A DNA stretch of 64,000 nt from NCBI GenBank assembly GCA_018223105.1, contig JAAEYY010000001.1, positions 20,476 through 84,475 of the forward strand. The letters are read 5' to 3'. Both the position numbers and the translations under genes were made by a program. The stretch comes from a bacterium (GTDB taxonomy: Bacteria; Bacteroidota; Bacteroidia; NS11-12g; UBA9320). Positions 1 to 64,000 of the stretch are shown piece after piece; position 1 is the stretch's first letter; each line of letters opens with the position of its first letter. The notes under the pieces are model-generated. The model did not search any database, was not told where the DNA came from, and saw nothing but the letters and a program-made list of their open reading frames with translations.

Positions 1-2182
1 TAAACTGTACATAGATCCCGTCTGCTGCAGTAGCTGCTGAATCAACCGGTGAATAACGTCTTCCTCCGGCCCAGGTGAATTTTGTTCCGAAACTCAAACT
101 GTTTTTCCCATTCGTTCCAATGGGGAGCTCATATCCGAAAAGGCCATTAAGAATAAACTGACCATTAAAATCTGTGTTACGCAAGACATTATCCTTACCT
201 CGATATAGTGAATTAAATAGGGAAAGATTACTCAAGACGAAATAGCGTTTGCTAAAGAACTTTTCAAAAGTTAATTCCATTCCATAATTGGTTCCACTAC
301 CTGTATTTTCAAGTGTAGAAGGGAAGAATCTGGTGAAACCACTTCCCTGATTAATTAAACTGAAAGAACCACCCCATGCCTCAACGGGTACATTATAGAG
401 GTCTTGGTAGAACAATTCTATTTTCATTCGTTGAACCGGACTAAATAAATAATCCAATGCAGCAACAAGATGATGACTTTTAGTAAGTCCGATATTGTTA
501 TTGTGTGCAGCTAAAGTAGAGTTTCCGGGATTTGAAAGGCTATCATCAAAACGATAATAGTAGACATACATCGGTTGCATTCTACTGTGCAAACCATATG
601 CTGCGCTGATGTTCATCTTCTCGCTAAGCTTCCAGTTTGCCCCTAGACGTGGCTCTATACTGGATTCATTCGACTGCTCAAAGTACAAGGCATGCAGGCC
701 TCCTGTAATTGTGATTCTGTTGTTTAATCGAAACTTATGCGAGATGTATGCTCTAACCATATAAGTTTGATCATTTGCATCTAGTTTTCTTATCCAATTA
801 TTTTCAAATTCGTTGGTTGAACTATCAATATAATTTATTTGATATAGTTCAGAAATGATACCAAAGCGGGTAGTGTTTCGAGCGCTGAATTTCTTGTTCA
901 GGATGAAATGTGCCGTTGTTTTACCTTCATACATTCTAGATCTCAGGACAGGATATAAGGTGTCAAGTTCTAAAATACGCTGTCTTGCTTTTGCACTGTC
1001 CCAGATAATGAAGTTGTGGTCGGCGATAATTTCCTGACCGCTTTGAGCTAAGATGATTTTTGCACTCCAATCATTTTTGAAATATTTACTGTAATTCACT
1101 CCAACCGTAAACATATTCGTGGTGAAGTACTGATCTCTGTCGTTTTCACCGTAAAGATCATTGCTGGGAATGGTGTCATCAGAGAACACAATGTCTATAT
1201 CAGACAATCCGCCAATACCCCAAATGGAAAGGCTGCTATTATCTTTAAAAGGGAAGTTTAATTTAAATGAAGCATCTTGATACTTCGGAATGGCCGAGGT
1301 GCCCAGATTAAAATTGATTGCCTGAAATAAAGCAAAAGTTGAATAGCGATAAGTAGCGATGTAACTGCTCCCTTTGGTTTTGTTTATGGGACCTTCGCTC
1401 ATCAGTTCTAACCCCAGTACTCCTACTTGCACGGTATGTTCATAGGTTTCACGATTGCCGGCCCTCATCCTTATATCAAAAACACCACTTAATGCATTGC
1501 CGTATTCTGCAGGGAAAGCTCCGGTCATAAAGTCTGAATGTCCAATTACCTTATTATTCAAGATTGACAAGGGGCCGCCTGTGGTGCCGGCGATGGAAAA
1601 GTGACTTGGATTTGGAATATCAACTCCTTCAAATCTCCAGAGCACTCCAAGTGGCGAATTTCCTCTTACCACAATGTCGTTTCTCGAATCGTCAGTTCCC
1701 TGAACTCCTGCAAAATTGCTGGCCATTCTGGCCGGATCTTGTCTGCTTCCCGGATATCGCTCAGCTTCTTCAGCATTAAATGATCTGCTGCTCACCGTAG
1801 CCATATCATTGTACGAACCAATTTTCTTAGTACTGGTAACTGATACTGCATCAATATCAGTTGCATTTTCGGCCATCTCAACAGGAACAAATACTTCTTT
1901 ACCTGCAGTTACTATAATATTAGGCAATATTACAGGCTCATACCCAAGATAAGTAATTCTCAGTTCATGTCGACCGATAGTTACACCTTCAATTTTGAAG
2001 TAACCTTGAGCATCAGTATAGGTGCCAACTCCAGTGCTGTCAAGCAACTCAACTGTTACTCCAATTAATGGCGCTTTTGAATCGCGATCAATAACTCGTC
2101 CTTTAATGTTTTGGGTGCTTTGAGAAAAAGCAAATAGATGGAACAATCCAAAGGCAATTGCAGTCAGAATTCTTGGTTTCAT
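1..2182 (-). CDS. Outer-membrane TonB-dependent-receptor-like protein, partial (C-terminus beyond window edge). Has signal peptide, CarboxypepD_reg-like N-domain, plug-like region and beta-barrel.
   Basis: Minus-strand ORF starts at ATG 2182 (MKPRILTAIAFGLFHLFAFSQ...IKGRVIDRDSKAPLIGVTVELLD...). It runs without a stop to position 1, which explains its absence from the ORF track. The signal peptide, carboxypeptidase-regulatory-like motif and long beta-strand-rich body were read by eye. Confidence 0.6.
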   Translation of the reverse strand, partial: MKPRILTAIAFGLFHLFAFSQSTQNIKGRVIDRDSKAPLIGVTVELLDSTGVGTYTDAQGYFKIEGVTIGRHELRITYLGYEPVILPNIIVTAGKEVFVPVEMAENATDIDAVSVTSTKKIGSYNDMATVSSRSFNAEEAERYPGSRQDPARMASNFAGVQGTDDSRNDIVVRGNSPLGVLWRFEGVDIPNPSHFSIAGTTGGPLSILNNKVIGHSDFMTGAFPAEYGNALSGVFDIRMRAGNRETYEHTVQVGVLGLELMSEGPINKTKGSSYIATYRYSTFALFQAINFNLGTSAIPKYQDASFKLNFPFKDNSSLSIWGIGGLSDIDIVFSDDTIPSNDLYGENDRDQYFTTNMFTVGVNYSKYFKNDWSAKIILAQSGQEIIADHNFIIWDSAKARQRILELDTLYPVLRSRMYEGKTTAHFILNKKFSARNTTRFGIISELYQINYIDSSTNEFENNWIRKLDANDQTYMVRAYISHKFRLNNRITITGGLHALYFEQSNESSIEPRLGANWKLSEKMNISAAYGLHSRMQPMYVYYYRFDDSLSNPGNSTLAAHNNNIGLTKSHHLVAALDYLFSPVQRMKIELFYQDLYNVPVEAWGGSFSLINQGSGFTRFFPSTLENTGSGTNYGMELTFEKFFSKRYFVLSNLSLFNSLYRGKDNVLRNTDFNGQFILNGLFGYELPIGTNGKNSLSFGTKFTWAGGRRYSPVDSAATAADGIYVQF

Positions 2183-2228
2183 AAAAAGGCAAGATAGATT
2201 TATTTGATTTTAAAACGGAGATTATTTA

Positions 2229-5200
2229 TCAAGAACCACTGTTGCTTGTTGTGTCGGAAGGTGTTCCGGAAGGGACAATCGGGATACTGTCTTGATCCTG
2301 TACTTCGAGATCATCCGGCTTGTTAAACCAGAAATAATCGAATTGGTGGCGATAAAAGAGTCCAACTCCGGATGTGGTGACGTTACTGAGGTTACCTAAT
2401 GTCGGATCATTCGCATTTCTGTGAAAACCACGGAGTTTAAAGCTGCCATCCTCATTTAGATTGTATTGTAAGTTTACGTCGTACAAACTATTGCCCGAGG
2501 CGCTTGCAGCATCATAAGAACCTTGAAATTCAATTCGCTCGTTCCAAAAACTCTTCTTTATAGAAAGTATTAACTCAGCTTTATCTGTGGGCGATTTAGC
2601 TGCTGCCGCTTGGTAATCAACACCAAATTGCCATTCGGGATTTGCTTGTGATAACCAATTGTTTAATTGACTTGAGACAAAATCACTCAAACTATTATTC
2701 ACCGTGTTTTGTAGTCCATCTCCTGCTGTGTAATTACTTCCATTAGCAAAGCTAGGCGGGATAAAAGTTCCAAGTGCTATTAGCGCAAATACTTGCCTGT
2801 TGAGTTCTTCGGGGTCTTGCCTTATTCTCTCAACCACCGTATTAAATGTGGAGGAATTTGATGTAGAAAGATTATTGGTGCTCGGAAATGAAAGTCCAAA
2901 GCTAATGTTTGGATTGAAAAGTAAACCGGTGAGCTTCAATTCACAATCTACAGGAACAGGCTCTTCGTAATTTTCAAGTTCTTGTGGACTTACTAAGCCT
3001 GCTAGAAGAGTTGCAGGTTCCGGATATTCTCGTTTTACGGCAACCAAATCAATTTGCGCATTATATGGATCTCCGTCCCAAAGCAAGGTCCCGCCGGGTT
3101 CAACAGTGAAATACTTATTGATGAAGTTAAATGCGGTAAACAGGTAATTACCTCGATCTATAGTGATCTTGCCATACATGTTAAAATCACCGTAGGTGTT
3201 AATTTCCATTCTAAGGTTACCATGTCCGGCACCCTTTATTTTATCACCTAAAAGTTCATCAAAAATGAGCTCAATTTCAGCGTCGTTTGTAATGTCGAAA
3301 TTGAAATCCATACGAACACCGTCTGTGGTTTGTACAGGATCTTTCAGCTTGTTATTATCCGCATCAAAATCAACAAATTCAACATAACTCAACTGACCGT
3401 CAGTTTCAATATTATCTAATGGTATAAAGATCTTTGTTCCTTTTCTGCTTTTGGCATCAATAACTAGAAGGATGTCTTCCAGTGGTCCTTTTATTTGCAT
3501 AGAACCATCGGCATAGGCTGTACCATAGAAAAGTTCATTGTCTTTTCTCTTGGTATTCATGCACTCAAATTCTTTGAGGTTTTTTATATCAATATCGAAA
3601 TTGAAATTTCTGAAGTTTTTATGGTTGATAGCTCCGGAAATATTGCCTGTTTTACCGAAACGATCTTTAATGGTGGCTTCTTTGAATTTAAAGTAATCAT
3701 TTCCTACTTCAACTTCGGCCTTAGCGGTATACTGGGTTTGAAGGTAATCAACCTTGAATTTTGCATCAATTAACTCTGCAGTTCCACCTAAATTCGGGTT
3801 ATCGAATGGACCTGCGATACTGATGTTGGCGGTTAAGTATCCGTCGAGCTCTGATGCCAAACCTTCTAAATAGAGGCCGAAGGGTGCAATCGGGCTTTTG
3901 TCTGTGATTAGTTTTATGTCTAGCGCTTTCTCCGGATTGTTAAAGTCAATATCTCCGGTAATATTAAGTTTCTCTACAATTCCCTGTTCTAAAGTGCCTT
4001 CCAAGGTCACACTTTTAGGATTGTTGCCTGTGTGACTGTTGATGAAAAACTGTCCTAGAGTATCATCGTCATATGCGATATCGGCAATATTTAAATCTGA
4101 TTCGAATATTGGATATCCATCAACATAGTTCACATCAATAAAACCATTTGCTTTACCTCCTAAACTGAATCCTTGACTCTCGAGAAAGGGGTTTAAGTTT
4201 TCTAAGAGGAAATCCTCAAGCACCATGCTGAGTTTCTGATGGCCTTCACCAAAAGTTCCATCGAGGAATATGATTTCATTTTGGTTTCTTAGGAGAATAT
4301 AGAATAGATCAGTTGCTCCATCATGGTAAACCACATTTGCAAAATCTGTATTTTCCATTTGCCAGAGCTTAGAGTTGATCAAAGCATCAAGGTGATTAAT
4401 GTAGACTTCAACACTATCCGATTTTGTTATCAGATATGCATCGATATTGGCATTCAGAGTGCTATCTCGCGCGGCATCAAGTATGAAGTCGAGTCGGTTT
4501 GCTTTGGCTTCTCCTGCAAAGTCGATAGATTTTAGCAAAAAGGTGTCGTTTTGATGGATTTCTTTTAAGTGAATCTCGGATAAAAGAGGATCATAGTGAC
4601 TGTTTCTTGCAAAATTAAAGACCAATGTATCTGAGCTAAATTCCTCATAAACAAGCTCTGAAATGCTGCCGGAGCTTTGGAGTTTTTCTTGTTCAGAGTC
4701 GAATAAGAGCTGAATATCTGCATGCTCAAAGAATAATTCGGGTAGGTATTCTTCAAGAATGGGATGGTATGCGGGGATTTCTGCTATCAGACTGATATCT
4801 GCTTCAACATACTCTTTCTCGTCCTCATCTTCTTCATGGGGAAGAATAAAATGAATTATATGTTCGCCAATATTAGGGAGGTCTGCAATCCGGTATTTTC
4901 CGGTGAGTTGCATGTTTACCAGATCTGATTTAAGCAGAATTTGTTTGTCGCTGTTGGGATTTGCGCTGCTTGCTATAAGTTCCACCCCTTTAACCGGGTA
5001 CATAGTTTCGCCGCGTTTTAAACTAATACTGTCTAATGAAACTACACCGTAAATATCATCCTCTGTATCCTCAAGATTTATATCTCCCTCAAAACTCAGA
5101 TAGCTATCCATAGTATCGAGCCCCAGAGTTTTTAAATTTATGGTTTTAGCATATGCCGAGATGTCAATAACAGGATGTCCAACAGTTGCATCTATGCTAC

Positions 5201-6698
5201 CATCAAATTCAAAATCGAGGTTTTCATCTTTTATACTGGCAAATCCACTGTAATAGTTCTCTTTGATCAAGCCATCCAGGGTGATATTTTGATACTTATA
5301 ATCATTAAATTCAATGAATGAAATATCGCCTTTAATATTTGCATTTAGTTTAGAAACTTCCATGCCTTCGCCTTCGATGCTTAAGTCAAAAGCGGCCGAT
5401 CCTATATTGTTGTAGTTTAGTAATGGCGCAAGATTTAAGCTTTCAGAACTAAGGGATCCGCTATATTTTTCAGCTCCTTCGGCATTCACGCCAAATTTTA
5501 TATCGGTTTGAGCATTTCCAAGTGCTGTGCTTAAATCACCATAACCCACAAACTCATTGAGGAAGCCCATAAATCTACCCGAAAAGGCAATGTCTCCAAG
5601 GGCATCCAATTCTTTTGGAATGGTTTCCATTTGCAAGAATTTCCCTAACTCCATGCTGTTGGTTACTAATACATCTGCATCTATGTCCCAATAGGAGTCA
5701 TCCATCTCCGGTATCCCTTTGATTCTGACTTGCCCAACGAATTCAGTTCGATCGCCAACAGCTAATTGGACATTTTCACCGTGAATATTATCTATTGTTC
5801 CATTCACAAGGCCGGTGGCTACGATAACATCATCATAAGCCTTAAGCTCATTTGCGAAATAAGCTAAATCCTTGCTGTGGATCTCAGAATTATCAAGGTC
5901 GGCATCAATGTCTACCGCAGCTATGAAATCGCTAAAGTCAAAATAAGAGGTATAGTGGAAGGCGAGATAATTTGAGATATCCGACCTTTCGGTCAATAGC
6001 TTTAGGTCTGAATACTCCATAAGAGTGGAGCTTATAATGCAGTTGGCATCTAGAGATTTAACTACGAGGCCACATTGCTCTTTAGCTCTGAGCTCTTCAG
6101 TTTCAAAGACAAGTGAATCATTAATAATTTGAAAATCTTTGACAGTGCCGTTTAGAGCCCTAAAGTCTATATTGTTTTCATTGAAATCTCGAGACTGGGG
6201 TGCAGGGTAATTTTTGTTGAAATAGTTAAACCTGCAATTGACCAAATCGATCTTGTCAAACTGAATTACCGGTGTGCTGGCTGCCTGAGCAGAGCTTGGA
6301 GCGGAGAAGTAGCTAATTACAAACTGTAGATTCAGTGAACTATCGCCTTCGGGTATCCCTAGTTTTACATCAGCATGATCCAGGCGGATATAGTCGAATC
6401 CAACTTTGCTGGAAGACCAGCTCCAAAAATCGTAATTGGCTTCTAACTCTCCTATATGTATCATGGAATCTCCATTCTGGTCTAAGACTTCAAAATCTTG
6501 GAGTTCGAGATGATCAAAGTATTTGACTTTAACATGCCCTATTTTAACTGTAGTTTTGAGTTCCTTAGATAAGTATGAAGTGAGCCTTTTTGATAAATAT
6601 TGTTGAAAGGATTCGGTTTGCATTAAACCCCAAAGAATGAGGAGTAGGCCCAAAATAACGCCTAGAGTGATCAAGCTTATTTTAATTATTTTTGACAC
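2229..6698 (-). CDS. tamB: Translocation and assembly module protein TamB-like (very large; N-terminal signal anchor, DUF490-type C-terminus)
   Basis: 1489-aa ORF with a GTG start and an N-terminal transmembrane anchor (MSKIIKISLITLGVILGLLLILWGL). Its size and beta-rich composition fit TamB, and it sits divergently next to tsaD, as is typical in Bacteroidota. Confidence 0.6.
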   Translation of the reverse strand: MSKIIKISLITLGVILGLLLILWGLMQTESFQQYLSKRLTSYLSKELKTTVKIGHVKVKYFDHLELQDFEVLDQNGDSMIHIGELEANYDFWSWSSSKVGFDYIRLDHADVKLGIPEGDSSLNLQFVISYFSAPSSAQAASTPVIQFDKIDLVNCRFNYFNKNYPAPQSRDFNENNIDFRALNGTVKDFQIINDSLVFETEELRAKEQCGLVVKSLDANCIISSTLMEYSDLKLLTERSDISNYLAFHYTSYFDFSDFIAAVDIDADLDNSEIHSKDLAYFANELKAYDDVIVATGLVNGTIDNIHGENVQLAVGDRTEFVGQVRIKGIPEMDDSYWDIDADVLVTNSMELGKFLQMETIPKELDALGDIAFSGRFMGFLNEFVGYGDLSTALGNAQTDIKFGVNAEGAEKYSGSLSSESLNLAPLLNYNNIGSAAFDLSIEGEGMEVSKLNANIKGDISFIEFNDYKYQNITLDGLIKENYYSGFASIKDENLDFEFDGSIDATVGHPVIDISAYAKTINLKTLGLDTMDSYLSFEGDINLEDTEDDIYGVVSLDSISLKRGETMYPVKGVELIASSANPNSDKQILLKSDLVNMQLTGKYRIADLPNIGEHIIHFILPHEEDEDEKEYVEADISLIAEIPAYHPILEEYLPELFFEHADIQLLFDSEQEKLQSSGSISELVYEEFSSDTLVFNFARNSHYDPLLSEIHLKEIHQNDTFLLKSIDFAGEAKANRLDFILDAARDSTLNANIDAYLITKSDSVEVYINHLDALINSKLWQMENTDFANVVYHDGATDLFYILLRNQNEIIFLDGTFGEGHQKLSMVLEDFLLENLNPFLESQGFSLGGKANGFIDVNYVDGYPIFESDLNIADIAYDDDTLGQFFINSHTGNNPKSVTLEGTLEQGIVEKLNITGDIDFNNPEKALDIKLITDKSPIAPFGLYLEGLASELDGYLTANISIAGPFDNPNLGGTAELIDAKFKVDYLQTQYTAKAEVEVGNDYFKFKEATIKDRFGKTGNISGAINHKNFRNFNFDIDIKNLKEFECMNTKRKDNELFYGTAYADGSMQIKGPLEDILLVIDAKSRKGTKIFIPLDNIETDGQLSYVEFVDFDADNNKLKDPVQTTDGVRMDFNFDITNDAEIELIFDELLGDKIKGAGHGNLRMEINTYGDFNMYGKITIDRGNYLFTAFNFINKYFTVEPGGTLLWDGDPYNAQIDLVAVKREYPEPATLLAGLVSPQELENYEEPVPVDCELKLTGLLFNPNISFGLSFPSTNNLSTSNSSTFNTVVERIRQDPEELNRQVFALIALGTFIPPSFANGSNYTAGDGLQNTVNNSLSDFVSSQLNNWLSQANPEWQFGVDYQAAAAKSPTDKAELILSIKKSFWNERIEFQGSYDAASASGNSLYDVNLQYNLNEDGSFKLRGFHRNANDPTLGNLSNVTTSGVGLFYRHQFDYFWFNKPDDLEVQDQDSIPIVPSGTPSDTTSNSGS

Positions 6699-6735
6699 TT
6701 CTTTTTAAAACCGAGTTGCGAAGGTACAGCAGGGA

Positions 6736-7750
6736 AATGAACAACAATTCACAGTCCATAATTTTAGGAATTGAATCGTCGTGTGACGATACTGCTGCAG
6801 CTGTATTAATTAACGGCAAAATACGTTCCAATCATATTGCTAGTCAGGAAGTTCATGCTCAATTTGGAGGTGTAGTACCCGAATGGGCAAGCAGAAAACA
6901 TCAGCAGAATATTATTCCTGTGGTAGATCTTGCATTGAAAAACGCGGGAGTTGATATTTCCGAGCTCGACGCAATTGCATGTACTCAAGGTCCTGGATTA
7001 CTCGGTTCATTGCTTGTAGGGCATACCTTTGCAAAAGGGTTGAGTTTGGCTCTGAACAAACCACTGATCAATGTAAATCATATAGAAGCCCATATTTGGT
7101 CTCATTTTATTGAAGATGAGAAACCGGAGTTTCCCTTCTTGTGTTTACTCGTTTCAGGAGGCCATACTCAAATTGTTAAAATTACAGACTACGGACAATC
7201 AGAAATAATAGGAACAACTTTAGATGATGCGGTTGGTGAAGCTTTTGATAAAGCGGGAAAGATGTTTGGACTCCCATACCCTGCCGGCCCTGAAATAGAT
7301 AAGTTAGCTCAAAAAGGAGATCCGAATAAATTTAGTTTCTCTACTTCTTCAGTTGGAGATTTAGACTTTAGTTTCTCCGGACTGAAAACTTCTGTTCTAT
7401 ACTTTCTTCAAGCACAGAAAAAAGTGGATCCTGATTTTGTCGAAAAAAATTCTTTTGATCTCTGTGCATCATTACAGCATACTATTGTGTCTTATTTAAT
7501 GAGCAAGCTAATGAAAGCAGTGGAGCAAACCGGCATCAAACAAATCGGAATAGCCGGAGGTGTTGCTGCAAATAGTGCTTTGCGTTCTGCTCTTGAATCT
7601 TATGCCGCTGAAATAGATGCACAAGCTTTCATCCCAAAGTTTGAATATTGCACAGATAATGCAGCAATGATTGCTAAAGCAGGAGAAATTAAATGGGCTA
7701 AGAATGAGCTTGGCACACTTCGTGATATATGTTATGCAAGAAATGATTAA
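6736..7750 (+). CDS. tsaD: tRNA N6-adenosine threonylcarbamoyltransferase TsaD
   Basis: Carries the Kae1/TsaD motifs ILGIESSCDDTAAAV...CTQGPGLLGSLLVG...HIEAH. Start trimmed to ATG 6736 (MNNNSQSIILGIESS), giving 338 aa, typical for TsaD. Confidence 0.9.
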
Positions 7751-8555
7751 GTACTTATTGATAATTGGAATGCTGTTTTGCGGCATACAGCTGAGAGCAC
7801 AAGATAATGATACAGCTAAACTGGCTAAGTTGAATGTGTCTCAGGTAGAAAAATACATTTATATCCATGCATTTGAAGGCCGAAATGACACCTGTTTATA
7901 TTTCCATCAGGAACTGGATAGTCAAACTCGTCCTACCTACGAAAGAATTAATATGGGCTGCTATGGCTACAGTAGTCTTGAAGAGTATACTTATAAGTAT
8001 AGCGATACAGCTCTAGAACAACTTAGCTTAGTTAAGAATAATGAGCCATTTACAAGAACGAGCTATGAGTTTTACCAGCCGGAATTACCTTCAGTAGTCA
8101 ATACCTATTATTACGAAACTGCAGATTCAACACAGACTTTATTCGAATATTATTTCGGGGAGTATAGACAACCGGATTCTAGCGAAATGACGGTAATTGA
8201 TCAATTTAGGGATACGGTAAAATCTAAAACGATTGCCAGATTCGACGACTCAGGCAGAGTCGTTGAAATAATATCAATGGATGCCGATCGGATTACCCAA
8301 CAAGAAGTGAGCTATGAATTGAATGAAAATGGAGATCCATTAAGCGTAGCTACCAGTGTTTATGGAGAACGCCCCATGTTTGTTCAGAATTACTATGAAT
8401 ACAACAAGAAAGGGCAATTGGTTAAATCCTACAACTCTCGAAATCAGTCTCAGTACTACTTTTATTTAGAAAATGGATTGATAAAGAATATCATGAATTA
8501 CAACACCAATGGCGATCTTGAAAGTGAAGTAATTTACAAGTACAAGTATAGATGA
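7743..8555 (+). CDS. Secreted hypothetical protein with YD-repeat-like motifs
   Basis: Start trimmed to ATG 7743, which gives a signal peptide (MIKYLLIIGMLFCGIQLRAQ). Contains FDDSGRVVEI and YNKKGQLVKSY motifs that resemble YD repeats. The stop of tsaD overlaps this start. Confidence 0.5.
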   Translation: MIKYLLIIGMLFCGIQLRAQDNDTAKLAKLNVSQVEKYIYIHAFEGRNDTCLYFHQELDSQTRPTYERINMGCYGYSSLEEYTYKYSDTALEQLSLVKNNEPFTRTSYEFYQPELPSVVNTYYYETADSTQTLFEYYFGEYRQPDSSEMTVIDQFRDTVKSKTIARFDDSGRVVEIISMDADRITQQEVSYELNENGDPLSVATSVYGERPMFVQNYYEYNKKGQLVKSYNSRNQSQYYFYLENGLIKNIMNYNTNGDLESEVIYKYKYR

Positions 8556-8917
8556 ATTGGCTCTATGTATTCATAGGGGGAGGCTTAGGTGCAGTATGTC
8601 GTTGGGCTATAGCCCAATTTATTCAACCACAATCCGGTTTTCCGTTCGCAACTTTTACCGCAAATATGCTGGGCTGCCTGCTCATAGGTATAGCTAGCTA
8701 TTTTATTTTGGAACAGGGAAGTAAATTACACCTGCTGTTTGTAATCGGTTTTTTGGGTGGATTTACAACCTTCTCAAGCTATGGATTTGAATTAATGAAG
8801 CTACAACAGAACGGTGAATTTAAGGTGTTTGTCAGCTATTTACTCCTGAGCAATCTATTTGGCTTACTTTTCGTTATACTTGGGAATAGATTAAGTGGTT
8901 TGATTGAAAAATTATGA
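8552..8917 (+). CDS. crcB: Fluoride ion channel CrcB/FluC
   Basis: 121 aa with the GGGLGAVCRW and GFLGGFTTFSSY CrcB signature motifs and four predicted TM helices. Confidence 0.85.
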   Translation: MNWLYVFIGGGLGAVCRWAIAQFIQPQSGFPFATFTANMLGCLLIGIASYFILEQGSKLHLLFVIGFLGGFTTFSSYGFELMKLQQNGEFKVFVSYLLLSNLFGLLFVILGNRLSGLIEKL

Positions 8918-10176
8918 AAAAGATACTAATTCTTCTTACGATAATATTGGGTACGGCAAGCGCCGGATTTGCAGATAAAGTGTTGGTGCCAATGGATGCT
9001 AGTCAAACCAACCACTTGAAGGCGTACGGATTGTCGTATTGGGTATTAGAGCAGGAAGCAGAAATTGAATGGTTATTGAACTATCGAGGTGGAAGCTTTT
9101 TAATGGATGCCTACGAGAATATCATAAAGGAATGTAAAATAAGAGGCATTTCATATGAAACGATCTCTACTTCCAAAGCCGAGGAAATTAAGGCGTATAT
9201 CGCAAACCCTACCATTAATGCAGAGTCTGTTCAGCTGCTTGAGGCACCAAAAATTGCAGTATACTCTCCAAAATCCGCACAACCGTGGGACGATGCAGTT
9301 ACCATGGTTCTTACCTATGCGGAGATTCCCTATGATGTTGTTTTTGATGATGAAGTTTTAGCCGGCGATTTATTGAAGTACGACTGGTTACATCTTCACC
9401 ACGAAGATTTTACAGGTCAGTACGGAAAATTTTGGGCGAGTTTTAGAGGAACAGCCTGGTACAAGGAACAAGTTCGTGAGGCTGAAGATATGGCTGCTAA
9501 ACATGGTTTTGAAACCGTATCAGAATTGAAACTTGCGGTGGTGAAAAAGATTCGGGATTTCACCATGGGTGGTGGTTTCCTATTTGCAATGTGTTCAGCC
9601 ACAGATTCTTATGATATAGCTTTGGCAGCAGATGGAGTTGATATTTGTGAGTCTATGTTTGATGGCGATCCAATAGAACCGGGAGCACAAGCCAAACTCG
9701 ACTATAAGAAGACTTTTGCTTTTCACGATTTTATTATTGAAACGGATCCCAGAGAGTATGAAGTTTCGGATATTGATATAGACCCAAGGGCCAGACGAGT
9801 AGCAGAAGAGAACGATCTTTTTGTATTGAATGAATTTTCGGCAAAATGGGATATCATTCCTACTATTCTTACTCAAAATCACGAGAGAATAATCAAAGGT
9901 TTTATGGGCCAAACAACTGCTTTTAATAAAGATCGAATTAAAAGCTCTGTAACTATCATGGGGGAGAACAAAAGTCTAAATGAGGCTAGATATATTCACG
10001 GTACCATGGGCGAAGGACAATGGACTTTTTATGGAGGACATGATCCCGAAGACTACAAACACATGGTTGGGGAGCCGCCTACAGATTTAAATCTTCACCC
10101 TAATTCTCCCGGCTATAGATTGATTTTGAACAATATCCTGTTCCCTTCTGCCAAGAAAGAAAAGCAGAAAACATAA
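8914..10176 (+). CDS. Secreted hypothetical protein, 420 aa, function unknown
   Basis: Clean signal peptide (MKKILILLTIILGTASAGFA) and start/stop overlap with crcB. No family was recognised with confidence. Confidence 0.55.
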   Translation: MKKILILLTIILGTASAGFADKVLVPMDASQTNHLKAYGLSYWVLEQEAEIEWLLNYRGGSFLMDAYENIIKECKIRGISYETISTSKAEEIKAYIANPTINAESVQLLEAPKIAVYSPKSAQPWDDAVTMVLTYAEIPYDVVFDDEVLAGDLLKYDWLHLHHEDFTGQYGKFWASFRGTAWYKEQVREAEDMAAKHGFETVSELKLAVVKKIRDFTMGGGFLFAMCSATDSYDIALAADGVDICESMFDGDPIEPGAQAKLDYKKTFAFHDFIIETDPREYEVSDIDIDPRARRVAEENDLFVLNEFSAKWDIIPTILTQNHERIIKGFMGQTTAFNKDRIKSSVTIMGENKSLNEARYIHGTMGEGQWTFYGGHDPEDYKHMVGEPPTDLNLHPNSPGYRLILNNILFPSAKKEKQKT

Positions 10177-10227
10177 GACCTCAGCAGAAGTTTGATTTGA
10201 TCTAATGTTTGTATATTACCCCGGATT

Positions 10228-12000
10228 ATGAGGGTAGTAATTTCAGTTTTTCTTTCATGCGCAATCCTATTCGGGTTTGCTCAGACCAATATCAGAATTA
10301 CAAATGCTGAAGCTAGATCAGTTATCAAGGGCGACTTTGACCCATCACTGTATACCGCTAGTTCAGTGGAGAATGATCACAAAGAGATTATTTGTGGTTT
10401 ACAGCATAGGATTTCTACTGATTCCTTGAAATCGTATATCGAGAAGCTGGAAGGTTTCTCTACCAGACACACATATTCCGATACTTTGAGCAATGAAACC
10501 GGAATTGGCGCTGCCAGAAGGTGGGCCTATTCCAAATTTCAAGAGTTTAGTGCGAACTATGAAAATCGATTAATTCCTGCGTATCTGGAATTTGATTATC
10601 CTTCAGGAGCTTGTGGTCCCGGACTTGCATGGAGAAATGTGTTGGCAGTTTTACCCGGAACCAGCACGGAAGACCACAAAGTGATCATTATTGAAGCACA
10701 TATGGATAGCAGATGTGCAGAAGCATGCGACAGCACATGCTTTGCACCGGGTGCTGATGATAATGGCAGCGGAACCGCTCTGGTAATTGAACTTGCAAGA
10801 GTTTTAAGTCGATATAGCTTTAAACACAGTATTGTTTTTATGCTTACTACAGGAGAGGAGCAAGGGCTTTATGGTGCATCGGCTATGGCTCAGTTTTGCG
10901 CAGATGAAAATGTAGCAATAAAAGCGGTTTTGAATAATGATATTGTAGGTGGAATTGAATGCGGAGAAACAGCAAGCCCTCCGGGTTGTCCATTTGAAGG
11001 TCATTTAGATAGTACGCATGTTAGGCTCTTTACACATGGTAGTTTGGCAACTCCAAATCGCGGTTTAGCCAGAACCATCAAGCTTTATAATGATGAAATG
11101 TTAAAGCCCATGATGTTTATCCCCATGGATGTAGAGATCATGAGTCAAGAAGATAGAACAGGTAGAGGTGGAGATCATATACCATTCAGGTTGCAAGGAT
11201 TTACCAATGTTAGGTTTACTTCTGCAAATGAACACGGCGATGCTGATCCCGGTCCCGATTACACTGATCGGCAGCATACTTCCAGAGATTTGCTCTCGGC
11301 AGATCTAGATTCAAATGGTAGTCCGGATGAGTATTTTGTGAATTTTGAGTATTTGAAACGAAATGCCATTATAAATGGGACTTCCGCAGTGATGATAGCC
11401 TTAGGCCCGGAGACACCGGACTTTGTTTTACATGATGAAGCTACAGGCCTTCGGGTGGAAATCTTGGACTATCAAGAGGGTAGTAGGTATAGGGTAGGAG
11501 TTAGAAACAGTGCACAAACACAAACTTTTGATGCTATGTATCTAACAAGTTCAGAAAGCTTTATCATTCCGAACCTCAATGCCGGTGAAACTTATTTTGT
11601 AAGCATTGCCATTGTGGACGATCTTGATAGAACCAGCCCTTTTAGCTCAGAACAATTTAAATCTAATGATGCGAATACGAGCGAAGCTGAACAAGATCCA
11701 CTCGACTTCTCTATAGATTGTAATCTTGTTGGTGTTGAAGATCTTAGATCTACAGAATATAACTTCATTCAGGTTTACCCAAATCCGAGTAAGGGAATTG
11801 TTAATCTTAGAAACTCAATCAAAGAATATTGTGAAGTGAGTTTCTACACTTCTGAAGGGAAACTCATAGAAACGCTGATAGTAAGCGATGCAGAAATTGC
11901 GGTGGATTTAAGCCTTAATCATGGTATCTATTTCTACGTAATTGTGAGTGAATCCGGACGTATTCAGCAAGGTAAATTAATCATTCAAGATCAGAAATAA
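10228..12000 (+). CDS. M28-family zinc peptidase (aminopeptidase) with T9SS C-terminal sorting domain
   Basis: M28 motifs are present (HMDSR...GADDNGSGTA...TTGEEQGLYGA). The C-terminal ~80 aa (YPNPSKGIVNL...IYFYVIVSESG...GKLIIQ) match a T9SS CTD. Confidence 0.8.
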   Translation: MRVVISVFLSCAILFGFAQTNIRITNAEARSVIKGDFDPSLYTASSVENDHKEIICGLQHRISTDSLKSYIEKLEGFSTRHTYSDTLSNETGIGAARRWAYSKFQEFSANYENRLIPAYLEFDYPSGACGPGLAWRNVLAVLPGTSTEDHKVIIIEAHMDSRCAEACDSTCFAPGADDNGSGTALVIELARVLSRYSFKHSIVFMLTTGEEQGLYGASAMAQFCADENVAIKAVLNNDIVGGIECGETASPPGCPFEGHLDSTHVRLFTHGSLATPNRGLARTIKLYNDEMLKPMMFIPMDVEIMSQEDRTGRGGDHIPFRLQGFTNVRFTSANEHGDADPGPDYTDRQHTSRDLLSADLDSNGSPDEYFVNFEYLKRNAIINGTSAVMIALGPETPDFVLHDEATGLRVEILDYQEGSRYRVGVRNSAQTQTFDAMYLTSSESFIIPNLNAGETYFVSIAIVDDLDRTSPFSSEQFKSNDANTSEAEQDPLDFSIDCNLVGVEDLRSTEYNFIQVYPNPSKGIVNLRNSIKEYCEVSFYTSEGKLIETLIVSDAEIAVDLSLNHGIYFYVIVSESGRIQQGKLIIQDQK

Positions 12001-13202
12001 CTTGCAACTCCAATCTCAATTCCTCTAGTATTTGCTGGTGGATTTCCAAACAGATCTACTTCTTGCTGGAAGCGATAATTAATTCTGAATACAGCAGTTT
12101 GTACCGGTCTGAAGCTTATTCCTAAGACCAATGCAGTTAATTCATCGCCAATAGGCTCATTGGTTTCCTCGAAGTTTTGAAGATTCCAGTCTACATATTC
12201 AAATCGTAATGCGGCATTAAAAACAGCATCATTAAAGCCGAACACAGGACGTTTATAAAAGGGATATATGATGTCTAGAAATCCTCCGGTCTGACTATTG
12301 CCATACTGTCTGTTATAGGTTTCAGGCACATCCACTTGAATGTATACCCATTCGCCCACAACTTGGAGGTCGGTGGTTTGAAAAGAAAAATCAATATCAT
12401 AGCAATGTTGTTTTCTCTCGTTTTCCAAACTCAATTCATCCACTACGGGGTTGTTGTATACACCGCCCATGTAGGATAAGCCTAATTCAAAATTCTTGTA
12501 TCGACCTGCAAGCTTCGCAGTTTGCATTACTTTACCGTTTAAGGTTTCAGTGAATCGAGTTTTATCAGCTTTAGCTGCAGGTAAAAAAGTTCTGGCTTCA
12601 CTGTTGTCGATAATTGTGGAATTAAATCCATGGCTCAAGTAATATTCATAACCGAAAGAAAAATTGGATTTGGTCCATTTACCGTAACTACCTACCCCCG
12701 GGTTGCTCCAGGTTGCGGGTAATAACTGGGTCATGGCAATAGGTCTTTTAATAAACTCCCATTTGGGGCCGTCGTGGTTTTGGTTAAAGGCGCCTATTGG
12801 GTTCATGATTACACCGGATCTTAAATTAAGTAATGGGTGCAGCAATAAATCAACCGCTGCAAATTCAATAGTGAGCTCTTCACCCCCGTTTTCTATTTCC
12901 AGCTCAGATAAAAAGCGCAGCTTGCGGTGGGCTGAGCTAGCAATGAATAAGGTGAGTCTGGGGATGCTGAATTGGTGTCCATCGGTAATGCCGTCTGTAC
13001 CCATATACTGGTAATCCGCTTCCACGTATCCACCTATGGCCGCTATTGAATTCCCGGCTAAAAAAGGTCGTTGATAGACCGCGTCCATATTCATTTTGTC
13101 TGGATCTGATCCATACTGTGGATTTAAGAGACTGCTATCTATTTGGGCGCTCAAATTGAAGCCTAGAATCAAGAATATAATGGCGATAATTTTCCGTTTC
13201 AT
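11991..13202 (-). CDS. Outer-membrane beta-barrel (porin-like) protein, last gene of redox operon
   Basis: Signal peptide (MKRKIIAIIFLILGFNLSAQ), alternating amphipathic beta-strand pattern and a C-terminal aromatic residue (ASYF). Its start overlaps the Rieske gene stop. Confidence 0.55.
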   Translation of the reverse strand: MKRKIIAIIFLILGFNLSAQIDSSLLNPQYGSDPDKMNMDAVYQRPFLAGNSIAAIGGYVEADYQYMGTDGITDGHQFSIPRLTLFIASSAHRKLRFLSELEIENGGEELTIEFAAVDLLLHPLLNLRSGVIMNPIGAFNQNHDGPKWEFIKRPIAMTQLLPATWSNPGVGSYGKWTKSNFSFGYEYYLSHGFNSTIIDNSEARTFLPAAKADKTRFTETLNGKVMQTAKLAGRYKNFELGLSYMGGVYNNPVVDELSLENERKQHCYDIDFSFQTTDLQVVGEWVYIQVDVPETYNRQYGNSQTGGFLDIIYPFYKRPVFGFNDAVFNAALRFEYVDWNLQNFEETNEPIGDELTALVLGISFRPVQTAVFRINYRFQQEVDLFGNPPANTRGIEIGVASYF

Positions 13203-13624
13203 TTTAAAATAATTTGAAGTTTTTCTTCTGTGGTTTGAGTCTGAAATTCTCTCAGATTTTTTGCAGCCGGACCATTCGTTACTTCTCCGTCTGAATTAAA
13301 GGAACTGCCATGGGCCGGACATTGTAATTCCTCCCCAAATAGCTGTAGCTCAACGCCTTGATGTGTGCATTTCATCAAAAAGGCTTTGTATTGATTCTCG
13401 GTCTTAAATACTACCACCGGAATTTTTAAGCTTTTGTGATCTACAATGATCTGATTAAGTTCTTTCTCCTTGTGAATGAAAGCGCTTAAGGGAATCTCTA
13501 AAAATTCTTCATTTAAATTACCCTCAAGAATTCTTTGTGGTGTGCAGGATGAGAGTAAAATTGAAGTGCTTGCAATTCCCATGCAGAGCAAGCATCCTGT
13601 TTTAATAAACTGTTTACGATTCAT
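13199..13624 (-). CDS. Rieske [2Fe-2S] domain protein, likely Tat-exported lipoprotein
   Basis: Carries the CTHQG...CPAHGS (CxH-CxxH) Rieske motifs. Start trimmed to ATG 13624, which gives an RK-QFIK Tat-like motif and a lipobox (LLSSC). Confidence 0.75.
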   Translation of the reverse strand: MNRKQFIKTGCLLCMGIASTSILLSSCTPQRILEGNLNEEFLEIPLSAFIHKEKELNQIIVDHKSLKIPVVVFKTENQYKAFLMKCTHQGVELQLFGEELQCPAHGSSFNSDGEVTNGPAAKNLREFQTQTTEEKLQIILK

Positions 13625-13625
13625 C

Positions 13626-14828
13626 TTAAAGCGATTCGAGGAAAAAGAGAATTTGAGCCTGTTCGGCATTAGTTAAATTAGTGTAAGCCTGTTTTGAGTT
13701 TGAGGCTTCCCCTCCATGCATTAAAATGGCTTCTTCAATACTTTTAGCTCTGCCGTCGTGCATGAGGTAGTGCTGACCGCCTTGGGAATTTTTTGAAAGT
13801 CCGAGTCCCCATAGCCCCGGTGTCCTCCATTCGTAAGTTTGTGCAGAGCCTTCCGTTGCTCCATCGTCTAGTTCCGGACCCATATCATGCAGCAGTAAAT
13901 CTGTGTAAGGGTGAAATATTTTGTTAGATAAGGCTGCAATATCACTTTCCGGAGTGGTCCAAGAAGGGGTGTGGCAAGCCGAACAGTTAATGCTTACAAA
14001 CAGTTGCTGACCTGCAATAAAGTCGGGGTTTTCTGTGTTTCTAGGGATTGGAGCTTTTAGTGTTCTGATGTAAAAGAGAATATCATTTATCGTGCTTTCA
14101 TCCACTTCCGGAGAGTGTAAAAGTCCTGTGGAAGGATCTCTTGGTTCATAAATCGAAGTAACTCCCATATCTTGGTTATACGCCGTAGCAATTTGCTGGA
14201 GAAGATCAATTGCACCTGCTTTCTTCCCAAAACGTCCTACTGCCTTGCCTCCGCTATTATGTATACTTTGTTGCACGAAATAATCCGCAGGATTAGGTCT
14301 GGATGCCACTCCGCTTATGCCATCCATATTTGTATCTAAAGGGTCTTCATTCTCGAGAATCTGCAGGTCGGTTAGAGCAGCTAGAAAACCTAGACCGGTA
14401 ACCGCGGGAGCAATTAGTTTCATGTGAGGAACTCCATCCGGTAAGCTTTCAGGCTCATAACCGGGTAAAGCGCGATTTTGTAATTGAGGAGCGCCTGTTT
14501 TTTCATCAGGAGTCTGTAGCGGTTCTGTCTGTCCAAATCGAATTAAGCTTGTAAATGGATGCCCTTTACCGTCGCCTGCATGACAAGCAGCACAAGAGTT
14601 TGCTACAAAACGAGGTCCAAGTCCTGTTTCTTCAGTAAAGACTTCATCATTAAACGCGATATCACCAGCTAGAAATATTTTGTTTTCTTCATTGGTCAAG
14701 CCTCCAACCGGCCCATCCAGAATACTGTTCTCTTCCGGAGTAGGAGGAATTATTCTCGAACAGGCTGCGATGATGAGTAGAAATAAGAGAATAATAAATG
14801 TTTTTGAACTGCGTATTTGATCATTCAT
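13626..14828 (-). CDS. Di-heme cytochrome c peroxidase-family protein (DUF1111 / MbnH-like), lipoprotein
   Basis: Two CxxCH heme-binding motifs (CAACH, CSACH) and the family hallmark RTPGLWGLG...HYLMHDGRA.SIEEAILMHGGEA. Lipobox IAACS. Confidence 0.75.
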   Translation of the reverse strand: MNDQIRSSKTFIILLFLLIIAACSRIIPPTPEENSILDGPVGGLTNEENKIFLAGDIAFNDEVFTEETGLGPRFVANSCAACHAGDGKGHPFTSLIRFGQTEPLQTPDEKTGAPQLQNRALPGYEPESLPDGVPHMKLIAPAVTGLGFLAALTDLQILENEDPLDTNMDGISGVASRPNPADYFVQQSIHNSGGKAVGRFGKKAGAIDLLQQIATAYNQDMGVTSIYEPRDPSTGLLHSPEVDESTINDILFYIRTLKAPIPRNTENPDFIAGQQLFVSINCSACHTPSWTTPESDIAALSNKIFHPYTDLLLHDMGPELDDGATEGSAQTYEWRTPGLWGLGLSKNSQGGQHYLMHDGRAKSIEEAILMHGGEASNSKQAYTNLTNAEQAQILFFLESL

Positions 14829-14859
14829 AATACTGTGTTAGTGATGCAAAAATAAAAAC

Positions 14860-14873
14860 TTAGACATATCTAA
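14860..14873. promoter_or_regulatory. Candidate metalloregulator operator: inverted repeat TTAGA-N4-TCTAA in the divergent promoter region
   Basis: The sequence ttagacatatctaa sits between the divergent DtxR-family gene and the di-heme/Rieske/porin operon. The TTAG..CTAA half-sites resemble DtxR/IdeR iron-box half-sites. Confidence 0.3.
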
Positions 14874-14912
14874 CAAAAATATTTGACATGAATAGTTATT
14901 TTTGAAATCTAA

Positions 14913-15560
14913 ATGATTTCGTTTACGGAAGAAAACTATCTCAAATCGGTGTTCCATTTATCGAATGTGAGCTCAGAAGTGAGTGTAAAAGATGTTTCTG
15001 CTGACCTTGGTATAAAGATGCCAACGGTTACCAGCATGATGAAGAAATTAGCGGCGAAAGGACTGGTTGAGTACCAGAGCTATAAGCCGGTAAAGTTAAC
15101 GCCAAGAGGACAAACAGAGGCGGCCTTGGTTATACGTAAGCATCGATTAACCGAGATGTTTTTAGTAGAACATATGGGCTTCGGATGGGAGGAAGTTCAT
15201 GAGATTGCTGAACAAATTGAGCATGTGAAAGCACCTGCATTATTTAATAGGATGGATGAGATTATGGGCCACCCAAAAGTAGACCCACATGGATCACCAA
15301 TACCCGATAGACATGGCAAAATAATGAGTAGGAAATTAAGGAAACTTAGCGAGCTTAGTGAAGGAGATACGTTCACAATTGAAGCAGTAACCAACTCAGA
15401 AGACGATTTTCTTAATTATCTCAACCAGAGAGATTTGAGTTTGGGTACAGTGCTTCAGGTTGTGTTTATTGAGCCCTTTGATTTTAGTATTACGGTGAGA
15501 TATAAGGATAAGGAAACCATTCTAAGTAAAACTGTTTCGGATCGACTTCTTGGCGAATAA
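14913..15560 (+). CDS. DtxR/MntR-family metal-dependent transcriptional regulator with C-terminal FeoA/SH3-like domain
   Basis: 215 aa. The N-terminal winged-HTH and metal-binding helix region (VFHLS...MPTVTSMMKKL...RKHRLTEMFLVE...GHPKVDPHGSPIP) plus a C-terminal FeoA-like domain fit the DtxR architecture. Confidence 0.8.
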   Translation: MISFTEENYLKSVFHLSNVSSEVSVKDVSADLGIKMPTVTSMMKKLAAKGLVEYQSYKPVKLTPRGQTEAALVIRKHRLTEMFLVEHMGFGWEEVHEIAEQIEHVKAPALFNRMDEIMGHPKVDPHGSPIPDRHGKIMSRKLRKLSELSEGDTFTIEAVTNSEDDFLNYLNQRDLSLGTVLQVVFIEPFDFSITVRYKDKETILSKTVSDRLLGE

Positions 15561-15688
15561 GGTTTTGTAAAAATACCTCATTTCTATTTTATAATACATA
15601 ATTGCGCTGACTGTATAAATAGCTTACTTTATGTAGTCTGCCCGCTCTAACTTTGCGAAATAACCACGAGTAAAACCTAAGTCTAACT

Positions 15689-16579
15689 ATGTATTATTTC
15701 AAAAAAATCACCCTGGCCATGCTTGTTTTGTTTCTGCCATTCTTGGGATTTAGCCAGAATTGTGGAGTTTTAGATAGTGTGAGCACTAGCATTTCGCATA
15801 ATGGAAACGGAACATCAAATTATTCTTTTGTTTGTTATATATCTACTACATCCGGAGGGGGTAAGAGCGTAAATATTAATATTTACTGTGGTGGCGGCGA
15901 TACCTTAGTTAGTACCACCTGTGAATCAACCTCAACAACACCAACGAGTGTTTCATTTGGTCCATATACCATAAACACCTGCAGCACTCAGCTTTATGTA
16001 GATTGGTATGGGTATACCAACTCAACATGCGGTGGTTCTTCATGCAGTGGTTCTTCAGGTACACCGGTTCCGGTGAGCTGGATAGATTCAAGAATTAATT
16101 GTGAAGATGGACATGCAATGCTCCAGTGGGAGACGGCAAGTGAATGGAACAATAAAGGATTTGAAATCCAACAGAAAGTTGGAGAGAACGAGTATCACAC
16201 TTTAGGATATGTTGCGGGGAAAGGGCAATCACATGAAGTGCAATCCTATTCCTTTGATTTGAATCTTTACGCTGTCCCTGGGGCATATTATCGGGTTAAA
16301 CAAGTAGACTACAGCGGAAATACAAGCTATACAAAAGACATCAAACTCAATTGTGCTGAGAAAGAGATTTACATTTATCCCAACCCGGCAAATAATTCAG
16401 TGAATTTTAGTGAAGAAGTTCACACCTACCGCATTACAGACGCCATGGGCAAGGAAGTTCTTTTCGGTACAATGACATCTACTGTTGATTTAGAGGATTT
16501 AGAATCCGGTTTCTATTTTATTTCTTATGAAATAGAAGGAGTTTGGAGAAAATCGAGTTTTATAAAGGCTGAAAATTAG
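15689..16579 (+). CDS. Cys/Gly/Ser/Thr-rich secreted protein with T9SS C-terminal sorting domain (cargo of unknown function)
   Basis: Signal peptide, followed by a low-complexity Cys-rich N-domain. The C-terminus (IYIYPNPANNSVNF...GFYFISYEIEG...KSSFIKAEN) has T9SS CTD signatures. Confidence 0.6.
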   Translation: MYYFKKITLAMLVLFLPFLGFSQNCGVLDSVSTSISHNGNGTSNYSFVCYISTTSGGGKSVNINIYCGGGDTLVSTTCESTSTTPTSVSFGPYTINTCSTQLYVDWYGYTNSTCGGSSCSGSSGTPVPVSWIDSRINCEDGHAMLQWETASEWNNKGFEIQQKVGENEYHTLGYVAGKGQSHEVQSYSFDLNLYAVPGAYYRVKQVDYSGNTSYTKDIKLNCAEKEIYIYPNPANNSVNFSEEVHTYRITDAMGKEVLFGTMTSTVDLEDLESGFYFISYEIEGVWRKSSFIKAEN

Positions 16580-17655
16580 TTGAGGTCTTCGCGATCTCCT
16601 TCTTCTTCTTTGCCTTCTTCTATAATTTCATGAATCTCTTCAACATCTTCTCGCTCAATTCCTGATTTAGCTTCAATCCCATTTTCATGCTGTGGGAAGA
16701 CCTCAAAAGTGCAAAAGAGCGGAAGGTGATCTGAGCCTACGTTTCTCAAGCTTTCAAAGGTATTGATCTTGATGTTTTTAGAGTGATACATCTGATCAAT
16801 CGGAAATCGAAAGAGAGGGTATTTTGCATGAAAAGTAGATACCAGGCCACGACCCACCCTTGGATCCAATAAACTGGTGATTTTTCTGAAGAGTCTCGGC
16901 GCCTTGCCCCAGGCAACAGTATTAAAATCACCTGCAACAAGTAAAGGCTGTTCAATATCTCTCACATACTTGGCTATAGCCAATAGTTCCCCATCTCGTT
17001 CTTTACTGTTCGGCTCTTCTGTTGGACTTGGTGGAGGTGGATGAACCCCAAATAATACGAATGAACTTTGTTCATCTTCAAAATGGGCTTCAATACTTGG
17101 AAGGTCATCCGAAATAAAAAAATGAGTTTCCGTTTTTTGAAATTTCACTTTGCTATATAGATGCATTCCATAGGTGTTTTCGAGTGGAACCTTTACGGCA
17201 TAGGGATAATCTTGCTCAATTTCTTGAAGCGCCTCCTCCCAATCTTTGTTTGATTCAATAGTTAAAACGATATCCGGTTTTACGGCCTCAATCAACTTGA
17301 TTAACTCACCATACTTCGTATTTGGCTGGTAAACATTAATACAGAGCAAAGAATACTCTGTTCCTTTACCTTTTATTTCTATTCTTGATTTCTTCCCAAA
17401 TATTTTGGTATAAGGGTAGAGTAGAAAAAAATTGTAACCGGCAGTTAGAATTACAGCGCCTGTAAGTAGATGGATGTTATAATCTTCTATACCACTAATT
17501 GCATAAAGAAATAAGTATAGTACCTGAAGTGCAATCAGGTGGGCCGTAGCAAATTCAAATATTCTAAATAATACATGGCTGTGGTTCACCATAGGTAATA
17601 TGGAACACAGAATAAGAATGCTAGCTGAAATAATGAATGCTAATTCGATACACAA
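16576..17655 (-). CDS. Endonuclease/exonuclease/phosphatase (EEP) family membrane protein
   Basis: N-terminal TM helices, then EEP motifs (DIVLTIES...AGDFNTVAWG...GSDHLPLF). Confidence 0.7.
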   Translation of the reverse strand: MCIELAFIISASILILCSILPMVNHSHVLFRIFEFATAHLIALQVLYLFLYAISGIEDYNIHLLTGAVILTAGYNFFLLYPYTKIFGKKSRIEIKGKGTEYSLLCINVYQPNTKYGELIKLIEAVKPDIVLTIESNKDWEEALQEIEQDYPYAVKVPLENTYGMHLYSKVKFQKTETHFFISDDLPSIEAHFEDEQSSFVLFGVHPPPPSPTEEPNSKERDGELLAIAKYVRDIEQPLLVAGDFNTVAWGKAPRLFRKITSLLDPRVGRGLVSTFHAKYPLFRFPIDQMYHSKNIKINTFESLRNVGSDHLPLFCTFEVFPQHENGIEAKSGIEREDVEEIHEIIEEGKEEEGDREDLN

Positions 17656-17814
17656 AGATCGTTAAAAAAGAAATAGAAATTTCTGGGCATGTATTTCCTC
17701 AGCATGTGGTAAGCTTTCTACTTTTTGATGTATATAGATTGCATTAATGTGCTGATATGCAGGCTGTTGAGGTTTTGGTTGTTGCTTTGTGATTTAACCT
17801 TAAAACGAAACATT

Positions 17815-18780
17815 ATGAAGAAAAGTAAATTGAAACTAAACCCAAAATTCTTAATCGCGCTTTTCGCGATAAGTGTAATTTTTATTGGATGTAAAGACAA
17901 TGATGATCCTAATCCCAACAACGACGGCGATACCTATTCGGCAAGATTTGAAGCGACAGATGCTCCAATTGACAATGCAGAAGTAGATGCAGTCTTTGTT
18001 ACCGTTGCAGAGGTTTGGGTAGATGATCAACAAATGGAGGGATTTCAGAAAACAACTCTTGAGTTATCTGCTCTTACGAATGGAAACACAGAGTTACTCG
18101 GCGAATTTGAATCTGAGTCTTCTACTATGAGTGAAGTAACACTTGTACTAGATTATGATTTTGATGCTGAAGGAAATGCTCCAGGATCTTATGTGTTACT
18201 AGAAGGCGGAACTAAAGATCAAATTAGCTCAAGTTCGAATGAAATCAAGTTGACCAACAATGCCATGCTCGAAGCTAACAGCACTAAGACCTTTGTTATC
18301 GACTTTGACTTAAGAAAGATAATTACCGAAACTGGTAGTGACTTTGAACTAGTAACTAATGCAGAGCTTGAAACTCATATTAGAACCGTGGAGGCATCTG
18401 CTACTAGTACCGTTGAAGGTAATATAGAAGGGATGTCGAGTACTGATTCAGCTAAGACAGTTGTGTATTTATACAGAAAAGGAGAATTTGATGCCAGTAC
18501 TGAACTTGCTGGTGAAGGACAAAGTGACGTGCAATTTGCTAATGCAGTAAATAGCAATGTTGCGAGTGATAATGGAGATTTTAGACTTTCATTTATTGAA
18601 GAAGGAGAATACGAATTATATGTGTTCAACTATTCAGATGAAGATAACGACGGAAGATTTGAAGTAGATGCCATGGCTCAATTGCAATTAGGAACAAATT
18701 TAGATTTCTCTGATGTAAGCGTAAGCAGCGATTCAGATGTGAATCTTGATTTAGAAGTTGGGGCATTGTTGCCATTGTAA
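17815..18780 (+). CDS. Hypothetical lipoprotein (acidic, beta-rich; possibly DUF4382-like)
   Basis: Start trimmed to ATG 17815 (MKKSKLKLNPKFLIALFAISVIFIGCKDN), which has a lipobox. Family assignment is tentative. Confidence 0.5.
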   Translation: MKKSKLKLNPKFLIALFAISVIFIGCKDNDDPNPNNDGDTYSARFEATDAPIDNAEVDAVFVTVAEVWVDDQQMEGFQKTTLELSALTNGNTELLGEFESESSTMSEVTLVLDYDFDAEGNAPGSYVLLEGGTKDQISSSSNEIKLTNNAMLEANSTKTFVIDFDLRKIITETGSDFELVTNAELETHIRTVEASATSTVEGNIEGMSSTDSAKTVVYLYRKGEFDASTELAGEGQSDVQFANAVNSNVASDNGDFRLSFIEEGEYELYVFNYSDEDNDGRFEVDAMAQLQLGTNLDFSDVSVSSDSDVNLDLEVGALLPL

Positions 18781-18804
18781 GACTTCAATTATTGACTATG
18801 ACTC

Positions 18805-18834
18805 AAAGCCGGCATAATTGTCGGCTTTTTCTTT
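18805..18834 (+). terminator. Rho-independent terminator after lipoprotein gene
   Basis: Hairpin aagccggca-taat-tgtcggctt (9 bp stem with one GU pair) followed by tttttcttt, 25 nt after the stop codon. Confidence 0.6.
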
Positions 18835-18960
18835 GTCTACTATTGAGTAAATGTTCTACACAGACAAGGAATAGTATCTACACACCGATAAGACTGAATT
18901 GTGTAAGTGTCATATAACCAGCAGATTATATTAGGGTCTGGTCTTTGAATTATACCAAGC

Positions 18961-19368
18961 ATGAAGAAAATTAATATATTAATTCTATGTGTAGCCTTTG
19001 TATTTGCATCCTGTAAATATGAAGAGGGTCCGGCAATTAGTTTATCTACAAAAAAGGATAGAGTAGCTAATACCTGGAATGTTTATGAAGCTACGAACGA
19101 TGGTGAAGATGTAACAGATAGTTATGATCAGTTCACTCTTATGACAGCTGAAGACGGTGATGCTTCTTTGGTTGCAACTTATACTTTTGGTGACATCACA
19201 TATCAATATGAAACCGATGGAACATGGGAATTTGACAACAACAAAGAAAATCTCGTCCTCGACTTTGAAGACGATGACGCAGATAGAACCTATATGATCC
19301 TGAGGTTAACAGAAGATGAAATGTGGCTAAGGGAAAAAGGAGAAGATCTGGAACTGAAGCTTAACTAA
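18961..19368 (+). CDS. Small lipoprotein, lipocalin-like
   Basis: Lipobox FASCKYEEG. Acidic, 135 aa. Confidence 0.5.
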   Translation: MKKINILILCVAFVFASCKYEEGPAISLSTKKDRVANTWNVYEATNDGEDVTDSYDQFTLMTAEDGDASLVATYTFGDITYQYETDGTWEFDNNKENLVLDFEDDDADRTYMILRLTEDEMWLREKGEDLELKLN

Positions 19369-19381
19369 GTTTGAACTGAGT

Positions 19382-19412
19382 AATGGTGTCTGCTTTGCGG
19401 GCACCATTTTAT
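19382..19412 (+). terminator. Possible rho-independent terminator
   Basis: GC-rich imperfect hairpin aatggtg..tctgctttgcggg..caccatt followed by ttatt. Confidence 0.4.
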
Positions 19413-19509
19413 TGATTGGCTTTTAGTTTTAGTACTTATATTTAACCACATGAAAGTGTAGCAAAGGATAAGTGCAGAGTTTAACTTTAATATTAATTGC
19501 ATTGAATAG

Positions 19510-19881
19510 ATGAATACTACCCACAAAAAAGTACTGATTCTTGAGGATGATGATGATGCAGGACTTTTAGTAGCTCGAATGCTGGAAAGCAATGGTTTTA
19601 AAACCGAGGTAGTGAAAAAAATCTCATCTGCAAAGTCTAAAATTGCACAAGAACCAGACTACGATTTATTATTTTTTGATTATAACTTACCCGATGGCAA
19701 TAGTTTTGATTTAATACGAAATCTGAATGAAGACTACAGTTCTCCGATTATTGTGTATAGTGCATACTTAACTGAGTCTGACCGTGAGGAGGCCAAAGCT
19801 CTTGGAGTCTTAGATTGCTTAAAGAAACCTATTGATAATCAAGTTATTTTCGCCACACTTAAAAGACACGAACTCATCTGA
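19510..19881 (+). CDS. Response regulator, stand-alone receiver (CheY-like) domain
   Basis: KKVLILEDDDD...FFDYNLPDG...LKKP match receiver-domain acidic pocket and K residues. Its stop overlaps the start of the next gene (TGATG). Confidence 0.8.
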   Translation: MNTTHKKVLILEDDDDAGLLVARMLESNGFKTEVVKKISSAKSKIAQEPDYDLLFFDYNLPDGNSFDLIRNLNEDYSSPIIVYSAYLTESDREEAKALGVLDCLKKPIDNQVIFATLKRHELI

Positions 19882-21254
19882 TGAATAAAAAAATATTGGT
19901 GATTGACGATGATCAGGATCTGTTGGAAATTTTGACTAATTTCTTGGGCCAGAAAGGCTTTGATGTAGATACTGCATACAACGGCAGATTGGGAATAAAG
20001 AAACTTGAAAGAGATCACGATATTGTATTGTGTGATCTTAAACTACCCGACTTTAGTGGTTTGGATATATTAACAAGAATTAAAAATCTTCAACCTAATA
20101 TTCCGGTGATTCTCATCACAGGTTATTCTGATGTAAAAACCGCCGTTTCCGCATTGAGAAAAGGAGCAGCAGATTATGTCACCAAACCTCTATACCCCGA
20201 TGAAATTGTACTTCGAATTAATGAAGTGTTAGAGCAAAATGAGGTAGAAGAAGCTAAGGAGAAGAATACAAATTCAACAACGGCGCGTAAAGCCAAGCCG
20301 GCTTCTTTACAGTATGTAGAGGGCGAATGTGCTGCGATGAAATCCTTTAACAAGAACTTGCAGCTTGTAGCACCAACTAACTTTTCTGTGATTATACTTG
20401 GTGAAACAGGTAGCGGAAAGGAGTTTGTTGCAAAACGAATTCACAGTTTGAGTGAACGAAAAGATAAACCTTTCGTAGCCATTGATTGTGGTGCTCTATC
20501 AAATGAACTTGCCGGAAGTGAGTTGTTTGGTCATAAAAAAGGAGCATTTACAGGAGCTGTTAGAGATAAAGCGGGTCAGTTTGAGCTCGCTAGCGGTGGT
20601 ACTTTGTTTTTGGATGAAGTAGGAAATCTTAGTTACGAGAATCAAGTGAAATTGCTTCGTGCTCTTGAGGAACAGAAAGTAAGGAGAATAGGCTCTGATA
20701 AAGAGGTTAGTGTAGATATAAGATTGATTGTGGCCACTAACGAAAATCTGAGCGATGCCATAGAGGAAGGTGAATTTAGAGAAGACCTTTACTATAGAAT
20801 GAATGAGTTTACGCTCAATCTTCCTCCGCTTCGAAAAAGGGGGAGTGACGTAATGATCTTTGCCAATCATTTTAGAGAAATTGCGAATCATCAATTGAAT
20901 AAAGAAGTTAATGGTTTCGACAGTATAGTTAAAAAAGGATTTGAAAACTATGCCTGGCCCGGGAACATCAGAGAGCTTAAAAATACAGTGAAACGAGCTG
21001 TATTACTTTGTCAAGGTGATGTTATAAGCGAAGAGGAAGTTCCAAATGAAATTTTTATGAGCAGTCCGGTTGAAAATGAAGAGGACGAACTTGAGGATGC
21101 AGACTTGAGAACCGTGGTAGAACGAGCAGAGAAGAAAGCCATTATCAGAGCTTTACAAAAGCATCATTTTAACAAGACCTTGGTTGCAAAAGCGCTAAAT
21201 GTGGACCGTAAAACTTTGTACAATAAGATTAACGCATACGGAATAGAACTCTAG
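19881..21254 (+). CDS. Sigma-54-dependent transcriptional activator (NtrC family: REC + AAA+ sigma-54 interaction + Fis-type HTH)
   Basis: Receiver domain (ILVIDDDQD...CDLKLPDFSG), Walker A (GETGSGKE), GAFTGA motif (KGAFTGA), and a C-terminal HTH (RALQKHHFNKTLVAKALNVDRKTLYNKI). Confidence 0.9.
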   Translation: MNKKILVIDDDQDLLEILTNFLGQKGFDVDTAYNGRLGIKKLERDHDIVLCDLKLPDFSGLDILTRIKNLQPNIPVILITGYSDVKTAVSALRKGAADYVTKPLYPDEIVLRINEVLEQNEVEEAKEKNTNSTTARKAKPASLQYVEGECAAMKSFNKNLQLVAPTNFSVIILGETGSGKEFVAKRIHSLSERKDKPFVAIDCGALSNELAGSELFGHKKGAFTGAVRDKAGQFELASGGTLFLDEVGNLSYENQVKLLRALEEQKVRRIGSDKEVSVDIRLIVATNENLSDAIEEGEFREDLYYRMNEFTLNLPPLRKRGSDVMIFANHFREIANHQLNKEVNGFDSIVKKGFENYAWPGNIRELKNTVKRAVLLCQGDVISEEEVPNEIFMSSPVENEEDELEDADLRTVVERAEKKAIIRALQKHHFNKTLVAKALNVDRKTLYNKINAYGIEL

Positions 21255-21257
21255 TTT

Positions 21258-22391
21258 ATGCAAAAGACACTGAGATCCATGGTGGCGAACCTCACGGCTC
21301 CGGCAATGTGGTTTAATGAAGATGAGTTTTATATGAATGATGAAGCTCTTCAGCTCTTGGAATACAAGCAGGGTGATATTCCAAACCTGAACACATGGTT
21401 TCATAATTTATTCGGGGATAATGCGGAACAGGTATACAACGAGATATTTAAGGTGCATGAGCCTGAATCGTCTAAAATGACCTTTGACCTGCTCATCACC
21501 ACAAAATATGGACAAGTTAAACATATCCGAATTTTCACTTTCAAGGTGGAAAGCGCAGAAGCATGGCTCTTAGCCGATATCTCAGAAGACCGTAGAATGA
21601 TGGCTGAAAGCCAGATGGAGGTTGAAAATTTGAATTCCGCTCTGGTTGAAATCAAAAGATTAAAACGAAAACTTGCATCAGAGAATAAGAAGCTGAAAAA
21701 ATCAAATGAAGAACTTGAGAATTTTGCCTACATAGCTTCACATGATCTTAAAGAACCATTGAGAAAAATTGTAGCGTTTAGCTCAAGACTAAATGATAAA
21801 CTCAATGATTCAGAAGATGAAAAAATCAGATTCTACATTGAACGCATGCAAAGTGCATCCAACAGGATGCAAATCTTGATTGATGATCTCTTGAAATATT
21901 CCAGAGTCTCGACTAAAGCCTTGGATCCGGAAGTCATTGATATGAATGCACTACTTCATGTAATTATAGATAGGCTGGAGCAAAGCATAGAAGAGAGCCA
22001 TGCAGAAATAAAATACGAAGAACTGCCTACTATTTATGGAAATGAGAGTTTGATATCCAGCGTAGTTCAGAATATCATTCATAATGCAATGAAATTTGCG
22101 AAAAACGATGAGCATCCCATTATTGAAATCAGCAGCAGAAAAGAGCAAACACCTAAAAGAAAATATAATGTTATATCCATAAAAGACCATGGCATTGGAA
22201 TTGAAGATCGTCATCAAAAACGGATATTTGAAATTTTTGAGCGGCTTCATTCGCGAGAAGATTATTCAGGTACAGGAATTGGACTAGCTGTCTGTCAGAA
22301 GATTATGGAGAAACATAATGGTAAAATTAAACTAAATAGTAAATTGGGTGAAGGCTCAACATTTGACTTATATTTCCCAATTAAATCTTAA
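21258..22391 (+). CDS. Cytoplasmic sensor histidine kinase (PAS-like N-region, coiled coil, HisKA + HATPase_c)
   Basis: H-box ASHDLKEPLRKI. N, G1 and G2 boxes (HNAMKFAK...DHGIGIE...GTGIGLAVCQKI). No TM segments. Confidence 0.85.
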   Translation: MQKTLRSMVANLTAPAMWFNEDEFYMNDEALQLLEYKQGDIPNLNTWFHNLFGDNAEQVYNEIFKVHEPESSKMTFDLLITTKYGQVKHIRIFTFKVESAEAWLLADISEDRRMMAESQMEVENLNSALVEIKRLKRKLASENKKLKKSNEELENFAYIASHDLKEPLRKIVAFSSRLNDKLNDSEDEKIRFYIERMQSASNRMQILIDDLLKYSRVSTKALDPEVIDMNALLHVIIDRLEQSIEESHAEIKYEELPTIYGNESLISSVVQNIIHNAMKFAKNDEHPIIEISSRKEQTPKRKYNVISIKDHGIGIEDRHQKRIFEIFERLHSREDYSGTGIGLAVCQKIMEKHNGKIKLNSKLGEGSTFDLYFPIKS

Positions 22392-22392
22392 A

Positions 22393-22833
22393 ATGTCCTT
22401 AGAAACACCAATACGAATATTAATGGCCGACGACGATGAAGATGATCGTATGTTAGCTAAGGAAGCTTTCGAAGAAAATAAATTAGCAAATGACCTCTTT
22501 TTTGTGAAAGATGGTGAGGAGTTGATGGATTTTCTATTAAGACAAGGTCCTTATACTCTTGAAAATGCACCTCGCCCGGATATCATACTCCTCGATATTA
22601 ATATGCCGCGCAAAAATGGAATTCAGGCCTTACAAGAAATTAAATCGAATGCTGAGCTCAAGAAGATCCCGGTGATTATATTAACTACAAGTAATGCCGA
22701 CGAAGATATCGTAAGCTCATACGAGCTAGGCGTGAATTCATTTATTACTAAACCTGTGACCTTTGATCAGCTAGTCCAAGTGGTTGCCAATTTGGGCAAT
22801 TACTGGTTTAAAATTGTTAAATTACCCAAGTAG
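22393..22833 (+). CDS. Response regulator, receiver domain only
   Basis: Start trimmed to ATG 22393 (MSLETPIRILMADDDEDD...LLDINMPRKNG...TTS...K). Has the receiver residues. Confidence 0.8.
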   Translation: MSLETPIRILMADDDEDDRMLAKEAFEENKLANDLFFVKDGEELMDFLLRQGPYTLENAPRPDIILLDINMPRKNGIQALQEIKSNAELKKIPVIILTTSNADEDIVSSYELGVNSFITKPVTFDQLVQVVANLGNYWFKIVKLPK

Positions 22834-22835
22834 TT

Positions 22836-24311
22836 TTGCACGATAATTTAATTAAAGTACTGTTAGTTGACGATGATAAATCGGAGTATTTTCTGATAAA
22901 GGAGATGATATCTGATTTTGAGCTCGTAAATGTTCACCTAGACTGGGAGCATGATGTAAATAAAGCTCAACTTATTATGAAAGAGCACGATCATCATGTA
23001 TATCTTGTAGATTACAAACTCGGTCCGGTTACCGGCTTGGAATTAATTCAAAGTGTTCAAGATCCTTCATTGTTCAATAATTCCATCTATATCTTGCTTA
23101 CCGGATTTAGTAATTTACAAGTTGAGCAGGAGGCGATGGTGAATGGGGTAGACGACTATCTTTCAAAGAACGATGTTAATGCCGCTATTCTCGAAAGAGC
23201 CATTCGCTACGGTCTCGAGCGAAAAAAGAATCTTATTGAATTAAAGAAAAGTCGAAATCAGTATAAGCAGATTTATCTCAATACCAAAACTTCAGTAATT
23301 GAGGTCGACCTGGACTTTAATGTAATGAAGATTAACAACGCATTTAAAGAGACCTTTAAATACTCAGACGACTTTGATCTAGGTAGGCTCAATGAACCAA
23401 TAAAAGTCTGGGATCTCTTAGATTGTTTCAACCTAAAAGAGCACGTTGTAAAGCATATCCTTGATAAGAATGCTAAAAACGCTTCGATATTTGAGTGTAA
23501 GGACCAGGAAGGAAACCTGCTTAAAGTTCAGCTTAATGTGTATGAATTGGTTAGTGCTTCGGAACGTTATAGTTACCAAATTGTAATAATCGACCTTACC
23601 GAAAAGGTGAAGCACGACGAAGAAGTAAACCAAAAGCAAAAGCTGGATCTGATGGAGAAAATGGCGAGGATTGTTGCTCATGAAGTGCGTAATCCGCTGA
23701 CTAACATTATTCTATCCAGTGAACAACTTAAAGCAGCGATTGAAGAAAAAGATGCGATTTATCCCGAAATCATTATTCGTAATTCTAACAAAATTGAAGA
23801 TCTCATTGGGAAGTTTCTGAATACCTTCAAGCAAATAGATATTCAAATGGAACCGACGGATGTATCTGATATGCTAGAATCTTGTATATCAGACTTTCAA
23901 GATAAAGCAAAACTGATGGAAGTGGGTATTGATTTATGTATGGAGGATGAGCTACCCCCTGTGTGCCTGGATCGCGAGAAAATAGAGCTGGTAATCCATA
24001 ACTTATTAAGTAATGCTATTGATGCATGTTCTAAAGATGGTTCCGGAATAGTTCAGGTATCTGCACAAAATTCCAATGATTTTTTATTTATCAAAGTAAA
24101 AGACAATGGTGTTGGAATTGAGGAGGATGTTATTGAAAAGCTATTCCAACCCTTTTATACCAATAAATCCAATGGTCTTGGTTTGGGCTTAACTACCAGT
24201 GCAAATCTTATTAAAAGTCATGAAGGTGATATAATCGCGGAAAACAATAGTGACTTTGGGGCCTGTTTCACGATAAAACTTCCGGTCACCTTGCAGGATT
24301 CACCTTGCTAG
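22836..24311 (+). CDS. Hybrid response-regulator / sensor histidine kinase (REC + PAS-like + HisKA + HATPase_c)
   Basis: N-terminal receiver (KVLLVDDDKSE...LVDYKLG), H-box VAHEVRNPLTNI, and ATPase G-boxes (DNGVGIE...GLGLGLTTS). TTG start. Confidence 0.85.
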   Translation: MHDNLIKVLLVDDDKSEYFLIKEMISDFELVNVHLDWEHDVNKAQLIMKEHDHHVYLVDYKLGPVTGLELIQSVQDPSLFNNSIYILLTGFSNLQVEQEAMVNGVDDYLSKNDVNAAILERAIRYGLERKKNLIELKKSRNQYKQIYLNTKTSVIEVDLDFNVMKINNAFKETFKYSDDFDLGRLNEPIKVWDLLDCFNLKEHVVKHILDKNAKNASIFECKDQEGNLLKVQLNVYELVSASERYSYQIVIIDLTEKVKHDEEVNQKQKLDLMEKMARIVAHEVRNPLTNIILSSEQLKAAIEEKDAIYPEIIIRNSNKIEDLIGKFLNTFKQIDIQMEPTDVSDMLESCISDFQDKAKLMEVGIDLCMEDELPPVCLDREKIELVIHNLLSNAIDACSKDGSGIVQVSAQNSNDFLFIKVKDNGVGIEEDVIEKLFQPFYTNKSNGLGLGLTTSANLIKSHEGDIIAENNSDFGACFTIKLPVTLQDSPC

Positions 24312-24456
24312 CGGAAAAATGTGTAATTATTCCACACTTCTTTACTTGACTGTTGATTCCCTTTCATAATTCGTATTCTTAGTGAATTTTTATTCGTCTG
24401 ATTATCAGCGTCATATATCTTGGAACAGTTTGTGGCCTTGTTTAGGAAAAGAGATT

Positions 24457-25065
24457 ATGAAAACACAAAAATTGAAACTAATACTTACAGGATTAATTTT
24501 AGTATTTCTAGCGGCTTGCGCCGGCGAGAAAGACGATTCGCAGGATAACACCAAACTAGAAGAGTTTATCACAAAGCTTGAAACAAAATGGGATACCGAT
24601 GAAGGTAAAACCTGGTTAAAAGAAAATTGGGAAGAGATGCAAGATGAATACCAACTCCTTTCCGAAGAACTTGAGCCAAATTGGGATGAAACTCAACTAG
24701 ATGAAAGATGGAATGCGATTAAAGAATCGGTAGCTGAGTACAAAGACGATGTTAAGGATATTACCTTAATGAAAGCAGTCTACACTACTATCGGTATGAG
24801 TTCTGTTGATGCGACCATGGAGATGGTAACCAAAGAAAATGTAGCTCAAATTTATAAAGCCTTTGTAGATGAGGTGAAAGAGAATAAGGATGAATACTCG
24901 AAAGAAGACTGGATTGAAATTGAAAGTCTTTGGGAGCGATTGAAAACACGCTCTGATGAATTAAAACCCATGGATGATGCTGAGACAGTGGCTAAAATTG
25001 CTGCTCAGAAATCTCGCTACATCGCAATTAAAGCGGTAAATCGACCTACCGCAGAGACTGAATAA
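24457..25065 (+). CDS. Hypothetical acidic lipoprotein
   Basis: Start trimmed to ATG 24457 (MKTQKLKLILTGLILVFLAACAGE), which has a lipobox. Confidence 0.5.
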   Translation: MKTQKLKLILTGLILVFLAACAGEKDDSQDNTKLEEFITKLETKWDTDEGKTWLKENWEEMQDEYQLLSEELEPNWDETQLDERWNAIKESVAEYKDDVKDITLMKAVYTTIGMSSVDATMEMVTKENVAQIYKAFVDEVKENKDEYSKEDWIEIESLWERLKTRSDELKPMDDAETVAKIAAQKSRYIAIKAVNRPTAETE

Positions 25066-25089
25066 GAATCTCAAGTAGTAGTTAAGTTC

Positions 25090-25128
25090 AAAGCATTAGG
25101 ATCTATTCTAAACAGATTCTAATGCTTT
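25090..25128 (+). promoter_or_regulatory. 15-bp near-perfect inverted repeat (hairpin) between the lipoprotein gene and dps; terminator and/or operator
   Basis: aaagcattaggatct-N9-agattctaatgcttt (14/15 complementary), followed by an AT-rich tract 30 nt upstream of the dps ATG. Confidence 0.45.
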
Positions 25129-25156
25129 ATTTATCATTTAAAAGAAAAAAAACATT

Positions 25157-25636
25157 ATGCAAAAAGTACAATATAAAGCTCTAGGTTTCACATTAGAAGA
25201 GACCAAAACAATTACAGAAAAACTCAATATTCTATTAGCGAATTATCAGATCCATTATCAGAAATTAAGAGCGTTCCATTGGAACGTAACCGGTAAGGAT
25301 TTTTTTGATGTTCACGAACAGTTTGAGATAGAATATAATTACGCCAAAAAGGTGATTGATGATATAGCTGAAAGAATTAGAATTTTTGGTGCTAGACCGT
25401 ATTCTACTATGTCTAAATACCTTGAAGTAGCTCAAATTGAAGAAGTTGATGAGGATCTATCAGCAGATAAGATGGTAGCAGAAATTATTTCAGATTTTGA
25501 AATATTAACCGGTTTTATTATTGAAGCTGCGGAAGAATCAACAGAGTTAGGCGACCTGGGAACAACAGATTTATTAAACTCTATCTTAAAGAGAATTGAG
25601 AAAAGACACTGGATGCTAAGTGCATTTAATAACTAG
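25157..25636 (+). CDS. dps: Dps (DNA-binding ferritin-like protein from starved cells)
   Basis: 159 aa with the Dps ferroxidase-site pattern (HWNVTG.DFF..HE.FE..Y......DD.AER). Confidence 0.85.
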   Translation: MQKVQYKALGFTLEETKTITEKLNILLANYQIHYQKLRAFHWNVTGKDFFDVHEQFEIEYNYAKKVIDDIAERIRIFGARPYSTMSKYLEVAQIEEVDEDLSADKMVAEIISDFEILTGFIIEAAEESTELGDLGTTDLLNSILKRIEKRHWMLSAFNN

Positions 25637-25656
25637 AACTATACACTCATACGAGA

Positions 25657-26520
25657 ATGAAAGAAGGAATAATAGTACAATTTGAGAAATCGTATGAACA
25701 CTTGATTGAGAAATTGGCAGGTTGGATGGATACCATCATCATATACCTGCCAAATTTCATTATAGCCATTGTAGTTTTTATTTTGGCTTATTTCCTTTCT
25801 AGACTTGTTAAGAAATACCTTAACAAGTTTTTAATTGGTAGGATTACAGAACAATCTGTGCGTTCTCTTGTCACAACTACAGCGTCTATACTCGTAGTTT
25901 TAGGTGGACTGGTTCTAGCAATAGGTGTTATGAACCTGAGCACGGTTTTGAAATCGATGCTGGCAGGTGCAGGTGTGGCAGGATTGGCGATTGGTTTGGC
26001 GCTTCAAAGTTCCCTTTCCAATACTTTTTCGGGAATCTATCTTTCGCTTAAGTCTTATATAAATGTAGGTGATTGGGTTGAAACCAATGGTTATGCCGGA
26101 ACCGTTGCCGAGGTGAATTTAAGAAATACGGTGATTAGGGAACCGGATAATAATTTGGTGATGATTCCCAATAGAATGATGGTAGAAAATCCATTGAAAA
26201 ATTATGGTCTAACAGATCAAATCAGAATTATTGTGGAATGTGGAGTGGCCTATGGCTCGGATCTGGAGCAAGTAGAGAAATTAACCAAGCAGGCAATTCA
26301 AGAGAATTTTGATGATGATGAATCTAAGGAGATTGAGTTTCATTACCTCGAGTTTGGCGATAGTTCCATTAATTTTCAAACCAGGTTCTGGATCGACGCA
26401 AAAGTGAACACAACTATACTTGAATCTAGAAGTAAAGCCATCAAAGTAATTAAGAAAACCTTTGATGATAATGGTATCAATATTCCATTCCCAATCAGAA
26501 CCATATACAAAGCAAATTAG
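25657..26520 (+). CDS. Small-conductance mechanosensitive channel (MscS family)
   Basis: Three TM helices, then the conserved MscS beta-domain motif (VGDWVETNGYAGTVAEVNLRNTVIREPDNNLVMIPN). Confidence 0.85.
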   Translation: MKEGIIVQFEKSYEHLIEKLAGWMDTIIIYLPNFIIAIVVFILAYFLSRLVKKYLNKFLIGRITEQSVRSLVTTTASILVVLGGLVLAIGVMNLSTVLKSMLAGAGVAGLAIGLALQSSLSNTFSGIYLSLKSYINVGDWVETNGYAGTVAEVNLRNTVIREPDNNLVMIPNRMMVENPLKNYGLTDQIRIIVECGVAYGSDLEQVEKLTKQAIQENFDDDESKEIEFHYLEFGDSSINFQTRFWIDAKVNTTILESRSKAIKVIKKTFDDNGINIPFPIRTIYKAN

Positions 26521-26546
26521 GCATTCGGGAATTGAATGCGCCTTTT
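26520..26546 (+). terminator. Putative rho-independent terminator after MscS gene
   Basis: Hairpin gcattc-gggaatt-gaatgc immediately after the stop, followed by gccttttg. Confidence 0.45.
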
Positions 26547-26714
26547 GTAGAGTAAATTTCCCATTCTCATTTTTCTCTATTTCGTAAAGAGTACTTTTCT
26601 TTTTTAGTATAAGCATTTAAAGTGCTGATAATGAGGTGTATAAAATTATAATAAGAGGTATTCGTAATAATCGTTTACTGGCATGAATATCGCCTTACTC
26701 TAGGTAAAAAAGAT

Positions 26715-26877
26715 TATGTTACGATTTGCACTTATTTTACTTGTTATCGCTCTAGTAGCCGCATTATTTGGTTTCGGAGGAATTGCTGCAGCTGCAGCTG
26801 GATTTGCCAAAACTGTATTTTGGATTGCAATTATCCTCGCAGTTTTATCCTTTCTCGTGAACCTAATTAGGGGCTAG
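26715..26877 (+). pseudogene. DUF1328/UPF0391 (YtjA-like) small membrane protein gene with an apparent +1 frameshift in a T5 homopolymer
   Basis: ATG 26715 encodes MLRFALILLVIALVAALFGFGGIAAAAAGFAKTVF, a strong match to E. coli YtjA. After the run ttttt (about 26816..26821) the conserved hydrophobic C-terminus WIAIILAVLSFLVNLIRG* continues only in the +1 frame. The in-frame reading ends after a garbled tail (LDCNYPRSFILSREPN*). Confidence 0.55.
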
Positions 26878-26910
26878 AAATTTAAAAGTAAAACACTACA
26901 AGATTAGACT

Positions 26911-27537
26911 ATGAAGAAAACACTATTATTTGCCTTGTGCTTTATCGGCACAATAAGTTTGAAAGCTCAAGTAGAGACTTCAATAGGTTTCAAAGGGGGA
27001 CCTGCATTTAACACCTTTAGCGGTTCTGAGTTAGAAACCGCAACTTGGGGGACGGGAATTACCGCCGGGGGCTTTATTAATTTAGGTCTGGCTGATGTTG
27101 CTCAATTTCAGTTTGAACTCCTCTATGATAGACTACCCGGTACGTATGGAATAGACAGTGGTGCATTCAAATCAACTGTATCCTACTTCAGTACTCCATT
27201 GCTTTTCAAATTGAGATTTCCCTTTAATGAAAAAGCGATACCATATGTAAGTATAGGACAATCCGTAGGATATAAGTTGGGAGAAAATACCTATAGAAAT
27301 GGAGTTAATGATGACGGAACTAGTGTAGATCAAGATCATTTTATAAATTATAACCTGGCCAGCCTTTTTGGAATTGGAGTGGATTTTGAGACAGACTTAG
27401 TATTTTTTAATGTAGACCTTAGATACATTAGAGGTAACATTAATGTTTCCACTCAAGATTATAATATGAGAACAAATGCTATTGGACTCACAGCCGGGCT
27501 CGGTTTTAAACTCGTGAAGAACGGGTCGAGCAAATAG
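26911..27537 (+). CDS. Outer-membrane beta-barrel protein (porin-family / OmpA-like barrel)
   Basis: Signal peptide, eight or more amphipathic beta-strands, and a C-terminal GLGFKL-type terminal strand. Confidence 0.7.
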   Translation: MKKTLLFALCFIGTISLKAQVETSIGFKGGPAFNTFSGSELETATWGTGITAGGFINLGLADVAQFQFELLYDRLPGTYGIDSGAFKSTVSYFSTPLLFKLRFPFNEKAIPYVSIGQSVGYKLGENTYRNGVNDDGTSVDQDHFINYNLASLFGIGVDFETDLVFFNVDLRYIRGNINVSTQDYNMRTNAIGLTAGLGFKLVKNGSSK

Positions 27538-27602
27538 GGCGTTAAGAATTTATACAAAGCGGGGATTGTAGTGAGGAATTGCTGCCTTCCTTTTTTAAAA
27601 AC

Positions 27603-27878
27603 ATGACACATATGAATAAAACAACAGAAACAATTTTAGGAGTAGTAGCCGGTGCCGTAGTAGGAGGTGCTTTAGGAGTACTTTTTGCGCCGGATTCAGG
27701 TGAAAACACAAGACAAAAAATCAAAGACAAGAGTTCAGATTTGATGGATGAATTGAATGGTTTGAAAACAAAACTTGGAGCTGAACTTTCGAAAGCTGCT
27801 TCAAGCGAGAAAGAACGTATTCGAGGATACATCAAAGAAATTGACAGCTACTTAAAAGATTTAGAAGCTGAAGCATAA
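27603..27878 (+). CDS. YtxH-domain (DUF948) general-stress-type protein
   Basis: ILGVVAGAVVGGALGVLFAPDSGENTRQKI, followed by a coiled-coil, is typical of the YtxH family. Start trimmed to ATG 27603. Confidence 0.7.
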   Translation: MTHMNKTTETILGVVAGAVVGGALGVLFAPDSGENTRQKIKDKSSDLMDELNGLKTKLGAELSKAASSEKERIRGYIKEIDSYLKDLEAEA

Positions 27879-27879
27879 T

Positions 27880-28203
27880 ATGTTTAAGCTATTAAAAATT
27901 CTAGTAGGTTTAAGGCTGAAAAAGTTCAAATACAGAGCGGCAGATAGAGCTGCGTCATTTTTGACGCATCTCTTAATTTATCTGCTGGCTATTGTAGCGA
28001 TGGCTATTTTCAGCCTTTCACTGCTGGTTTCAGTTGCTATTGTAGCAGGTGTCTTTTTCAACAGTTGGTATGTAGGCGTTGTTGTATTTTTAGGGTTATT
28101 TCTATTGATTGCTCTAATATTGATTCTACTTCAGAGATCTGCATTGTTTATCCCTATTAAAAGGAAGATTATGCACATCTGGATTGAGTCTAACTACGAT
28201 TAA
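27880..28203 (+). CDS. Small two-TM membrane protein (holin-X-like family often paired with YtxH)
   Basis: 107 aa with two long hydrophobic helices, directly downstream of the YtxH gene. No phage genes nearby. Confidence 0.5.
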   Translation: MFKLLKILVGLRLKKFKYRAADRAASFLTHLLIYLLAIVAMAIFSLSLLVSVAIVAGVFFNSWYVGVVVFLGLFLLIALILILLQRSALFIPIKRKIMHIWIESNYD

Positions 28204-28213
28204 TTAAATCAAC

Positions 28214-29242
28214 ATGAAAAAAGTAGTCTTTAGCACTGCACTGTTTCTCATGATTCTAGTAATTCTGAGAATTGGGAAGTTTATTTTTGCTCCCCTTATT
28301 GTCTCAGGTATTCTTGCTGCCTTACTATCGAACATAGTAGCGGCATTAGAGCAAAAAAATTTTAAACCTGTACTGGCCTCTTTCACTGTTACTGTTCTTT
28401 TATTTCTCGTAATAGGAGGCTTGTTCACTGTGATTGTTTTTCAATACGTGAATGTGTTGGATGAATTGCCCGAATGGGGTGATAAAATTTCAGCAAAATT
28501 GGAATCCTTAGTAGATTATGCTGCAACTTCTTGGGGCCTGTCTGCATCCACTATTAATTCTACTCTTGCAGAAGTTAAATCCGGATTACAATCTAATGCC
28601 GCAGATGCAGTGGGTTCTGTCTGGACTTATTTCATTAATGCCATCAGCATTTTGTTTCTAATCCCTGTCTTTACTTTTTTCATGATCTTCTATCGCGCTA
28701 AATTAAACAGACTGATAGAGCTTTGGCTAGAGCGCAGATCCAAAACAAAAAAACAAAGTATTCAGATCATTAAAGAGGCCAAAGAAGGGGTAAGTAAGTA
28801 TCTTAAAGGATTATTGTTTGTGATGTTTATACTGGCCTGTCTCAATACTATTGGACTTGCTATTTTAGGTGTCCCATATTATATATTACTTGGAACCACG
28901 GCGGCTTTATTATCTGTAATTCCTTATCTCGGGAATGTTGTAGGGGGTGGCGTCGCAGTAATTGTTGCTTATGCAAGTTCAGGGAATTATTGGCTTGCTA
29001 TTGGTGTAATTGTACTGTTCGCAGCTATTCAGATCTTAGAAGGAAATTTAATAACACCTCTGGTGATGAAAGACCAAGTAAATATTAATCCATTTTCTGT
29101 TATTCTAGCACTTCTTATTGGAGGAGCTGTGTGGGGAATTCTGGGTATGATAGTTTCTGTTCCCGCATTAGCTATAATTAAGGTATATATGGAACGAGAT
29201 TCTAATCTGAAAGAATACGCCAAATTGCTGGGCGATGAATAA
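28214..29242 (+). CDS. AI-2E family transporter (UPF0118 / PF01594)
   Basis: 342 aa with about eight TM helices and a conserved C-terminal region (LITPLVMKDQVNINPFSVILALLIGGAVWGILGMIVSVP). Confidence 0.8.
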   Translation: MKKVVFSTALFLMILVILRIGKFIFAPLIVSGILAALLSNIVAALEQKNFKPVLASFTVTVLLFLVIGGLFTVIVFQYVNVLDELPEWGDKISAKLESLVDYAATSWGLSASTINSTLAEVKSGLQSNAADAVGSVWTYFINAISILFLIPVFTFFMIFYRAKLNRLIELWLERRSKTKKQSIQIIKEAKEGVSKYLKGLLFVMFILACLNTIGLAILGVPYYILLGTTAALLSVIPYLGNVVGGGVAVIVAYASSGNYWLAIGVIVLFAAIQILEGNLITPLVMKDQVNINPFSVILALLIGGAVWGILGMIVSVPALAIIKVYMERDSNLKEYAKLLGDE

Positions 29243-29433
29243 GTAGATCATCTTTTACTGTGGAACTCAGCCCTCAAAATGATCATTTATCACCCGAGTA
29301 ATTATTCTTCAATTCGGGGATTTTTCAAGTTAAATTCATATAAGGCGCTCATTATTATTTAGTTGCGAGCTCGGAAGTGCTTCCTCATTCTTCTGGAACC
29401 TGAATTGTACTCTTAAGGTTAAAATAAAATATT

Positions 29434-29973
29434 ATGAGAAAACTAATTTTAACCTTTACCGCAATTATGGCCTGCTCAATTGCAATGGCCCAAGTAGAAC
29501 GAGATTTAGATGAAATCAATGAAACAAATTCATGGCTTAAGGTAGGTGCCAATGTAGGAGCGCCTGTCGGTGTTATAGATAATGTGACAACTTTTTCACT
29601 AGCACTAGATGTTAGTGGGCAGTTTATGAGAACAGATAATTTTGGACTTGGTATTACTTCTGGATATAATCACTATTTCAGAGAAAATTACAATGAGAAT
29701 AGCAATAAAACAGTTCAGGGAATTGGAGTTATTCCGGCTGAGTTGATGTTTAGATATTATCCTTATCTGGAAGGCTTCTTTGCAGGAGCAGATTTAGGGT
29801 ATAGTTTCATTGTAAATTCACCAATCCAAGGTGGTTTCAGTATGAGACCACATTTAGGTTACCACAACTACGACTGGAATTTCTTTGCATACTATAATCA
29901 CGTTTATACGGTAGATTCAAGAGACGTTCAAAGTATAGGTGTTGGGGCCACCTATAACTTTAGGTTCGAATAA
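29434..29973 (+). CDS. Small outer-membrane beta-barrel protein
   Basis: Signal peptide (MRKLILTFTAIMACSIAMAQ) and a C-terminal YNFRFE terminal strand. Confidence 0.65.
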   Translation: MRKLILTFTAIMACSIAMAQVERDLDEINETNSWLKVGANVGAPVGVIDNVTTFSLALDVSGQFMRTDNFGLGITSGYNHYFRENYNENSNKTVQGIGVIPAELMFRYYPYLEGFFAGADLGYSFIVNSPIQGGFSMRPHLGYHNYDWNFFAYYNHVYTVDSRDVQSIGVGATYNFRFE

Positions 29974-30000
29974 TCTCTTTACATAGAGACTATTCAGAAA

Positions 30001-30030
30001 GGAAGTCGATTATCGGCTTCCTTTTTTTAT
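30001..30030. terminator. Bidirectional rho-independent terminator between convergent genes
   Basis: ggaagtcg-attat-cggcttcc hairpin followed by ttttttt on the plus strand and preceded by an A-rich tract (for minus-strand transcription). Confidence 0.65.
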
Positions 30031-31709
30031 TCATATTTCCTTAAGCCTGTATTCAATCGAAGACCACCTCCTATAATCAGGTTATTCATAGGAGCAGTGT
30101 AGTACGATCCACTTGTAGTTCTATAGAGCAGCTGAAAATCAATAAATAGATTATGCCATAACATATAGCTGGCGGTAAAATTGATCGTCTGAATTGTGCT
30201 GTTAAAACCCTGAAGAATTTGTACATTCTCTTTATTCGGGATATCGCTGTAATCCCTCAGAATATTAGCTCCATAGTTTTCGGAATTCACGGAGCTGTCT
30301 TTGCCCTGGTTTGAGATAGAACTAAGTAAGGTTATATTTAATCTATCAAGAGGTTGATATCTTATAATCACAATATTTTCTCTAAAATTAGCGCCCAATG
30401 GATGTGCAAGTGCCTGATTAAAGTGGATCCAATTCTGTGATTTGGTAAAGTGCTGATAGACATATGGCCTCACTTGATTGTACTCATACTGAAAGTCTAG
30501 GTTATTGATCCCGGCTACATTGATATACTTTAAACCCAATTGATAGGCCCATTTATTGGTCCAAGAGCTAGTTTGTTTGAAAAATTCATTCTTCTGAAAT
30601 TCATCAAAAACCAATTGTCCGTAGAATGAAAATCGCTTCAGAAAATTCCATTTCCAATCTGTTCCTAAAATTACATTATCGCTGCTGTTTAGGCCGTGTT
30701 CAACTGATCGGTAAAAAATAATAGGATTGAGGTAATTAATCTCATATCTGTTATTCTCCGAGCTGTCTTGCCTATCGAAAATTACATTTTCAAAAAAACC
30801 GATATTGAGGTTCTTTCCAATGTTTATACTCAGATGGTGAAAGGCATTAAATTTTCTTTTGAAGGCTTGACCATCCGGTGTTGGTACATAATCGATATGC
30901 TCTGAGAATAGATTCATGTAGTTAATTCGCCAGACCCTTGTATTGAATTTTAGAAAAGGATATTCTTTAGCATAGTCTGAAAGTATGAGGGAGCGATGTC
31001 CGTTCCCAATAAAATTCCGATCATGTCCAAATTGAACCATTACTTCCTTGATGGGTGAAAAAGTAATGTACCCTGAAGCGTTGAAGAAGTCTTCGCCATT
31101 ATCTCCGAATCGTTTGTGTAGACCGGTTCCCGGAACCACACCGGTTTCATCTATTTGGCTTCTCAGATAATTAGGGAAGCGATATTGATTCTCCATAGCA
31201 TAAGTATAGAAACCTAGTTTTCGTCCGAGGTTCCCGCGTACAACAACACCTCTACTGTTTCGATAGATGCTTTGATCATTTTGAACATCCAATCCTCCAG
31301 AGAAACCCAAAACCGGATTTACTTCTAAATCAATAGAAGTGCCGAACAATACATCTTCATAAGAAATAGAATAGAATGCATTTTTTCGGGTATAGAAGGT
31401 GTTCAATAGAGGCTTATCTGTAAGTGCTGCCTCACTTTTGCTATACATTGCATTGTCTATAAGCAAGTATGCTCGGTTAAAACTATCAACAGCAGAAATT
31501 GCTGTTGCTTCTGCTGCGAACCGATATTGCATATCTCGCCTGAAAGGCTTTACTGAGGTGAAATGAAATTTACTGATTTCACCATTCATGATTTCAAAAC
31601 GATCTACAAGGTGATAGTTTGTGAAATTACTGGTTAATGGTGATTGCGCAGAAGCCAATACTCCGGCACCGAGAAGTACATAAAATAGTAGAATCCTCAT
31701 TCTTGTCAA
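30027..31709 (-). CDS. Large secreted beta-rich outer-membrane protein, function unknown (possibly Wzi-like)
   Basis: 560 aa, signal peptide (MTRMRILLFYVLLGAGVLASAQ), aromatic-rich amphipathic strands, C-terminal LRKYE. The family assignment is a guess. Confidence 0.5.
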   Translation of the reverse strand: MTRMRILLFYVLLGAGVLASAQSPLTSNFTNYHLVDRFEIMNGEISKFHFTSVKPFRRDMQYRFAAEATAISAVDSFNRAYLLIDNAMYSKSEAALTDKPLLNTFYTRKNAFYSISYEDVLFGTSIDLEVNPVLGFSGGLDVQNDQSIYRNSRGVVVRGNLGRKLGFYTYAMENQYRFPNYLRSQIDETGVVPGTGLHKRFGDNGEDFFNASGYITFSPIKEVMVQFGHDRNFIGNGHRSLILSDYAKEYPFLKFNTRVWRINYMNLFSEHIDYVPTPDGQAFKRKFNAFHHLSINIGKNLNIGFFENVIFDRQDSSENNRYEINYLNPIIFYRSVEHGLNSSDNVILGTDWKWNFLKRFSFYGQLVFDEFQKNEFFKQTSSWTNKWAYQLGLKYINVAGINNLDFQYEYNQVRPYVYQHFTKSQNWIHFNQALAHPLGANFRENIVIIRYQPLDRLNITLLSSISNQGKDSSVNSENYGANILRDYSDIPNKENVQILQGFNSTIQTINFTASYMLWHNLFIDFQLLYRTTSGSYYTAPMNNLIIGGGLRLNTGLRKYE

Positions 31710-31786
31710 AAGTAATTGATTTGCCTTTAGACTTGCACTTTAATGTGTTTTGAGGTGACCAGGTTTTTAGGCGAATATCAGAGTAA

Positions 31787-33853
<2,067 letters not shown>

Positions 33854-33855
33854 CT

Positions 33856-34380
33856 TTGTCGTTCCTGAGCAAAATAAAGTATAATATCGCTTTAAAGAAG
33901 CTTCGCGCACATGCTCAAAAAGAGAAGGCCGAACGCTTTAAAGGCTTGTCGCAAGCCAGATCTGTTGGTATTGTCTATAACGTAGGAAAGATCAAATGGA
34001 AAACTGTCACGCAGTTTATTCATTACTTCGAATCTCTGGGAAAAAAAGTAACAACATTGGGTTATTTGGATGAAAAGGAGTTGAACCATAATTATACTCC
34101 AAATTTCAGACACATGTTCTTTTGCCAAAGAGAGTTGAGTTTTTGGAAGATTCCCAAAGCACAAAGCTTACAGACCTTTACTGAGGTTGATTTTGATTAT
34201 TTGATTAATCTGGATGTAGAAGGAGATCTGGTTTTACAAGCCGTTTCTGCATATTCTAAGGCTCATACTCGTATTGGTTTACATCTGGAAGACTATGAAT
34301 TTTGTCAGGACTTCATGATTAAGGCTGATGTGAATGACGGCCCGGATCTATTTGAAAAATTAAAAGACTATATAAAATAA
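33856..34380 (+). CDS. Conserved hypothetical protein between ligA and dapA
   Basis: 174-aa ORF tightly coupled to its neighbours. No recognised motifs. Confidence 0.5.
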   Translation: MSFLSKIKYNIALKKLRAHAQKEKAERFKGLSQARSVGIVYNVGKIKWKTVTQFIHYFESLGKKVTTLGYLDEKELNHNYTPNFRHMFFCQRELSFWKIPKAQSLQTFTEVDFDYLINLDVEGDLVLQAVSAYSKAHTRIGLHLEDYEFCQDFMIKADVNDGPDLFEKLKDYIK

Positions 34381-35249
34381 TGGGAAGTAAATTTAGAGGA
34401 TTAGGTGTAGCAATGGTTACTCCTTTTAATGAAGATGGAAGTGTAGACTTTCTTGGTTTAAGTAATCTTACCAATCATCTTATTGATGGTGGTGTTGATT
34501 ATCTGGTAGTGATGGGTACTACCGGTGAAAACCCTACAATATCAAAAGATGAGCAATTGGACATTTTGCATAAAGTTCAAGAAGTGAATAATGGTAAATT
34601 ACCTATTGTATTTGGAATTGGTGGGAATAATACCCAAGCCATAGTAGATCAAATAAAATCCATGAATTTTGATGGAGTGGATGGTATTCTAAGCGTAAGT
34701 CCATATTACAGCAAGCCTAATCAGGAAGGAATATATCAGCATTATAAAAGCATTTCTGAAGTGAGTCCTGTTCCCGTAATAATATATAATGTGCCGGGAA
34801 GAACAGGTTCAACCATCAGCCCTGAAACCACATTGAGAATTGCAGATCTACCTAATATGCATGCCACCAAGGAAGCTAGTGGTAGTTTTGATATTGTGAT
34901 GAATATTCTCCGTAATAAGAAGGACAATTTTCATGTATTCAGTGGAGATGATGACCTTACCTTGCCCTTCATTTCTGTTGGGATGGAAGGAGTTATATCG
35001 GTAATTGGAAATGCATATCCTTCTTTGTTCAGCAGAATGGTGCATTTGGCACTTGAAGGTAAAATGGAAGAAGCCAGAGAGATTCATTATCAGCTTTTAC
35101 CCATGATTAAAGCCATCTTTATGGACGGAAATCCTCCGGGCGTGAAATATCTCCTTTCTAAAATGGGGATTTGTAAAAACGAATTCAGACTACCTGTTCA
35201 TCCTGTTAATGAGCAGACAGCTAAGGCTATAGATAAGGCTTTTATCTAA
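34380..35249 (+). CDS. dapA: 4-hydroxy-tetrahydrodipicolinate synthase DapA
   Basis: GVAMVTPF...VVMGTTGE...active-site region. 289 aa. Confidence 0.9.
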   Translation: MGSKFRGLGVAMVTPFNEDGSVDFLGLSNLTNHLIDGGVDYLVVMGTTGENPTISKDEQLDILHKVQEVNNGKLPIVFGIGGNNTQAIVDQIKSMNFDGVDGILSVSPYYSKPNQEGIYQHYKSISEVSPVPVIIYNVPGRTGSTISPETTLRIADLPNMHATKEASGSFDIVMNILRNKKDNFHVFSGDDDLTLPFISVGMEGVISVIGNAYPSLFSRMVHLALEGKMEEAREIHYQLLPMIKAIFMDGNPPGVKYLLSKMGICKNEFRLPVHPVNEQTAKAIDKAFI

Positions 35250-35659
35250 ACCGTAGCAATTACCTTCAGTTCAATAGCAATAGGTGTTGGGAGACAGTTG
35301 ATTTCAACTGTGGTTCTGCAAGGTCTATTGTCTTTGAAGTATTCAGCGTAGATCTTATTATAAATTTTAAAATCATCTTTCATATTGGTTAGAAAGACGG
35401 TTACATCAATAATTTTATCCCATGAGCTACCGGAATCTTCTAGAATATATTTGATATTTCGGAATACAGAATGGCATTGTGCTTCAATATCGTAAGATGC
35501 GATTGAACCATCTTCATTGAGTTCTACGCCCGGTATTTTTTTTGTGCCTCTTTCTCGCGGTCCAACTCCACTGAGAAATAATAAATCTCCAACTTTTCTT
35601 GCATGAGGATATAGTCCTACCGGCTCAGGTGCTTTACTGCTTTCAAATTCTTGATTCAT
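35246..35659 (-). CDS. RidA/YjgF-family reactive-intermediate deaminase
   Basis: YjgF signature near the C-terminus (PCRTTVEINCLPTPIAIELKVIA). 137 aa. Confidence 0.85.
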   Translation of the reverse strand: MNQEFESSKAPEPVGLYPHARKVGDLLFLSGVGPRERGTKKIPGVELNEDGSIASYDIEAQCHSVFRNIKYILEDSGSSWDKIIDVTVFLTNMKDDFKIYNKIYAEYFKDNRPCRTTVEINCLPTPIAIELKVIATV

Positions 35660-35709
35660 AACTTAAATTGAAAGACAATAGTACAGCGAAAATTGCTTAG
35701 GCCAAAAGC

Positions 35710-36729
35710 CTATCTTCTATTTTTAAGTTGTTTTAAGGTAGGAGGCTTGGGAGGTTGAAGGCTGGTACTCCAAATGTCGCAACCATAACCAAAGTCGTCT
35801 TGCGGAGTTGAACTCAATTGTATTGCAACAATTAAATGGCTTAAGTCTGCAGATAAAGAAAGACTTTTACATCTTCCATTCGGACTTTTATAAGAAGTTA
35901 CGAGATTCCCCGATTCAATTTCATGGATGTTTACAAGTCCATCTAATCCACATGTGGCAACATATTTAGAGAATGGGTCAACTGTAAGTCCGGTGATGGT
36001 CCAAGTATGATCTTCGAATTTTCGTTCTTCATCTCCTTTTGCCAGACTCCATACTCTAGTGGTTTTATCTTCAGAGGTAGAGATCAGGTATTTTCGATTC
36101 AGTGTAACTGCAAGATCTGTAATCTCTCCTTCATGGCCGGAGAAGCGACGAGTTTCTTTCCCCACGATATCATATTCTACGATATCGGTGCTTCCTTTTG
36201 TGGCGATGTAATGTTTTCTATCAACGCTAATGGTAAACGTGGTAATAGGGCCTTCAGCTTTAATCTGTCGTTCTTTTCTCTTTTTCAAATCCCAAGAATG
36301 CAAAACATTTTGGTCGTCACTTGCAAAAATCATCCTTAGACCTAAGCCGTAAAATACTTTGCTGATGTGTCCTGTGGTGAAAAGAAATGAAGTATCAAGC
36401 ATAATCATGCCGGAGCTATCGTCTACAGAATATAGATTTACTTGTCCATCCATGCCTCCTGTAATGAAGTTTTTAGAATCTCTGCTAAAAGCTACAGATG
36501 TTACCGGGCCGTCGTGGTCTGCAAAATTTAAATAGAGTGAAGGACTAGAGTCGTTCACATAAAAATTGACCTGTCCGCTCCAATCTCCCGATACAATATA
36601 TTTTCCATCGGGGGAGTAAGTTACAGTGGTTACATCATTTTCATGACCGTCGAGAAACATAAAAGATGAGTCTTGACCATAGCTTAAATTTACAATAAAG
36701 AAAGCTAGAAGTAATAGTGAATGCCGCAT
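35710..36729 (-). CDS. Secreted WD40/beta-propeller repeat protein
   Basis: Signal peptide, then repeated SPDGKYIVSGDWSGQVN / GH...W-type WD40 blades. Confidence 0.7.
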   Translation of the reverse strand: MRHSLLLLAFFIVNLSYGQDSSFMFLDGHENDVTTVTYSPDGKYIVSGDWSGQVNFYVNDSSPSLYLNFADHDGPVTSVAFSRDSKNFITGGMDGQVNLYSVDDSSGMIMLDTSFLFTTGHISKVFYGLGLRMIFASDDQNVLHSWDLKKRKERQIKAEGPITTFTISVDRKHYIATKGSTDIVEYDIVGKETRRFSGHEGEITDLAVTLNRKYLISTSEDKTTRVWSLAKGDEERKFEDHTWTITGLTVDPFSKYVATCGLDGLVNIHEIESGNLVTSYKSPNGRCKSLSLSADLSHLIVAIQLSSTPQDDFGYGCDIWSTSLQPPKPPTLKQLKNRR

Positions 36730-36743
36730 ATCGCTAATTTACA

Positions 36744-38045
36744 TTAATTTTTATAGAATAACCATTTCAGGAGTTCTTTATAGCTTGGCTTTTTCCCATA
36801 CATCAGAATACCAGTGCGATAAATTTTTCCTGCTATAGCTATTGCAATAACTATTCCGATGATCATGCTTAATACTGCGGTAACAATTTGCCAGGTAGGT
36901 GGATCAAAGGGTAATCTAGCCATCATAACGATAGGAGATGTAAATGGAATCATCGACAACCACGTAGCCAGGGCGCCGTTGGGGTCGTTGATAACAACCG
37001 AGAAGGATATCACCAAAGAAAACACCAAAGGCAAGGTAATGGGCATCATAAATTGTTGTGTATCTGTTTCACTATCAACAGCAGAGCCAATAGCCGCAAA
37101 AATTGCCCCGTAAAGCAAGTACCCGGCGATAAAAAAGAACAGGAACAGTCCAAAAATCTTTGCAATAGGTAGGTCTGCAATTGAGGCAATCATTTCACCA
37201 ACTTGGGGAGTAACTTGCGTTTGAGCTTGTTGCATCTCGGTAAGTTGACTTTGATCTACCTGATTTATTCCAAATACCGTGGTGATGATTAAAGTAAGCA
37301 CTGTGGAGAGTACACCCCAAATTGCAAGCTGAGTTAAACCGACTGCAGCAATTCCAATCACTTTCCCCATCATCAATTCAAAGGGCTTCACAGAAGATAC
37401 CATCAGTTCTACAATACGGCTGGTCTTTTCTTCTATAACTCCTCGCATTACCTGTACTCCATAAAGGAAGATAAAGATGTAGATGATGAACGCCGAACCA
37501 ATCCCAACTGCCGTTAGAATGATGCTATTTGTGGTTTTTGAATTTCCTTCTGAATCAATTTTCGAGGATTGCACCGCAACATTTACTTTTAATGAATCCA
37601 ATGTTTCTTGAGTTATCCCGGACTTCTTGAGTTTTGTGTTTCGAATAACTGAGCTGAAAGCATTTTGAATTACATCTATTTCTTTTACTGAGAGACTCGA
37701 TTGTGATTCATATTTGAGATTCAGGTCTTGTTCAATGTCATAATCCTCCGGTACTATAATCATACCTTCATAATCTGAATTAATTAATGAGTCTCGGCTG
37801 AAATTAGGACTGAAATGAAAGTCGATTTTATCATTCGATTTCACATCATTCCCAAATATTCCACTTTGATCTACGACCACCATATGTTTTACGCTGGATC
37901 CAACATTGTCGTTAATGCTAATCCATATCATCAAAGCGTAGAAACCTGAAATGAGGAAAGGAGCGAGGAGCGTCATGATGATGAAACTCTTCTTTTTAAC
38001 TCGGGTGAGGTATTCTCTTAATATTACGAGTGGGATCTTACGCAT
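36744..38045 (-). CDS. ABC-2 family transporter permease (N-terminal TM, large extracytoplasmic loop, five C-terminal TMs)
   Basis: 433 aa. Its topology pattern and its start/stop overlap with the ATPase gene support the call. Confidence 0.75.
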   Translation of the reverse strand: MRKIPLVILREYLTRVKKKSFIIMTLLAPFLISGFYALMIWISINDNVGSSVKHMVVVDQSGIFGNDVKSNDKIDFHFSPNFSRDSLINSDYEGMIIVPEDYDIEQDLNLKYESQSSLSVKEIDVIQNAFSSVIRNTKLKKSGITQETLDSLKVNVAVQSSKIDSEGNSKTTNSIILTAVGIGSAFIIYIFIFLYGVQVMRGVIEEKTSRIVELMVSSVKPFELMMGKVIGIAAVGLTQLAIWGVLSTVLTLIITTVFGINQVDQSQLTEMQQAQTQVTPQVGEMIASIADLPIAKIFGLFLFFFIAGYLLYGAIFAAIGSAVDSETDTQQFMMPITLPLVFSLVISFSVVINDPNGALATWLSMIPFTSPIVMMARLPFDPPTWQIVTAVLSMIIGIVIAIAIAGKIYRTGILMYGKKPSYKELLKWLFYKN

Positions 38046-38955
38046 GTTGAGTCTCGGTTAGTTTGATGAATACTTCCTGCATACTTGGAATTACTTCGCG
38101 GTACAGGCTTATTTGTAAATGTTGGCCGCCAAAGACTTGAATGTCCGGTCTGCTATTTTCAGGATATTTAAACTGCACGAAGGTTTCATTACCTTGCTTG
38201 GATGATCTTAGGATTTGGATTCCCTGAAGATCTTCCGGAGCAACATCTCCGCGGTAATGCATCTCAAAAATATCTTCTTTTAAAGTTGATCGGATGTCGT
38301 TTACCGTTCCGGTAGTTACTACTTCGCTTTTATTGATTAATACCACTTCATCGCAAATTTCTTCAACAGACTCCATCCTATGAGTACTTAGAATTACACT
38401 TGCTCCTTTTTGCTTAAGCGATCTTATTTCATCCTTAATCAATTGCGTATTCTTTGGGTCAAAACCGGTAAATGGCTCATCCAAAATAATCACTTTAGGA
38501 TCGTGTAAAACAGTGATGATAAACTGGATCTTCTGCTGCATCCCTTTAGAAAGCTCTTCAATTCTCTTCTTTTTCCAAGTTGAAGCTTCGAATTTATCTA
38601 ACCATTCATTGATGGTTTTAATAGCCGTAGCTTTATCGAGTCCTCTAAGACGAGCAAAATACAAGAGCTGGTCAAAGACCTGCATTTTCTTATACAAACC
38701 GCGCTCTTCCGGGAGATATCCTATCTCTTTTATGTGGCTGATATTGAGCTTGTTGCCTCTGAATAGCACCTGACCTTCATCCGGTGCAGTAATCTGATTA
38801 ATTATACGTATAAGCGAGGTTTTTCCCGCTCCATTAGGTCCCAGTAAACCAAACACAATCCCTTCTGGGACATTAAAACTCACACGGTTAAGTGCAGTGT
38901 GGTTTGCGTAAAATTTCGAGACTCCTTCGATAGATAGAACATCCATATTGAACAA
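38038..38955 (-). CDS. ABC transporter ATP-binding protein
   Basis: Walker A (GPNGAGKTS), ABC signature (LSKGMQQK), and Walker B (IILDEP). Confidence 0.85.
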   Translation of the reverse strand: MFNMDVLSIEGVSKFYANHTALNRVSFNVPEGIVFGLLGPNGAGKTSLIRIINQITAPDEGQVLFRGNKLNISHIKEIGYLPEERGLYKKMQVFDQLLYFARLRGLDKATAIKTINEWLDKFEASTWKKKRIEELSKGMQQKIQFIITVLHDPKVIILDEPFTGFDPKNTQLIKDEIRSLKQKGASVILSTHRMESVEEICDEVVLINKSEVVTTGTVNDIRSTLKEDIFEMHYRGDVAPEDLQGIQILRSSKQGNETFVQFKYPENSRPDIQVFGGQHLQISLYREVIPSMQEVFIKLTETQHA

Positions 38956-39014
38956 AGGAAACGAAGAAAGTTCAGACTGGTTTTGGAATCAAATAAAAAG
39001 CAGTCTTTTTCGGA

Positions 39015-40142
39015 CTAATTGAAGAAATCTTTCATCTTATCAAAGAATCCTTTCTCTTTTGTAGGGTCCGGTTTGAAGTTTTCGGATTCTAGAAGTTGTT
39101 TCATCAAGGTTTTTTCTTCAGAACTCAGCTTTGTCGGTGTGTAAACATTTACATAAATAAGCTGATCTCCGGTTTTATATCCATTGATATCAGGTACTCC
39201 TTTACCTCTTAGTCTCAAGATCTTACCCGATTGTGTTCCGGGTTCAATCTTAATTCTGGCTTTCCCTGATACAGTAGGTACCTCCACGTCTGTTCCAAGT
39301 GCCGCTTCCGGAAAACTAATATGAAGATTGTAGACAATGTTATTCCCGTCTCGGGTTAGCTCTTTATGCTCAAGCTCTTCAATTACAACCACTAAATCTC
39401 CGGCAATACCTCCCGGGATCTCATTCCCTTTTCCCTGAACACTCAATTGCATTCCATCAGCAACACCTGCAGGAATATTGATGGTTGTGGTGAATTCTTT
39501 AGTAACGAGTCCCATGGAGTCTGCACCCGATGGAATGTTCTTTATTTTCTTACCTGCTCCACCACAAGTAGGGCAAGCTGAAGTAGTTTGCATTTGACCG
39601 AGGAAGGTGCTTTGAACTCGTGTTACTTGACCTCTTCCTTTACAGGTAGGGCAAGTATCGAAGGTTACTCCATCGGCAACTACTTTTTTACGGTATTTTA
39701 TTTTCTTCTCAACTCCGTTTGTGATTTCGTCGATGTTGAGTTTGAGCTTAATTCTGATATTGGTCCCAACAGCAGTTCTACTTCTTCTAGCTCCTCCGCC
39801 AAAAAAACTTTCAAATGGTGAGCCACCGCCACCGCCCATGTCGCCAAAAATATCTCCAAAATGACGGAATATGTCGTCCATATTCATTCCGCCACCGCCG
39901 CCAAATCCGCCGGCTCCGTTTACACCATCATGGCCAAACTGGTCGTATCGCTGACGTTTTTCAGCATCGCGAAGCACTTCATATGCTTCTGCTGCTTCTT
40001 TAAATTTATCTTCCGCTTCTTTGTCGCCCGGGTTTTTATCTGGGTGATATTTCAAAGCAAGTTTACGATAGGCCTTTTTTAGCTCATCCTGACTTGCACT
40101 TTTTTCTACTCCCAGTATTTCGTAATAATCTCTTTTCGCCAT
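39015..40142 (-). CDS. dnaJ: Molecular chaperone DnaJ
   Basis: J-domain with HPD (YHPDKN), a G/F-rich linker, and four CxxCxGxG zinc-finger repeats. Confidence 0.95.
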
Positions 40143-40145
40143 ATC

Positions 40146-40721
40146 TTACTCTCCTACAACCACTTTCGCGTATCGAATTACTTTTTCGTTGAGTTTGTAT
40201 CCTTTTTCTATTTCGTCTACTACTTTCCCTTTTAACTTCTTAGATGGTGCAGGAATTTTGGTTACTGCTTCGTGGATCTCGGGATCAAATGTTTCTTCTA
40301 TGCTTTTAAAAGGTTGAAGGCCTTTTGATTTAAGAGTGCTCACAAATTTGTTGTGAACCAGATCAATGCCTTGCTTCAATGCTTCTACATTCTCAGTGCT
40401 GTCGAAAGACTTAATGGCACGCTCAAAGTCATCTATTACAGGCAATAGGTCTGTAAGAATGTCTTCTCCGGCGTTTTTCATTAATTCCAGACGCTCTTTT
40501 GATGTTCTCCTTCTATAGTTTTCGAATTCAGAGTAGAGACGTAAATACTTGTCGTTTAGCTCTGTGATTTTAGCCTCAGCTGCCTCTTTTTCAGAAACTT
40601 CTGATTCTTTTTGAGCTTCTTCAGAAACAGGCCCCTCTTGTTCCTGTCCTTTTTTCTCTTCCTCTTCTAATTGCGTTTTATTCTCTTTGTTCGCCATAGC
40701 TCCTTTGAAATTCGCTTGCAA
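40146..40721 (-). CDS. grpE: Nucleotide exchange factor GrpE
   Basis: GrpE coiled-coil and C-terminal beta domain (YLRLYSEFENYRRR...VLQKGYKLNEKVIRYAKVVV). Confidence 0.9.
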   Translation of the reverse strand: MQANFKGAMANKENKTQLEEEEKKGQEQEGPVSEEAQKESEVSEKEAAEAKITELNDKYLRLYSEFENYRRRTSKERLELMKNAGEDILTDLLPVIDDFERAIKSFDSTENVEALKQGIDLVHNKFVSTLKSKGLQPFKSIEETFDPEIHEAVTKIPAPSKKLKGKVVDEIEKGYKLNEKVIRYAKVVVGE

Positions 40722-40760
40722 AAGAGCAAAATTGCTGCCAATTCCAAATGTGTCAATATG

Positions 40761-41282
40761 TCATTCTGATAGACGGGAGTTGAGAAACTCCATGAGACGA
40801 TTTCCGTAGTGTTCTTTGGCAATCACTACTCCGTTTTTATCGATAATAAGGTTGTGTGGTAAATATTTGAAATTGAATTTCTCCACTACCGGGCTGTCCC
40901 ATTTTTTGAAATCGCTTACGTGATATTCCCAGTCCATTTTGTCGTTTTTAATGGCTTGGGTCCATAAGTCTTTTTCTAAGTCTAGGCTTACGGAAAAGAT
41001 TTCAAACCCATCTCCATCCTTAAACTTGAGATCTTTGTATTTGTGATAGGCTTTTACGTAGCTTCGATTTTCTACTCTGCAGGTTCTGCACCAACTTGCC
41101 CAAAAATCAATGAGCACCATTTTGCCGCGGAGGTCGGAGAGCTTGTAAATACTGTCGTTAGGCCCCTTTAATTCAATTTCCGGCGCGGTTTCACCAATAC
41201 CGGGATGAATTACATCCGCGTTTTGGGATGATCCCAGGGAGATAAAAGCCAATATGAAAAATAACAGGACCTGTTTTATCAT
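40761..41282 (-). CDS. TlpA-like thiol-disulfide oxidoreductase (thioredoxin fold, CRTC active site)
   Basis: Signal peptide, then LIDFWASWCRTC and the downstream redoxin fold. Confidence 0.75.
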   Translation of the reverse strand: MIKQVLLFFILAFISLGSSQNADVIHPGIGETAPEIELKGPNDSIYKLSDLRGKMVLIDFWASWCRTCRVENRSYVKAYHKYKDLKFKDGDGFEIFSVSLDLEKDLWTQAIKNDKMDWEYHVSDFKKWDSPVVEKFNFKYLPHNLIIDKNGVVIAKEHYGNRLMEFLNSRLSE

Positions 41283-42583
41283 AATCGTTGGATATGAGCA
41301 CCAAGCGCATTTAGCCTGGTTTCTATATTCTCATAACCTCGATCGATTTGTTCAATATTGTGAATGGTGCTCACGCCTTCGGCAGACATTGCTGCAATTA
41401 GAAGCGAAACACCGGCACGAATGTCTGGGCTGGTCATTGTGATTCCTTTCAGTGGAACCCTGCGATCAAGACCCATTACTGTAGCCCTGTGTGGATCGCA
41501 AAGAATGATCTGAGCTCCCATATCGATGAGGTTATCTACAAAGAACAAACGGCTTTCGAACATCTTTTGGTGTATCAAGACATTACCTTTCGCCTGAGTA
41601 CACATTACCAGAATAACACTTAAAAGGTCAGGAGATAAGCCGGGCCAGGGTGCATCGGAGATCGACATCATACTTCCATCAATGAAAGAATCGATTTCAT
41701 AATGTCGGTTTTCTGGGATGATAATGTCGTCGTTCTTCACTACGAATTGAACTCCCAATTTTTTAAATACGTTCAGAATTAGACCAAGCTGATCCACTCT
41801 TGCATTTTCGATCGTGATTTCAGACTGTGTTAGTGCTGCGAGGCTGATGAAACTTCCAATTTCAATCATGTCGGGAAGCACAGTATGGCTGCATCCACCT
41901 AAGGTGTCAACACCGTCAATGGTAAGCAAGTTAGAACCTACTCCTCGGATCTTAGCTCCCATATCATTCAACATCTTACATAATTGCTGGATGTATGGTT
42001 CACATGCGGCATTATATATTGTTGTGGTTCCTTTGGCCATAACGGCTGCCATCAGAATATTGGCAGTACCGGTAACCGAAGCCTCATTGAGCAGCATGTA
42101 GGTTCCCTGAAGTTTCTTTGACTGTACTTTATAGAAACGGCTGTCTTTGTCGTATTCAAATTTGGCACCTAGGCTTTCAAAGCCAATAAAGTGGGTGTCT
42201 AGTCTTCTTCTTCCGATTTTATCACCTCCGGGGCTGGGGATAAAACCAATTCCGAAACGAGCTAGCATAGGGCCGATAATCATAATAGAACCTCTAATAC
42301 TTGCTCCTTTGGTTTTAAATTCTTCCGTGTGGAAGTAATCTAAATCAATATCGTCTGCTTGAAATGTATAATGACCTTTAGCTTTTCGGACTACTTTCAC
42401 ATTCAGACCCTTAAGTAGATCTATCATTCGGTTCACATCTCTGATCTCCGGAATGTTCTTCAGTTCTACAACCTGGTCTGTTAGCAATACTGCCGGTAAA
42501 ACTTGCAGTGCTTCGTTTTTTGCTCCCTGGGGTACAAGGGTGCCTTTTAATTTGTGTCCCCCTTCTATGCTAAAGGTTCCCAT
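41279..42583 (-). CDS. murA: UDP-N-acetylglucosamine 1-carboxyvinyltransferase MurA
   Basis: Full-length EPSP-synthase-fold match (LVPQGAKNEAL...active Cys region). 434 aa. Confidence 0.95.
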   Translation of the reverse strand: MGTFSIEGGHKLKGTLVPQGAKNEALQVLPAVLLTDQVVELKNIPEIRDVNRMIDLLKGLNVKVVRKAKGHYTFQADDIDLDYFHTEEFKTKGASIRGSIMIIGPMLARFGIGFIPSPGGDKIGRRRLDTHFIGFESLGAKFEYDKDSRFYKVQSKKLQGTYMLLNEASVTGTANILMAAVMAKGTTTIYNAACEPYIQQLCKMLNDMGAKIRGVGSNLLTIDGVDTLGGCSHTVLPDMIEIGSFISLAALTQSEITIENARVDQLGLILNVFKKLGVQFVVKNDDIIIPENRHYEIDSFIDGSMMSISDAPWPGLSPDLLSVILVMCTQAKGNVLIHQKMFESRLFFVDNLIDMGAQIILCDPHRATVMGLDRRVPLKGITMTSPDIRAGVSLLIAAMSAEGVSTIHNIEQIDRGYENIETRLNALGAHIQRL

Positions 42584-43212
42584 TATCTACGACGGAATTT
42601 TTTCTTCTTTTTATTGTTATTTGATTTGTGGGCGGGTCTCTTTTTTCTGGTCTCGTGGTGAATATTTAAGTCTTCAGGGTTTAATTGAAGAGCACCACCC
42701 GATAAATCAGACATATGCTGCGCCACTTGGTTAGGAGTGAGCACTTCATCATTCCAGTTGTTGGAAGAGTTCACCATAAACGAAGCGATATAGTTGATAT
42801 AGCTGGTTTTAAGCTCCCCATCCGGAAGTTCCTTCGCTCCATCAATCATTTCGATAAGGTTTCTTCCATAGAAACGGTATCGTGTTAATACGTCTTTGTA
42901 TCCGATTGGCTCGGGTTTCGCCATTAATTTTTCCGGTGCCGGCTTTTCGAACTTACCGTCGATATCAAGCTCGTACTTCCCCATAATATGGAGATGATCC
43001 CAAAGTGTTTTTTCGTAGTCGTCGAGTTGTTTTACTTCAGGATTAAGGTGAATCATCGCCTGAACAATAGTTCTGGCCATTCTATTTCTTTTATCGCGGT
43101 CTTCAACATCGTTTAGTTGAGCCACCATTTCTTGTATGCTTCTGCCGTATTCCTCCAGAATAATTTTCTCTTTCTGGGTATGATAGGATAATTCCATAAT
43201 AATATTGGACAA
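42583..43212 (-). CDS. DUF4290-type conserved protein upstream of murA, with poly-Lys/Arg C-terminal tail
   Basis: 209 aa. The Bacteroidota-typical murA partner sits here. Tail is KKKKKFRRR. Confidence 0.6.
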   Translation of the reverse strand: MSNIIMELSYHTQKEKIILEEYGRSIQEMVAQLNDVEDRDKRNRMARTIVQAMIHLNPEVKQLDDYEKTLWDHLHIMGKYELDIDGKFEKPAPEKLMAKPEPIGYKDVLTRYRFYGRNLIEMIDGAKELPDGELKTSYINYIASFMVNSSNNWNDEVLTPNQVAQHMSDLSGGALQLNPEDLNIHHETRKKRPAHKSNNNKKKKKFRRR

Positions 43213-43316
43213 AGATAGTTGCCAGAATTAACTAATTGTAAAGCAGAATGTGGAATACCCGGATGTTCTGCTAAAACTACATTAAAATTAGCTTAAGAAG
43301 TGCTGAGACTTAGGAC

Positions 43317-44759
43317 TTAGTATTTTATGCAAACATTTTTTGGCTCTGTAAAGAATCGCAGGGCTTCCCATCCACCTTCTCGTCCTACACCTGAGTTTTT
43401 CATGCCTCCAAAAGGAGTCCTGAGATCGCGGAGTAACCAGCAATTAATCCAGATTATGCCACTTTTTACATTTTGTGCCATAAACTGCGATGTGCTCAAA
43501 TTTTCAGTCCATATGGTGGCAGCAAGTCCATAGCATGTACAGTTTGCAAGAGCTACTGCTTCTTCTTTGGTGTCAAAGGGTTGTATTGTTACCACCGGCC
43601 CAAAGATTTCTTCTTGATTGGTTCGGCATTGCTCATCTAAACCTTCGATTATTGTAGGTCTGATGAACCATCCATTCTTGTTTTCGCCATCCAAATGAAC
43701 GGCTTCTCCTCCTGTTAGTATAGTTCCTCCTTCTTCTTTCGCTAGATTAATGTAGGATAAGACCTTCTCATAATGTGGTTTACTAACAATAGCGCCCATT
43801 CTGGAATCAGGGTCTTTAGGGTCACCTACCTTAAACTTAGAAGTGGCTTCAACAAAAGCATCTCTGAATTTCTCGTAGATGCCTCTTTGAATATATATTC
43901 TACTTCCACAAAGGCAGATTTGTCCTTGATTAGCAAAAGAAGAATTAAGAGTTGTTTTAAGCGCTTTTTCAAAATCACAATCATCAAAAATGATATTTGG
44001 GTTCTTACCACCAAGTTCAAGCGACATCTTTTTAAACTTCGGTGCAAGAACAGAGGCTATTTTAGCACCCGTTGCTGTTCCACCTGTAAAAGAGAGTAAA
44101 TCAATATCATCGTGGTTTACAAGGGCATTACCTGCGTTGGGCCCATTACCGTGAACAATATTTAATACTCCCGCAGGGAACCCTACCTCGATGCAGATTT
44201 CAGATAGCAGGTGTGCAGTCATTGGGGTGATTTCTGATGGCTTAGCGACTACGGTATTTCCGGCAGCTAGTGCAGGAGCAATTTTCCAGGTAAAAAGATA
44301 TAGAGGAAGGTTCCACGGCGAAATGCATGCTGCAACACCAATGGGCTGCTTCAAGGTGTAGTTTATTACTTTTGGAGCCGTTTGATGACTTTCGGATGCA
44401 AAATGTTTAATGCCGGTGGCAAAAAAAGCGAAGTTATCTCGTGCTCTGGGAATGTCGACCTGTGTAGCTAACCATACAGGTTTTCCATTGTCTTTTGATT
44501 CTGCTTCAGCCAGTTCAGCCAGCTTTTCGTTGATGCGATTAGACAGCTTCATAATCCATTCTGAGCGTTGGTCAGCTGTGAGTGTGCTCCAGCCGGGAAA
44601 GGCTCTGCGCGCGGCTTTCACGGCATTGTCCATGTCTTCTTCACCAGAGTCTGGGATGAGGGAATATACTTCTCCTTTCGCCGGATTATAGTTGTCAATA
44701 TATTGGCCGGAGGCCGGTGGAACTAATGCTCCATCTATGTAATTGCTGAGTTTGAACAT
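43317..44759 (-). CDS. NAD(P)-dependent aldehyde dehydrogenase
   Basis: ALDH glutamate and cysteine active sites (LELGGKNP...FANQGQICLCGSRIY) and the EEIFGPV motif. Confidence 0.9.
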   Translation of the reverse strand: MFKLSNYIDGALVPPASGQYIDNYNPAKGEVYSLIPDSGEEDMDNAVKAARRAFPGWSTLTADQRSEWIMKLSNRINEKLAELAEAESKDNGKPVWLATQVDIPRARDNFAFFATGIKHFASESHQTAPKVINYTLKQPIGVAACISPWNLPLYLFTWKIAPALAAGNTVVAKPSEITPMTAHLLSEICIEVGFPAGVLNIVHGNGPNAGNALVNHDDIDLLSFTGGTATGAKIASVLAPKFKKMSLELGGKNPNIIFDDCDFEKALKTTLNSSFANQGQICLCGSRIYIQRGIYEKFRDAFVEATSKFKVGDPKDPDSRMGAIVSKPHYEKVLSYINLAKEEGGTILTGGEAVHLDGENKNGWFIRPTIIEGLDEQCRTNQEEIFGPVVTIQPFDTKEEAVALANCTCYGLAATIWTENLSTSQFMAQNVKSGIIWINCWLLRDLRTPFGGMKNSGVGREGGWEALRFFTEPKNVCIKY

Positions 44760-44917
44760 AACTTGGGCAAAAATAAATAAGCTTTAGCTACTGGTGTCTT
44801 TTAAATTTTCCAATACTTTTGAAGAAGTATTTATAGTGAAAACTAAAACTGGAATTAGTATTGCCATTACAGGGTTGTCCGTTTCAAGATTTAGTTTTTT
44901 AAGAATTCCCTGTACTA

Positions 44918-45379
44918 ATGAATTTATTTGTATCTAACATTGACTACACCATCACTGAAGATGATTTAACCGAGCTATTTAGTAAATATGGACAAGTTGA
45001 GTCCGTTAAAATTCTCATAGATCTCGAGTCAAAAAAATCAAAAGGGTATGGTTTCGTATTAATGGCTGACACCGACAGCGGCATTTTAGCAATTCAAAAC
45101 ATCGACAAAATGAAAATTAATGGTAGACCCATTTCTGTTCAAGTTGCTCGACCAAGACCTGAAGCCGGTGCGCAAAAGAAACAGCCTAGAGAGTTTAACA
45201 CACGTCAAAACAATTATCAAGACCGTCCTCAACGAAGAGAGTATGGAGGTGATCGTGGAAACAGCGGAGGTTATGATAACAACCGCGGTGGAAACTATGA
45301 TAATGGAGGCGGAGACCGTTTTACTAAATCAGGTCGTAAACTAAGACCGAGAAAACCACGTTCAGATTCTGACGAATGA
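44918..45379 (+). CDS. RRM-type RNA-binding protein with Gly/Arg/Asn-rich tail
   Basis: RNP2 (LFVSNI) and RNP1 (KGYGFVLM) motifs. C-terminal GGYDNNRGGNYDNGGG tail. Confidence 0.8.
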   Translation: MNLFVSNIDYTITEDDLTELFSKYGQVESVKILIDLESKKSKGYGFVLMADTDSGILAIQNIDKMKINGRPISVQVARPRPEAGAQKKQPREFNTRQNNYQDRPQRREYGGDRGNSGGYDNNRGGNYDNGGGDRFTKSGRKLRPRKPRSDSDE

Positions 45380-45930
45380 AAAACCTAATCTTTCTCTTTA
45401 GTATTTGTTTTCTATTTGCTTGTGGCAATAAGAAAGCTGTAGTGGAAGAAGCGGTAGCAGTTGAAGAGGAGGAAGTAGTAGAGGATACGGCAGAGGAAAT
45501 GTCGGATGAGGAGAAAGCACTTAGTGCAATATCCAAGGCATTTACTAAAGCTATTGTCGAGAACGATCTCAGTGATATCCAAGAATTTTATCCAAACGTT
45601 GAAGTAGCGAAAGCGCTGGCTCCAAAAGAGACTGAGGGCAAAACGGCGGATGAAATAAAAAGCGAGATGTTAGATCCTTTAGTTCAGAGATTTGAAACTA
45701 ATGTGAAAAACATTCAGACTGAGATGGAAGTGCATAAAGTAAATAAATCCACCTTCAGTTTGGTGAATTACAAATTTGCGGAGAATGACGATCCCACAGT
45801 ATTACCAAGAGTTTTAAGTATTGAATACGACAATAACGGAACAGGTATCAATATTCCGGTTACCGTTGCTAAAATTGGTCTTAATTACTACGTATTTGAA
45901 ATTCTAAATACGCAGAGCATATTTCATTAA
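45376..45930 (+). CDS. Hypothetical acidic lipoprotein
   Basis: Lipobox LFACGNKK. Overlaps upstream stop. Confidence 0.5.
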   Translation: MKNLIFLFSICFLFACGNKKAVVEEAVAVEEEEVVEDTAEEMSDEEKALSAISKAFTKAIVENDLSDIQEFYPNVEVAKALAPKETEGKTADEIKSEMLDPLVQRFETNVKNIQTEMEVHKVNKSTFSLVNYKFAENDDPTVLPRVLSIEYDNNGTGINIPVTVAKIGLNYYVFEILNTQSIFH

Positions 45931-47168
45931 TATTCCGGATTTGGTAGAATGGTTCCTTCACATGAACCAAAACCAATACGATTACCATCTTTCTCGCAGT
46001 ATGCGTTTATTCTGATGCTATCTCCGTCTAGAAGAAACTTGCGGCTTGTGCCATCCTTTAACTCAATAGGCTCTTTTCCGGCCCAGCTAAGCTCAAGCAT
46101 GCTACCAAAGCTCGATTTCTCCTGACCGCTAATTGTACCACTCGCCATCATATCGCCGATGTTTAAGTTACAGCCATTCACCGTGTGATGGGTTAATTGC
46201 TGCGCCATACTCCAATATAAGTACTTGAAATTAGAGTGAGCAATATGAGTTTCAACTCCTTCCGGAGTGATATGAGTTACATCTAGCTTTATATCAAATG
46301 TGCTGTCTTTTCTTCCTTGTAAATAAGGCAATACTTCCGGACTCTGGTCCACTTGATTGGTCCTGAAAGGCTCCAAAGCTTCCATGGTTACAATCCAGGG
46401 TGATACGGTAGAACCGAAATTCTTACCAAGGAATGGTCCTAGTGGAACATATTCCCACTTTTGAATATCTCGAGCACTCCAATCATTGAAGATGAGCTTA
46501 CCAAAAATGTGATCTTCAGCATCTTTAATATGAACCGGTTCCCCTAGTTTATTGGCTTTACCAATAACATAGGCCATTTCGAGTTCAATATCTACTCTTT
46601 GGCTAGGGCCGAAATCCGGTTGAGACTCTCCGGGTTTAATGGTTTGTCCATAAGGTCTTTTTAGCCCGGTTCCACTAATTACGATAGAGCTGGCTCTTCC
46701 GTGATATCCAACCGGAATATGTTTCCAGTTCGGCAAAAGAGGCTCAGAATCGGGTCTAAACATCTTGCCAACATTGGTAGCGTGTTCTTTACTGCTGTAA
46801 AAATCTGTATAATCTCCAACATGAACCGGTATTGCCATCTCAGCACCTTTTCTCTCAATTAAAGCTTTATCCTGAAAGGAATGAAGTATGGAATTTTCTG
46901 TAGTGAGTTGTTCTTGAAGTATCTTTCTTACTTGAGACCAAACTTGTTTGCCACAAGCGATAAAATCGTTAAGTACTGGTGCGCTAAACACAGAAGGATC
47001 GCAGTCGATGGGGTCGAAAATTCCCAATTTACTGCAGACTGCTAAGTCAATGATAGAATCGCCAATTGCAACAGCAGGAGTCTTTCCTCCGTCTCTTACA
47101 ACTATTCCAAAAGGTAAATTATGTATGCTGAAATCTGAGTTTTCAGGAATGGATAACCAAGTCTTCAT
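45927..47168 (-). CDS. Fumarylacetoacetase (tyrosine catabolism)
   Basis: Full-length FAH match including the N-terminal domain (NLPFGI) and the catalytic C-terminal FAH fold. 413 aa. Confidence 0.85.
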   Translation of the reverse strand: MKTWLSIPENSDFSIHNLPFGIVVRDGGKTPAVAIGDSIIDLAVCSKLGIFDPIDCDPSVFSAPVLNDFIACGKQVWSQVRKILQEQLTTENSILHSFQDKALIERKGAEMAIPVHVGDYTDFYSSKEHATNVGKMFRPDSEPLLPNWKHIPVGYHGRASSIVISGTGLKRPYGQTIKPGESQPDFGPSQRVDIELEMAYVIGKANKLGEPVHIKDAEDHIFGKLIFNDWSARDIQKWEYVPLGPFLGKNFGSTVSPWIVTMEALEPFRTNQVDQSPEVLPYLQGRKDSTFDIKLDVTHITPEGVETHIAHSNFKYLYWSMAQQLTHHTVNGCNLNIGDMMASGTISGQEKSSFGSMLELSWAGKEPIELKDGTSRKFLLDGDSIRINAYCEKDGNRIGFGSCEGTILPNPEY

Positions 47169-47172
47169 GTAT

Positions 47173-47231
47173 AAAAAATTAGGCCGCGAAGGTAAGAATT
47201 ATCGTGAACACGTCCTACCTATGCGGCCTAA
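47173..47231 (-). terminator. Rho-independent terminator (minus strand) between the ECF-sigma operon and the fumarylacetoacetase gene
   Basis: Perfect 9-bp inverted repeat ttaggccgc/gcggcctaa with an inner 5-bp stem (aggta/tacct). On the minus strand it is followed by TTTTTT immediately before the FAH start codon. Confidence 0.6.
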
Positions 47232-47252
47232 AATCAAGCGTTTAGTCTAATA

Positions 47253-47867
47253 TTAAAACCAGCCTATCTTTAAGTTGAACCCATAGTTCAGGCCGGTTAA
47301 TGCATTCTCGTGTTCTTCATTGCTGATAGGAGTGGTCATCATGTAGCGAGCTGTTACCCCAAATCTCATGAACTTGGTGAGACTTAATTCTACATTAACC
47401 GCAGGCTCGGCAAACAGATAATTCTCATAATTTCTTCGGTAGGTTCCGTAGTTACCGAATATCTCATCGTTGAAGGATGAAGTCCCCGCACCAATGAGGA
47501 TAGGAAAGGTGACATGAATAGGCTTCGCAGGGAATAGAATAGGTTCAATCAATAAACCTCCGTAACCTCCTTCTAGGTAGTGACCAGAATCCGGGTAGAC
47601 CATGCTTAAATCATTGGAGTATCCAAATCCCCCAACACCAATGCTGAGTCTGTGATTAAATACTGCTGCGGCATAGCCTCCGGCTTTTAAAAATACAGCC
47701 TGATCCAGTTGATTTGAAGTGGCCATAGAGAAGGCGGCATATCCACCGAGTCGGGAGTCTTTTCCCATCAATGTTTGAAGTTCTTCTTTTTGAGTTTCTG
47801 TATCAGCTTGAGCAAAGGTGAAAATGCTTATAACTGAAAGAAACATAGATAAAATAGTTTTTTGCAT
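47253..47867 (-). CDS. Secreted hypothetical beta-rich protein, last gene of ECF-sigma operon
   Basis: Start trimmed to ATG 47867 (MQKTILSMFLSVISIFTFAQA). Gly/aromatic-rich. Confidence 0.5.
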   Translation of the reverse strand: MQKTILSMFLSVISIFTFAQADTETQKEELQTLMGKDSRLGGYAAFSMATSNQLDQAVFLKAGGYAAAVFNHRLSIGVGGFGYSNDLSMVYPDSGHYLEGGYGGLLIEPILFPAKPIHVTFPILIGAGTSSFNDEIFGNYGTYRRNYENYLFAEPAVNVELSLTKFMRFGVTARYMMTTPISNEEHENALTGLNYGFNLKIGWF

Positions 47868-47917
47868 GTGGTTTGTTTTCTTATAGTTACAAGCAAAATT
47901 TTGCAGGGTTGCAGCGA

Positions 47918-48985
47918 TCAACTTTTATTTAGCGAAATTGTGCTGTGATCCCCGTTGATATAGAGTTTTTTAGTAGATGAACCGGCTCCTACTTTACCTT
48001 CAATATGAAAGGAATTGCCATTTATTGAGCCCAAACCCGGAGTGATAATAAGGTCTAACTCTTCTCCTATACCATCTACCTCAAAATTGCAGCCGGGCTC
48101 AAAAGAAAGGTCCACGGTGCTTCTACTTGGACGAATTGTGATGGTATTACAGCTTGCATTGATGTTTTCCAATCTCAATTTTCCATACTTAAGACTGATA
48201 TCTATTTGTTTAGTCAAACCGTTAATCTCAAACTTGCTTAAGCTGGAATTAATATTGGCTTCTCCCAAATTGTCAATTTCAACTTTGTCTCGAGTTGAGA
48301 TCATTTGCAGTTTCTTGATCTCATTAATTTCAAGTGTAGAAGCTTTGGACTCGATCTTTAGGTCTCCTGCTTTACCTAAATCTAATTCTCCAAAGCTTAA
48401 ATCAATCCTACTATCGCCAAGCTCTTTGATGTAAGCATTGACGAAACTAAGTGAAGCAAAACCCAGCTTAGTTATTTTTCCGGCTCTTAAATCCCCGTGA
48501 TCCATATCTAAACTCAGCTCACCTAAATAATCGTTGAGATAAACATTGCCAAACTCATGTTGAATGTTAAGCTTACAAGTACTAGGTAGCCAAATCTTGT
48601 AATTGACCTTGATTTCTTCACCGCTGTAACCTGCTATGTTTTTTATGTTTTTCCATTCTTGTGAGAGGAAATTTTCGTCTATATGAGTACTGATATCTGC
48701 ATAATCAGCATTGAGTCGAGTTATGATATGGGTTCGAGTCATCATCTCCTCGAGTTTACTCAGGTTTTTAGAGCTGCCTTCTATGTTGACCCTGATTCTT
48801 ATGCTGTCTTTAGCCCAGGATGTGATTTGCACCGCACCGTGCTTGCTGTTAATGCTCACTCGGGCATCTTTGTTTATTAGGGCATCTTTCTCTATCCGTT
48901 TTTTATCGGTGAACTGACCGTAGCTGAAGTAAGTCAGCGTAAGGAAGAGTAATAGAAAGCTGCTTAATTTATAGCGATATTGCAT
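47918..48985 (-). CDS. DUF4097-type beta-helix 'putative adhesin' protein
   Basis: Signal peptide, then repetitive beta-strand repeats (e.g. LSLDMDHGDLRAG, IDLSFGELDLG). Sits in an ECF operon. Confidence 0.6.
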   Translation of the reverse strand: MQYRYKLSSFLLLFLTLTYFSYGQFTDKKRIEKDALINKDARVSINSKHGAVQITSWAKDSIRIRVNIEGSSKNLSKLEEMMTRTHIITRLNADYADISTHIDENFLSQEWKNIKNIAGYSGEEIKVNYKIWLPSTCKLNIQHEFGNVYLNDYLGELSLDMDHGDLRAGKITKLGFASLSFVNAYIKELGDSRIDLSFGELDLGKAGDLKIESKASTLEINEIKKLQMISTRDKVEIDNLGEANINSSLSKFEINGLTKQIDISLKYGKLRLENINASCNTITIRPSRSTVDLSFEPGCNFEVDGIGEELDLIITPGLGSINGNSFHIEGKVGAGSSTKKLYINGDHSTISLNKS

Positions 48986-49526
48986 TTTCTTTATTTTTAA
49001 TTTCTTGTTCTTCGTTAATTTCTCGAATCATCGAAAGCACATCTTCCAGCACTTCCAAACGCATTCTATAAGTTTGGATGAGTTCCTGAAGTATAGCTTC
49101 GTTGTTTACATCATTTTTAAGCTCATCAAACAGCCTCAACTTTTCCGCTTGAAGTATGTCAAGTTCTTCCTGGACGTCGGCGGTAAGTTCTTTGTCTACC
49201 CCTTCGGTTTGATCCAGCTCTTGCATAGCAGATACTACTTGCGCTTCGTAGTAGCGGTCCATTTCAGCAATTTCTGCAGGAAGTTGACTTTCTTCTGTTT
49301 TTACAACTTCAGGTTCAGATTTAAACATGGAATAGACTCCAAATGCAGCTAAACCGATGATAAGAATAGCGGCAACTTGCTGAAGTCGAGGCATCCATTG
49401 GATAATTCTCGTTTTCTTAGGCTTTCTCTTTTCTTTGATCTTGTCCCAAGCACCCGCAGGTACTTCAGAACGATCGAAATCTTCCCTGTTGTTGCGAACA
49501 AATTTTTCAAACTGATCTTCTTGCAT
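48969..49526 (-). CDS. Putative anti-sigma factor (single central TM helix)
   Basis: One TM helix (VAAILIIGLAAFGVYSMF) and a position immediately downstream of the ECF sigma gene. The start is uncertain and overlaps the sigma gene. Confidence 0.5.
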   Translation of the reverse strand: MQEDQFEKFVRNNREDFDRSEVPAGAWDKIKEKRKPKKTRIIQWMPRLQQVAAILIIGLAAFGVYSMFKSEPEVVKTEESQLPAEIAEMDRYYEAQVVSAMQELDQTEGVDKELTADVQEELDILQAEKLRLFDELKNDVNNEAILQELIQTYRMRLEVLEDVLSMIREINEEQEIKNKENAISL

Positions 49527-50076
49527 GGCGATTCTGTTTAATGAGTTCTTTAAGTTTAGCTTTTGCCCTTGAATATTGGGATTTTGAGGTGGAGGTGCTG
49601 ATTCCCAGGATCTCAGCAATTTCTCCATGATCATATCCTTCTATTAAGTACAAGCTGAAAATTTCTCTATAACCATCAGGCAATTGCATCATTGCTCGAT
49701 GTATTTCCTCTACCGAATGATTAGTGCCTTCTTCATCCGGACTCTCATCCGTAATGGCATATGCGTGCACGTCTTCATCCAGCGAATAGTCAATACTTCG
49801 TTTGTTCTGATGATTAATACTTAAGTTGATTGCGATTCGCTTAGACCAAGTATAAAAACTATACTGATCTGAATAGGTATGAATCTTACTGAAAATATTG
49901 ACGAAGGTGTCTTGTAAAAGGTCTTCGGCAACTTCAGCGCGACCCACTATTCTCAAGCAACTGTTATACAGTGCTTTGGAATAGCGCGTATAAAGTTCGA
50001 ATTCTGCCCGGGAGTCTCCTTTTTTACAGGCTTCAATCAGCTCTATATGTGAACCTTGCTTTGCGATAGCGATCAA
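49507..50076 (-). CDS. RNA polymerase ECF-type sigma-70 factor
   Basis: Region 2 (LLQDTFVNIF...YSFYTW) and region 4 HTH (IFSLYLIEGYDHGEIAEILGIS.STSKSQ.SRA). Confidence 0.85.
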   Translation of the reverse strand: MIAIAKQGSHIELIEACKKGDSRAEFELYTRYSKALYNSCLRIVGRAEVAEDLLQDTFVNIFSKIHTYSDQYSFYTWSKRIAINLSINHQNKRSIDYSLDEDVHAYAITDESPDEEGTNHSVEEIHRAMMQLPDGYREIFSLYLIEGYDHGEIAEILGISTSTSKSQYSRAKAKLKELIKQNRHARRSV

Positions 50077-50124
50077 CTAAATTAACATACAAAGCTTTTA
50101 ATAGAAGGTTGCAGCTAAATAAAA

Positions 50125-53100
50125 TTAAATCACGAGATTTACGATTCTACCCGGTACAACGATGATTTTCTTGGGTGCTTTTCCTTCCAACCATTTCTGA
50201 ACTACCTCATCTTCCAAGACTTTTTCAGAGATTGTATTTTTATCCATGTCGAGCGGAAACTCAATTTGAGTTCGGGTTTTACCGTTGATCGAGATAGGAT
50301 ATAGTTTCACACTTTCTACAAGCTGTGACTCATCGTATTCCGGCCATTGTGCATTTAAAATACTTTCAGTATTGCCGAGTTTCTCCCATAACTCTTCGCT
50401 AATATGTGGAGCGAAAGGTGAAAGGAGAATAAGCAATGGCTCGATGATGGATTTGCTTTTGCAGTTCTGTGAACTAAGTTCATTAACGCAGATCATAAAC
50501 TGACTCACAGAGGTGTTGAACGAGAATTGTTCAATATCATCACTTACCTTTTTTATGGTTTTATGAAGCGATTTTAGTGAATCTTTAGAAGGAGTTTCAT
50601 CTGTGATCAAGAAATTACCATCCTGGTCGAAGCAGAGGTTCCAAAGTTTTTTAAGAAAACGGTGGGTTCCATCGATTCCCTGCGTACTCCATGGTTTTGA
50701 ATCTTGCAGTGGTCCGAGGAACATTTCGTATAGTCTCAAGGTATCCGCTCCGTATTCGTCGCAGACATCGTCGGGGTTTACCACGTTACCCCAACGTTTG
50801 GACATTTTTTCAGTGATGATTCCAGCTTGAAAATAGTTTTTATGTACTTCCGTAGATTCCTCATGATATTCAATAATCTCATTTGCTTCAGATAAGTCAA
50901 AAATTGAGGTGTTTTCAGGAAGATTGTACTTGTTTTCCTTCAGGAATAATTCAAAATTCACTGAACCATTTTTATCTACAAATTCCAAGGGAATTCTAAT
51001 GACTTCAATCGGGTCAAGATCAGATGGTATCTGTGGGTGTAGACTGCCAGAAATCTCATTGTTAGTTACTTTATACTTTTTATACTTCTTCAAAAAGATT
51101 TCTTCAAATTTCAATTTAACAAAATCTTGATTAGATGCATTTTGCAAGAACTGGGCAAGTTTTCCAGTTAATAATACCCTTCCAAAAACTTCATTAGGGT
51201 CTGGAAATGATGGGTTATCACCCCAAAATGAACCAGAAAAACTAAGTCTAATAAAGTTAATCACCCTACTTTGCCCCTGAATCATCCCTTGATTAATCAA
51301 CTTCTTAAAAGGCTCATCGAAATCAATTCTGCCGAGATCGTATAAAAATTTGGTCCAGAATCTACTGTATAACAAGTGTCCGGTAGCATGCTCGGCTCCA
51401 CCCATATAAAGATCTACCTGATTCCAATATTTTAGTTTCTCAGGCGACGCAAAGGCCTCATCATTATTTGGATCCATGTACCGCAAGAAGTACCAACTAC
51501 TTCCGGCCCAACCCGGCATGGTGTCGGTTTCTCTTCTGCCTTCCGGAGTATTTACCCAGTCTTCAACTCGGGCTAATGGACTCTCACCGGTTCCGGCAGG
51601 TTCGTAAGATTGCACATCTGGCAATGTTACCGGAAGTTCATCAACTAAACTCGGAATACCATCCTTATGGAGAATAGGGAAGGGTTCTCCCCAGTATCTC
51701 TGACGGCTAAAGCCTGCATCTCTCAATTTGTAATTAATGGTTCGGGTGCCAAAGCCTTTTTCTTCTGCGAATTGAATGGTAGCGCGGATGGCATTTTTAA
51801 CATCCAGACCATTGATCATTTCAGAGTTGATCATTCTGCCTTCTTTGGCATCATAACTAGCTTCTTGAATATTTACTGACTCCTTGCCTTCAACAACTTG
51901 AACTATATTCAAATTGTATTTCTTGGCGAAAGCATGATCTCGTTCATCGTGAGCCGGAACGGCCATAATAGCTCCGGTTCCATATCCCGCAAGGACATAC
52001 TCCGCAATGTAGATCGGAATTTCTTTTTGGTTGAAAGGGTTGATGGCATAAGCGCCGGTGAAACAGCCGCTCACTTCTTTGTTCATCATTCTTTCACGCT
52101 CACTTTTACTTTGAGCTCTATCGATATACGCTTGAACGGCTTCTTTTTCAGAATCTGTGCTTATGCTCGATATTAATTCATGCTCAGGTGCCAGTACCAT
52201 GAAGCTCGCTCCAAAAACAGTATCGGGACGAGTGGTGAAAACTTCGATGTCTGCAGCACTGCCTTTTACTTTGAAATGAAGACTAGCACCTTCGGATTTA
52301 CCAATCCAGTTTCTTTGAATTTCTTTGATGGACTCAGACCATTCAATTTTGTTCAAACCATCGAGTAGACGATCCGCGTAAGCGGTAATTCTCAAATACC
52401 ACTGCGACATTTTTTTCTGAATTACATCGTATCCTCCGCGTTCAGATTTGCCGTCTTTTACTTCTTCATTGGCCAAAACAGTTCCAAGCTCCGGACACCA
52501 GTTTACGCTGGTTTCTTTTTGAAAAGCGAGTCGGTAACACTGAAGAATATTTTCTTTTTCTTGAGCGCTGAAGTTTTCCCAGTCTTCACCGGTGAATGAT
52601 TCGCATGGATCACCGTGATATTCAATGTTGACATTCCCTTCAATTTCGAAAATGCTAATGAGTTGATCTATAGATTCTGCCTTATTGGTTTTCTTATTGT
52701 ACCAAGCATTGAAGAATTCAGAAAAGATCCATTGCGTCCATTTGTAATAGGAGGGATCGCAGGTTTGCACTTCCCGAGACCAATCAAAAGCAAAACCAAT
52801 GCGGTTAAGTTGTTCTTTATATCGCTTGATGTTTGCCTCGGTGGTGATGGCAGGGTGCTTGCCGGTTTGGATTGCATACTGCTCTGCAGGGAGTCCGAAT
52901 GCGTCAAACCCCATAGGGTGAAGCACGTTGAATCCATTGAGTCTTTTGTAGCGAGTTACGATATCGGAAGCGATGTATCCTAAAGGGTGTCCAACATGTA
53001 AACCCGCCCCGGAAGGGTAGGGAAACATGTCGAGGACATAGTATTTCTGTTTAGAATCATCCTCGGTGACTTTGAAAAGTTCATTCGACTTCCAGTGCTC

Positions 53101-53142
53101 TTGCCACTTTTGCTCGATGTTTTTGAAATTGTATATACCCAT
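50125..53142 (-). CDS. leuS: Leucine--tRNA ligase LeuS
   Basis: HIGH motif (PYPSGAGLHVGH) and KMSKS motif (KMSKRWGN). 1005 aa with a large insertion, typical of Bacteroidota LeuS. Confidence 0.95.
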   Translation of the reverse strand: MGIYNFKNIEQKWQEHWKSNELFKVTEDDSKQKYYVLDMFPYPSGAGLHVGHPLGYIASDIVTRYKRLNGFNVLHPMGFDAFGLPAEQYAIQTGKHPAITTEANIKRYKEQLNRIGFAFDWSREVQTCDPSYYKWTQWIFSEFFNAWYNKKTNKAESIDQLISIFEIEGNVNIEYHGDPCESFTGEDWENFSAQEKENILQCYRLAFQKETSVNWCPELGTVLANEEVKDGKSERGGYDVIQKKMSQWYLRITAYADRLLDGLNKIEWSESIKEIQRNWIGKSEGASLHFKVKGSAADIEVFTTRPDTVFGASFMVLAPEHELISSISTDSEKEAVQAYIDRAQSKSERERMMNKEVSGCFTGAYAINPFNQKEIPIYIAEYVLAGYGTGAIMAVPAHDERDHAFAKKYNLNIVQVVEGKESVNIQEASYDAKEGRMINSEMINGLDVKNAIRATIQFAEEKGFGTRTINYKLRDAGFSRQRYWGEPFPILHKDGIPSLVDELPVTLPDVQSYEPAGTGESPLARVEDWVNTPEGRRETDTMPGWAGSSWYFLRYMDPNNDEAFASPEKLKYWNQVDLYMGGAEHATGHLLYSRFWTKFLYDLGRIDFDEPFKKLINQGMIQGQSRVINFIRLSFSGSFWGDNPSFPDPNEVFGRVLLTGKLAQFLQNASNQDFVKLKFEEIFLKKYKKYKVTNNEISGSLHPQIPSDLDPIEVIRIPLEFVDKNGSVNFELFLKENKYNLPENTSIFDLSEANEIIEYHEESTEVHKNYFQAGIITEKMSKRWGNVVNPDDVCDEYGADTLRLYEMFLGPLQDSKPWSTQGIDGTHRFLKKLWNLCFDQDGNFLITDETPSKDSLKSLHKTIKKVSDDIEQFSFNTSVSQFMICVNELSSQNCKSKSIIEPLLILLSPFAPHISEELWEKLGNTESILNAQWPEYDESQLVESVKLYPISINGKTRTQIEFPLDMDKNTISEKVLEDEVVQKWLEGKAPKKIIVVPGRIVNLVI

Positions 53143-53222
53143 TGCAGTATGAGCGGCAAAGGTATTTTGGTTTAGTTAATAATGAAACCACTGCGTGGAA
53201 ATTACAAATGTCAAGCACCAAA

Positions 53223-53246
53223 TTCCAGAAAAGATCCAAAAAACAA
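53223..53246. repeat. Direct repeat copy 1 (24 bp) ttccagaaaagatccaaaaaacaa
   Basis: An identical 24-mer recurs at 53414..53437, 191 bp downstream. Both copies lie in the leuS-uppP non-coding region. Confidence 0.8.
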
Positions 53247-53342
53247 GTACCAAGTTCCAAGGAAATTCCAAATTTCAAATCCCAGCAAATACTCAAATTT
53301 TAAAGGATCAAAGTTCAAATTGAGTATTAATGGATTTTATAT

Positions 53343-53359
53343 CAGGGTCTCTCAGAGGA
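53343..53359. repeat. Left arm of long-range inverted repeat cagggtctctcagagga
   Basis: Its reverse complement matches 53567..53585 (tcctctgcgagagaccctg) at 17/19 with a 2-nt insertion. The two arms flank about 200 bp. Confidence 0.75.
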
Positions 53360-53394
53360 TCCCTAACTGCACGCGAGAAATTAGAAAATACAAT

Positions 53395-53408
53395 CCGCCA
53401 GCTGGCGG
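53395..53408. repeat. Perfect 14-bp palindrome CCGCCAGCTGGCGG
   Basis: The sequence is its own reverse complement. It sits 5 bp upstream of direct-repeat copy 2. Confidence 0.8.
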
Positions 53409-53413
53409 ACAGG

Positions 53414-53437
53414 TTCCAGAAAAGATCCAAAAAACAA
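53414..53437. repeat. Direct repeat copy 2 (24 bp) ttccagaaaagatccaaaaaacaa
   Basis: Identical to 53223..53246. Confidence 0.8.
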
Positions 53438-53566
53438 AGGTTCAAAGTTTCTTAATTACGAATGTAGAAATACGAATGGTTGATTGTTGATGCCTGAATA
53501 AGATGCCGTTTAAAATTATGCATGATGTTTATTAAGTGTCGCTTTTCATTGTAAAGTCCGTCAAGG

Positions 53567-53585
53567 TCCTCTGCGAGAGACCCTG
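53567..53585. repeat. Right arm of long-range inverted repeat
   Basis: tcctctgcgagagaccctg is complementary to 53343..53359. Confidence 0.75.
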
Positions 53586-53612
53586 ACAGTAGATTACTCT
53601 AAAATTCAACAA

Positions 53613-53668
53613 CTCTACACTCTACACTCGTCATTCGTCACCCGTCATTCTACACTCCACATTCGTCT
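53613..53668. repeat. Tandem heptanucleotide array, 8 units (consensus about YTCKWCA: ctctaca ctctaca ctcgtca ttcgtca cccgtca ttctaca ctccaca ttcgtct)
   Basis: The 7-bp periodicity was read directly from the sequence. It lies about 65 bp upstream of the DUF3098/uppP operon start. Confidence 0.75.
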
Positions 53669-53732
53669 GATTTTTGCAGATTTCTGCTTTAGAAATCAAT
53701 TTTAATTATACTTGCAAAGTAATTCAGTAATC

Positions 53733-53990
53733 ATGGCCAAGAATAAGCAAACAAAGAAGACAAGCACTAGCGAAAATTCTCAAAACTATTTTGTTTTTGG
53801 AAAGAAGAATTATCGCTTGATGGTGATTGGTATTGCAATCATTGCAGTAGGTTTTGCTTTGATGTACGGTAAAGAAGATATCTACGACTTTAGAAAAACA
53901 ACCCTGGCTCCGATTGTAGTAATCGCCGGATTTGTGGTAGAAGTCTTTGCTATTCTTACTAAGCCTGAAGCTGAAAATGAGTCTAATTGA
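53733..53990 (+). CDS. DUF3098-type small membrane protein (conserved upstream partner of uppP in Bacteroidota)
   Basis: Start trimmed to ATG 53733 (MAKNKQTKK...). Two TM helices. Overlaps the uppP start. Confidence 0.55.
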   Translation: MAKNKQTKKTSTSENSQNYFVFGKKNYRLMVIGIAIIAVGFALMYGKEDIYDFRKTTLAPIVVIAGFVVEVFAILTKPEAENESN

Positions 53991-54780
53991 GGCTATCATC
54001 CTGGGCATCATCCAGGGTCTTACAGAATTTCTTCCGGTTAGTAGCAGTGGACATATTGAACTTGGGAAAGCCTTGTTTGATATCAATGCTGAAGAAAATG
54101 CCGGTTTGCTATTTACCATCGTCCTTCATTTCGCCACAGCTTTAAGCACCATTGTCGTTTTCAGAAAAGATATAAGCGAAATTTTCAAAGGCCTGCTTCA
54201 ATTCAAATGGAATGAAGAGTTTCAATTTTCAATAAAAATCATTCTTTCCATGATTCCTTCCGTACTCGTGGGGCTCTTATTGGAAGAAGAAATTGAACAG
54301 TTCTTCGATGGTAAGATTCTATTTGTTTGTGTAATGCTCCTTCTTACGGGAATTGTACTCTTTATTTCCGATAAAGTAAAAGGGGAGGGAGGTCAGGTTG
54401 ACTATAAAAAATCAGTAGGACTCGGCATAGTTCAAGCGATTGCAATACTTCCGGGGATCTCCAGAAGCGGTTCTACTATTGCAGCTGCATTGCTTATGAA
54501 TGTCTCAAGAGAGCGCGCAGCTAGATTTAGCTTTTTAATGGTATTGCCTCTTATTTTGGGGGTAACTGCCAAGAAAATGTTAGATTTAGGTGATGAAGGT
54601 GGAACTACAGGTATGGAAATAGATTGGCTGATTCTAGGAGTAGGCTTTCTAGCGGCCTTTATTTCCGGTTGGTTTGCCTGCAAATGGATGCTGAAAATCG
54701 TAAAAAAAGCAAAGCTAACATACTTCGCTATTTACTGCTGGTTGGTAGGAACCATTGGAATTGTTCTGAGCTTAGTTTAA
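53977..54780 (+). CDS. uppP: Undecaprenyl-diphosphatase UppP/BacA
   Basis: MSLIEAIILGIIQGLTEFLPVSSSGHI and the downstream PGISRSG motif. 267 aa. Confidence 0.9.
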   Translation: MSLIEAIILGIIQGLTEFLPVSSSGHIELGKALFDINAEENAGLLFTIVLHFATALSTIVVFRKDISEIFKGLLQFKWNEEFQFSIKIILSMIPSVLVGLLLEEEIEQFFDGKILFVCVMLLLTGIVLFISDKVKGEGGQVDYKKSVGLGIVQAIAILPGISRSGSTIAAALLMNVSRERAARFSFLMVLPLILGVTAKKMLDLGDEGGTTGMEIDWLILGVGFLAAFISGWFACKWMLKIVKKAKLTYFAIYCWLVGTIGIVLSLV

Positions 54781-55164
54781 GCTGTATTCCGGCTGTAAGT
54801 GAAATAGAGGGATCTCTACATCAAACTGCTCACGTGTTTCAAGATCAATAAAGGTGTAGTAACCCGACATCTCGCCAATTTCTGAAATCAGCGGACACCA
54901 ACTCTCGTAAGCGTATGCTGCACCCGATTCTAAAATGGGCTGTTTCCCTATAACTCCTGCTCCTTCAACGGTTCTTTTACCCGCCAGAGAATCTAAAATA
55001 GTCCAATGTCTTCTAAGAAGTTGAACGGCATGGTTACTTAAATTTTCAATCTTGATTCGGTAAGCATAAATGAAGTTTGCCCCTTGGAGGTCGCTTTGTT
55101 CTTCCTCCAATCTGGCTTTCACCTGAACCCGAATTTGTTTAGATATATCTGAAAGATTCGTCAT
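54772..55164 (-). CDS. apaG: ApaG-domain protein (DUF525)
   Basis: Start trimmed to ATG 55164, giving 130 aa. ApaG-like pattern YAYRIKIEN...VQLLRRHWTILD...GAGVIGKQP.L..G..Y.Y.S. Confidence 0.7.
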   Translation of the reverse strand: MTNLSDISKQIRVQVKARLEEEQSDLQGANFIYAYRIKIENLSNHAVQLLRRHWTILDSLAGKRTVEGAGVIGKQPILESGAAYAYESWCPLISEIGEMSGYYTFIDLETREQFDVEIPLFHLQPEYSLN

Positions 55165-55247
55165 CTGTATGTACGCAAATTGTCTAAACTGAACAGAACT
55201 ATAATGTTTTTGTTGTAAGTATTTAGTCAGTTTATAGCTTTGTCGCA

Positions 55248-55853
55248 TTGAGCACATCATCCAATCTTATAAATAAAGCCGTAGAGCAACTTTCTCAATT
55301 TCCGGGGGTAGGGAAGAGAAGTGCCTTGCGCATGGTCCTGAATTTACTAAAACGGCCGGAGGGTGAAACCTTAGAGTTGGCGAGGGCTTTAGAGCGCATG
55401 AGGCTGGATATTAGATTTTGTGAGCAATGCTTCAATCTCAGTGATGATCACCTCTGTAGTGTTTGTAAATCGCCTTCCAGGGATGAGCATACTATCTGTA
55501 TTGTAAAAGACTTTCAAGATGTGATTGCGATAGAGAATACGGCGCAGTACAATGGGCAATATCACGTTTTGGGGGGCTTAATATCTCCTGTGGAGGGTAT
55601 AGGACCTCAAGATATCAAAATTCCACAGCTTATAGATAGAATTAAGGAGAAGGAAGTTAATGAAATTATTCTCGCTCTAAGTAGCACGATGGAAGGAGAT
55701 ACTACTGAGTTTTACATCGCTCGAAAAGTAACCGAAATGGGAGTAAAGGTGAGTACCCTGTCAAAAGGTATTTCTGTTGGAGGCGAGCTGGAATACACCG
55801 ACGAGATTTCCTTGGCTCGTTCTATCAAGAATAGAATCGAAATGAAAGATTAA
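55248..55853 (+). CDS. recR: Recombination protein RecR
   Basis: HhH region (LSQFPGVGKRSALRM), C4 zinc finger (CEQCFNL...CSVC), and a Toprim domain. Confidence 0.9.
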   Translation: MSTSSNLINKAVEQLSQFPGVGKRSALRMVLNLLKRPEGETLELARALERMRLDIRFCEQCFNLSDDHLCSVCKSPSRDEHTICIVKDFQDVIAIENTAQYNGQYHVLGGLISPVEGIGPQDIKIPQLIDRIKEKEVNEIILALSSTMEGDTTEFYIARKVTEMGVKVSTLSKGISVGGELEYTDEISLARSIKNRIEMKD

Positions 55854-56668
55854 GGCTTCCAGCAATCGTGTTGGTAGTTATACTCAATTACATCAGACCA
55901 ATGATCTTCGGTCACAATTTTAGCAATAGCAGAATCGCTATTCAGCGAGTAGTTATATTTAAGATACCAACTGCTGGGGTTCGGTCCTAATCCGTAGTTC
56001 TGATGAATGGGGTTGTTTTCGGAGTATAACAGAAAATCCTCTATCTCAATAGGGTTATCGTACAATAAAGGTATCCATCCGGTAAAGAAATTTGTGGTGT
56101 CGTCGTACTCATCATAATTATGCCATTCTAACAATTTAGTTGAATCATATTGCTCTATTCGTGATACGTTCATTCCGGAATATTCTACTTTGAATACGAT
56201 ATCACGGTTAATGCCATTTTCGATGAGTCTAACCTCAGTAACCTTCTCATTAGCATACTTGAACGTGTAGACATAGTGATTTGTGTCTTCGCCCTCAACT
56301 TCATAGAGATCTAGTTTATTCGCTAAATCTCCATTGTACATTACCGTACTCCAGAGCTTGTCATCAGTACGAGTCTCGGTTACTCTTCCTTCGGCATCAT
56401 AGGTGTAAGTTGTTTTATCTCCGGCATCTTCAGATTGATTTGAAGAATAATAGAGATCATGCAAAAAATAGATTCGATTCACTAATACTCCTGAAGAGTC
56501 ATAGTTGAATAATTCGGTGAAATTATAGCTAGAGTCTGCGTCTCTTGACTCGAGTTGAACAATTCTGCAAATGGGTTCAGGTTCAACCGGAAGTGGTTTC
56601 TGATTTTTACTCAGGCATGCCTGTAAAACAAGAAAACAAAGTACAAGAATGAGAGAATTATTAGTCAT
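55850..56668 (-). CDS. Lipoprotein with YD-repeat-like motifs (paralog-like of the 7743..8555 protein)
   Basis: Start trimmed to ATG 56668 (MTNNSLILVLCFLVLQACLSKN), which has a lipobox. YTYDAEGRVTETR and FNYDSSGVLVNRIYF motifs. Confidence 0.55.
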   Translation of the reverse strand: MTNNSLILVLCFLVLQACLSKNQKPLPVEPEPICRIVQLESRDADSSYNFTELFNYDSSGVLVNRIYFLHDLYYSSNQSEDAGDKTTYTYDAEGRVTETRTDDKLWSTVMYNGDLANKLDLYEVEGEDTNHYVYTFKYANEKVTEVRLIENGINRDIVFKVEYSGMNVSRIEQYDSTKLLEWHNYDEYDDTTNFFTGWIPLLYDNPIEIEDFLLYSENNPIHQNYGLGPNPSSWYLKYNYSLNSDSAIAKIVTEDHWSDVIEYNYQHDCWKP

Positions 56669-56708
56669 ATCGCCTTTAGCGAATATACCAATTTCTTCGT
56701 GTTTTTGT

Positions 56709-58064
56709 TTAATCCTCTTTCTTGTTGTTAGGATTACGCGGTCCTTTTCTCTTGTTAGGTCTGCGCTTTTTATTTGGGTTTGGACCTTTGTTTTCAGACT
56801 TTGGATTATCCTGATTTCGGTTCTGTTGAGGCTTTCTATTTGAGTTGCCTTTTCTCTTTTTAGCACCACCTTGCTGTTTAGGATCCCCTTGTTGTTTTGG
56901 GTCTCCGGGTCTTGAACCACCTTTCTTGCCTTTGAAATTTCTCTTTTTATTTGGACGCTTTTTCTTGTGCTTGTGGTCCATTCGATTGAGATCGGTCTCT
57001 TCGAGAAGATCGTCTCGATATTCCATTGTCTTGTTCAGGATTTCTGAACCTTGAGCTGAGTCACTTAATGTCGCAGGAGTTTTTCCCTGTTTATTTTGAG
57101 CGATAATCTCATTTACTCTATCTAGCTTAATAGGAATCCAGTCGTAACTGTTGGCATAGCAATACCAGAGGGTTTTCTTAAGTATATCTGTCTTTCTCAA
57201 ACTAGCTTCTCCTGCTTCAGTTTTGAGTTTAAGATCTTCCGAAGGAAAATCTTCCAAAGCTTCAGAATACAATTCCAGTTCGTAGTTTAAGCAGCATTTT
57301 AACCTTCCACATTGTCCTGAAAGTTTTAACATATTGATAGACAAATTCTGAGTCTTAGCCGCACTCATGGTTACAACTTTGTAGTCGGTCAACCATGTAC
57401 TACAACACAATTCTCTACCACAACTGCCAATCCCGCCAAGTCTAGATGCTTCTTCTCTGTAGCTCACCTGACGCATTTCGATTCGCGCTCGGAATTCCGA
57501 TGCGTATCGTTTAATCAACTCTCTAAAGTCGACCCTGCCTTCTGATGTATAGTAGAAAGTGACCTTTTTGCCATCACCCTGAAACTCAATATCGCTAATC
57601 TTCATCTGAAGATTCATCTTCATTGCGATTGTTCGCGCTCTTTCTAGAGTTTTGGGTTCTTTATCCTTAAAGTCTTGGTATTTTTTAAGTTCTTTCTCAT
57701 CGGCAATGCGAAGCACTTTGCGCATTTCATCGCTGTCTTCATCTACGCCGTATTTTTTTAATTGAAGCTTAACTAGTTCTCCTGAAAGAGAGATTTCACC
57801 TAAATCATAGCCGTAATCAGACTCAACTATAACTTTGTCTCCGGTAAATAATTCCAGGTTTTCCGTGTTTCGGAAGAAGAGTTTTTTACTTCCTTTGAAG
57901 CGCACTTCAACGATGTTGAAGGGTTTATAATCCTCCGGCAACACCATGTCGGTGAGCCAGTTATATACATTTAATTTATTACAACTTCCGGTACTGCATC
58001 CTCCATTGTTCTGGCAACCCGGACTATGACTTCCATTGTTCTTGCCGCAACTTTCACATCCCAT
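56709..58064 (-). CDS. PSP1-domain protein (RicT/YaaT homolog) with Cys-rich N-terminal extension and long basic Lys/Pro/Asn-rich C-terminal tail
   Basis: Central PSP1 C-terminal-domain region (GSCGRELCCSTWL...SGQCGRLKCCLNYE). The N-terminus has five Cys in 28 aa. The tail contains two PGDPKQQG repeats. It lies adjacent to holB, as in Firmicutes. Confidence 0.75.
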   Translation of the reverse strand: MGCESCGKNNGSHSPGCQNNGGCSTGSCNKLNVYNWLTDMVLPEDYKPFNIVEVRFKGSKKLFFRNTENLELFTGDKVIVESDYGYDLGEISLSGELVKLQLKKYGVDEDSDEMRKVLRIADEKELKKYQDFKDKEPKTLERARTIAMKMNLQMKISDIEFQGDGKKVTFYYTSEGRVDFRELIKRYASEFRARIEMRQVSYREEASRLGGIGSCGRELCCSTWLTDYKVVTMSAAKTQNLSINMLKLSGQCGRLKCCLNYELELYSEALEDFPSEDLKLKTEAGEASLRKTDILKKTLWYCYANSYDWIPIKLDRVNEIIAQNKQGKTPATLSDSAQGSEILNKTMEYRDDLLEETDLNRMDHKHKKKRPNKKRNFKGKKGGSRPGDPKQQGDPKQQGGAKKRKGNSNRKPQQNRNQDNPKSENKGPNPNKKRRPNKRKGPRNPNNKKED

Positions 58065-58103
58065 ATTTTACTATTTATAGCGCCTTTCCCGGCGTAAGGA
58101 ATT

Positions 58104-59216
58104 TTATTTCTTACGAATAAAATTATGTCTAAGGCCCAAAGATAAATGAAACAATGAGATTTTAGCATTGGCATTTCTGCCGATATGATAAATGGTCTCA
58201 TTAATAAGCTCGTAGTCTTTTTCTATCATTCGAGCATTGAGGGTTTTTGAGAAATTTTTGATGAATCCTTTATAATCATCCGAGAACCTAATCTGGTAAT
58301 CATCCAGATTTTTAAAGAGTAAAGTTTCCCTTAAGTTTTTTAAACCATTTTGTAGAAATAACTGAATTTGAGTCCTACCCGTTTTGGCTAGGTCATCAAC
58401 GATCTTGGAAATGCTATCTAAATCATTACCATAACTTGCTAGCATAAAGGATCTGAATATTTCAGAGTGGTTGTCGTCAACTTCCTCCACCAGCATTCTG
58501 GCTTCCCTTAAATTGCCTTCAGCTACAAAAGCAATATGCTCCGCCATACTGTGATCCAGTTGATATTTTGAGCTCAAATAGGCTTTCACCTCTTCATCGG
58601 AATATGCATTGATCTTCACCAATTGAGTTCTGCTAGTGATTGTACTAAGCAGTTTATCAAACTTTTCAGAAACAAGAATGAAGTACGTTTTCTGAGGTGG
58701 TTCTTCAATAATCTTTAGCAAGCTGTTACCAACTTTATCCAAATATTCAGGCATCCAAATAATAAGGGCCTTCGCTTTTCCTTCAAAAGGTTTTAAGGAA
58801 AGTTTCGCTAAGATATCTCGTGTCTCTTCCCTAGTGATATTGGGAGTTTTGTTTTCATCCTTTGAGATCTTGGTCATCCAATCACTCGTGTTCATGTAAA
58901 CATTAGAGTTTAACATCGACCTCCAATCCTCAATATAATTGGTGCTGATTTGTTTGGCACCGGCAGTAGGGTAGGAATAATGTACATCCGGATGGCTATG
59001 CTTGCTGATTTTAATACAAGAGCTGCATTCTCCGCAGGAATCTTCTGCCCCCGGATTGTGACAAAATAGGTATTGAATATAAGCAATAGCAAGGGCTAGA
59101 CTACCACATCCTTCGGGCCCTAGAAATAGCTGTGCGTGCGGAATCTTGTGACTCGAAATATGTTTTACGAGTTTTTTCTTTAACTCTTCATGACCATGAA
59201 TTTCCGAAAACTTCAT
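58104..59216 (-). CDS. holB: DNA polymerase III delta-prime subunit HolB
   Basis: AAA+-like fold with a degenerate Walker A (GPEGCGSLALAIA), a Zn-binding Cys cluster (CGECSSC), and an SRT motif (TITSRTQL). Confidence 0.8.
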   Translation of the reverse strand: MKFSEIHGHEELKKKLVKHISSHKIPHAQLFLGPEGCGSLALAIAYIQYLFCHNPGAEDSCGECSSCIKISKHSHPDVHYSYPTAGAKQISTNYIEDWRSMLNSNVYMNTSDWMTKISKDENKTPNITREETRDILAKLSLKPFEGKAKALIIWMPEYLDKVGNSLLKIIEEPPQKTYFILVSEKFDKLLSTITSRTQLVKINAYSDEEVKAYLSSKYQLDHSMAEHIAFVAEGNLREARMLVEEVDDNHSEIFRSFMLASYGNDLDSISKIVDDLAKTGRTQIQLFLQNGLKNLRETLLFKNLDDYQIRFSDDYKGFIKNFSKTLNARMIEKDYELINETIYHIGRNANAKISLFHLSLGLRHNFIRKK

Positions 59217-61657
59217 TAAGCTTGTTCTTCTTCTTTTCGGTTCATTTGAATCAATCCCCAGGCAGCTGAGCCGATTAGCACTATAAAGATCAGACCACTT
59301 GAAACGTAGGTAATAGTCTTACTTTGAGTATAGGTTTCCGGTTCAAATCTGAACACGATTTCATGCGTTCCCGCCGGAATTTCCAATCCTCTCAAAATGT
59401 AATTTACCTGCGCATAGTCTACGGGTTCATTGTCGATATAAGCATTCCAACCATCATCGTAATAGATCTCGGAAAATACTGCAAAACCCTTATTACTGTT
59501 CTTTGAGAGATAATGCATTTCTTCAGGATGGTAGGTGTCGAGTACAATTGTAGCATCTTCCTCTACGGTGTATTCATCCTGACTAGCAACTTCATTGTCT
59601 TTTGCCTCTAGAATAGCTTCAGTTGCAGGTTTAACATCTTTCATTGCCACAATAGCGCCATTGGCATCTTCAACACGATTGATTTTTGAAACAAACCATG
59701 AATGTCCGAGTGCTCCTTGATTTTGCTGATAAAGAAGTGGTCCATCTTGTTTGTTCTTGAACATGATGTATTTGCAGTTCAGCATGTTCATGTACGGACT
59801 GGTAAGGATCCCTTGCCCGTTCATTTCTGAGTAGATATACCAATCAAATAATTCTTGATATCGTCTAATTTTAGCAGCGTTGTAACCCCCAATAGAATAA
59901 TGGAAATTCGAAGCTCTTGCGCTCTGTGTTGGGCTGGCACTCATGTCCAACACACGATAATATCCATCGTCTTTCATGATTTCTAAATCAGCTTGAGTAG
60001 GTTGCATTTCACTTGCCATCTGAGACTGAGAACGCAGATTGTCACTGCTTAAATATCGTTTATCTACTCCCCATAGATCAATGAGTATGAGTAAGCCAAT
60101 TACACCAAGTGCATAATTTAGTTTCAATTTACCCTTGTTGTAATAAAAGAGGACAAGGAATAATAAACCAACGAAAACAATGGAACGAAGTCCATCTTTT
60201 CGCACTTCTTCCTTTCTTGGAGTCACCAGGTATTGATCAACTTGTGCAGGGTTTAATTTATTCTGAGCGATAATTCTGCTATCATTATCAACAGCAACCC
60301 CTTGTTCATTATACATCGGAGGAGTCAAATAATCATTAAATATTCCGCTGAAGAAGGTCAAGATAATTAGGAAAGCACCAATTCCTATTCCTGCATATTT
60401 TAGTTGTTGTTCCTGATCTTTTCTTTCTCTTGTAATGAACTTGCTAAGACCTAAAACTGCAAGAATAGGAATGCAGATTTGAGCGATGGTGAGTGCCATC
60501 GTAGGTGCTCTAAACTTGTTGTAAAAAGGTACATAATCAAAGAAAAACTCATTGATAAACACAAAATGATTTTTCCCAAGAGATAGTATAATTGAAATTA
60601 ACAGGGCACTTAAAATCCACCATCGATTTAGGTCTTGTAATAGGAGAAATCCAAGTAAACAGAGGAATATCACGGTTATACCCATGTATTGTGGTCCTGA
60701 AGTAAAGGGAAGTGCTCCGTAGTAGTTTCCGGTTGGAGATCCACCTCCGGCATAATGAGGAATGAACATTCCTCCAATATCATCCCAGCCATTACTCCAT
60801 TGAAAAGCATAGTCATACGAAAGGCCTTCACTCACTTTTTTAAGTGGTTGCTGGTCTTTCCCAATGGTTAGTTCAGACTTTCCCCGGATCGTATGAGGTA
60901 AATACTCTTGAGTAAGCATGAGGTTCATAGCATTAGCGCCAATTCCAACAACTACCGCGGCAATTGCGATTCCCGCTACTTTGAAATAATTGGCAAGACT
61001 GTATCCTTCCTCATCTTTTCCTTTGATGTACTTAATAAGTTGGAAAATCATCCAGATTCCAATAATGATTCCGGTATAATATGTGATTTGAACGTGGTTA
61101 GATATCAACTGAAGCCCCATCCCCAGCGCTGTAAGGTTGAAACCGAGTAACCACCTCTGTCGAAACATAAACTGCACACCTGCAATTATGAGCGGGGCGT
61201 ATGCGATTGCCAGTGCCTGCGTATTGTGCCCGGCTTCGATGATGGTCATGTTGCCTGTAACAAAACTCATTGCAACAGATCCAATTAGTGCAAGCCAAGG
61301 TTTAACTCTGAATGAGACAAACATAATGTAGGCACAGATCATCATTAAAAAAAGCTTGTCCCAAGGCATGGGCTTTTTAGGGAAACGTAAAAATCTCAAT
61401 GGATTTTCGTGGTTAACACCGCTGATTTGATAGGTTGGCATTCCACTGAATTGAGAATTGGTCCAAAGAATTTTTTCGCCTTTCTCAGTAAATTCAGTGT
61501 ATTCACTTGCTGCCCCTTTATACTGCGTTATATCTCCTTGTGATAGAGTCTTGTTTCCAAAAACTCCGGGTAAATATGCCGCAGAAATTACCACAATTGC
61601 CAATATTGCAAACAAGTGATTTTTATTCCTTTCAATGATGAGTTTTAAATTGTTCAT
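59216..61657 (-). CDS. YfhO-family polytopic membrane protein (GT-C-like glycosyltransferase family)
   Basis: 813 aa with about 12 or more N-terminal TM helices, a large extracytoplasmic C-terminal domain and a final TM segment. Its stop overlaps the holB start (TAATG). Confidence 0.75.
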   Translation of the reverse strand: MNNLKLIIERNKNHLFAILAIVVISAAYLPGVFGNKTLSQGDITQYKGAASEYTEFTEKGEKILWTNSQFSGMPTYQISGVNHENPLRFLRFPKKPMPWDKLFLMMICAYIMFVSFRVKPWLALIGSVAMSFVTGNMTIIEAGHNTQALAIAYAPLIIAGVQFMFRQRWLLGFNLTALGMGLQLISNHVQITYYTGIIIGIWMIFQLIKYIKGKDEEGYSLANYFKVAGIAIAAVVVGIGANAMNLMLTQEYLPHTIRGKSELTIGKDQQPLKKVSEGLSYDYAFQWSNGWDDIGGMFIPHYAGGGSPTGNYYGALPFTSGPQYMGITVIFLCLLGFLLLQDLNRWWILSALLISIILSLGKNHFVFINEFFFDYVPFYNKFRAPTMALTIAQICIPILAVLGLSKFITRERKDQEQQLKYAGIGIGAFLIILTFFSGIFNDYLTPPMYNEQGVAVDNDSRIIAQNKLNPAQVDQYLVTPRKEEVRKDGLRSIVFVGLLFLVLFYYNKGKLKLNYALGVIGLLILIDLWGVDKRYLSSDNLRSQSQMASEMQPTQADLEIMKDDGYYRVLDMSASPTQSARASNFHYSIGGYNAAKIRRYQELFDWYIYSEMNGQGILTSPYMNMLNCKYIMFKNKQDGPLLYQQNQGALGHSWFVSKINRVEDANGAIVAMKDVKPATEAILEAKDNEVASQDEYTVEEDATIVLDTYHPEEMHYLSKNSNKGFAVFSEIYYDDGWNAYIDNEPVDYAQVNYILRGLEIPAGTHEIVFRFEPETYTQSKTITYVSSGLIFIVLIGSAAWGLIQMNRKEEEQA

Positions 61658-61700
61658 GATTTAGATTTCAATAATATTAAATCTCGACTTATTAATTCAA

Positions 61701-62999
61701 TTAAAGGCGATTTAAAAGAGTTCTGAATTTTTCCGCCTGTGCTTCTCTGGAGTATTTCTCTACCCCGGGAGAGGGTTGGAAATTGAACTGCTTATTGAGA
61801 AACTCTGAATACAAAGCTTCTAAATGCTTTCCAAGTTCATCTTCTTCTGTTTCAAACGAAACGCCACCACCTGTTTCACTCAAAATCTTGGCAACAAATC
61901 CGTCTTTTTTCCCAACATAAATCACTTTTCTTCCCGCATTTAAATATTCGAAAACCTTCGCAGGAATTCCACCTTCTTTGTTTTGTGTGTTTAAAGGGCC
62001 AAAAAGTAATAGTGCGAAAGATTTTTCAAGGTAGTTAATAGCCTCAGAATGACTAACGTAACCCACATAATCAAAATAGGGTTCAAGGCCGGATGCCCTA
62101 ATTCTTTCTTTGAGTTGGTCATCCACAAAACCTACAAAACGAATGATTACATCGGCCTCAGGTCTGCTTTTTACAAACTCCTTTAGGCCGGTAATGAAAG
62201 GATCGAAATTATACTGAAGATTAATTGTTCCTGTATAGGTTAATACAAATTTTGGTTTGAATGAATAGTTGAAATTCTTGAAATCACGAGGATCGTATCC
62301 GTTGGGAATAAAACTGAATTTTTCCTCTGATAAATTGCTGCTTTTTTCTAGATAAGTTTCTACAAATCCAGGACTTACGGTACTTACATGATCTGCATTT
62401 TCTAAAACCTTTCTTTCATACTTAGCATCTATTTTTCTGGAATAGTTACTATGTCTAAGTAAAGGGTAATAGTATACATCGGTCCATAAATCTCTTAAAT
62501 CTGCAATCCACTTAATCCCTAGTTTCTGTTTCAACTTTAAACCGATGAGCTGTGCAGAATGAGGAGGGGAAGTCGTAATGACATGATGCACTCCTTCTTC
62601 TTTTATTATCTTCTTAGCTTGATCAAATGCGTAATTTCCCCAATATTTTCGAGGATCCGGTATGAAGAGATTAGACCTTAAAAACAGACTTAGTTTTTGA
62701 GTACTGCTTTTAGGGTCGACATTGGAGAATCCTGCAGTTGGAACTTTCTCTTTACCTACTAGTTTCTTGTAAAAATTGATAGGCTCAAAAGACATTGTTG
62801 GATACAGCTTGATTTCCGGGTGTATCTCTTTTTCAAGGCTTTTATCAAATGCAAAATAGCTGGCGTCTGCTGCTTTTGGATGAATTAGGTAGACTTGAAC
62901 ACCGGATTCTTGCAGGTACCATGAAAGTTTCAACCATCGCTGCACACCGGCGCCTCCGCTGGGTGGCCAATAGTATGTTATGATAATTACCTTTTTCAT
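61701..62999 (-). CDS. Glycosyltransferase, GT4-like (group 1)
   Basis: GT-B fold pattern with the C-terminal E..K..E region (EGGIPAKVFEYLNAGRKVIY). Confidence 0.7.
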   Translation of the reverse strand: MKKVIIITYYWPPSGGAGVQRWLKLSWYLQESGVQVYLIHPKAADASYFAFDKSLEKEIHPEIKLYPTMSFEPINFYKKLVGKEKVPTAGFSNVDPKSSTQKLSLFLRSNLFIPDPRKYWGNYAFDQAKKIIKEEGVHHVITTSPPHSAQLIGLKLKQKLGIKWIADLRDLWTDVYYYPLLRHSNYSRKIDAKYERKVLENADHVSTVSPGFVETYLEKSSNLSEEKFSFIPNGYDPRDFKNFNYSFKPKFVLTYTGTINLQYNFDPFITGLKEFVKSRPEADVIIRFVGFVDDQLKERIRASGLEPYFDYVGYVSHSEAINYLEKSFALLLFGPLNTQNKEGGIPAKVFEYLNAGRKVIYVGKKDGFVAKILSETGGGVSFETEEDELGKHLEALYSEFLNKQFNFQPSPGVEKYSREAQAEKFRTLLNRL

Positions 63000-64000
63000 T
63001 TCAACCGGGCTTCTTTATAGTATCTCACGAAATGAGTGTCCCACTTAATTTGAGAAAATATTTCATGGAAGTTTAATGCATCTCCCATGGCTAATTTGTA
63101 AGCAAGTACGGGGAGATTCACACCTGCTTTTCTGCATGCTGTGCTGGTCCCTTGAATCCTGGGATTGATTTCCAGTAAAACCGGCTTACCTAAATTGTCC
63201 ATTTTTACTTGTATGCCAATCGGACCTTCAACCTTTAGATGTGAAAGTAATTTACGAGCGTAATCTTCAATCTCTTTATGTCGAACTATTTTTCCTTCAA
63301 CACTAATGCCATTGTTTAGTTTCAATCGTAATCGGGGTATAATCAAGTATTCATTATCTCGGCACAAGCAATCTATTGAGTACTCTTCTCCCGGCAGAAA
63401 CTCCGAAAAAAGTAGAGGTTTATAATCATCTAATTGCTCCAGGAGAAATTGACATTGCTCAAAAGTAAGATGGGCTGAATTTGGTTTTTGATTATAGTAT
63501 AAATCAGTGTAATTTATGTCTTTGGTGCAAATTCTAAAACCGCGACTTCCATTAGAGATGCAAGGTTTGAAAACAAACTGATCAAATTTAGTATTGAATT
63601 CACTCAATAGCCGCAGTGCATCGTCTTTTGTTTCTGCAATTTCATAATTGCAAAGATGAAGGCCTATTTTTTCACATTCCGGGTAGAGATTGCCTTTGTC
63701 ATTCGCTATTTCTAAGCTGGAATTAGAGCTTACTATGAGTTTAATATTTTCCTTAAGAAAAAGTTGCTTGTTCAAGCTTAGTGGACCAAGTTCTCTTGTA
63801 GTGATTGGGAAAATACAATCTATTTTTCTCGTTTTACATTCAGTAAATAGCTGTTCAATGTAATTTGCTGATGTCCCGGGAGGAACCGTGAAGAAATCAT
63901 CGGCTAGAACCTTTCCTATTACATCATCTCTTATATCACAGGAGCTAATTTTGAGTTCTTTTATTTCACGCAGTGCTTCTATTATACCGGCAGCACCCGG
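62996..64000 (-). CDS. ATP-grasp domain protein, partial (N-terminus beyond right edge)
   Basis: Carries the ATP-grasp motifs FVFKPCISNGSRGF...SEFLPGEEYSIDC...LLEINPRIQGTS. The reading frame continues without a stop to position 64000, so the TTG at 63775 chosen by the ORF track is not the true start. Confidence 0.7.
   Translation of the reverse strand, partial: PGAAGIIEALREIKELKISSCDIRDDVIGKVLADDFFTVPPGTSANYIEQLFTECKTRKIDCIFPITTRELGPLSLNKQLFLKENIKLIVSSNSSLEIANDKGNLYPECEKIGLHLCNYEIAETKDDALRLLSEFNTKFDQFVFKPCISNGSRGFRICTKDINYTDLYYNQKPNSAHLTFEQCQFLLEQLDDYKPLLFSEFLPGEEYSIDCLCRDNEYLIIPRLRLKLNNGISVEGKIVRHKEIEDYARKLLSHLKVEGPIGIQVKMDNLGKPVLLEINPRIQGTSTACRKAGVNLPVLAYKLAMGDALNFHEIFSQIKWDTHFVRYYKEARLK

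Follow-up and report, generated by a model that had tools for sequence, protein, structure and literature searches.

The intergenic region that separates leuS from the DUF3098-uppP operon lies within a 64-kb window (the whole stretch of DNA that was analysed), and its features are collected in Table 1. It is the longest real intergenic gap of this window, since small ORFs fill the other seemingly long gaps, and a rough comparison with 76 Bacteroidota species ranks it at about the 95th percentile for the distance upstream of leuS. The divergent arrangement of leuS and DUF3098-uppP is kept in three relatives, where the two genes are only 122-143 bp apart, in agreement with the first-pass annotation, which had described the region as unusually long. 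Approximately 430-450 bp of the window spacer are therefore lineage-specific. That annotation had also proposed to look for conservation at this locus in related genomes, and the extra DNA proved to be absent from the relatives. On the leuS side the DNA alignment with relatives (L083 and L085) ends at window position 53164, and on the DUF3098 side L084 alone can be aligned upstream of the ATG, from position 53695. BLASTN of the spacer against 80 Bacteroidota leuS loci revealed no conservation, and in BLASTN and tblastx searches against all the retrieved loci the right hairpin of the inverted repeat was the sole match.

Table 1. Features of the leuS/DUF3098 spacer and of its surroundings in window coordinates, together with the metagenome loci that carry the associated transposase.
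Feature	Position	Strand	Remarks
leuS	start at 53142	minus	left flank of the spacer
Candidate leuS core promoter -7 box TACCTTTG	53157..53164	minus	Bacteroidota TAnnTTTG type, 15 nt upstream of the leuS ATG; motif scan
A-rich degenerate repeat tract	53195..53340	plus	TRF period 32, 2.4 copies; AT skew +0.28; lineage-specific
Direct repeat, 24 bp exact, copy 1	53223-53246	plus	duplication extends to ~53256; inside the A-rich tract
Left arm, probable decayed REP copy	53342..53366	plus	loop GC deleted, 3' half mutated, no 5' tag
Palindrome	53393..53410, perfect 16-nt core 53394-53409 (TCCGCCAGCTGGCGGA)	minus	terminator-like hairpin followed by TTGTATTTTCT; includes the 14-nt palindrome annotated earlier
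Direct repeat, 24 bp exact, copy 2	53414-53437	plus	duplication extends to ~53449; inside the REP pair
Heptamer-like inverted segment ACGAATGTAGAAATACGAATG	53456..53478	plus	complementary to units of the heptamer array (inverted repeats I4, I8)
Right arm, near-consensus REP hairpin TCAGGGTCTCTCGCAGAGGACCtTGA	53561..53586	minus	25/26 positions match the consensus; no 5' YGTCC tag
Heptamer array, eight tandem units	53612..53667	plus	65-120 nt upstream of the DUF3098 ATG
Candidate DUF3098-uppP -7 box TATACTTG	53707..53714	plus	one mismatch to TAnnTTTG; relaxed motif scan
DUF3098 gene	start at 53733	plus	right flank of the spacer
uppP/BacA	53947-54780		beyond DUF3098
RAYT gene flanked by family hairpins	L096, L103, L124, L139, L141, L158, L163, L172, L197		metagenome loci

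Both ends of the spacer carry motifs of the Bacteroidota promoter type. The one beside leuS is likely the -7 box of its core promoter, and a homologous CAAAG(C/G)TA is found in L083 and L082; the one beside DUF3098 may act as the -7 box of the DUF3098-uppP operon. Given that both likely core promoters adjoin their genes, the middle of the spacer is probably untranscribed. A scan for sigma-70-type promoters, the wrong type for Bacteroidota, gave no excess over the shuffled expectation.

The five repeat features reported for the spacer by the first-pass annotation are all present, with boundaries that agree to within 1-2 nt. The 24-bp direct repeat, of which two copies were seen in 0/100 shuffles, is the exact part of a duplication that extends with gaps to ~36 nt at 89% identity; no third copy was detected in the window at up to 3 mismatches, and none in a scan of viral contigs. 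The same scan gave 55 matches to the palindrome and 50 to an A-rich 15-mer, counts that a rough estimate places near chance, the matches themselves not having been inspected. The palindrome scored as terminator-like on the minus strand only (-6.4 kcal/mol, z = -3.5). The A-rich tract is absent from the relatives, and its first positions (53195-53229) resemble positions 7053-7087 of metagenome locus L191 at 30/35 positions, where the matching stretch adjoins a REP copy. The units of the heptamer array (ACTCTAC x2, ACTCGTC, ATTCGTC, ACCCGTC, ATTCTAC, ACTCCAC and ATTCGTC) follow the pattern A[CT][TC]C[TGC][AT]C, which has no further match across the window and 1.8 Mb of retrieved loci, except in the Logan contig L081, a copy of the same locus. 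Homologues of the duplication, the minus-strand palindrome and the heptamer array were found in none of the sequences searched, and these three elements most simply have no dedicated function, an argument from absence.

The view that the region is non-coding was borne out. We rejected the 102-aa ORF at 53182-53490 as a gene, as it lacks both a Pfam match and an exact record and a search of 5.8 billion proteins gave no homologue, and the further small ORFs of the spacer appear random. A tRNA/tmRNA scan likewise found none.

The inverted repeat consists of a perfect 12-nt core (53342-53353 and 53575-53586), a 2-nt bulge and 6-7 nt of further pairing, and judged by their sequence its two arms are worn copies of a family of repetitive extragenic palindromes (REPs) that is widespread in metagenomes, both of them apparently fossils. 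The right arm has BLAST matches to dozens of metagenome copies. Using nhmmer with a profile of 117 family copies, we obtained E = 8.8e-9 for the right arm and E = 0.0013 for the left arm; this profile was built from matches retrieved with the window's own sequence, and the agreement between arms and family is therefore partly by construction. The search gave nothing beyond the two arms in the 64-kb window, so that the two REP copies seen both lie within this one spacer. As single-stranded DNA the right arm folds at -8.2 kcal/mol (z = -3.8), and the left arm no longer folds (-2.1 kcal/mol, z = 0.18). At the position of the 5' tag, CTACTG is found at the right copy and TTTATA at the left copy instead of YGTCC, and both are therefore incomplete REP copies. 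The pair has the plus-minus orientation preferred by the family and spans 245 nt, compared with 115-186 nt in family doublets; the spacer between the arms shows no similarity to the spacers of those doublets, and on this ground the pair does not qualify as a REPIN. No RAYT (REP-associated tyrosine transposase, the gene associated with the family) was detected by tblastn in the 64-kb window, and a decayed RAYT gene between the arms was rejected for lack of any tblastn signal.

The family unit is a ~34-nt hairpin, (Y)GTCC-CC-TCAGGGTC-TCTCGCAGAG-GACCCTGA-GG, which written out reads (Y)GTCC-CC-TCAGGGTC-T-CTC-GCA-GAG-GACCCTGA-GG and forms a covarying 13-bp bulged stem (10 + 3 bp, interrupted by a bulge of one base and closed by the 3-nt loop GCA). 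A pattern scan located the arm sequence in at least 120 metagenome stretches, and the family comprises at least 188 copies in ~120 soil and rhizosphere metagenome contigs. The 3' half CCCTGA is present in ~120/132 unique copies, although it lies outside the search pattern, and the 5' YGTCC tag in 100-117 of the 132. The consensus hairpin folds at -12.2 kcal/mol (z = -5.2). Across the family 95.4% of stem cells are paired, and 21 double-change cells were observed vs 4.7 in shuffles, a number reached in 0/500 of them. Nearly all copies are intergenic (145/156, 93%, vs 20% non-ORF sequence), with a roughly twofold enrichment between convergent genes. Doublets of the plus-minus (tags-outward) type outnumber the minus-plus type by 38 to 3, and their spans peak at 115-135 nt. 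No member of the family is present in 929 kb of sequence from a further 80 Bacteroidota species or in the closest relatives; in viral contigs the arm pattern gave three chance matches only, all without the 3' half. No paper with the hairpin sequence was found in the literature that was searchable in full text.

In three of the metagenome loci (L103, L163 and L158) the hairpins flank RAYT genes of 190-201 aa that match NCBIfam NF047646 at 74-88 bits (cut-off 80) as well as Pfam Y1_Tnp, and RAYT homologues adjoin REP copies in 9-10 loci overall. The source records name these homologues RayT, and the closest named ones are mostly from Mucilaginibacter, along with other Sphingobacteriaceae. The proteins carry the motifs NHVH (HUH) and YIHHNP; in the Y motif an H takes the fourth position in place of N or Q, and F-E stands where W-Q is usual. 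The hairpin-flanked genes are only ~57-60% identical to each other. In the metagenome loci, then, the hairpins are dispersed between genes, occur mostly as tags-outward doublets and flank an HUH/Y1 RAYT gene.

Taken together, these results favour, with a probability of about 0.7, the reading that the spacer is an ordinary promoter region enlarged by lineage-specific non-coding DNA, in which the arms are decayed REP copies. In this lineage a normal divergent promoter spacer of ~130 bp would have grown by ~430-450 bp of non-coding DNA. In the E. coli TnpA-REP system and for the Pseudomonas REPINs, the RAYT recognises the hairpins as single-stranded DNA, cuts and rejoins them, and spreads them in trans; by analogy, the hairpins of the present family may have been mobilised in the same way. 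The window copies would be the fossils of this process, the right one nearly intact but tagless and the left one having lost its loop and its pairing. The remaining extra DNA, namely the duplicated A-rich segment, the terminator-like palindrome of the minus strand and the heptamer minisatellite, would most simply derive from local duplication or slippage, or may have been brought in with the REP repeats. Placed between two promoters, the extra DNA could affect both of them incidentally.

The first-pass annotation had raised a clustered array of transcription-factor binding sites as one explanation. In the form that we considered, the heptamers and the inverted segment at 53456-53478 would together form a cluster of binding sites through which a regulator, or an alternative sigma factor, controls DUF3098-uppP. 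The eight units are phased and lie directly upstream of the putative promoter, CGTC is found in four of them with a CAAC ahead at 53607, loosely resembling an ECF-type -35/-10 pair, and the gene for an ECF sigma factor is located at a distance of 3 kb. In Firmicutes, genes of the uppP type are under ECF control. However, the array has no counterpart in the relatives or in the 1.8 Mb of other loci, its 7-nt period is not a helical repeat, and short tandem arrays are readily produced by slippage. An ECF-type promoter within the heptamers was rejected, as the 4 occurrences of AAC-N15-18-CGTC in the window are roughly what chance would give, and no matching motif is present upstream of the ECF sigma gene. 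Regulation through the heptamers is thus an unlikely explanation.

The first-pass annotation had suggested a MITE-like relic, and the part of this proposal that stands is that relics of mobile repeated DNA are present. The full MITE reading is that of a 245-bp element (53342-53586) with terminal inverted repeats that was inserted as one unit between both promoters. Like bacterial MITEs, the insert is short, non-coding, intergenic and bounded by inverted repeats: the inverted pair of ~20 nt brackets ~200 bp, the segment is lineage-specific and the arms are members of a family of mobile repeats. It differs from them in that either arm alone makes up a full palindromic REP unit, autonomous of the other, in that no target-site duplication is seen (the flanks read TTTATA and CAGTAG), and in that further copies, whether of the interior or of the whole element, were found neither in the window nor in 1.8 Mb of family-rich loci. 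The doublets of the family, moreover, span 115-186 nt and have spacers unlike this one. Insertion of a single 245-bp MITE therefore appears quite improbable.

A structured non-coding RNA or a long 5' leader of leuS or uppP, which had also been suggested, fared worse still, and we regard it as very unlikely. The best candidate would be a small minus-strand RNA ending at the terminator-like hairpin (53410-53393), and the folding of the segment 53335-53595 is indeed pronounced, with z-scores of -4.4 (plus strand) and -3.9 (minus strand). This signal, however, is symmetric between the strands and has the inverted repeat as its only source, and for the whole spacer the z-scores are only -1.2 and -2.1. 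Rfam gave no match in the whole window at the gathering threshold, only chance-level matches to eukaryotic lncRNA and snoRNA models (E >= 0.33) when 53000-53900 was searched with E up to 10, and nothing credible on 14 REP-bearing loci; the extra DNA is, besides, missing in the relatives.

Least likely of all is an invertible switch, in which recombination between the REP copies would flip the 200-bp interior with its one-directional terminator and change read-through toward leuS or uppP, predicting that the flipped form reads ...TCAGGGTCTCTCGCAGAGGACCTTGACGG... across its left junction and ...CAGTTAGGGATCCTCTGAGAGACCCTGACAG... across its right one; the same very low probability is given to its elaborated form, a REP-derived inverton that would insulate leuS from the uppP operon in a phase-variable manner, with the heptamers as an accessory binding site. 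As in the invertible promoters of Bacteroides, a pair of inverted repeats ~245 bp apart sits in a Bacteroidota (divergent) promoter region, and here the interior holds a terminator-like hairpin on one strand only; the interior, however, has no Bacteroidota-type promoter motif, no recombinase is encoded within 10 kb on either side, and the arms match a REP family rather than a recombinase site, the left one being decayed and perfect homology being limited to 12 nt. The Logan contig L081, from an independent assembly, begins within the right arm at 53566, ~5 nt from the arm's inner edge, and an assembly break there fits a repeat and would also fit a rearranging segment; a break within a multi-copy palindrome is nevertheless expected in a short-read graph regardless, and the length of this contig, only 1.4 kb, indicates that breaks are frequent.

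The reading of the spacer as a promoter region padded with REP debris places it beside well-described systems. Like the REP/BIME elements of E. coli and the REPINs of Pseudomonas, the family is a short imperfect palindrome, multi-copy and extragenic, found mostly as inverted doublets; its stem covaries, and a single Y1/HUH transposase gene is bordered by its copies in a REPtron-like arrangement. The differences concern the tag, which is YGTCC and not GTAG, the stem of 10 + 3 bp with its one-base bulge and 3-nt loop, and the hosts, which are Bacteroidota. The window departs further from these systems, as its copies are two, tagless and decayed, the 200 bp between them are unrelated to the family's spacers, and the 64 kb contain no RAYT.

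A second comparison is offered by the CGTC-tagged REPs, which have stems of 8-9 bp starting with A-T pairs, loops of 4-5 nt and a CCA tail, and which were reported without a dedicated transposase, with Bacteroidetes among the host phyla (Di Nocera et al., 2013; PMC3733652). With this superfamily our family shares an unpaired 5' motif of the CGTC/TGTC type and the predominance of head-to-head dimers. It does not fall into families 1-4 of that work, though its tag is similar (C/T-GTC), since its stem is longer and starts with C-G, its loop is GCA, the CCA tail is lacking and the copies flank RAYT genes.

RAYTs with flanking hairpins are already known from Bacteroidetes, and the RAYT of our family resembles TnpA-REP subclasses 2.4 and 2.6 in its NHVH and YIHHNP motifs, its length and its recurring flanking hairpins (Quentin et al., 2018; PMC6006769). 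It differs from them in the H that replaces N/Q as fourth residue of the Y motif and in F-E for W-Q, and the likeness concerns the metagenome RAYTs, not the window. A REP inside a broken RAYT gene, as found in L124, has been described for subclass 2.4 in the same study.

The window spacer thus probably carries the remains of a mobile repeat whose kind is already known. As it is best read as a promoter region padded with such debris, follow-up in search of a riboswitch, a small RNA or a new class of element is not warranted, and for the window itself this reading matters little. The more useful by-product is a well-defined Bacteroidota REP family, characterised by its YGTCC tag, the covariation of its hairpin stem and its tags-outward doublets. 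One and the same hairpin flanks RAYT genes that have diverged to the identities given above, and a near-consensus copy is present in the window, which represents a distant Bacteroidia lineage. The family could serve to study the constancy of REP sequences while their transposases diverge, and it could mark assembly breaks in soil metagenomes.

All of the repeat features listed in the first-pass annotation are present in the interval between leuS and DUF3098 (Table). The exact 24-bp direct repeat has no third copy, even with up to three mismatches allowed, and its two copies arose in 0 of 100 shuffles. The 102-aa ORF across the gap has no Pfam match, exact record or homologue among 5.8 billion proteins, in agreement with the earlier proposal that the region is probably non-coding. 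Its length, also remarked on there, is indeed unusual: because small ORFs occupy the other apparent long gaps, no other true gap in the 64 kb is as long. Between window 26716 and 28203, stretches that seem to be long gaps when ORFs shorter than 120 aa are ignored contain small membrane-protein ORFs.

Table. Features of the leuS-DUF3098 gap and its surroundings, and small ORFs elsewhere (window positions).
Feature	Position	Strand or orientation	Remarks
leuS start codon	53142	minus	left border of gap
Putative leuS -7 box	53157-53164		conserved TAnnTTTG type; inside aligned part
Degenerate A-rich tract	53195-53340
24-bp direct repeat, exact	53223 and 53414
Left arm (REP copy)	53341 to 53361	plus	profile E = 1.3e-3
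Inverted pair, perfect 12-nt core	53342-53353 and 53575-53586		2-nt bulge, then 6-7 nt more
Perfect palindrome, 16 nt	53394-53409		terminator-like score on minus strand only
Inverted partner of heptamer array	53456-53478
Right arm (REP copy)	53586 to 53561	minus	profile E = 8.8e-9
Tandem heptamers, eight	53612-53667
Putative DUF3098 -7 box	53707-53714		one mismatch
DUF3098 start codon	53733		right border of gap
uppP/BacA	53947-54780		next after DUF3098
Small ORF, 53 aa	26716-26877
Small ORF, 99 aa	27579-27878		glycine-rich
Small ORF, 107 aa	27880-28203

The source is a Bacteroidota MAG with 39% GC; the nearest LeuS in a set of 185,579 species representatives reaches only 73% identity. Three relatives found via the DUF3098 protein (L082, L083 and L085; DNA identity about 70%) share the gene order RRM protein, hypothetical, FAA hydrolase, leuS, DUF3098, uppP, recR, PSP1, holB and YfhO, and in them leuS and DUF3098 lie just 122-143 bp apart. 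DNA alignment to the relatives extends on the leuS side to window 53164 and, on the DUF3098 side, starts at 53695 (relative L084); together with the putative -7 boxes, these ends place both core promoters close against their genes. The approximately 430-450 bp between the putative core promoters is lineage-specific.

Further differences from the relatives lie in and around leuS. LeuS has 1005 aa in the window versus 910-911 aa in the three relatives, the extra ~94 aa lying just before the KMSKS region (50813-51275, minus strand) in low-GC DNA (0.31-0.34) that is unalignable to the relatives. Four minus-strand ORFs (47253-50076), one for an ECF sigma factor (49507-50076) and the others without Pfam matches, separate FAA hydrolase from leuS; since these two genes adjoin in relatives, the block is a second lineage-specific insertion beside leuS. 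An extra minus-strand ORF of ~300-356 aa with a weak RHS-repeat match (55850-56920) lies between recR and PSP1, which adjoin each other in relatives.

Scanning JGI metagenome contigs for the arm pattern TCAGGGTCTCTC(N0-2)AGAGGA retrieved at least 120 stretches. Among the matches listed, the 3' half CCCTGA, which lies outside the search pattern, occurs in about 120 of 132 unique copies and the 5' motif YGTCC in 100-117 of the 132. The family unit is the hairpin (Y)GTCC-CC-TCAGGGTC-T-CTC-GCA-GAG-GACCCTGA-GG. In 50 distinct copies, some of which the search pattern misses, pairing holds in 95.4% of stem cells, with 21 double-sided stem changes versus 4.7 in shuffles (0/500 as high), including CC..GG to CA..TG, TCAGGG..CCCTGA to TCTGGG..CCCAGA, and T..A to G..C. 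Among the matches listed, 93% of copies are intergenic against a 20% non-ORF background, with an about twofold enrichment between convergent genes; host contigs have a GC of 40-46%. Neighbouring copies are ordered plus-minus, tags outward, in 38 cases versus 3 minus-plus, and doublet spans peak at 115-135 nt, with a second class of 672-779 nt that has a gene inside.

Several individual loci deserve mention. Two (L119 1332-1900; L162 1-90) carry a head-to-tail array in which a 53-nt unit, composed of the hairpin with foot CCCTT instead of GTCCCC and a constant 27-nt linker, is repeated at least 11 times; the near-identity of the linkers makes the array not CRISPR-like. In three others (L130 ~1768, L145 ~369, L108 ~174) the left half of the hairpin is broken at the same loop point and shares the joined sequence TCAGGGTCTCT[C/G]GCAGA followed by TTTAAGTT..., which may be a recurrent recombination or cleavage junction. 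A complete copy (TCAGGGTCTCTCGAAGAGGACCCTGAGG) lies in a 64% GC contig (L205 ~2100), and the motif may therefore extend beyond Bacteroidota.

At three loci (L103, L163 and L158) the hairpins bracket an ORF of 190-201 aa with NHVH and YIHHNP motifs, which matches NCBIfam NF047646 'REP-associated tyrosine transposase' (74-88 bits against a cut-off of 80) as well as Pfam Y1_Tnp. A RAYT gene bracketed by hairpins is the arrangement that defines REP/RAYT systems. RAYT homologues also adjoin hairpin copies at six further loci (L096, L124, L139, L141, L172 and L197); among homologues that carry a name, the closest come from Mucilaginibacter and other Sphingobacteriaceae, and many homologues are labelled 'REP element-mobilizing transposase RayT' by JGI. 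At L124 (41-917) REP copies sit within a split, partly duplicated RAYT gene, a pattern given by Quentin et al. for TnpA-REP subclass 2.4 (PMC6006769).

A profile of 117 family copies has exactly two matches in the 64 kb, the left and right arms, ordered plus-minus as is usual in the family. The right copy agrees with 25 of 26 consensus positions and folds when single-stranded (-8.2 kcal/mol, z = -3.8), whereas its left counterpart has lost the loop GC, is mutated in its 3' half and fails to fold (z = 0.18). Both lack the YGTCC tag, their span of 245 nt exceeds that of every gene-free family doublet, no similarity to family spacers or RAYT was found in the interior, and no RAYT was found in the window. 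The missing tags, decay, odd spacer and absent RAYT indicate two incomplete relics, which are probably immobile. The element is best read as a pair of decayed REP hairpins from a RAYT-associated family; of the earlier suggestion of a MITE-like relic, the mobile-element relic stands but the MITE does not.

The remaining extra DNA comprises a duplication of 24-45 bp, of which one copy lies within the REP pair and the other beyond it, the terminator-like palindrome on the minus strand, for which no transcript in need of termination is apparent, and the heptamers with their inverted partner. Arguing from the absence of homologues in the fetched loci and viral contigs, we treat duplication, palindrome and heptamers as products of local duplication or slippage, or as passenger DNA. 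A regulator-binding array, as once proposed, is improbable for the heptamers: they occupy the position expected of an upstream activator site and contain four CGTC motifs following CAAC, but the ECF-like pattern is about as frequent in the window as chance predicts, no matching motif lies upstream of the nearby ECF sigma gene, and the array is unique in the window and 1.8 Mb of loci save for a copy of the same locus. A 245-bp MITE is unlikely, given the lack of a target-site duplication, the lack of a second copy of the unit in the window and 1.8 Mb of fetched loci, and arms that are each an autonomous palindrome. The idea of a structured RNA fares poorly, with no Rfam match, no conservation, a fold z-score of about -4 that is arm-derived and equal on both strands, and values of only -1.2 and -2.1 for the whole gap.

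One Logan contig (L081, SRR7663132, 1.4 kb), the one further public contig identified from the source organism, is 100% identical to window 53566-54929 and begins within the right REP copy, 5 nt from its inner edge, which implies that the copy breaks short-read assemblies. This start could also reflect an invertible switch in which the inverted pair flips the segment between the copies; such a switch is very unlikely, as short-read graphs are expected to break within a multi-copy palindrome, the contig spans no more than 1.4 kb, no promoter motif lies inside the segment and no recombinase within 10 kb.

At a metagenome locus (L191 7053-7270), a truncated REP copy is flanked by two copies of a ~75-nt direct repeat, each beginning AAGCACCAAATTC and folding into a terminator-like hairpin. 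Of the first 35 nt of this repeat, 30 agree with window 53195-53229, a hint that the DNA surrounding the window REPs may share ancestry with it.

Bacteroidetes RAYT subclasses 2.4 and 2.6 with flanking hairpins are already on record (PMC6006769), as are CGTC/TGTC-tagged REPs from several phyla, Bacteroidetes among them (PMC3733652). The four described CGTC families (PMC3733652) have 8-9 bp stems starting A-T, 4-5 nt loops and a CCA tail, without a transposase; the present hairpin family falls outside all four. Family copies are absent from the close relatives and from 929 kb of 80 other Bacteroidota species. The window copies may have arrived either through a RAYT resident in another part of the genome or on an imported fragment.

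Follow-up and report, generated by a model that had tools for sequence, protein, structure and literature searches.

The spacer between leuS and the DUF3098–uppP genes

The stretch of DNA analysed here, the window, comprises 64,000 nucleotides and contains a 590-bp spacer between leuS and the divergently oriented DUF3098 and uppP (uppP/bacA) genes, the latter followed by apaG and recR; the DUF3098 gene encodes a small membrane protein (Table 1). The original prediction had placed a pair of inverted repeats within this spacer, and these are borne out: arm 1, TCAGGGTCTCTCAGAGGA at 53342-53359, and arm 2 at 53567-53586, whose reverse complement is TCAGGGTCTCTCGCAGAGGA, pair over 12 perfect base pairs and, past a 2-nt GC bulge, over 6 more. 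The segment between and including the arms measures 243 nt.

Table 1. Features of the spacer and the adjoining genes (positions in the window)
Feature	Position	Strand	Sequence or remark	Basis
leuS	50125-53142	-		Pfam
Spacer, 590 bp, between the divergent genes leuS and DUF3098-uppP	53143-53732	.		Pfam for the genes
Likely leuS -7 box, Bacteroidota type	53157-53164	-	TAccTTTG	Sole perfect TAnnTTTG in the spacer
Exact 24-nt direct repeat, copy 1	53223-53246		Outside arm 1	
Arm 1, decayed REP unit	53342-53365	+	TCAGGGTCTCTC--AGAGGA(T)CCCTA	nhmmer with the family profile
Interior, 196 nt	53366-53561	.	Unique; no coding transposase remnant	blastn-short, profile, tblastn
Perfect 16-bp palindrome (53394-53409), then CAGG	53394-53413	.	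TCCGCCAGCTGGCGGA	DNA fold
Exact 24-nt direct repeat, copy 2	53414-53437	+	TTCCAGAAAAGATCCAAAAAACAA	
Arm 2, nearly intact REP unit	53562-53586	-	Minus strand reads CAGGGTCTCTCGCAGAGGACCTTG	nhmmer with the family profile
DUF3098 gene	53733-53990	+	Small membrane protein	Pfam
uppP (uppP/bacA)	53947-54780	+		Pfam

The spacer is long by the standard of its syntenic relatives. The closest LeuRS sequences are 73-76% identical, with a best full-length match of 66%, and come from metagenome bins, some of them labelled ‘Bacteroidia/Flavobacteriia’. In two loci with the same gene order (L006 and L007, LeuRS 74-76% identical), the divergent genes are 171 and 165 bp apart, about 420 bp less than in the window, and a third locus (L008), into which ftsX is inserted, has a spacer of 95 bp. 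Comparison of the same region in relatives, which had been proposed with the original prediction, thus finds the segment lacking in L006 and L007, with the qualification that these relatives are distant (LeuRS at most 76% identical). No REP units, the class of repeat to which we assign the arms below, were found in about 30 kb of the syntenic relatives.

The window spacer can be aligned with L006-L008 in a leuS-proximal block only, and this sole conserved block contains the candidate leuS -7 box, 15-22 nt upstream of the leuS ATG and called from TAnnTTTG, which we take to be the Bacteroidota -7 consensus. The DUF3098 promoter was placed by eye. The element sits mid-spacer, between the divergent genes and beyond the leuS promoter box; because it lies about 180 nt upstream of that box, it would fall outside the likely leuS transcript. 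A replication origin in the spacer was also considered and was dropped, there being no DnaA boxes and the spacers of the relatives being short. A retron, in which inverted repeats bracket a non-coding msr/msd RNA beside a reverse-transcriptase gene, does not fit: the neighbours are leuS, DUF3098, uppP, apaG and recR, with no reverse transcriptase among them.

A family of hairpin repeats in Bacteroidota

The arms acquire meaning from their occurrence in other genomes. When the two 11-mer ends were sought at a similar distance from each other in 185,579 species genomes, four loci were recovered, of which two, in a Mucilaginibacter MAG and a Sphingobacteriales MAG, are inverted doublets carrying CAGGGTCTCTCGCAGAGGACCCTG and matching 9-10 bases past the required 11-mers. 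An exact 21-mer from arm 2 recurs in at least 120 metagenome stretches, while a scan of viral contigs gave 0 matches to it. Together these matches define a family whose unit, 24 bases long, is CAGGGTC-T-CTC-GCA-GAG-GACCCTG, a hairpin with an extrahelical T. The loci among the matches listed, 704 kb in all, contain 194 units within 4 mismatches of this consensus. Thirty-three ‘+ -’ doublets are present in those loci, 32 of them 71-140 nt long and the remaining one, L005, 234 nt long through internal duplication. The ‘+ -’ orientation accounts for 33 of the 59 neighbouring unit pairs closer than 600 nt; a single unit stands alone in 77 of 122 loci.

A position table of 184 distinct units reads tt..c-GTC-cc-cg-CAGGGTC-T-CTC-GCA-GAG-GACCCTG-cg. 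The GTC foot at -6 to -4 is found in 77-88% of family units and is absent from some high-GC subfamilies, and the base pair just outside the 24-mer (0,25) is G-C in 126 units and T-A in 38. Among 22 loop variants, all but a few preserve the 5' bulged T, the 3-bp upper stem and a loop of 3-4 nt, the upper stem changing in a compensatory manner (CTC/GAG, CCT/AGG, CCG/CGG, CTG/CAG, CCC/GGG). The DNA hairpin formed by the consensus has a folding energy of -13.9 kcal/mol (z -5.1). Such compensatory changes, in the lower as well as the upper stem, indicate from the alignment of units that the family hairpin is under selection.

The identical unit of 21-24 nt is found in contigs of 33-65% GC. A T9SS-tailed protein is encoded on one of the high-GC contigs carrying it, and a second such contig has its nearest matches in ‘Flavobacteriales bacterium’ MAGs (DusB 88-93% identity). 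The idea that the high-GC hosts belong to other phyla was dropped on these grounds, and the gene content of the contigs places the family in at least two Bacteroidota orders. A full-text search for the unit sequence found no paper within the library covered.

Elsewhere, the units accompany a gene for a RAYT. At two loci, inverted units about 670 nt apart surround an ORF of 190 aa that scores E 1e-21 (74-77 bits) against NCBIfam NF047646, REP-associated tyrosine transposase, just missing the cut-off of 80; against Pfam Y1_Tnp, the two ORFs tested scored 23.9 bits (cut-off 23) and 17.8 bits. The sole PDB match is the E. coli TnpA-REP structure 4ER8, a weak one, in which the HUH and tyrosine motifs are aligned, and the motifs PNHvH and DYIHhNPV are conserved in the family. 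Homologues of this protein occur in 12 of about 120 listed loci, all of them retrieved by the DNA unit alone. Wherever the gene is complete (7 of 7 loci), ‘+ ... -’ units stand on both sides of it, 20-110 nt off the gene ends and at times in arrays of 2-3 units per side; the bracketing is independent of gene direction. In five loci with a truncated gene, a unit is present on the available side. The complete genome of an isolate, Mucilaginibacter sp. McL0603, has a strong unit 3' of the RAYT gene and a weak variant before it, with about 6 units in the surrounding 20 kb, all intergenic. One Mucilaginibacter RAYT gene occupies positions 10001-10573 of locus L129 (CP188251.1, 1916609-1937181). The protein family has about 1,700 members, many of which appear as ‘REP element-mobilizing transposase RayT’ at JGI or as ‘transposase [Mucilaginibacter sp.]’ at NCBI. 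The protein encoded at L004, a locus in a ‘Pseudomonadales’ MAG, had also been considered as the cognate RAYT and was rejected, having no homologues in the loci; L004 is probably a near-chance match of two 11-mers.

By analogy with related systems, the units are presumably moved by the RAYT that they flank. The functional unit would be a single-stranded DNA hairpin whose lower stem, CAGGGTC/GACCCTG together with 2 covarying pairs, comprises 7-9 bp; above the extrahelical T follow an upper stem of 3 bp and a loop of 3-4 nt. As E. coli TnpA-REP and IS200/IS605 TnpA are the models here, a Y1/HUH enzyme would bind this hairpin on single-stranded DNA and would cut and rejoin next to the hairpin foot, leaving no target-site duplication.

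The window copy and its competing explanations

Searching the whole 64 kb on both strands with the family profile (nhmmer) recovers both arms, arm 2 with an E value of 9e-8 and arm 1 with one of 0.043. Arm 2 is identical to the consensus at 23 of 24 positions and still folds (-8.2 kcal/mol, z -2.8), compensated pairs, T-A and G-C, lengthening its hairpin at the base. At base pair (0,25) it carries the T/A variant, as do 38 of 184 family units. Compared with the consensus, arm 1 lacks 2 nt of the apical GCA loop and has one inserted and one substituted nucleotide, and at -2.1 kcal/mol (z 0.04), the same as shuffled sequences and set against -13.9 kcal/mol for the consensus, it has lost its hairpin. 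The two stand in the usual family orientation, ‘+ then -’, less than 220 nt apart. The arms are self-folding hairpin units (REPs) by type and not plain terminal inverted repeats. The same profile search finds no other unit on either strand of the window: the 64 kb hold one pair, from which a high copy number in this genome does not follow. The GTC foot at -6 to -4 is absent from both window arms (flanks TTTTATAT and TCTACTGT). Its absence is not decisive, some high-GC subfamilies also being without it.

The interior gave nothing significant in a blastn-short search against all 128 loci then fetched and the rest of the window, and in this comparison it resembled neither the cores of other doublets nor RAYT flanks. 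No RAYT gene or remnant was detected in the window by tblastn, and the RAYT profile, built from 112 sequences and run against the six-frame translation of the window, gave nothing at E below 3. The original prediction had described the interior as holding one copy of a 24-nt direct repeat and a 14-bp palindrome; the repeat copy is there, and so is the palindrome, which proves to be perfect over 16 bp. This palindrome, TCCGCCAGCTGGCGGA, occurs once in the window and forms a DNA hairpin of -6.5 kcal/mol. Mucilaginibacter sp. McL0603 carries gaTCCGCCATTGGGCGGAcaggatgac about 6 times within 20 kb, and the palindrome region matches this sequence at 19 of 23 positions, the differences all falling in the loop; the likeness suggests that the palindrome may be the relic of a second hairpin repeat family. 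Both copies of the 24-nt repeat belong to A-rich, CCAAA-type repeats that stand on either side of arm 1; the sharing of these repeats shows that the ‘element’ and its surroundings have sequence of common local origin. Neither the arms nor the 16-bp palindrome has a further copy in the window, and the 24-nt repeat has none beyond its two. A repeat with a 14-nt period follows arm 2 within the expanded spacer.

Several explanations compete for this arrangement, beginning with a biologically meaningless, chance inverted repeat. In first-order Markov simulations of the window, inverted-repeat pairs of 12 bp with a gap of 20-300 nt number 2.4 on average, and 83% of simulations contain at least one; the real window has exactly one, the arm pair. 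The perfect 12-bp core alone is thus unremarkable, no more than chance would produce in 64 kb of this composition. The arms rise above that level through the 6-bp extension and, decisively, through the independent match of each arm to the profile of an external family: arm 2 at the E value given above and with its 21-mer so widely recurrent in metagenomes, arm 1 separately and in the correct orientation. The chance reading is refuted by this match to a repeat family, and we give it practically no weight. The original prediction favoured a MITE, in its classical sense an internally deleted DDE-type insertion sequence moved in trans by cut and paste with target-site duplication. Inverted termini around a short non-coding core are what such an element would show, and the arms are indeed repeated, of a mobile type and non-autonomous. 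However, a check for target-site duplication found none at either flank, no direct repeat being common to ...GGATTTTATA/T and A/CAGTAGATTA (the slash marks the arm border), and a search for additional termini found none elsewhere in the 64-kb window, family units being met instead in other genomes. At those places the same termini flank a Y1/HUH gene, the sole kind of gene seen bracketed by them, fold on themselves and covary, and no DDE transposase was seen beside units in the loci examined. We consider a classical MITE highly improbable; the original prediction is thus supported in part, naming the right kind of sequence but the wrong mechanism and diagnostic signs. As for the flanks themselves, they read ...TTTTATA/T and A/CAGTAGA at the arm borders.

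The other possibility raised at the outset was that the arms form the base of a large RNA stem-loop; we considered it as a structured RNA or as a stem-loop that regulates leuS or the DUF3098-uppP operon. A 261-nt stretch does fold better than shuffled sequences on both strands (RNA z -4.4 and -3.9), but this score comes mainly from the long terminal stem, which is present by construction; the interior is not conserved anywhere sampled, the syntenic relatives lack the segment, and the position of the element, upstream of the conserved leuS -7 box, is not that of a leader. Rfam searches of the window gave no family at its gathering threshold, what appeared at E up to 10 within 52900-54000 was noise, and no match overlapped the units in 16 other loci. 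An RNA of this kind is very unlikely. A more serious competitor, although still an unlikely one, is that the arms are independent REP singletons some 200 nt apart, which never moved together as a 243-nt ‘element’; the spacer would then be a small cluster, or graveyard, of hairpin repeats, comparable to enterobacterial BIME mosaics. The two arms have decayed to very different degrees, their spacing lies outside the 71-140 nt of family doublets, the exact 24-nt and related A-rich repeats straddle arm 1, the segment may contain the relic of a second hairpin family, and single-unit loci are common in the family, all of which fits such a history. Against it, the ‘+ -’ inversion is the family's preferred pairing, two independent insertions within 220 nt seem unlikely in 64 kb without another unit, and doublets can lengthen by internal duplication, as L005 did.

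We therefore regard the arms as probably, though not beyond dispute, a relic inverted REP doublet (REPIN-like) of a RAYT-associated Bacteroidota family, likely immobile. Both arms are homologous to a family whose hairpin covaries and whose units elsewhere accompany RAYT genes; that they arrived together as one unit is what we infer from their pairing. Three observations make it most likely that the window copy is a relic, old and no longer mobile: arm 1 cannot fold; the interior, at roughly double the usual length, has A-rich repeats in common with the outer flank; and the 64 kb contain no transposase gene and no other unit. At 243 nt it exceeds all family doublets but one (n=33; the rest 71-140 nt), and its interior matches no other doublet core. 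Read as a relic doublet, the odd, over-long spacer is explained as mobile-DNA debris, which spares the effort of pursuing it as a regulator or a novel RNA.

Relation to known mobile repeats

Classical MITEs (Correia/CREE, Nezha) resemble the window element in being short, non-coding and bounded by inverted repeats, but they have target-site duplications and DDE parents, neither of which is found here. Elements of the IS200/IS605 group (e.g. IS608 TnpA; PMC6006769) come closer to the family, sharing a Y1/HUH enzyme, an imperfect hairpin with an extrahelical base recognized on single-stranded DNA and the lack of target-site duplications; they differ in carrying their own tnpA (with or without tnpB) between differing ends, whereas in the family identical inverted units flank the gene and also occur as lone doublets.

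Among repeats described from Bacteroidetes, the CGTC-tagged REPs (Di Nocera et al. 2013, PMC3733652) also have (C/T)GTC outside the hairpin and form predominantly head-to-head dimers, and were reported to be without a dedicated transposase. Their families 1-4 have a stem of 8-9 bp starting with A/T, a loop of 4-5 nt, an adjacent CGTC and a CCA tail. The present family falls outside that definition: its stem begins with C-G/G-C, its GTC stands 2-3 nt from the stem, and it has a bulged T, an upper stem and units that flank a RAYT. On the protein side, the Bacteroidetes TnpA-REP subclass 2.6 of Quentin et al. 2018 (PMC6006769), said there to be Bertels group 5, comprises RAYTs with ‘atypical secondary structures’ on their flanks, structures met repeatedly in the genome. 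Judged by the motifs described, our family resembles this subclass: both are Bacteroidota RAYTs, both run to some 180-190 aa, and in both the HUH motif reads NH[LIV]H and the tyrosine motif YIHxNP. It departs from the subclass in having YIHHNP where the paper gives YIH[QN]NP and FE where it gives WQ.

The closest overall parallel is with REP/REPIN-RAYT systems (E. coli REP/BIME with TnpA-REP 4ER8, Pseudomonas REPINs, ‘REPtrons’; PMC3116915, PMC3337134, PMC6006769), in which, as in the family, short palindromic units outside genes form hairpins, tend to pair as inverted doublets and occur in many places, an HUH/Y1 gene is bracketed by inverted units, and target-site duplications are lacking. 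Unlike canonical REPs, the family has no GTAG foot, most units having GTC at -6 to -4 instead, and its hairpin is further marked by a conserved extrahelical T and by an upper stem of 3 bp. The window copy itself, a lone, decayed and over-long doublet without a RAYT nearby, is also unlike the REP/REPIN-RAYT norm.

Published REPINs are usually lineage-specific, vertically inherited populations, and REP-RAYT biology has, to our knowledge, been worked out almost entirely in Proteobacteria. The breadth over which a base-identical REP is found here is unusual by comparison with published REPIN systems, an observation that concerns the family and not the window copy. We tentatively propose, while thinking it less than probable, that a base-identical unit of 21-24 nt kept across orders, in Mucilaginibacter (Sphingobacteriales), in relatives of high-GC ‘Flavobacteriales’ MAGs and in the lineage of the window, reflects a REP-RAYT system that spreads horizontally or is under unusually deep constraint. 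If true, the lone decayed doublet of the window would be the footprint of an invasion whose transposase was lost or never fixed, in contrast with the picture of vertical, lineage-specific inheritance; a corollary would be that GTC-footed REPs do have a dedicated RAYT, the partner reported missing for CGTC-tagged REPs in 2013. The family may serve as a Bacteroidota model, beside the proteobacterial REP/REPIN-RAYT systems, for how a Y1/HUH enzyme recognizes its hairpin and for whether systems of this type move between lineages.

Repeats and contig ends around the window element

Two kinds of repeat also lie in the expanded leuS–DUF3098 spacer that holds the element: A-rich CCAAA/TCAAAG-type repeats, with two copies of an exact 24-mer among them, and a CACTCGTCATTCGT-like repeat with a period of 14 nt, present in about 3.5 copies (Table). 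Neither kind turned up in another locus or in the rest of the window. The only further sequence found from the window's organism is a 1364-bp Logan contig of SRR7663132 that matches the window at 100% identity. Its start falls within arm 2, which fits a break of the assembly graph at a repeated sequence, a hint that the sample may contain the unit in several copies.

The neighboring LeuRS (1005 aa) contains an insertion of ~85 aa relative to its closest relatives of 911 aa; other homologues measure 983–1019 aa. A few of them (P0016, P0024 and P0065) have internal DUF559 (PF04480) endonuclease-like domains, accompanied in two of the three by PF18741.

Positions of the features discussed in this part
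Feature	Sequence	Position	Strand
LeuRS insertion	Window, gene 50125-53142	Residues about 631-714	Minus
Spacer repeats (A-rich CCAAA/TCAAAG-type; 14-nt period)	Window	53215-53330, 53410-53450, 53611-53667	
16-bp palindrome, then CAGG	Window	53394-53413	
Logan contig match (L001)	Window	53566-54929	
Doublet cores	L005, Sphingobacteriales MAG JBIOHE010000028.1	780-965	Minus (reading)
Heterodimer doublets	L129, Mucilaginibacter sp. McL0603	1422-1500, 2560-2700, 7402-7490, 19766-19850	
gtgagatcctgaTCCGCCATTGGGCGGAcaggatgac repeat copies	L129, Mucilaginibacter sp. McL0603	1359, 5418, 9884, 12747 (also 1172, 5344)	
220-nt element	L002, Mucilaginibacter MAG NZ_JAQBOC010000016.1	1353-1572	
RAYT-like gene features	L004, MAG labelled Pseudomonadales	561-790 and 593-1315	

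Doublets and their relation to RAYT genes

Read on the minus strand, the doublet cores of the Sphingobacteriales MAG terminate in ...GYRDYWF* and ...GYRNYWF*, endings that match the C-terminal consensus of RAYT proteins (DYR.yW.). The doublets thus resemble RAYT cassettes minus the gene, which would have been lost through internal deletion; if so, they would be REPIN-type doublets with a MITE-like origin.

The doublets of Mucilaginibacter sp. McL0603 are heterodimers, with a TCTCGCAGAG loop in one unit, TCCTGATAAGG in the other and ~25 nt between them. At one site, a three-unit array lies within a ‘gene’ annotated at 85 aa, which lacks a Pfam match and is probably a spurious ORF. A 20-kb stretch of this genome contains about six copies of a second hairpin repeat, gtgagatcctgaTCCGCCATTGGGCGGAcaggatgac, one of them ~117 nt upstream of the RAYT gene. 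The palindrome inside the window element, with the CAGG that follows it, resembles this repeat, a likeness that could reflect a second REP-like family or coincidence.

The unit in high-GC metagenome contigs

The exact 21–24-nt unit also occurs in nine metagenome loci with a GC content of 0.56–0.65 (L016, L036, L044, L093, L098, L116, L119, L125 and L126), and no RAYT was seen across them. There the inverted partners differ in their upper stems (e.g. CAGGGTCCCGAGGCGGAGACCCTG), and in place of the GTC foot the flank reads AAC(T/C)TCCCG. L126 encodes a T9SS Por_Secre_tail protein, and the top matches of the DusB of L116 are Flavobacteriales MAGs.

A RAYT-like gene and a further inverted-repeat element

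A different element, 220 nt long and found in a Mucilaginibacter MAG, ends in ~30-bp inverted repeats that open with CAGGGTCTCTCC (CAGGGTCTCTCCAAGGCTATTAAGTTAAGG...) and encloses more GC-rich hairpins; it may be another RAYT-related TIR family. CAGGGTCTCTCC also occurs in the MAG labelled Pseudomonadales, 21 nt before the ATG of a RAYT-like gene that encodes 240 aa and matches Y1_Tnp at E 6e-11. Within the RAYT-like reading frame sits a small hairpin, CAGGG-AGAGA-CCCTG, with the same 13-nt TTACTTTACAGGG ahead of it, an arrangement that recalls RAYT subclass 2.4, for which REP insertions in frame have been reported.
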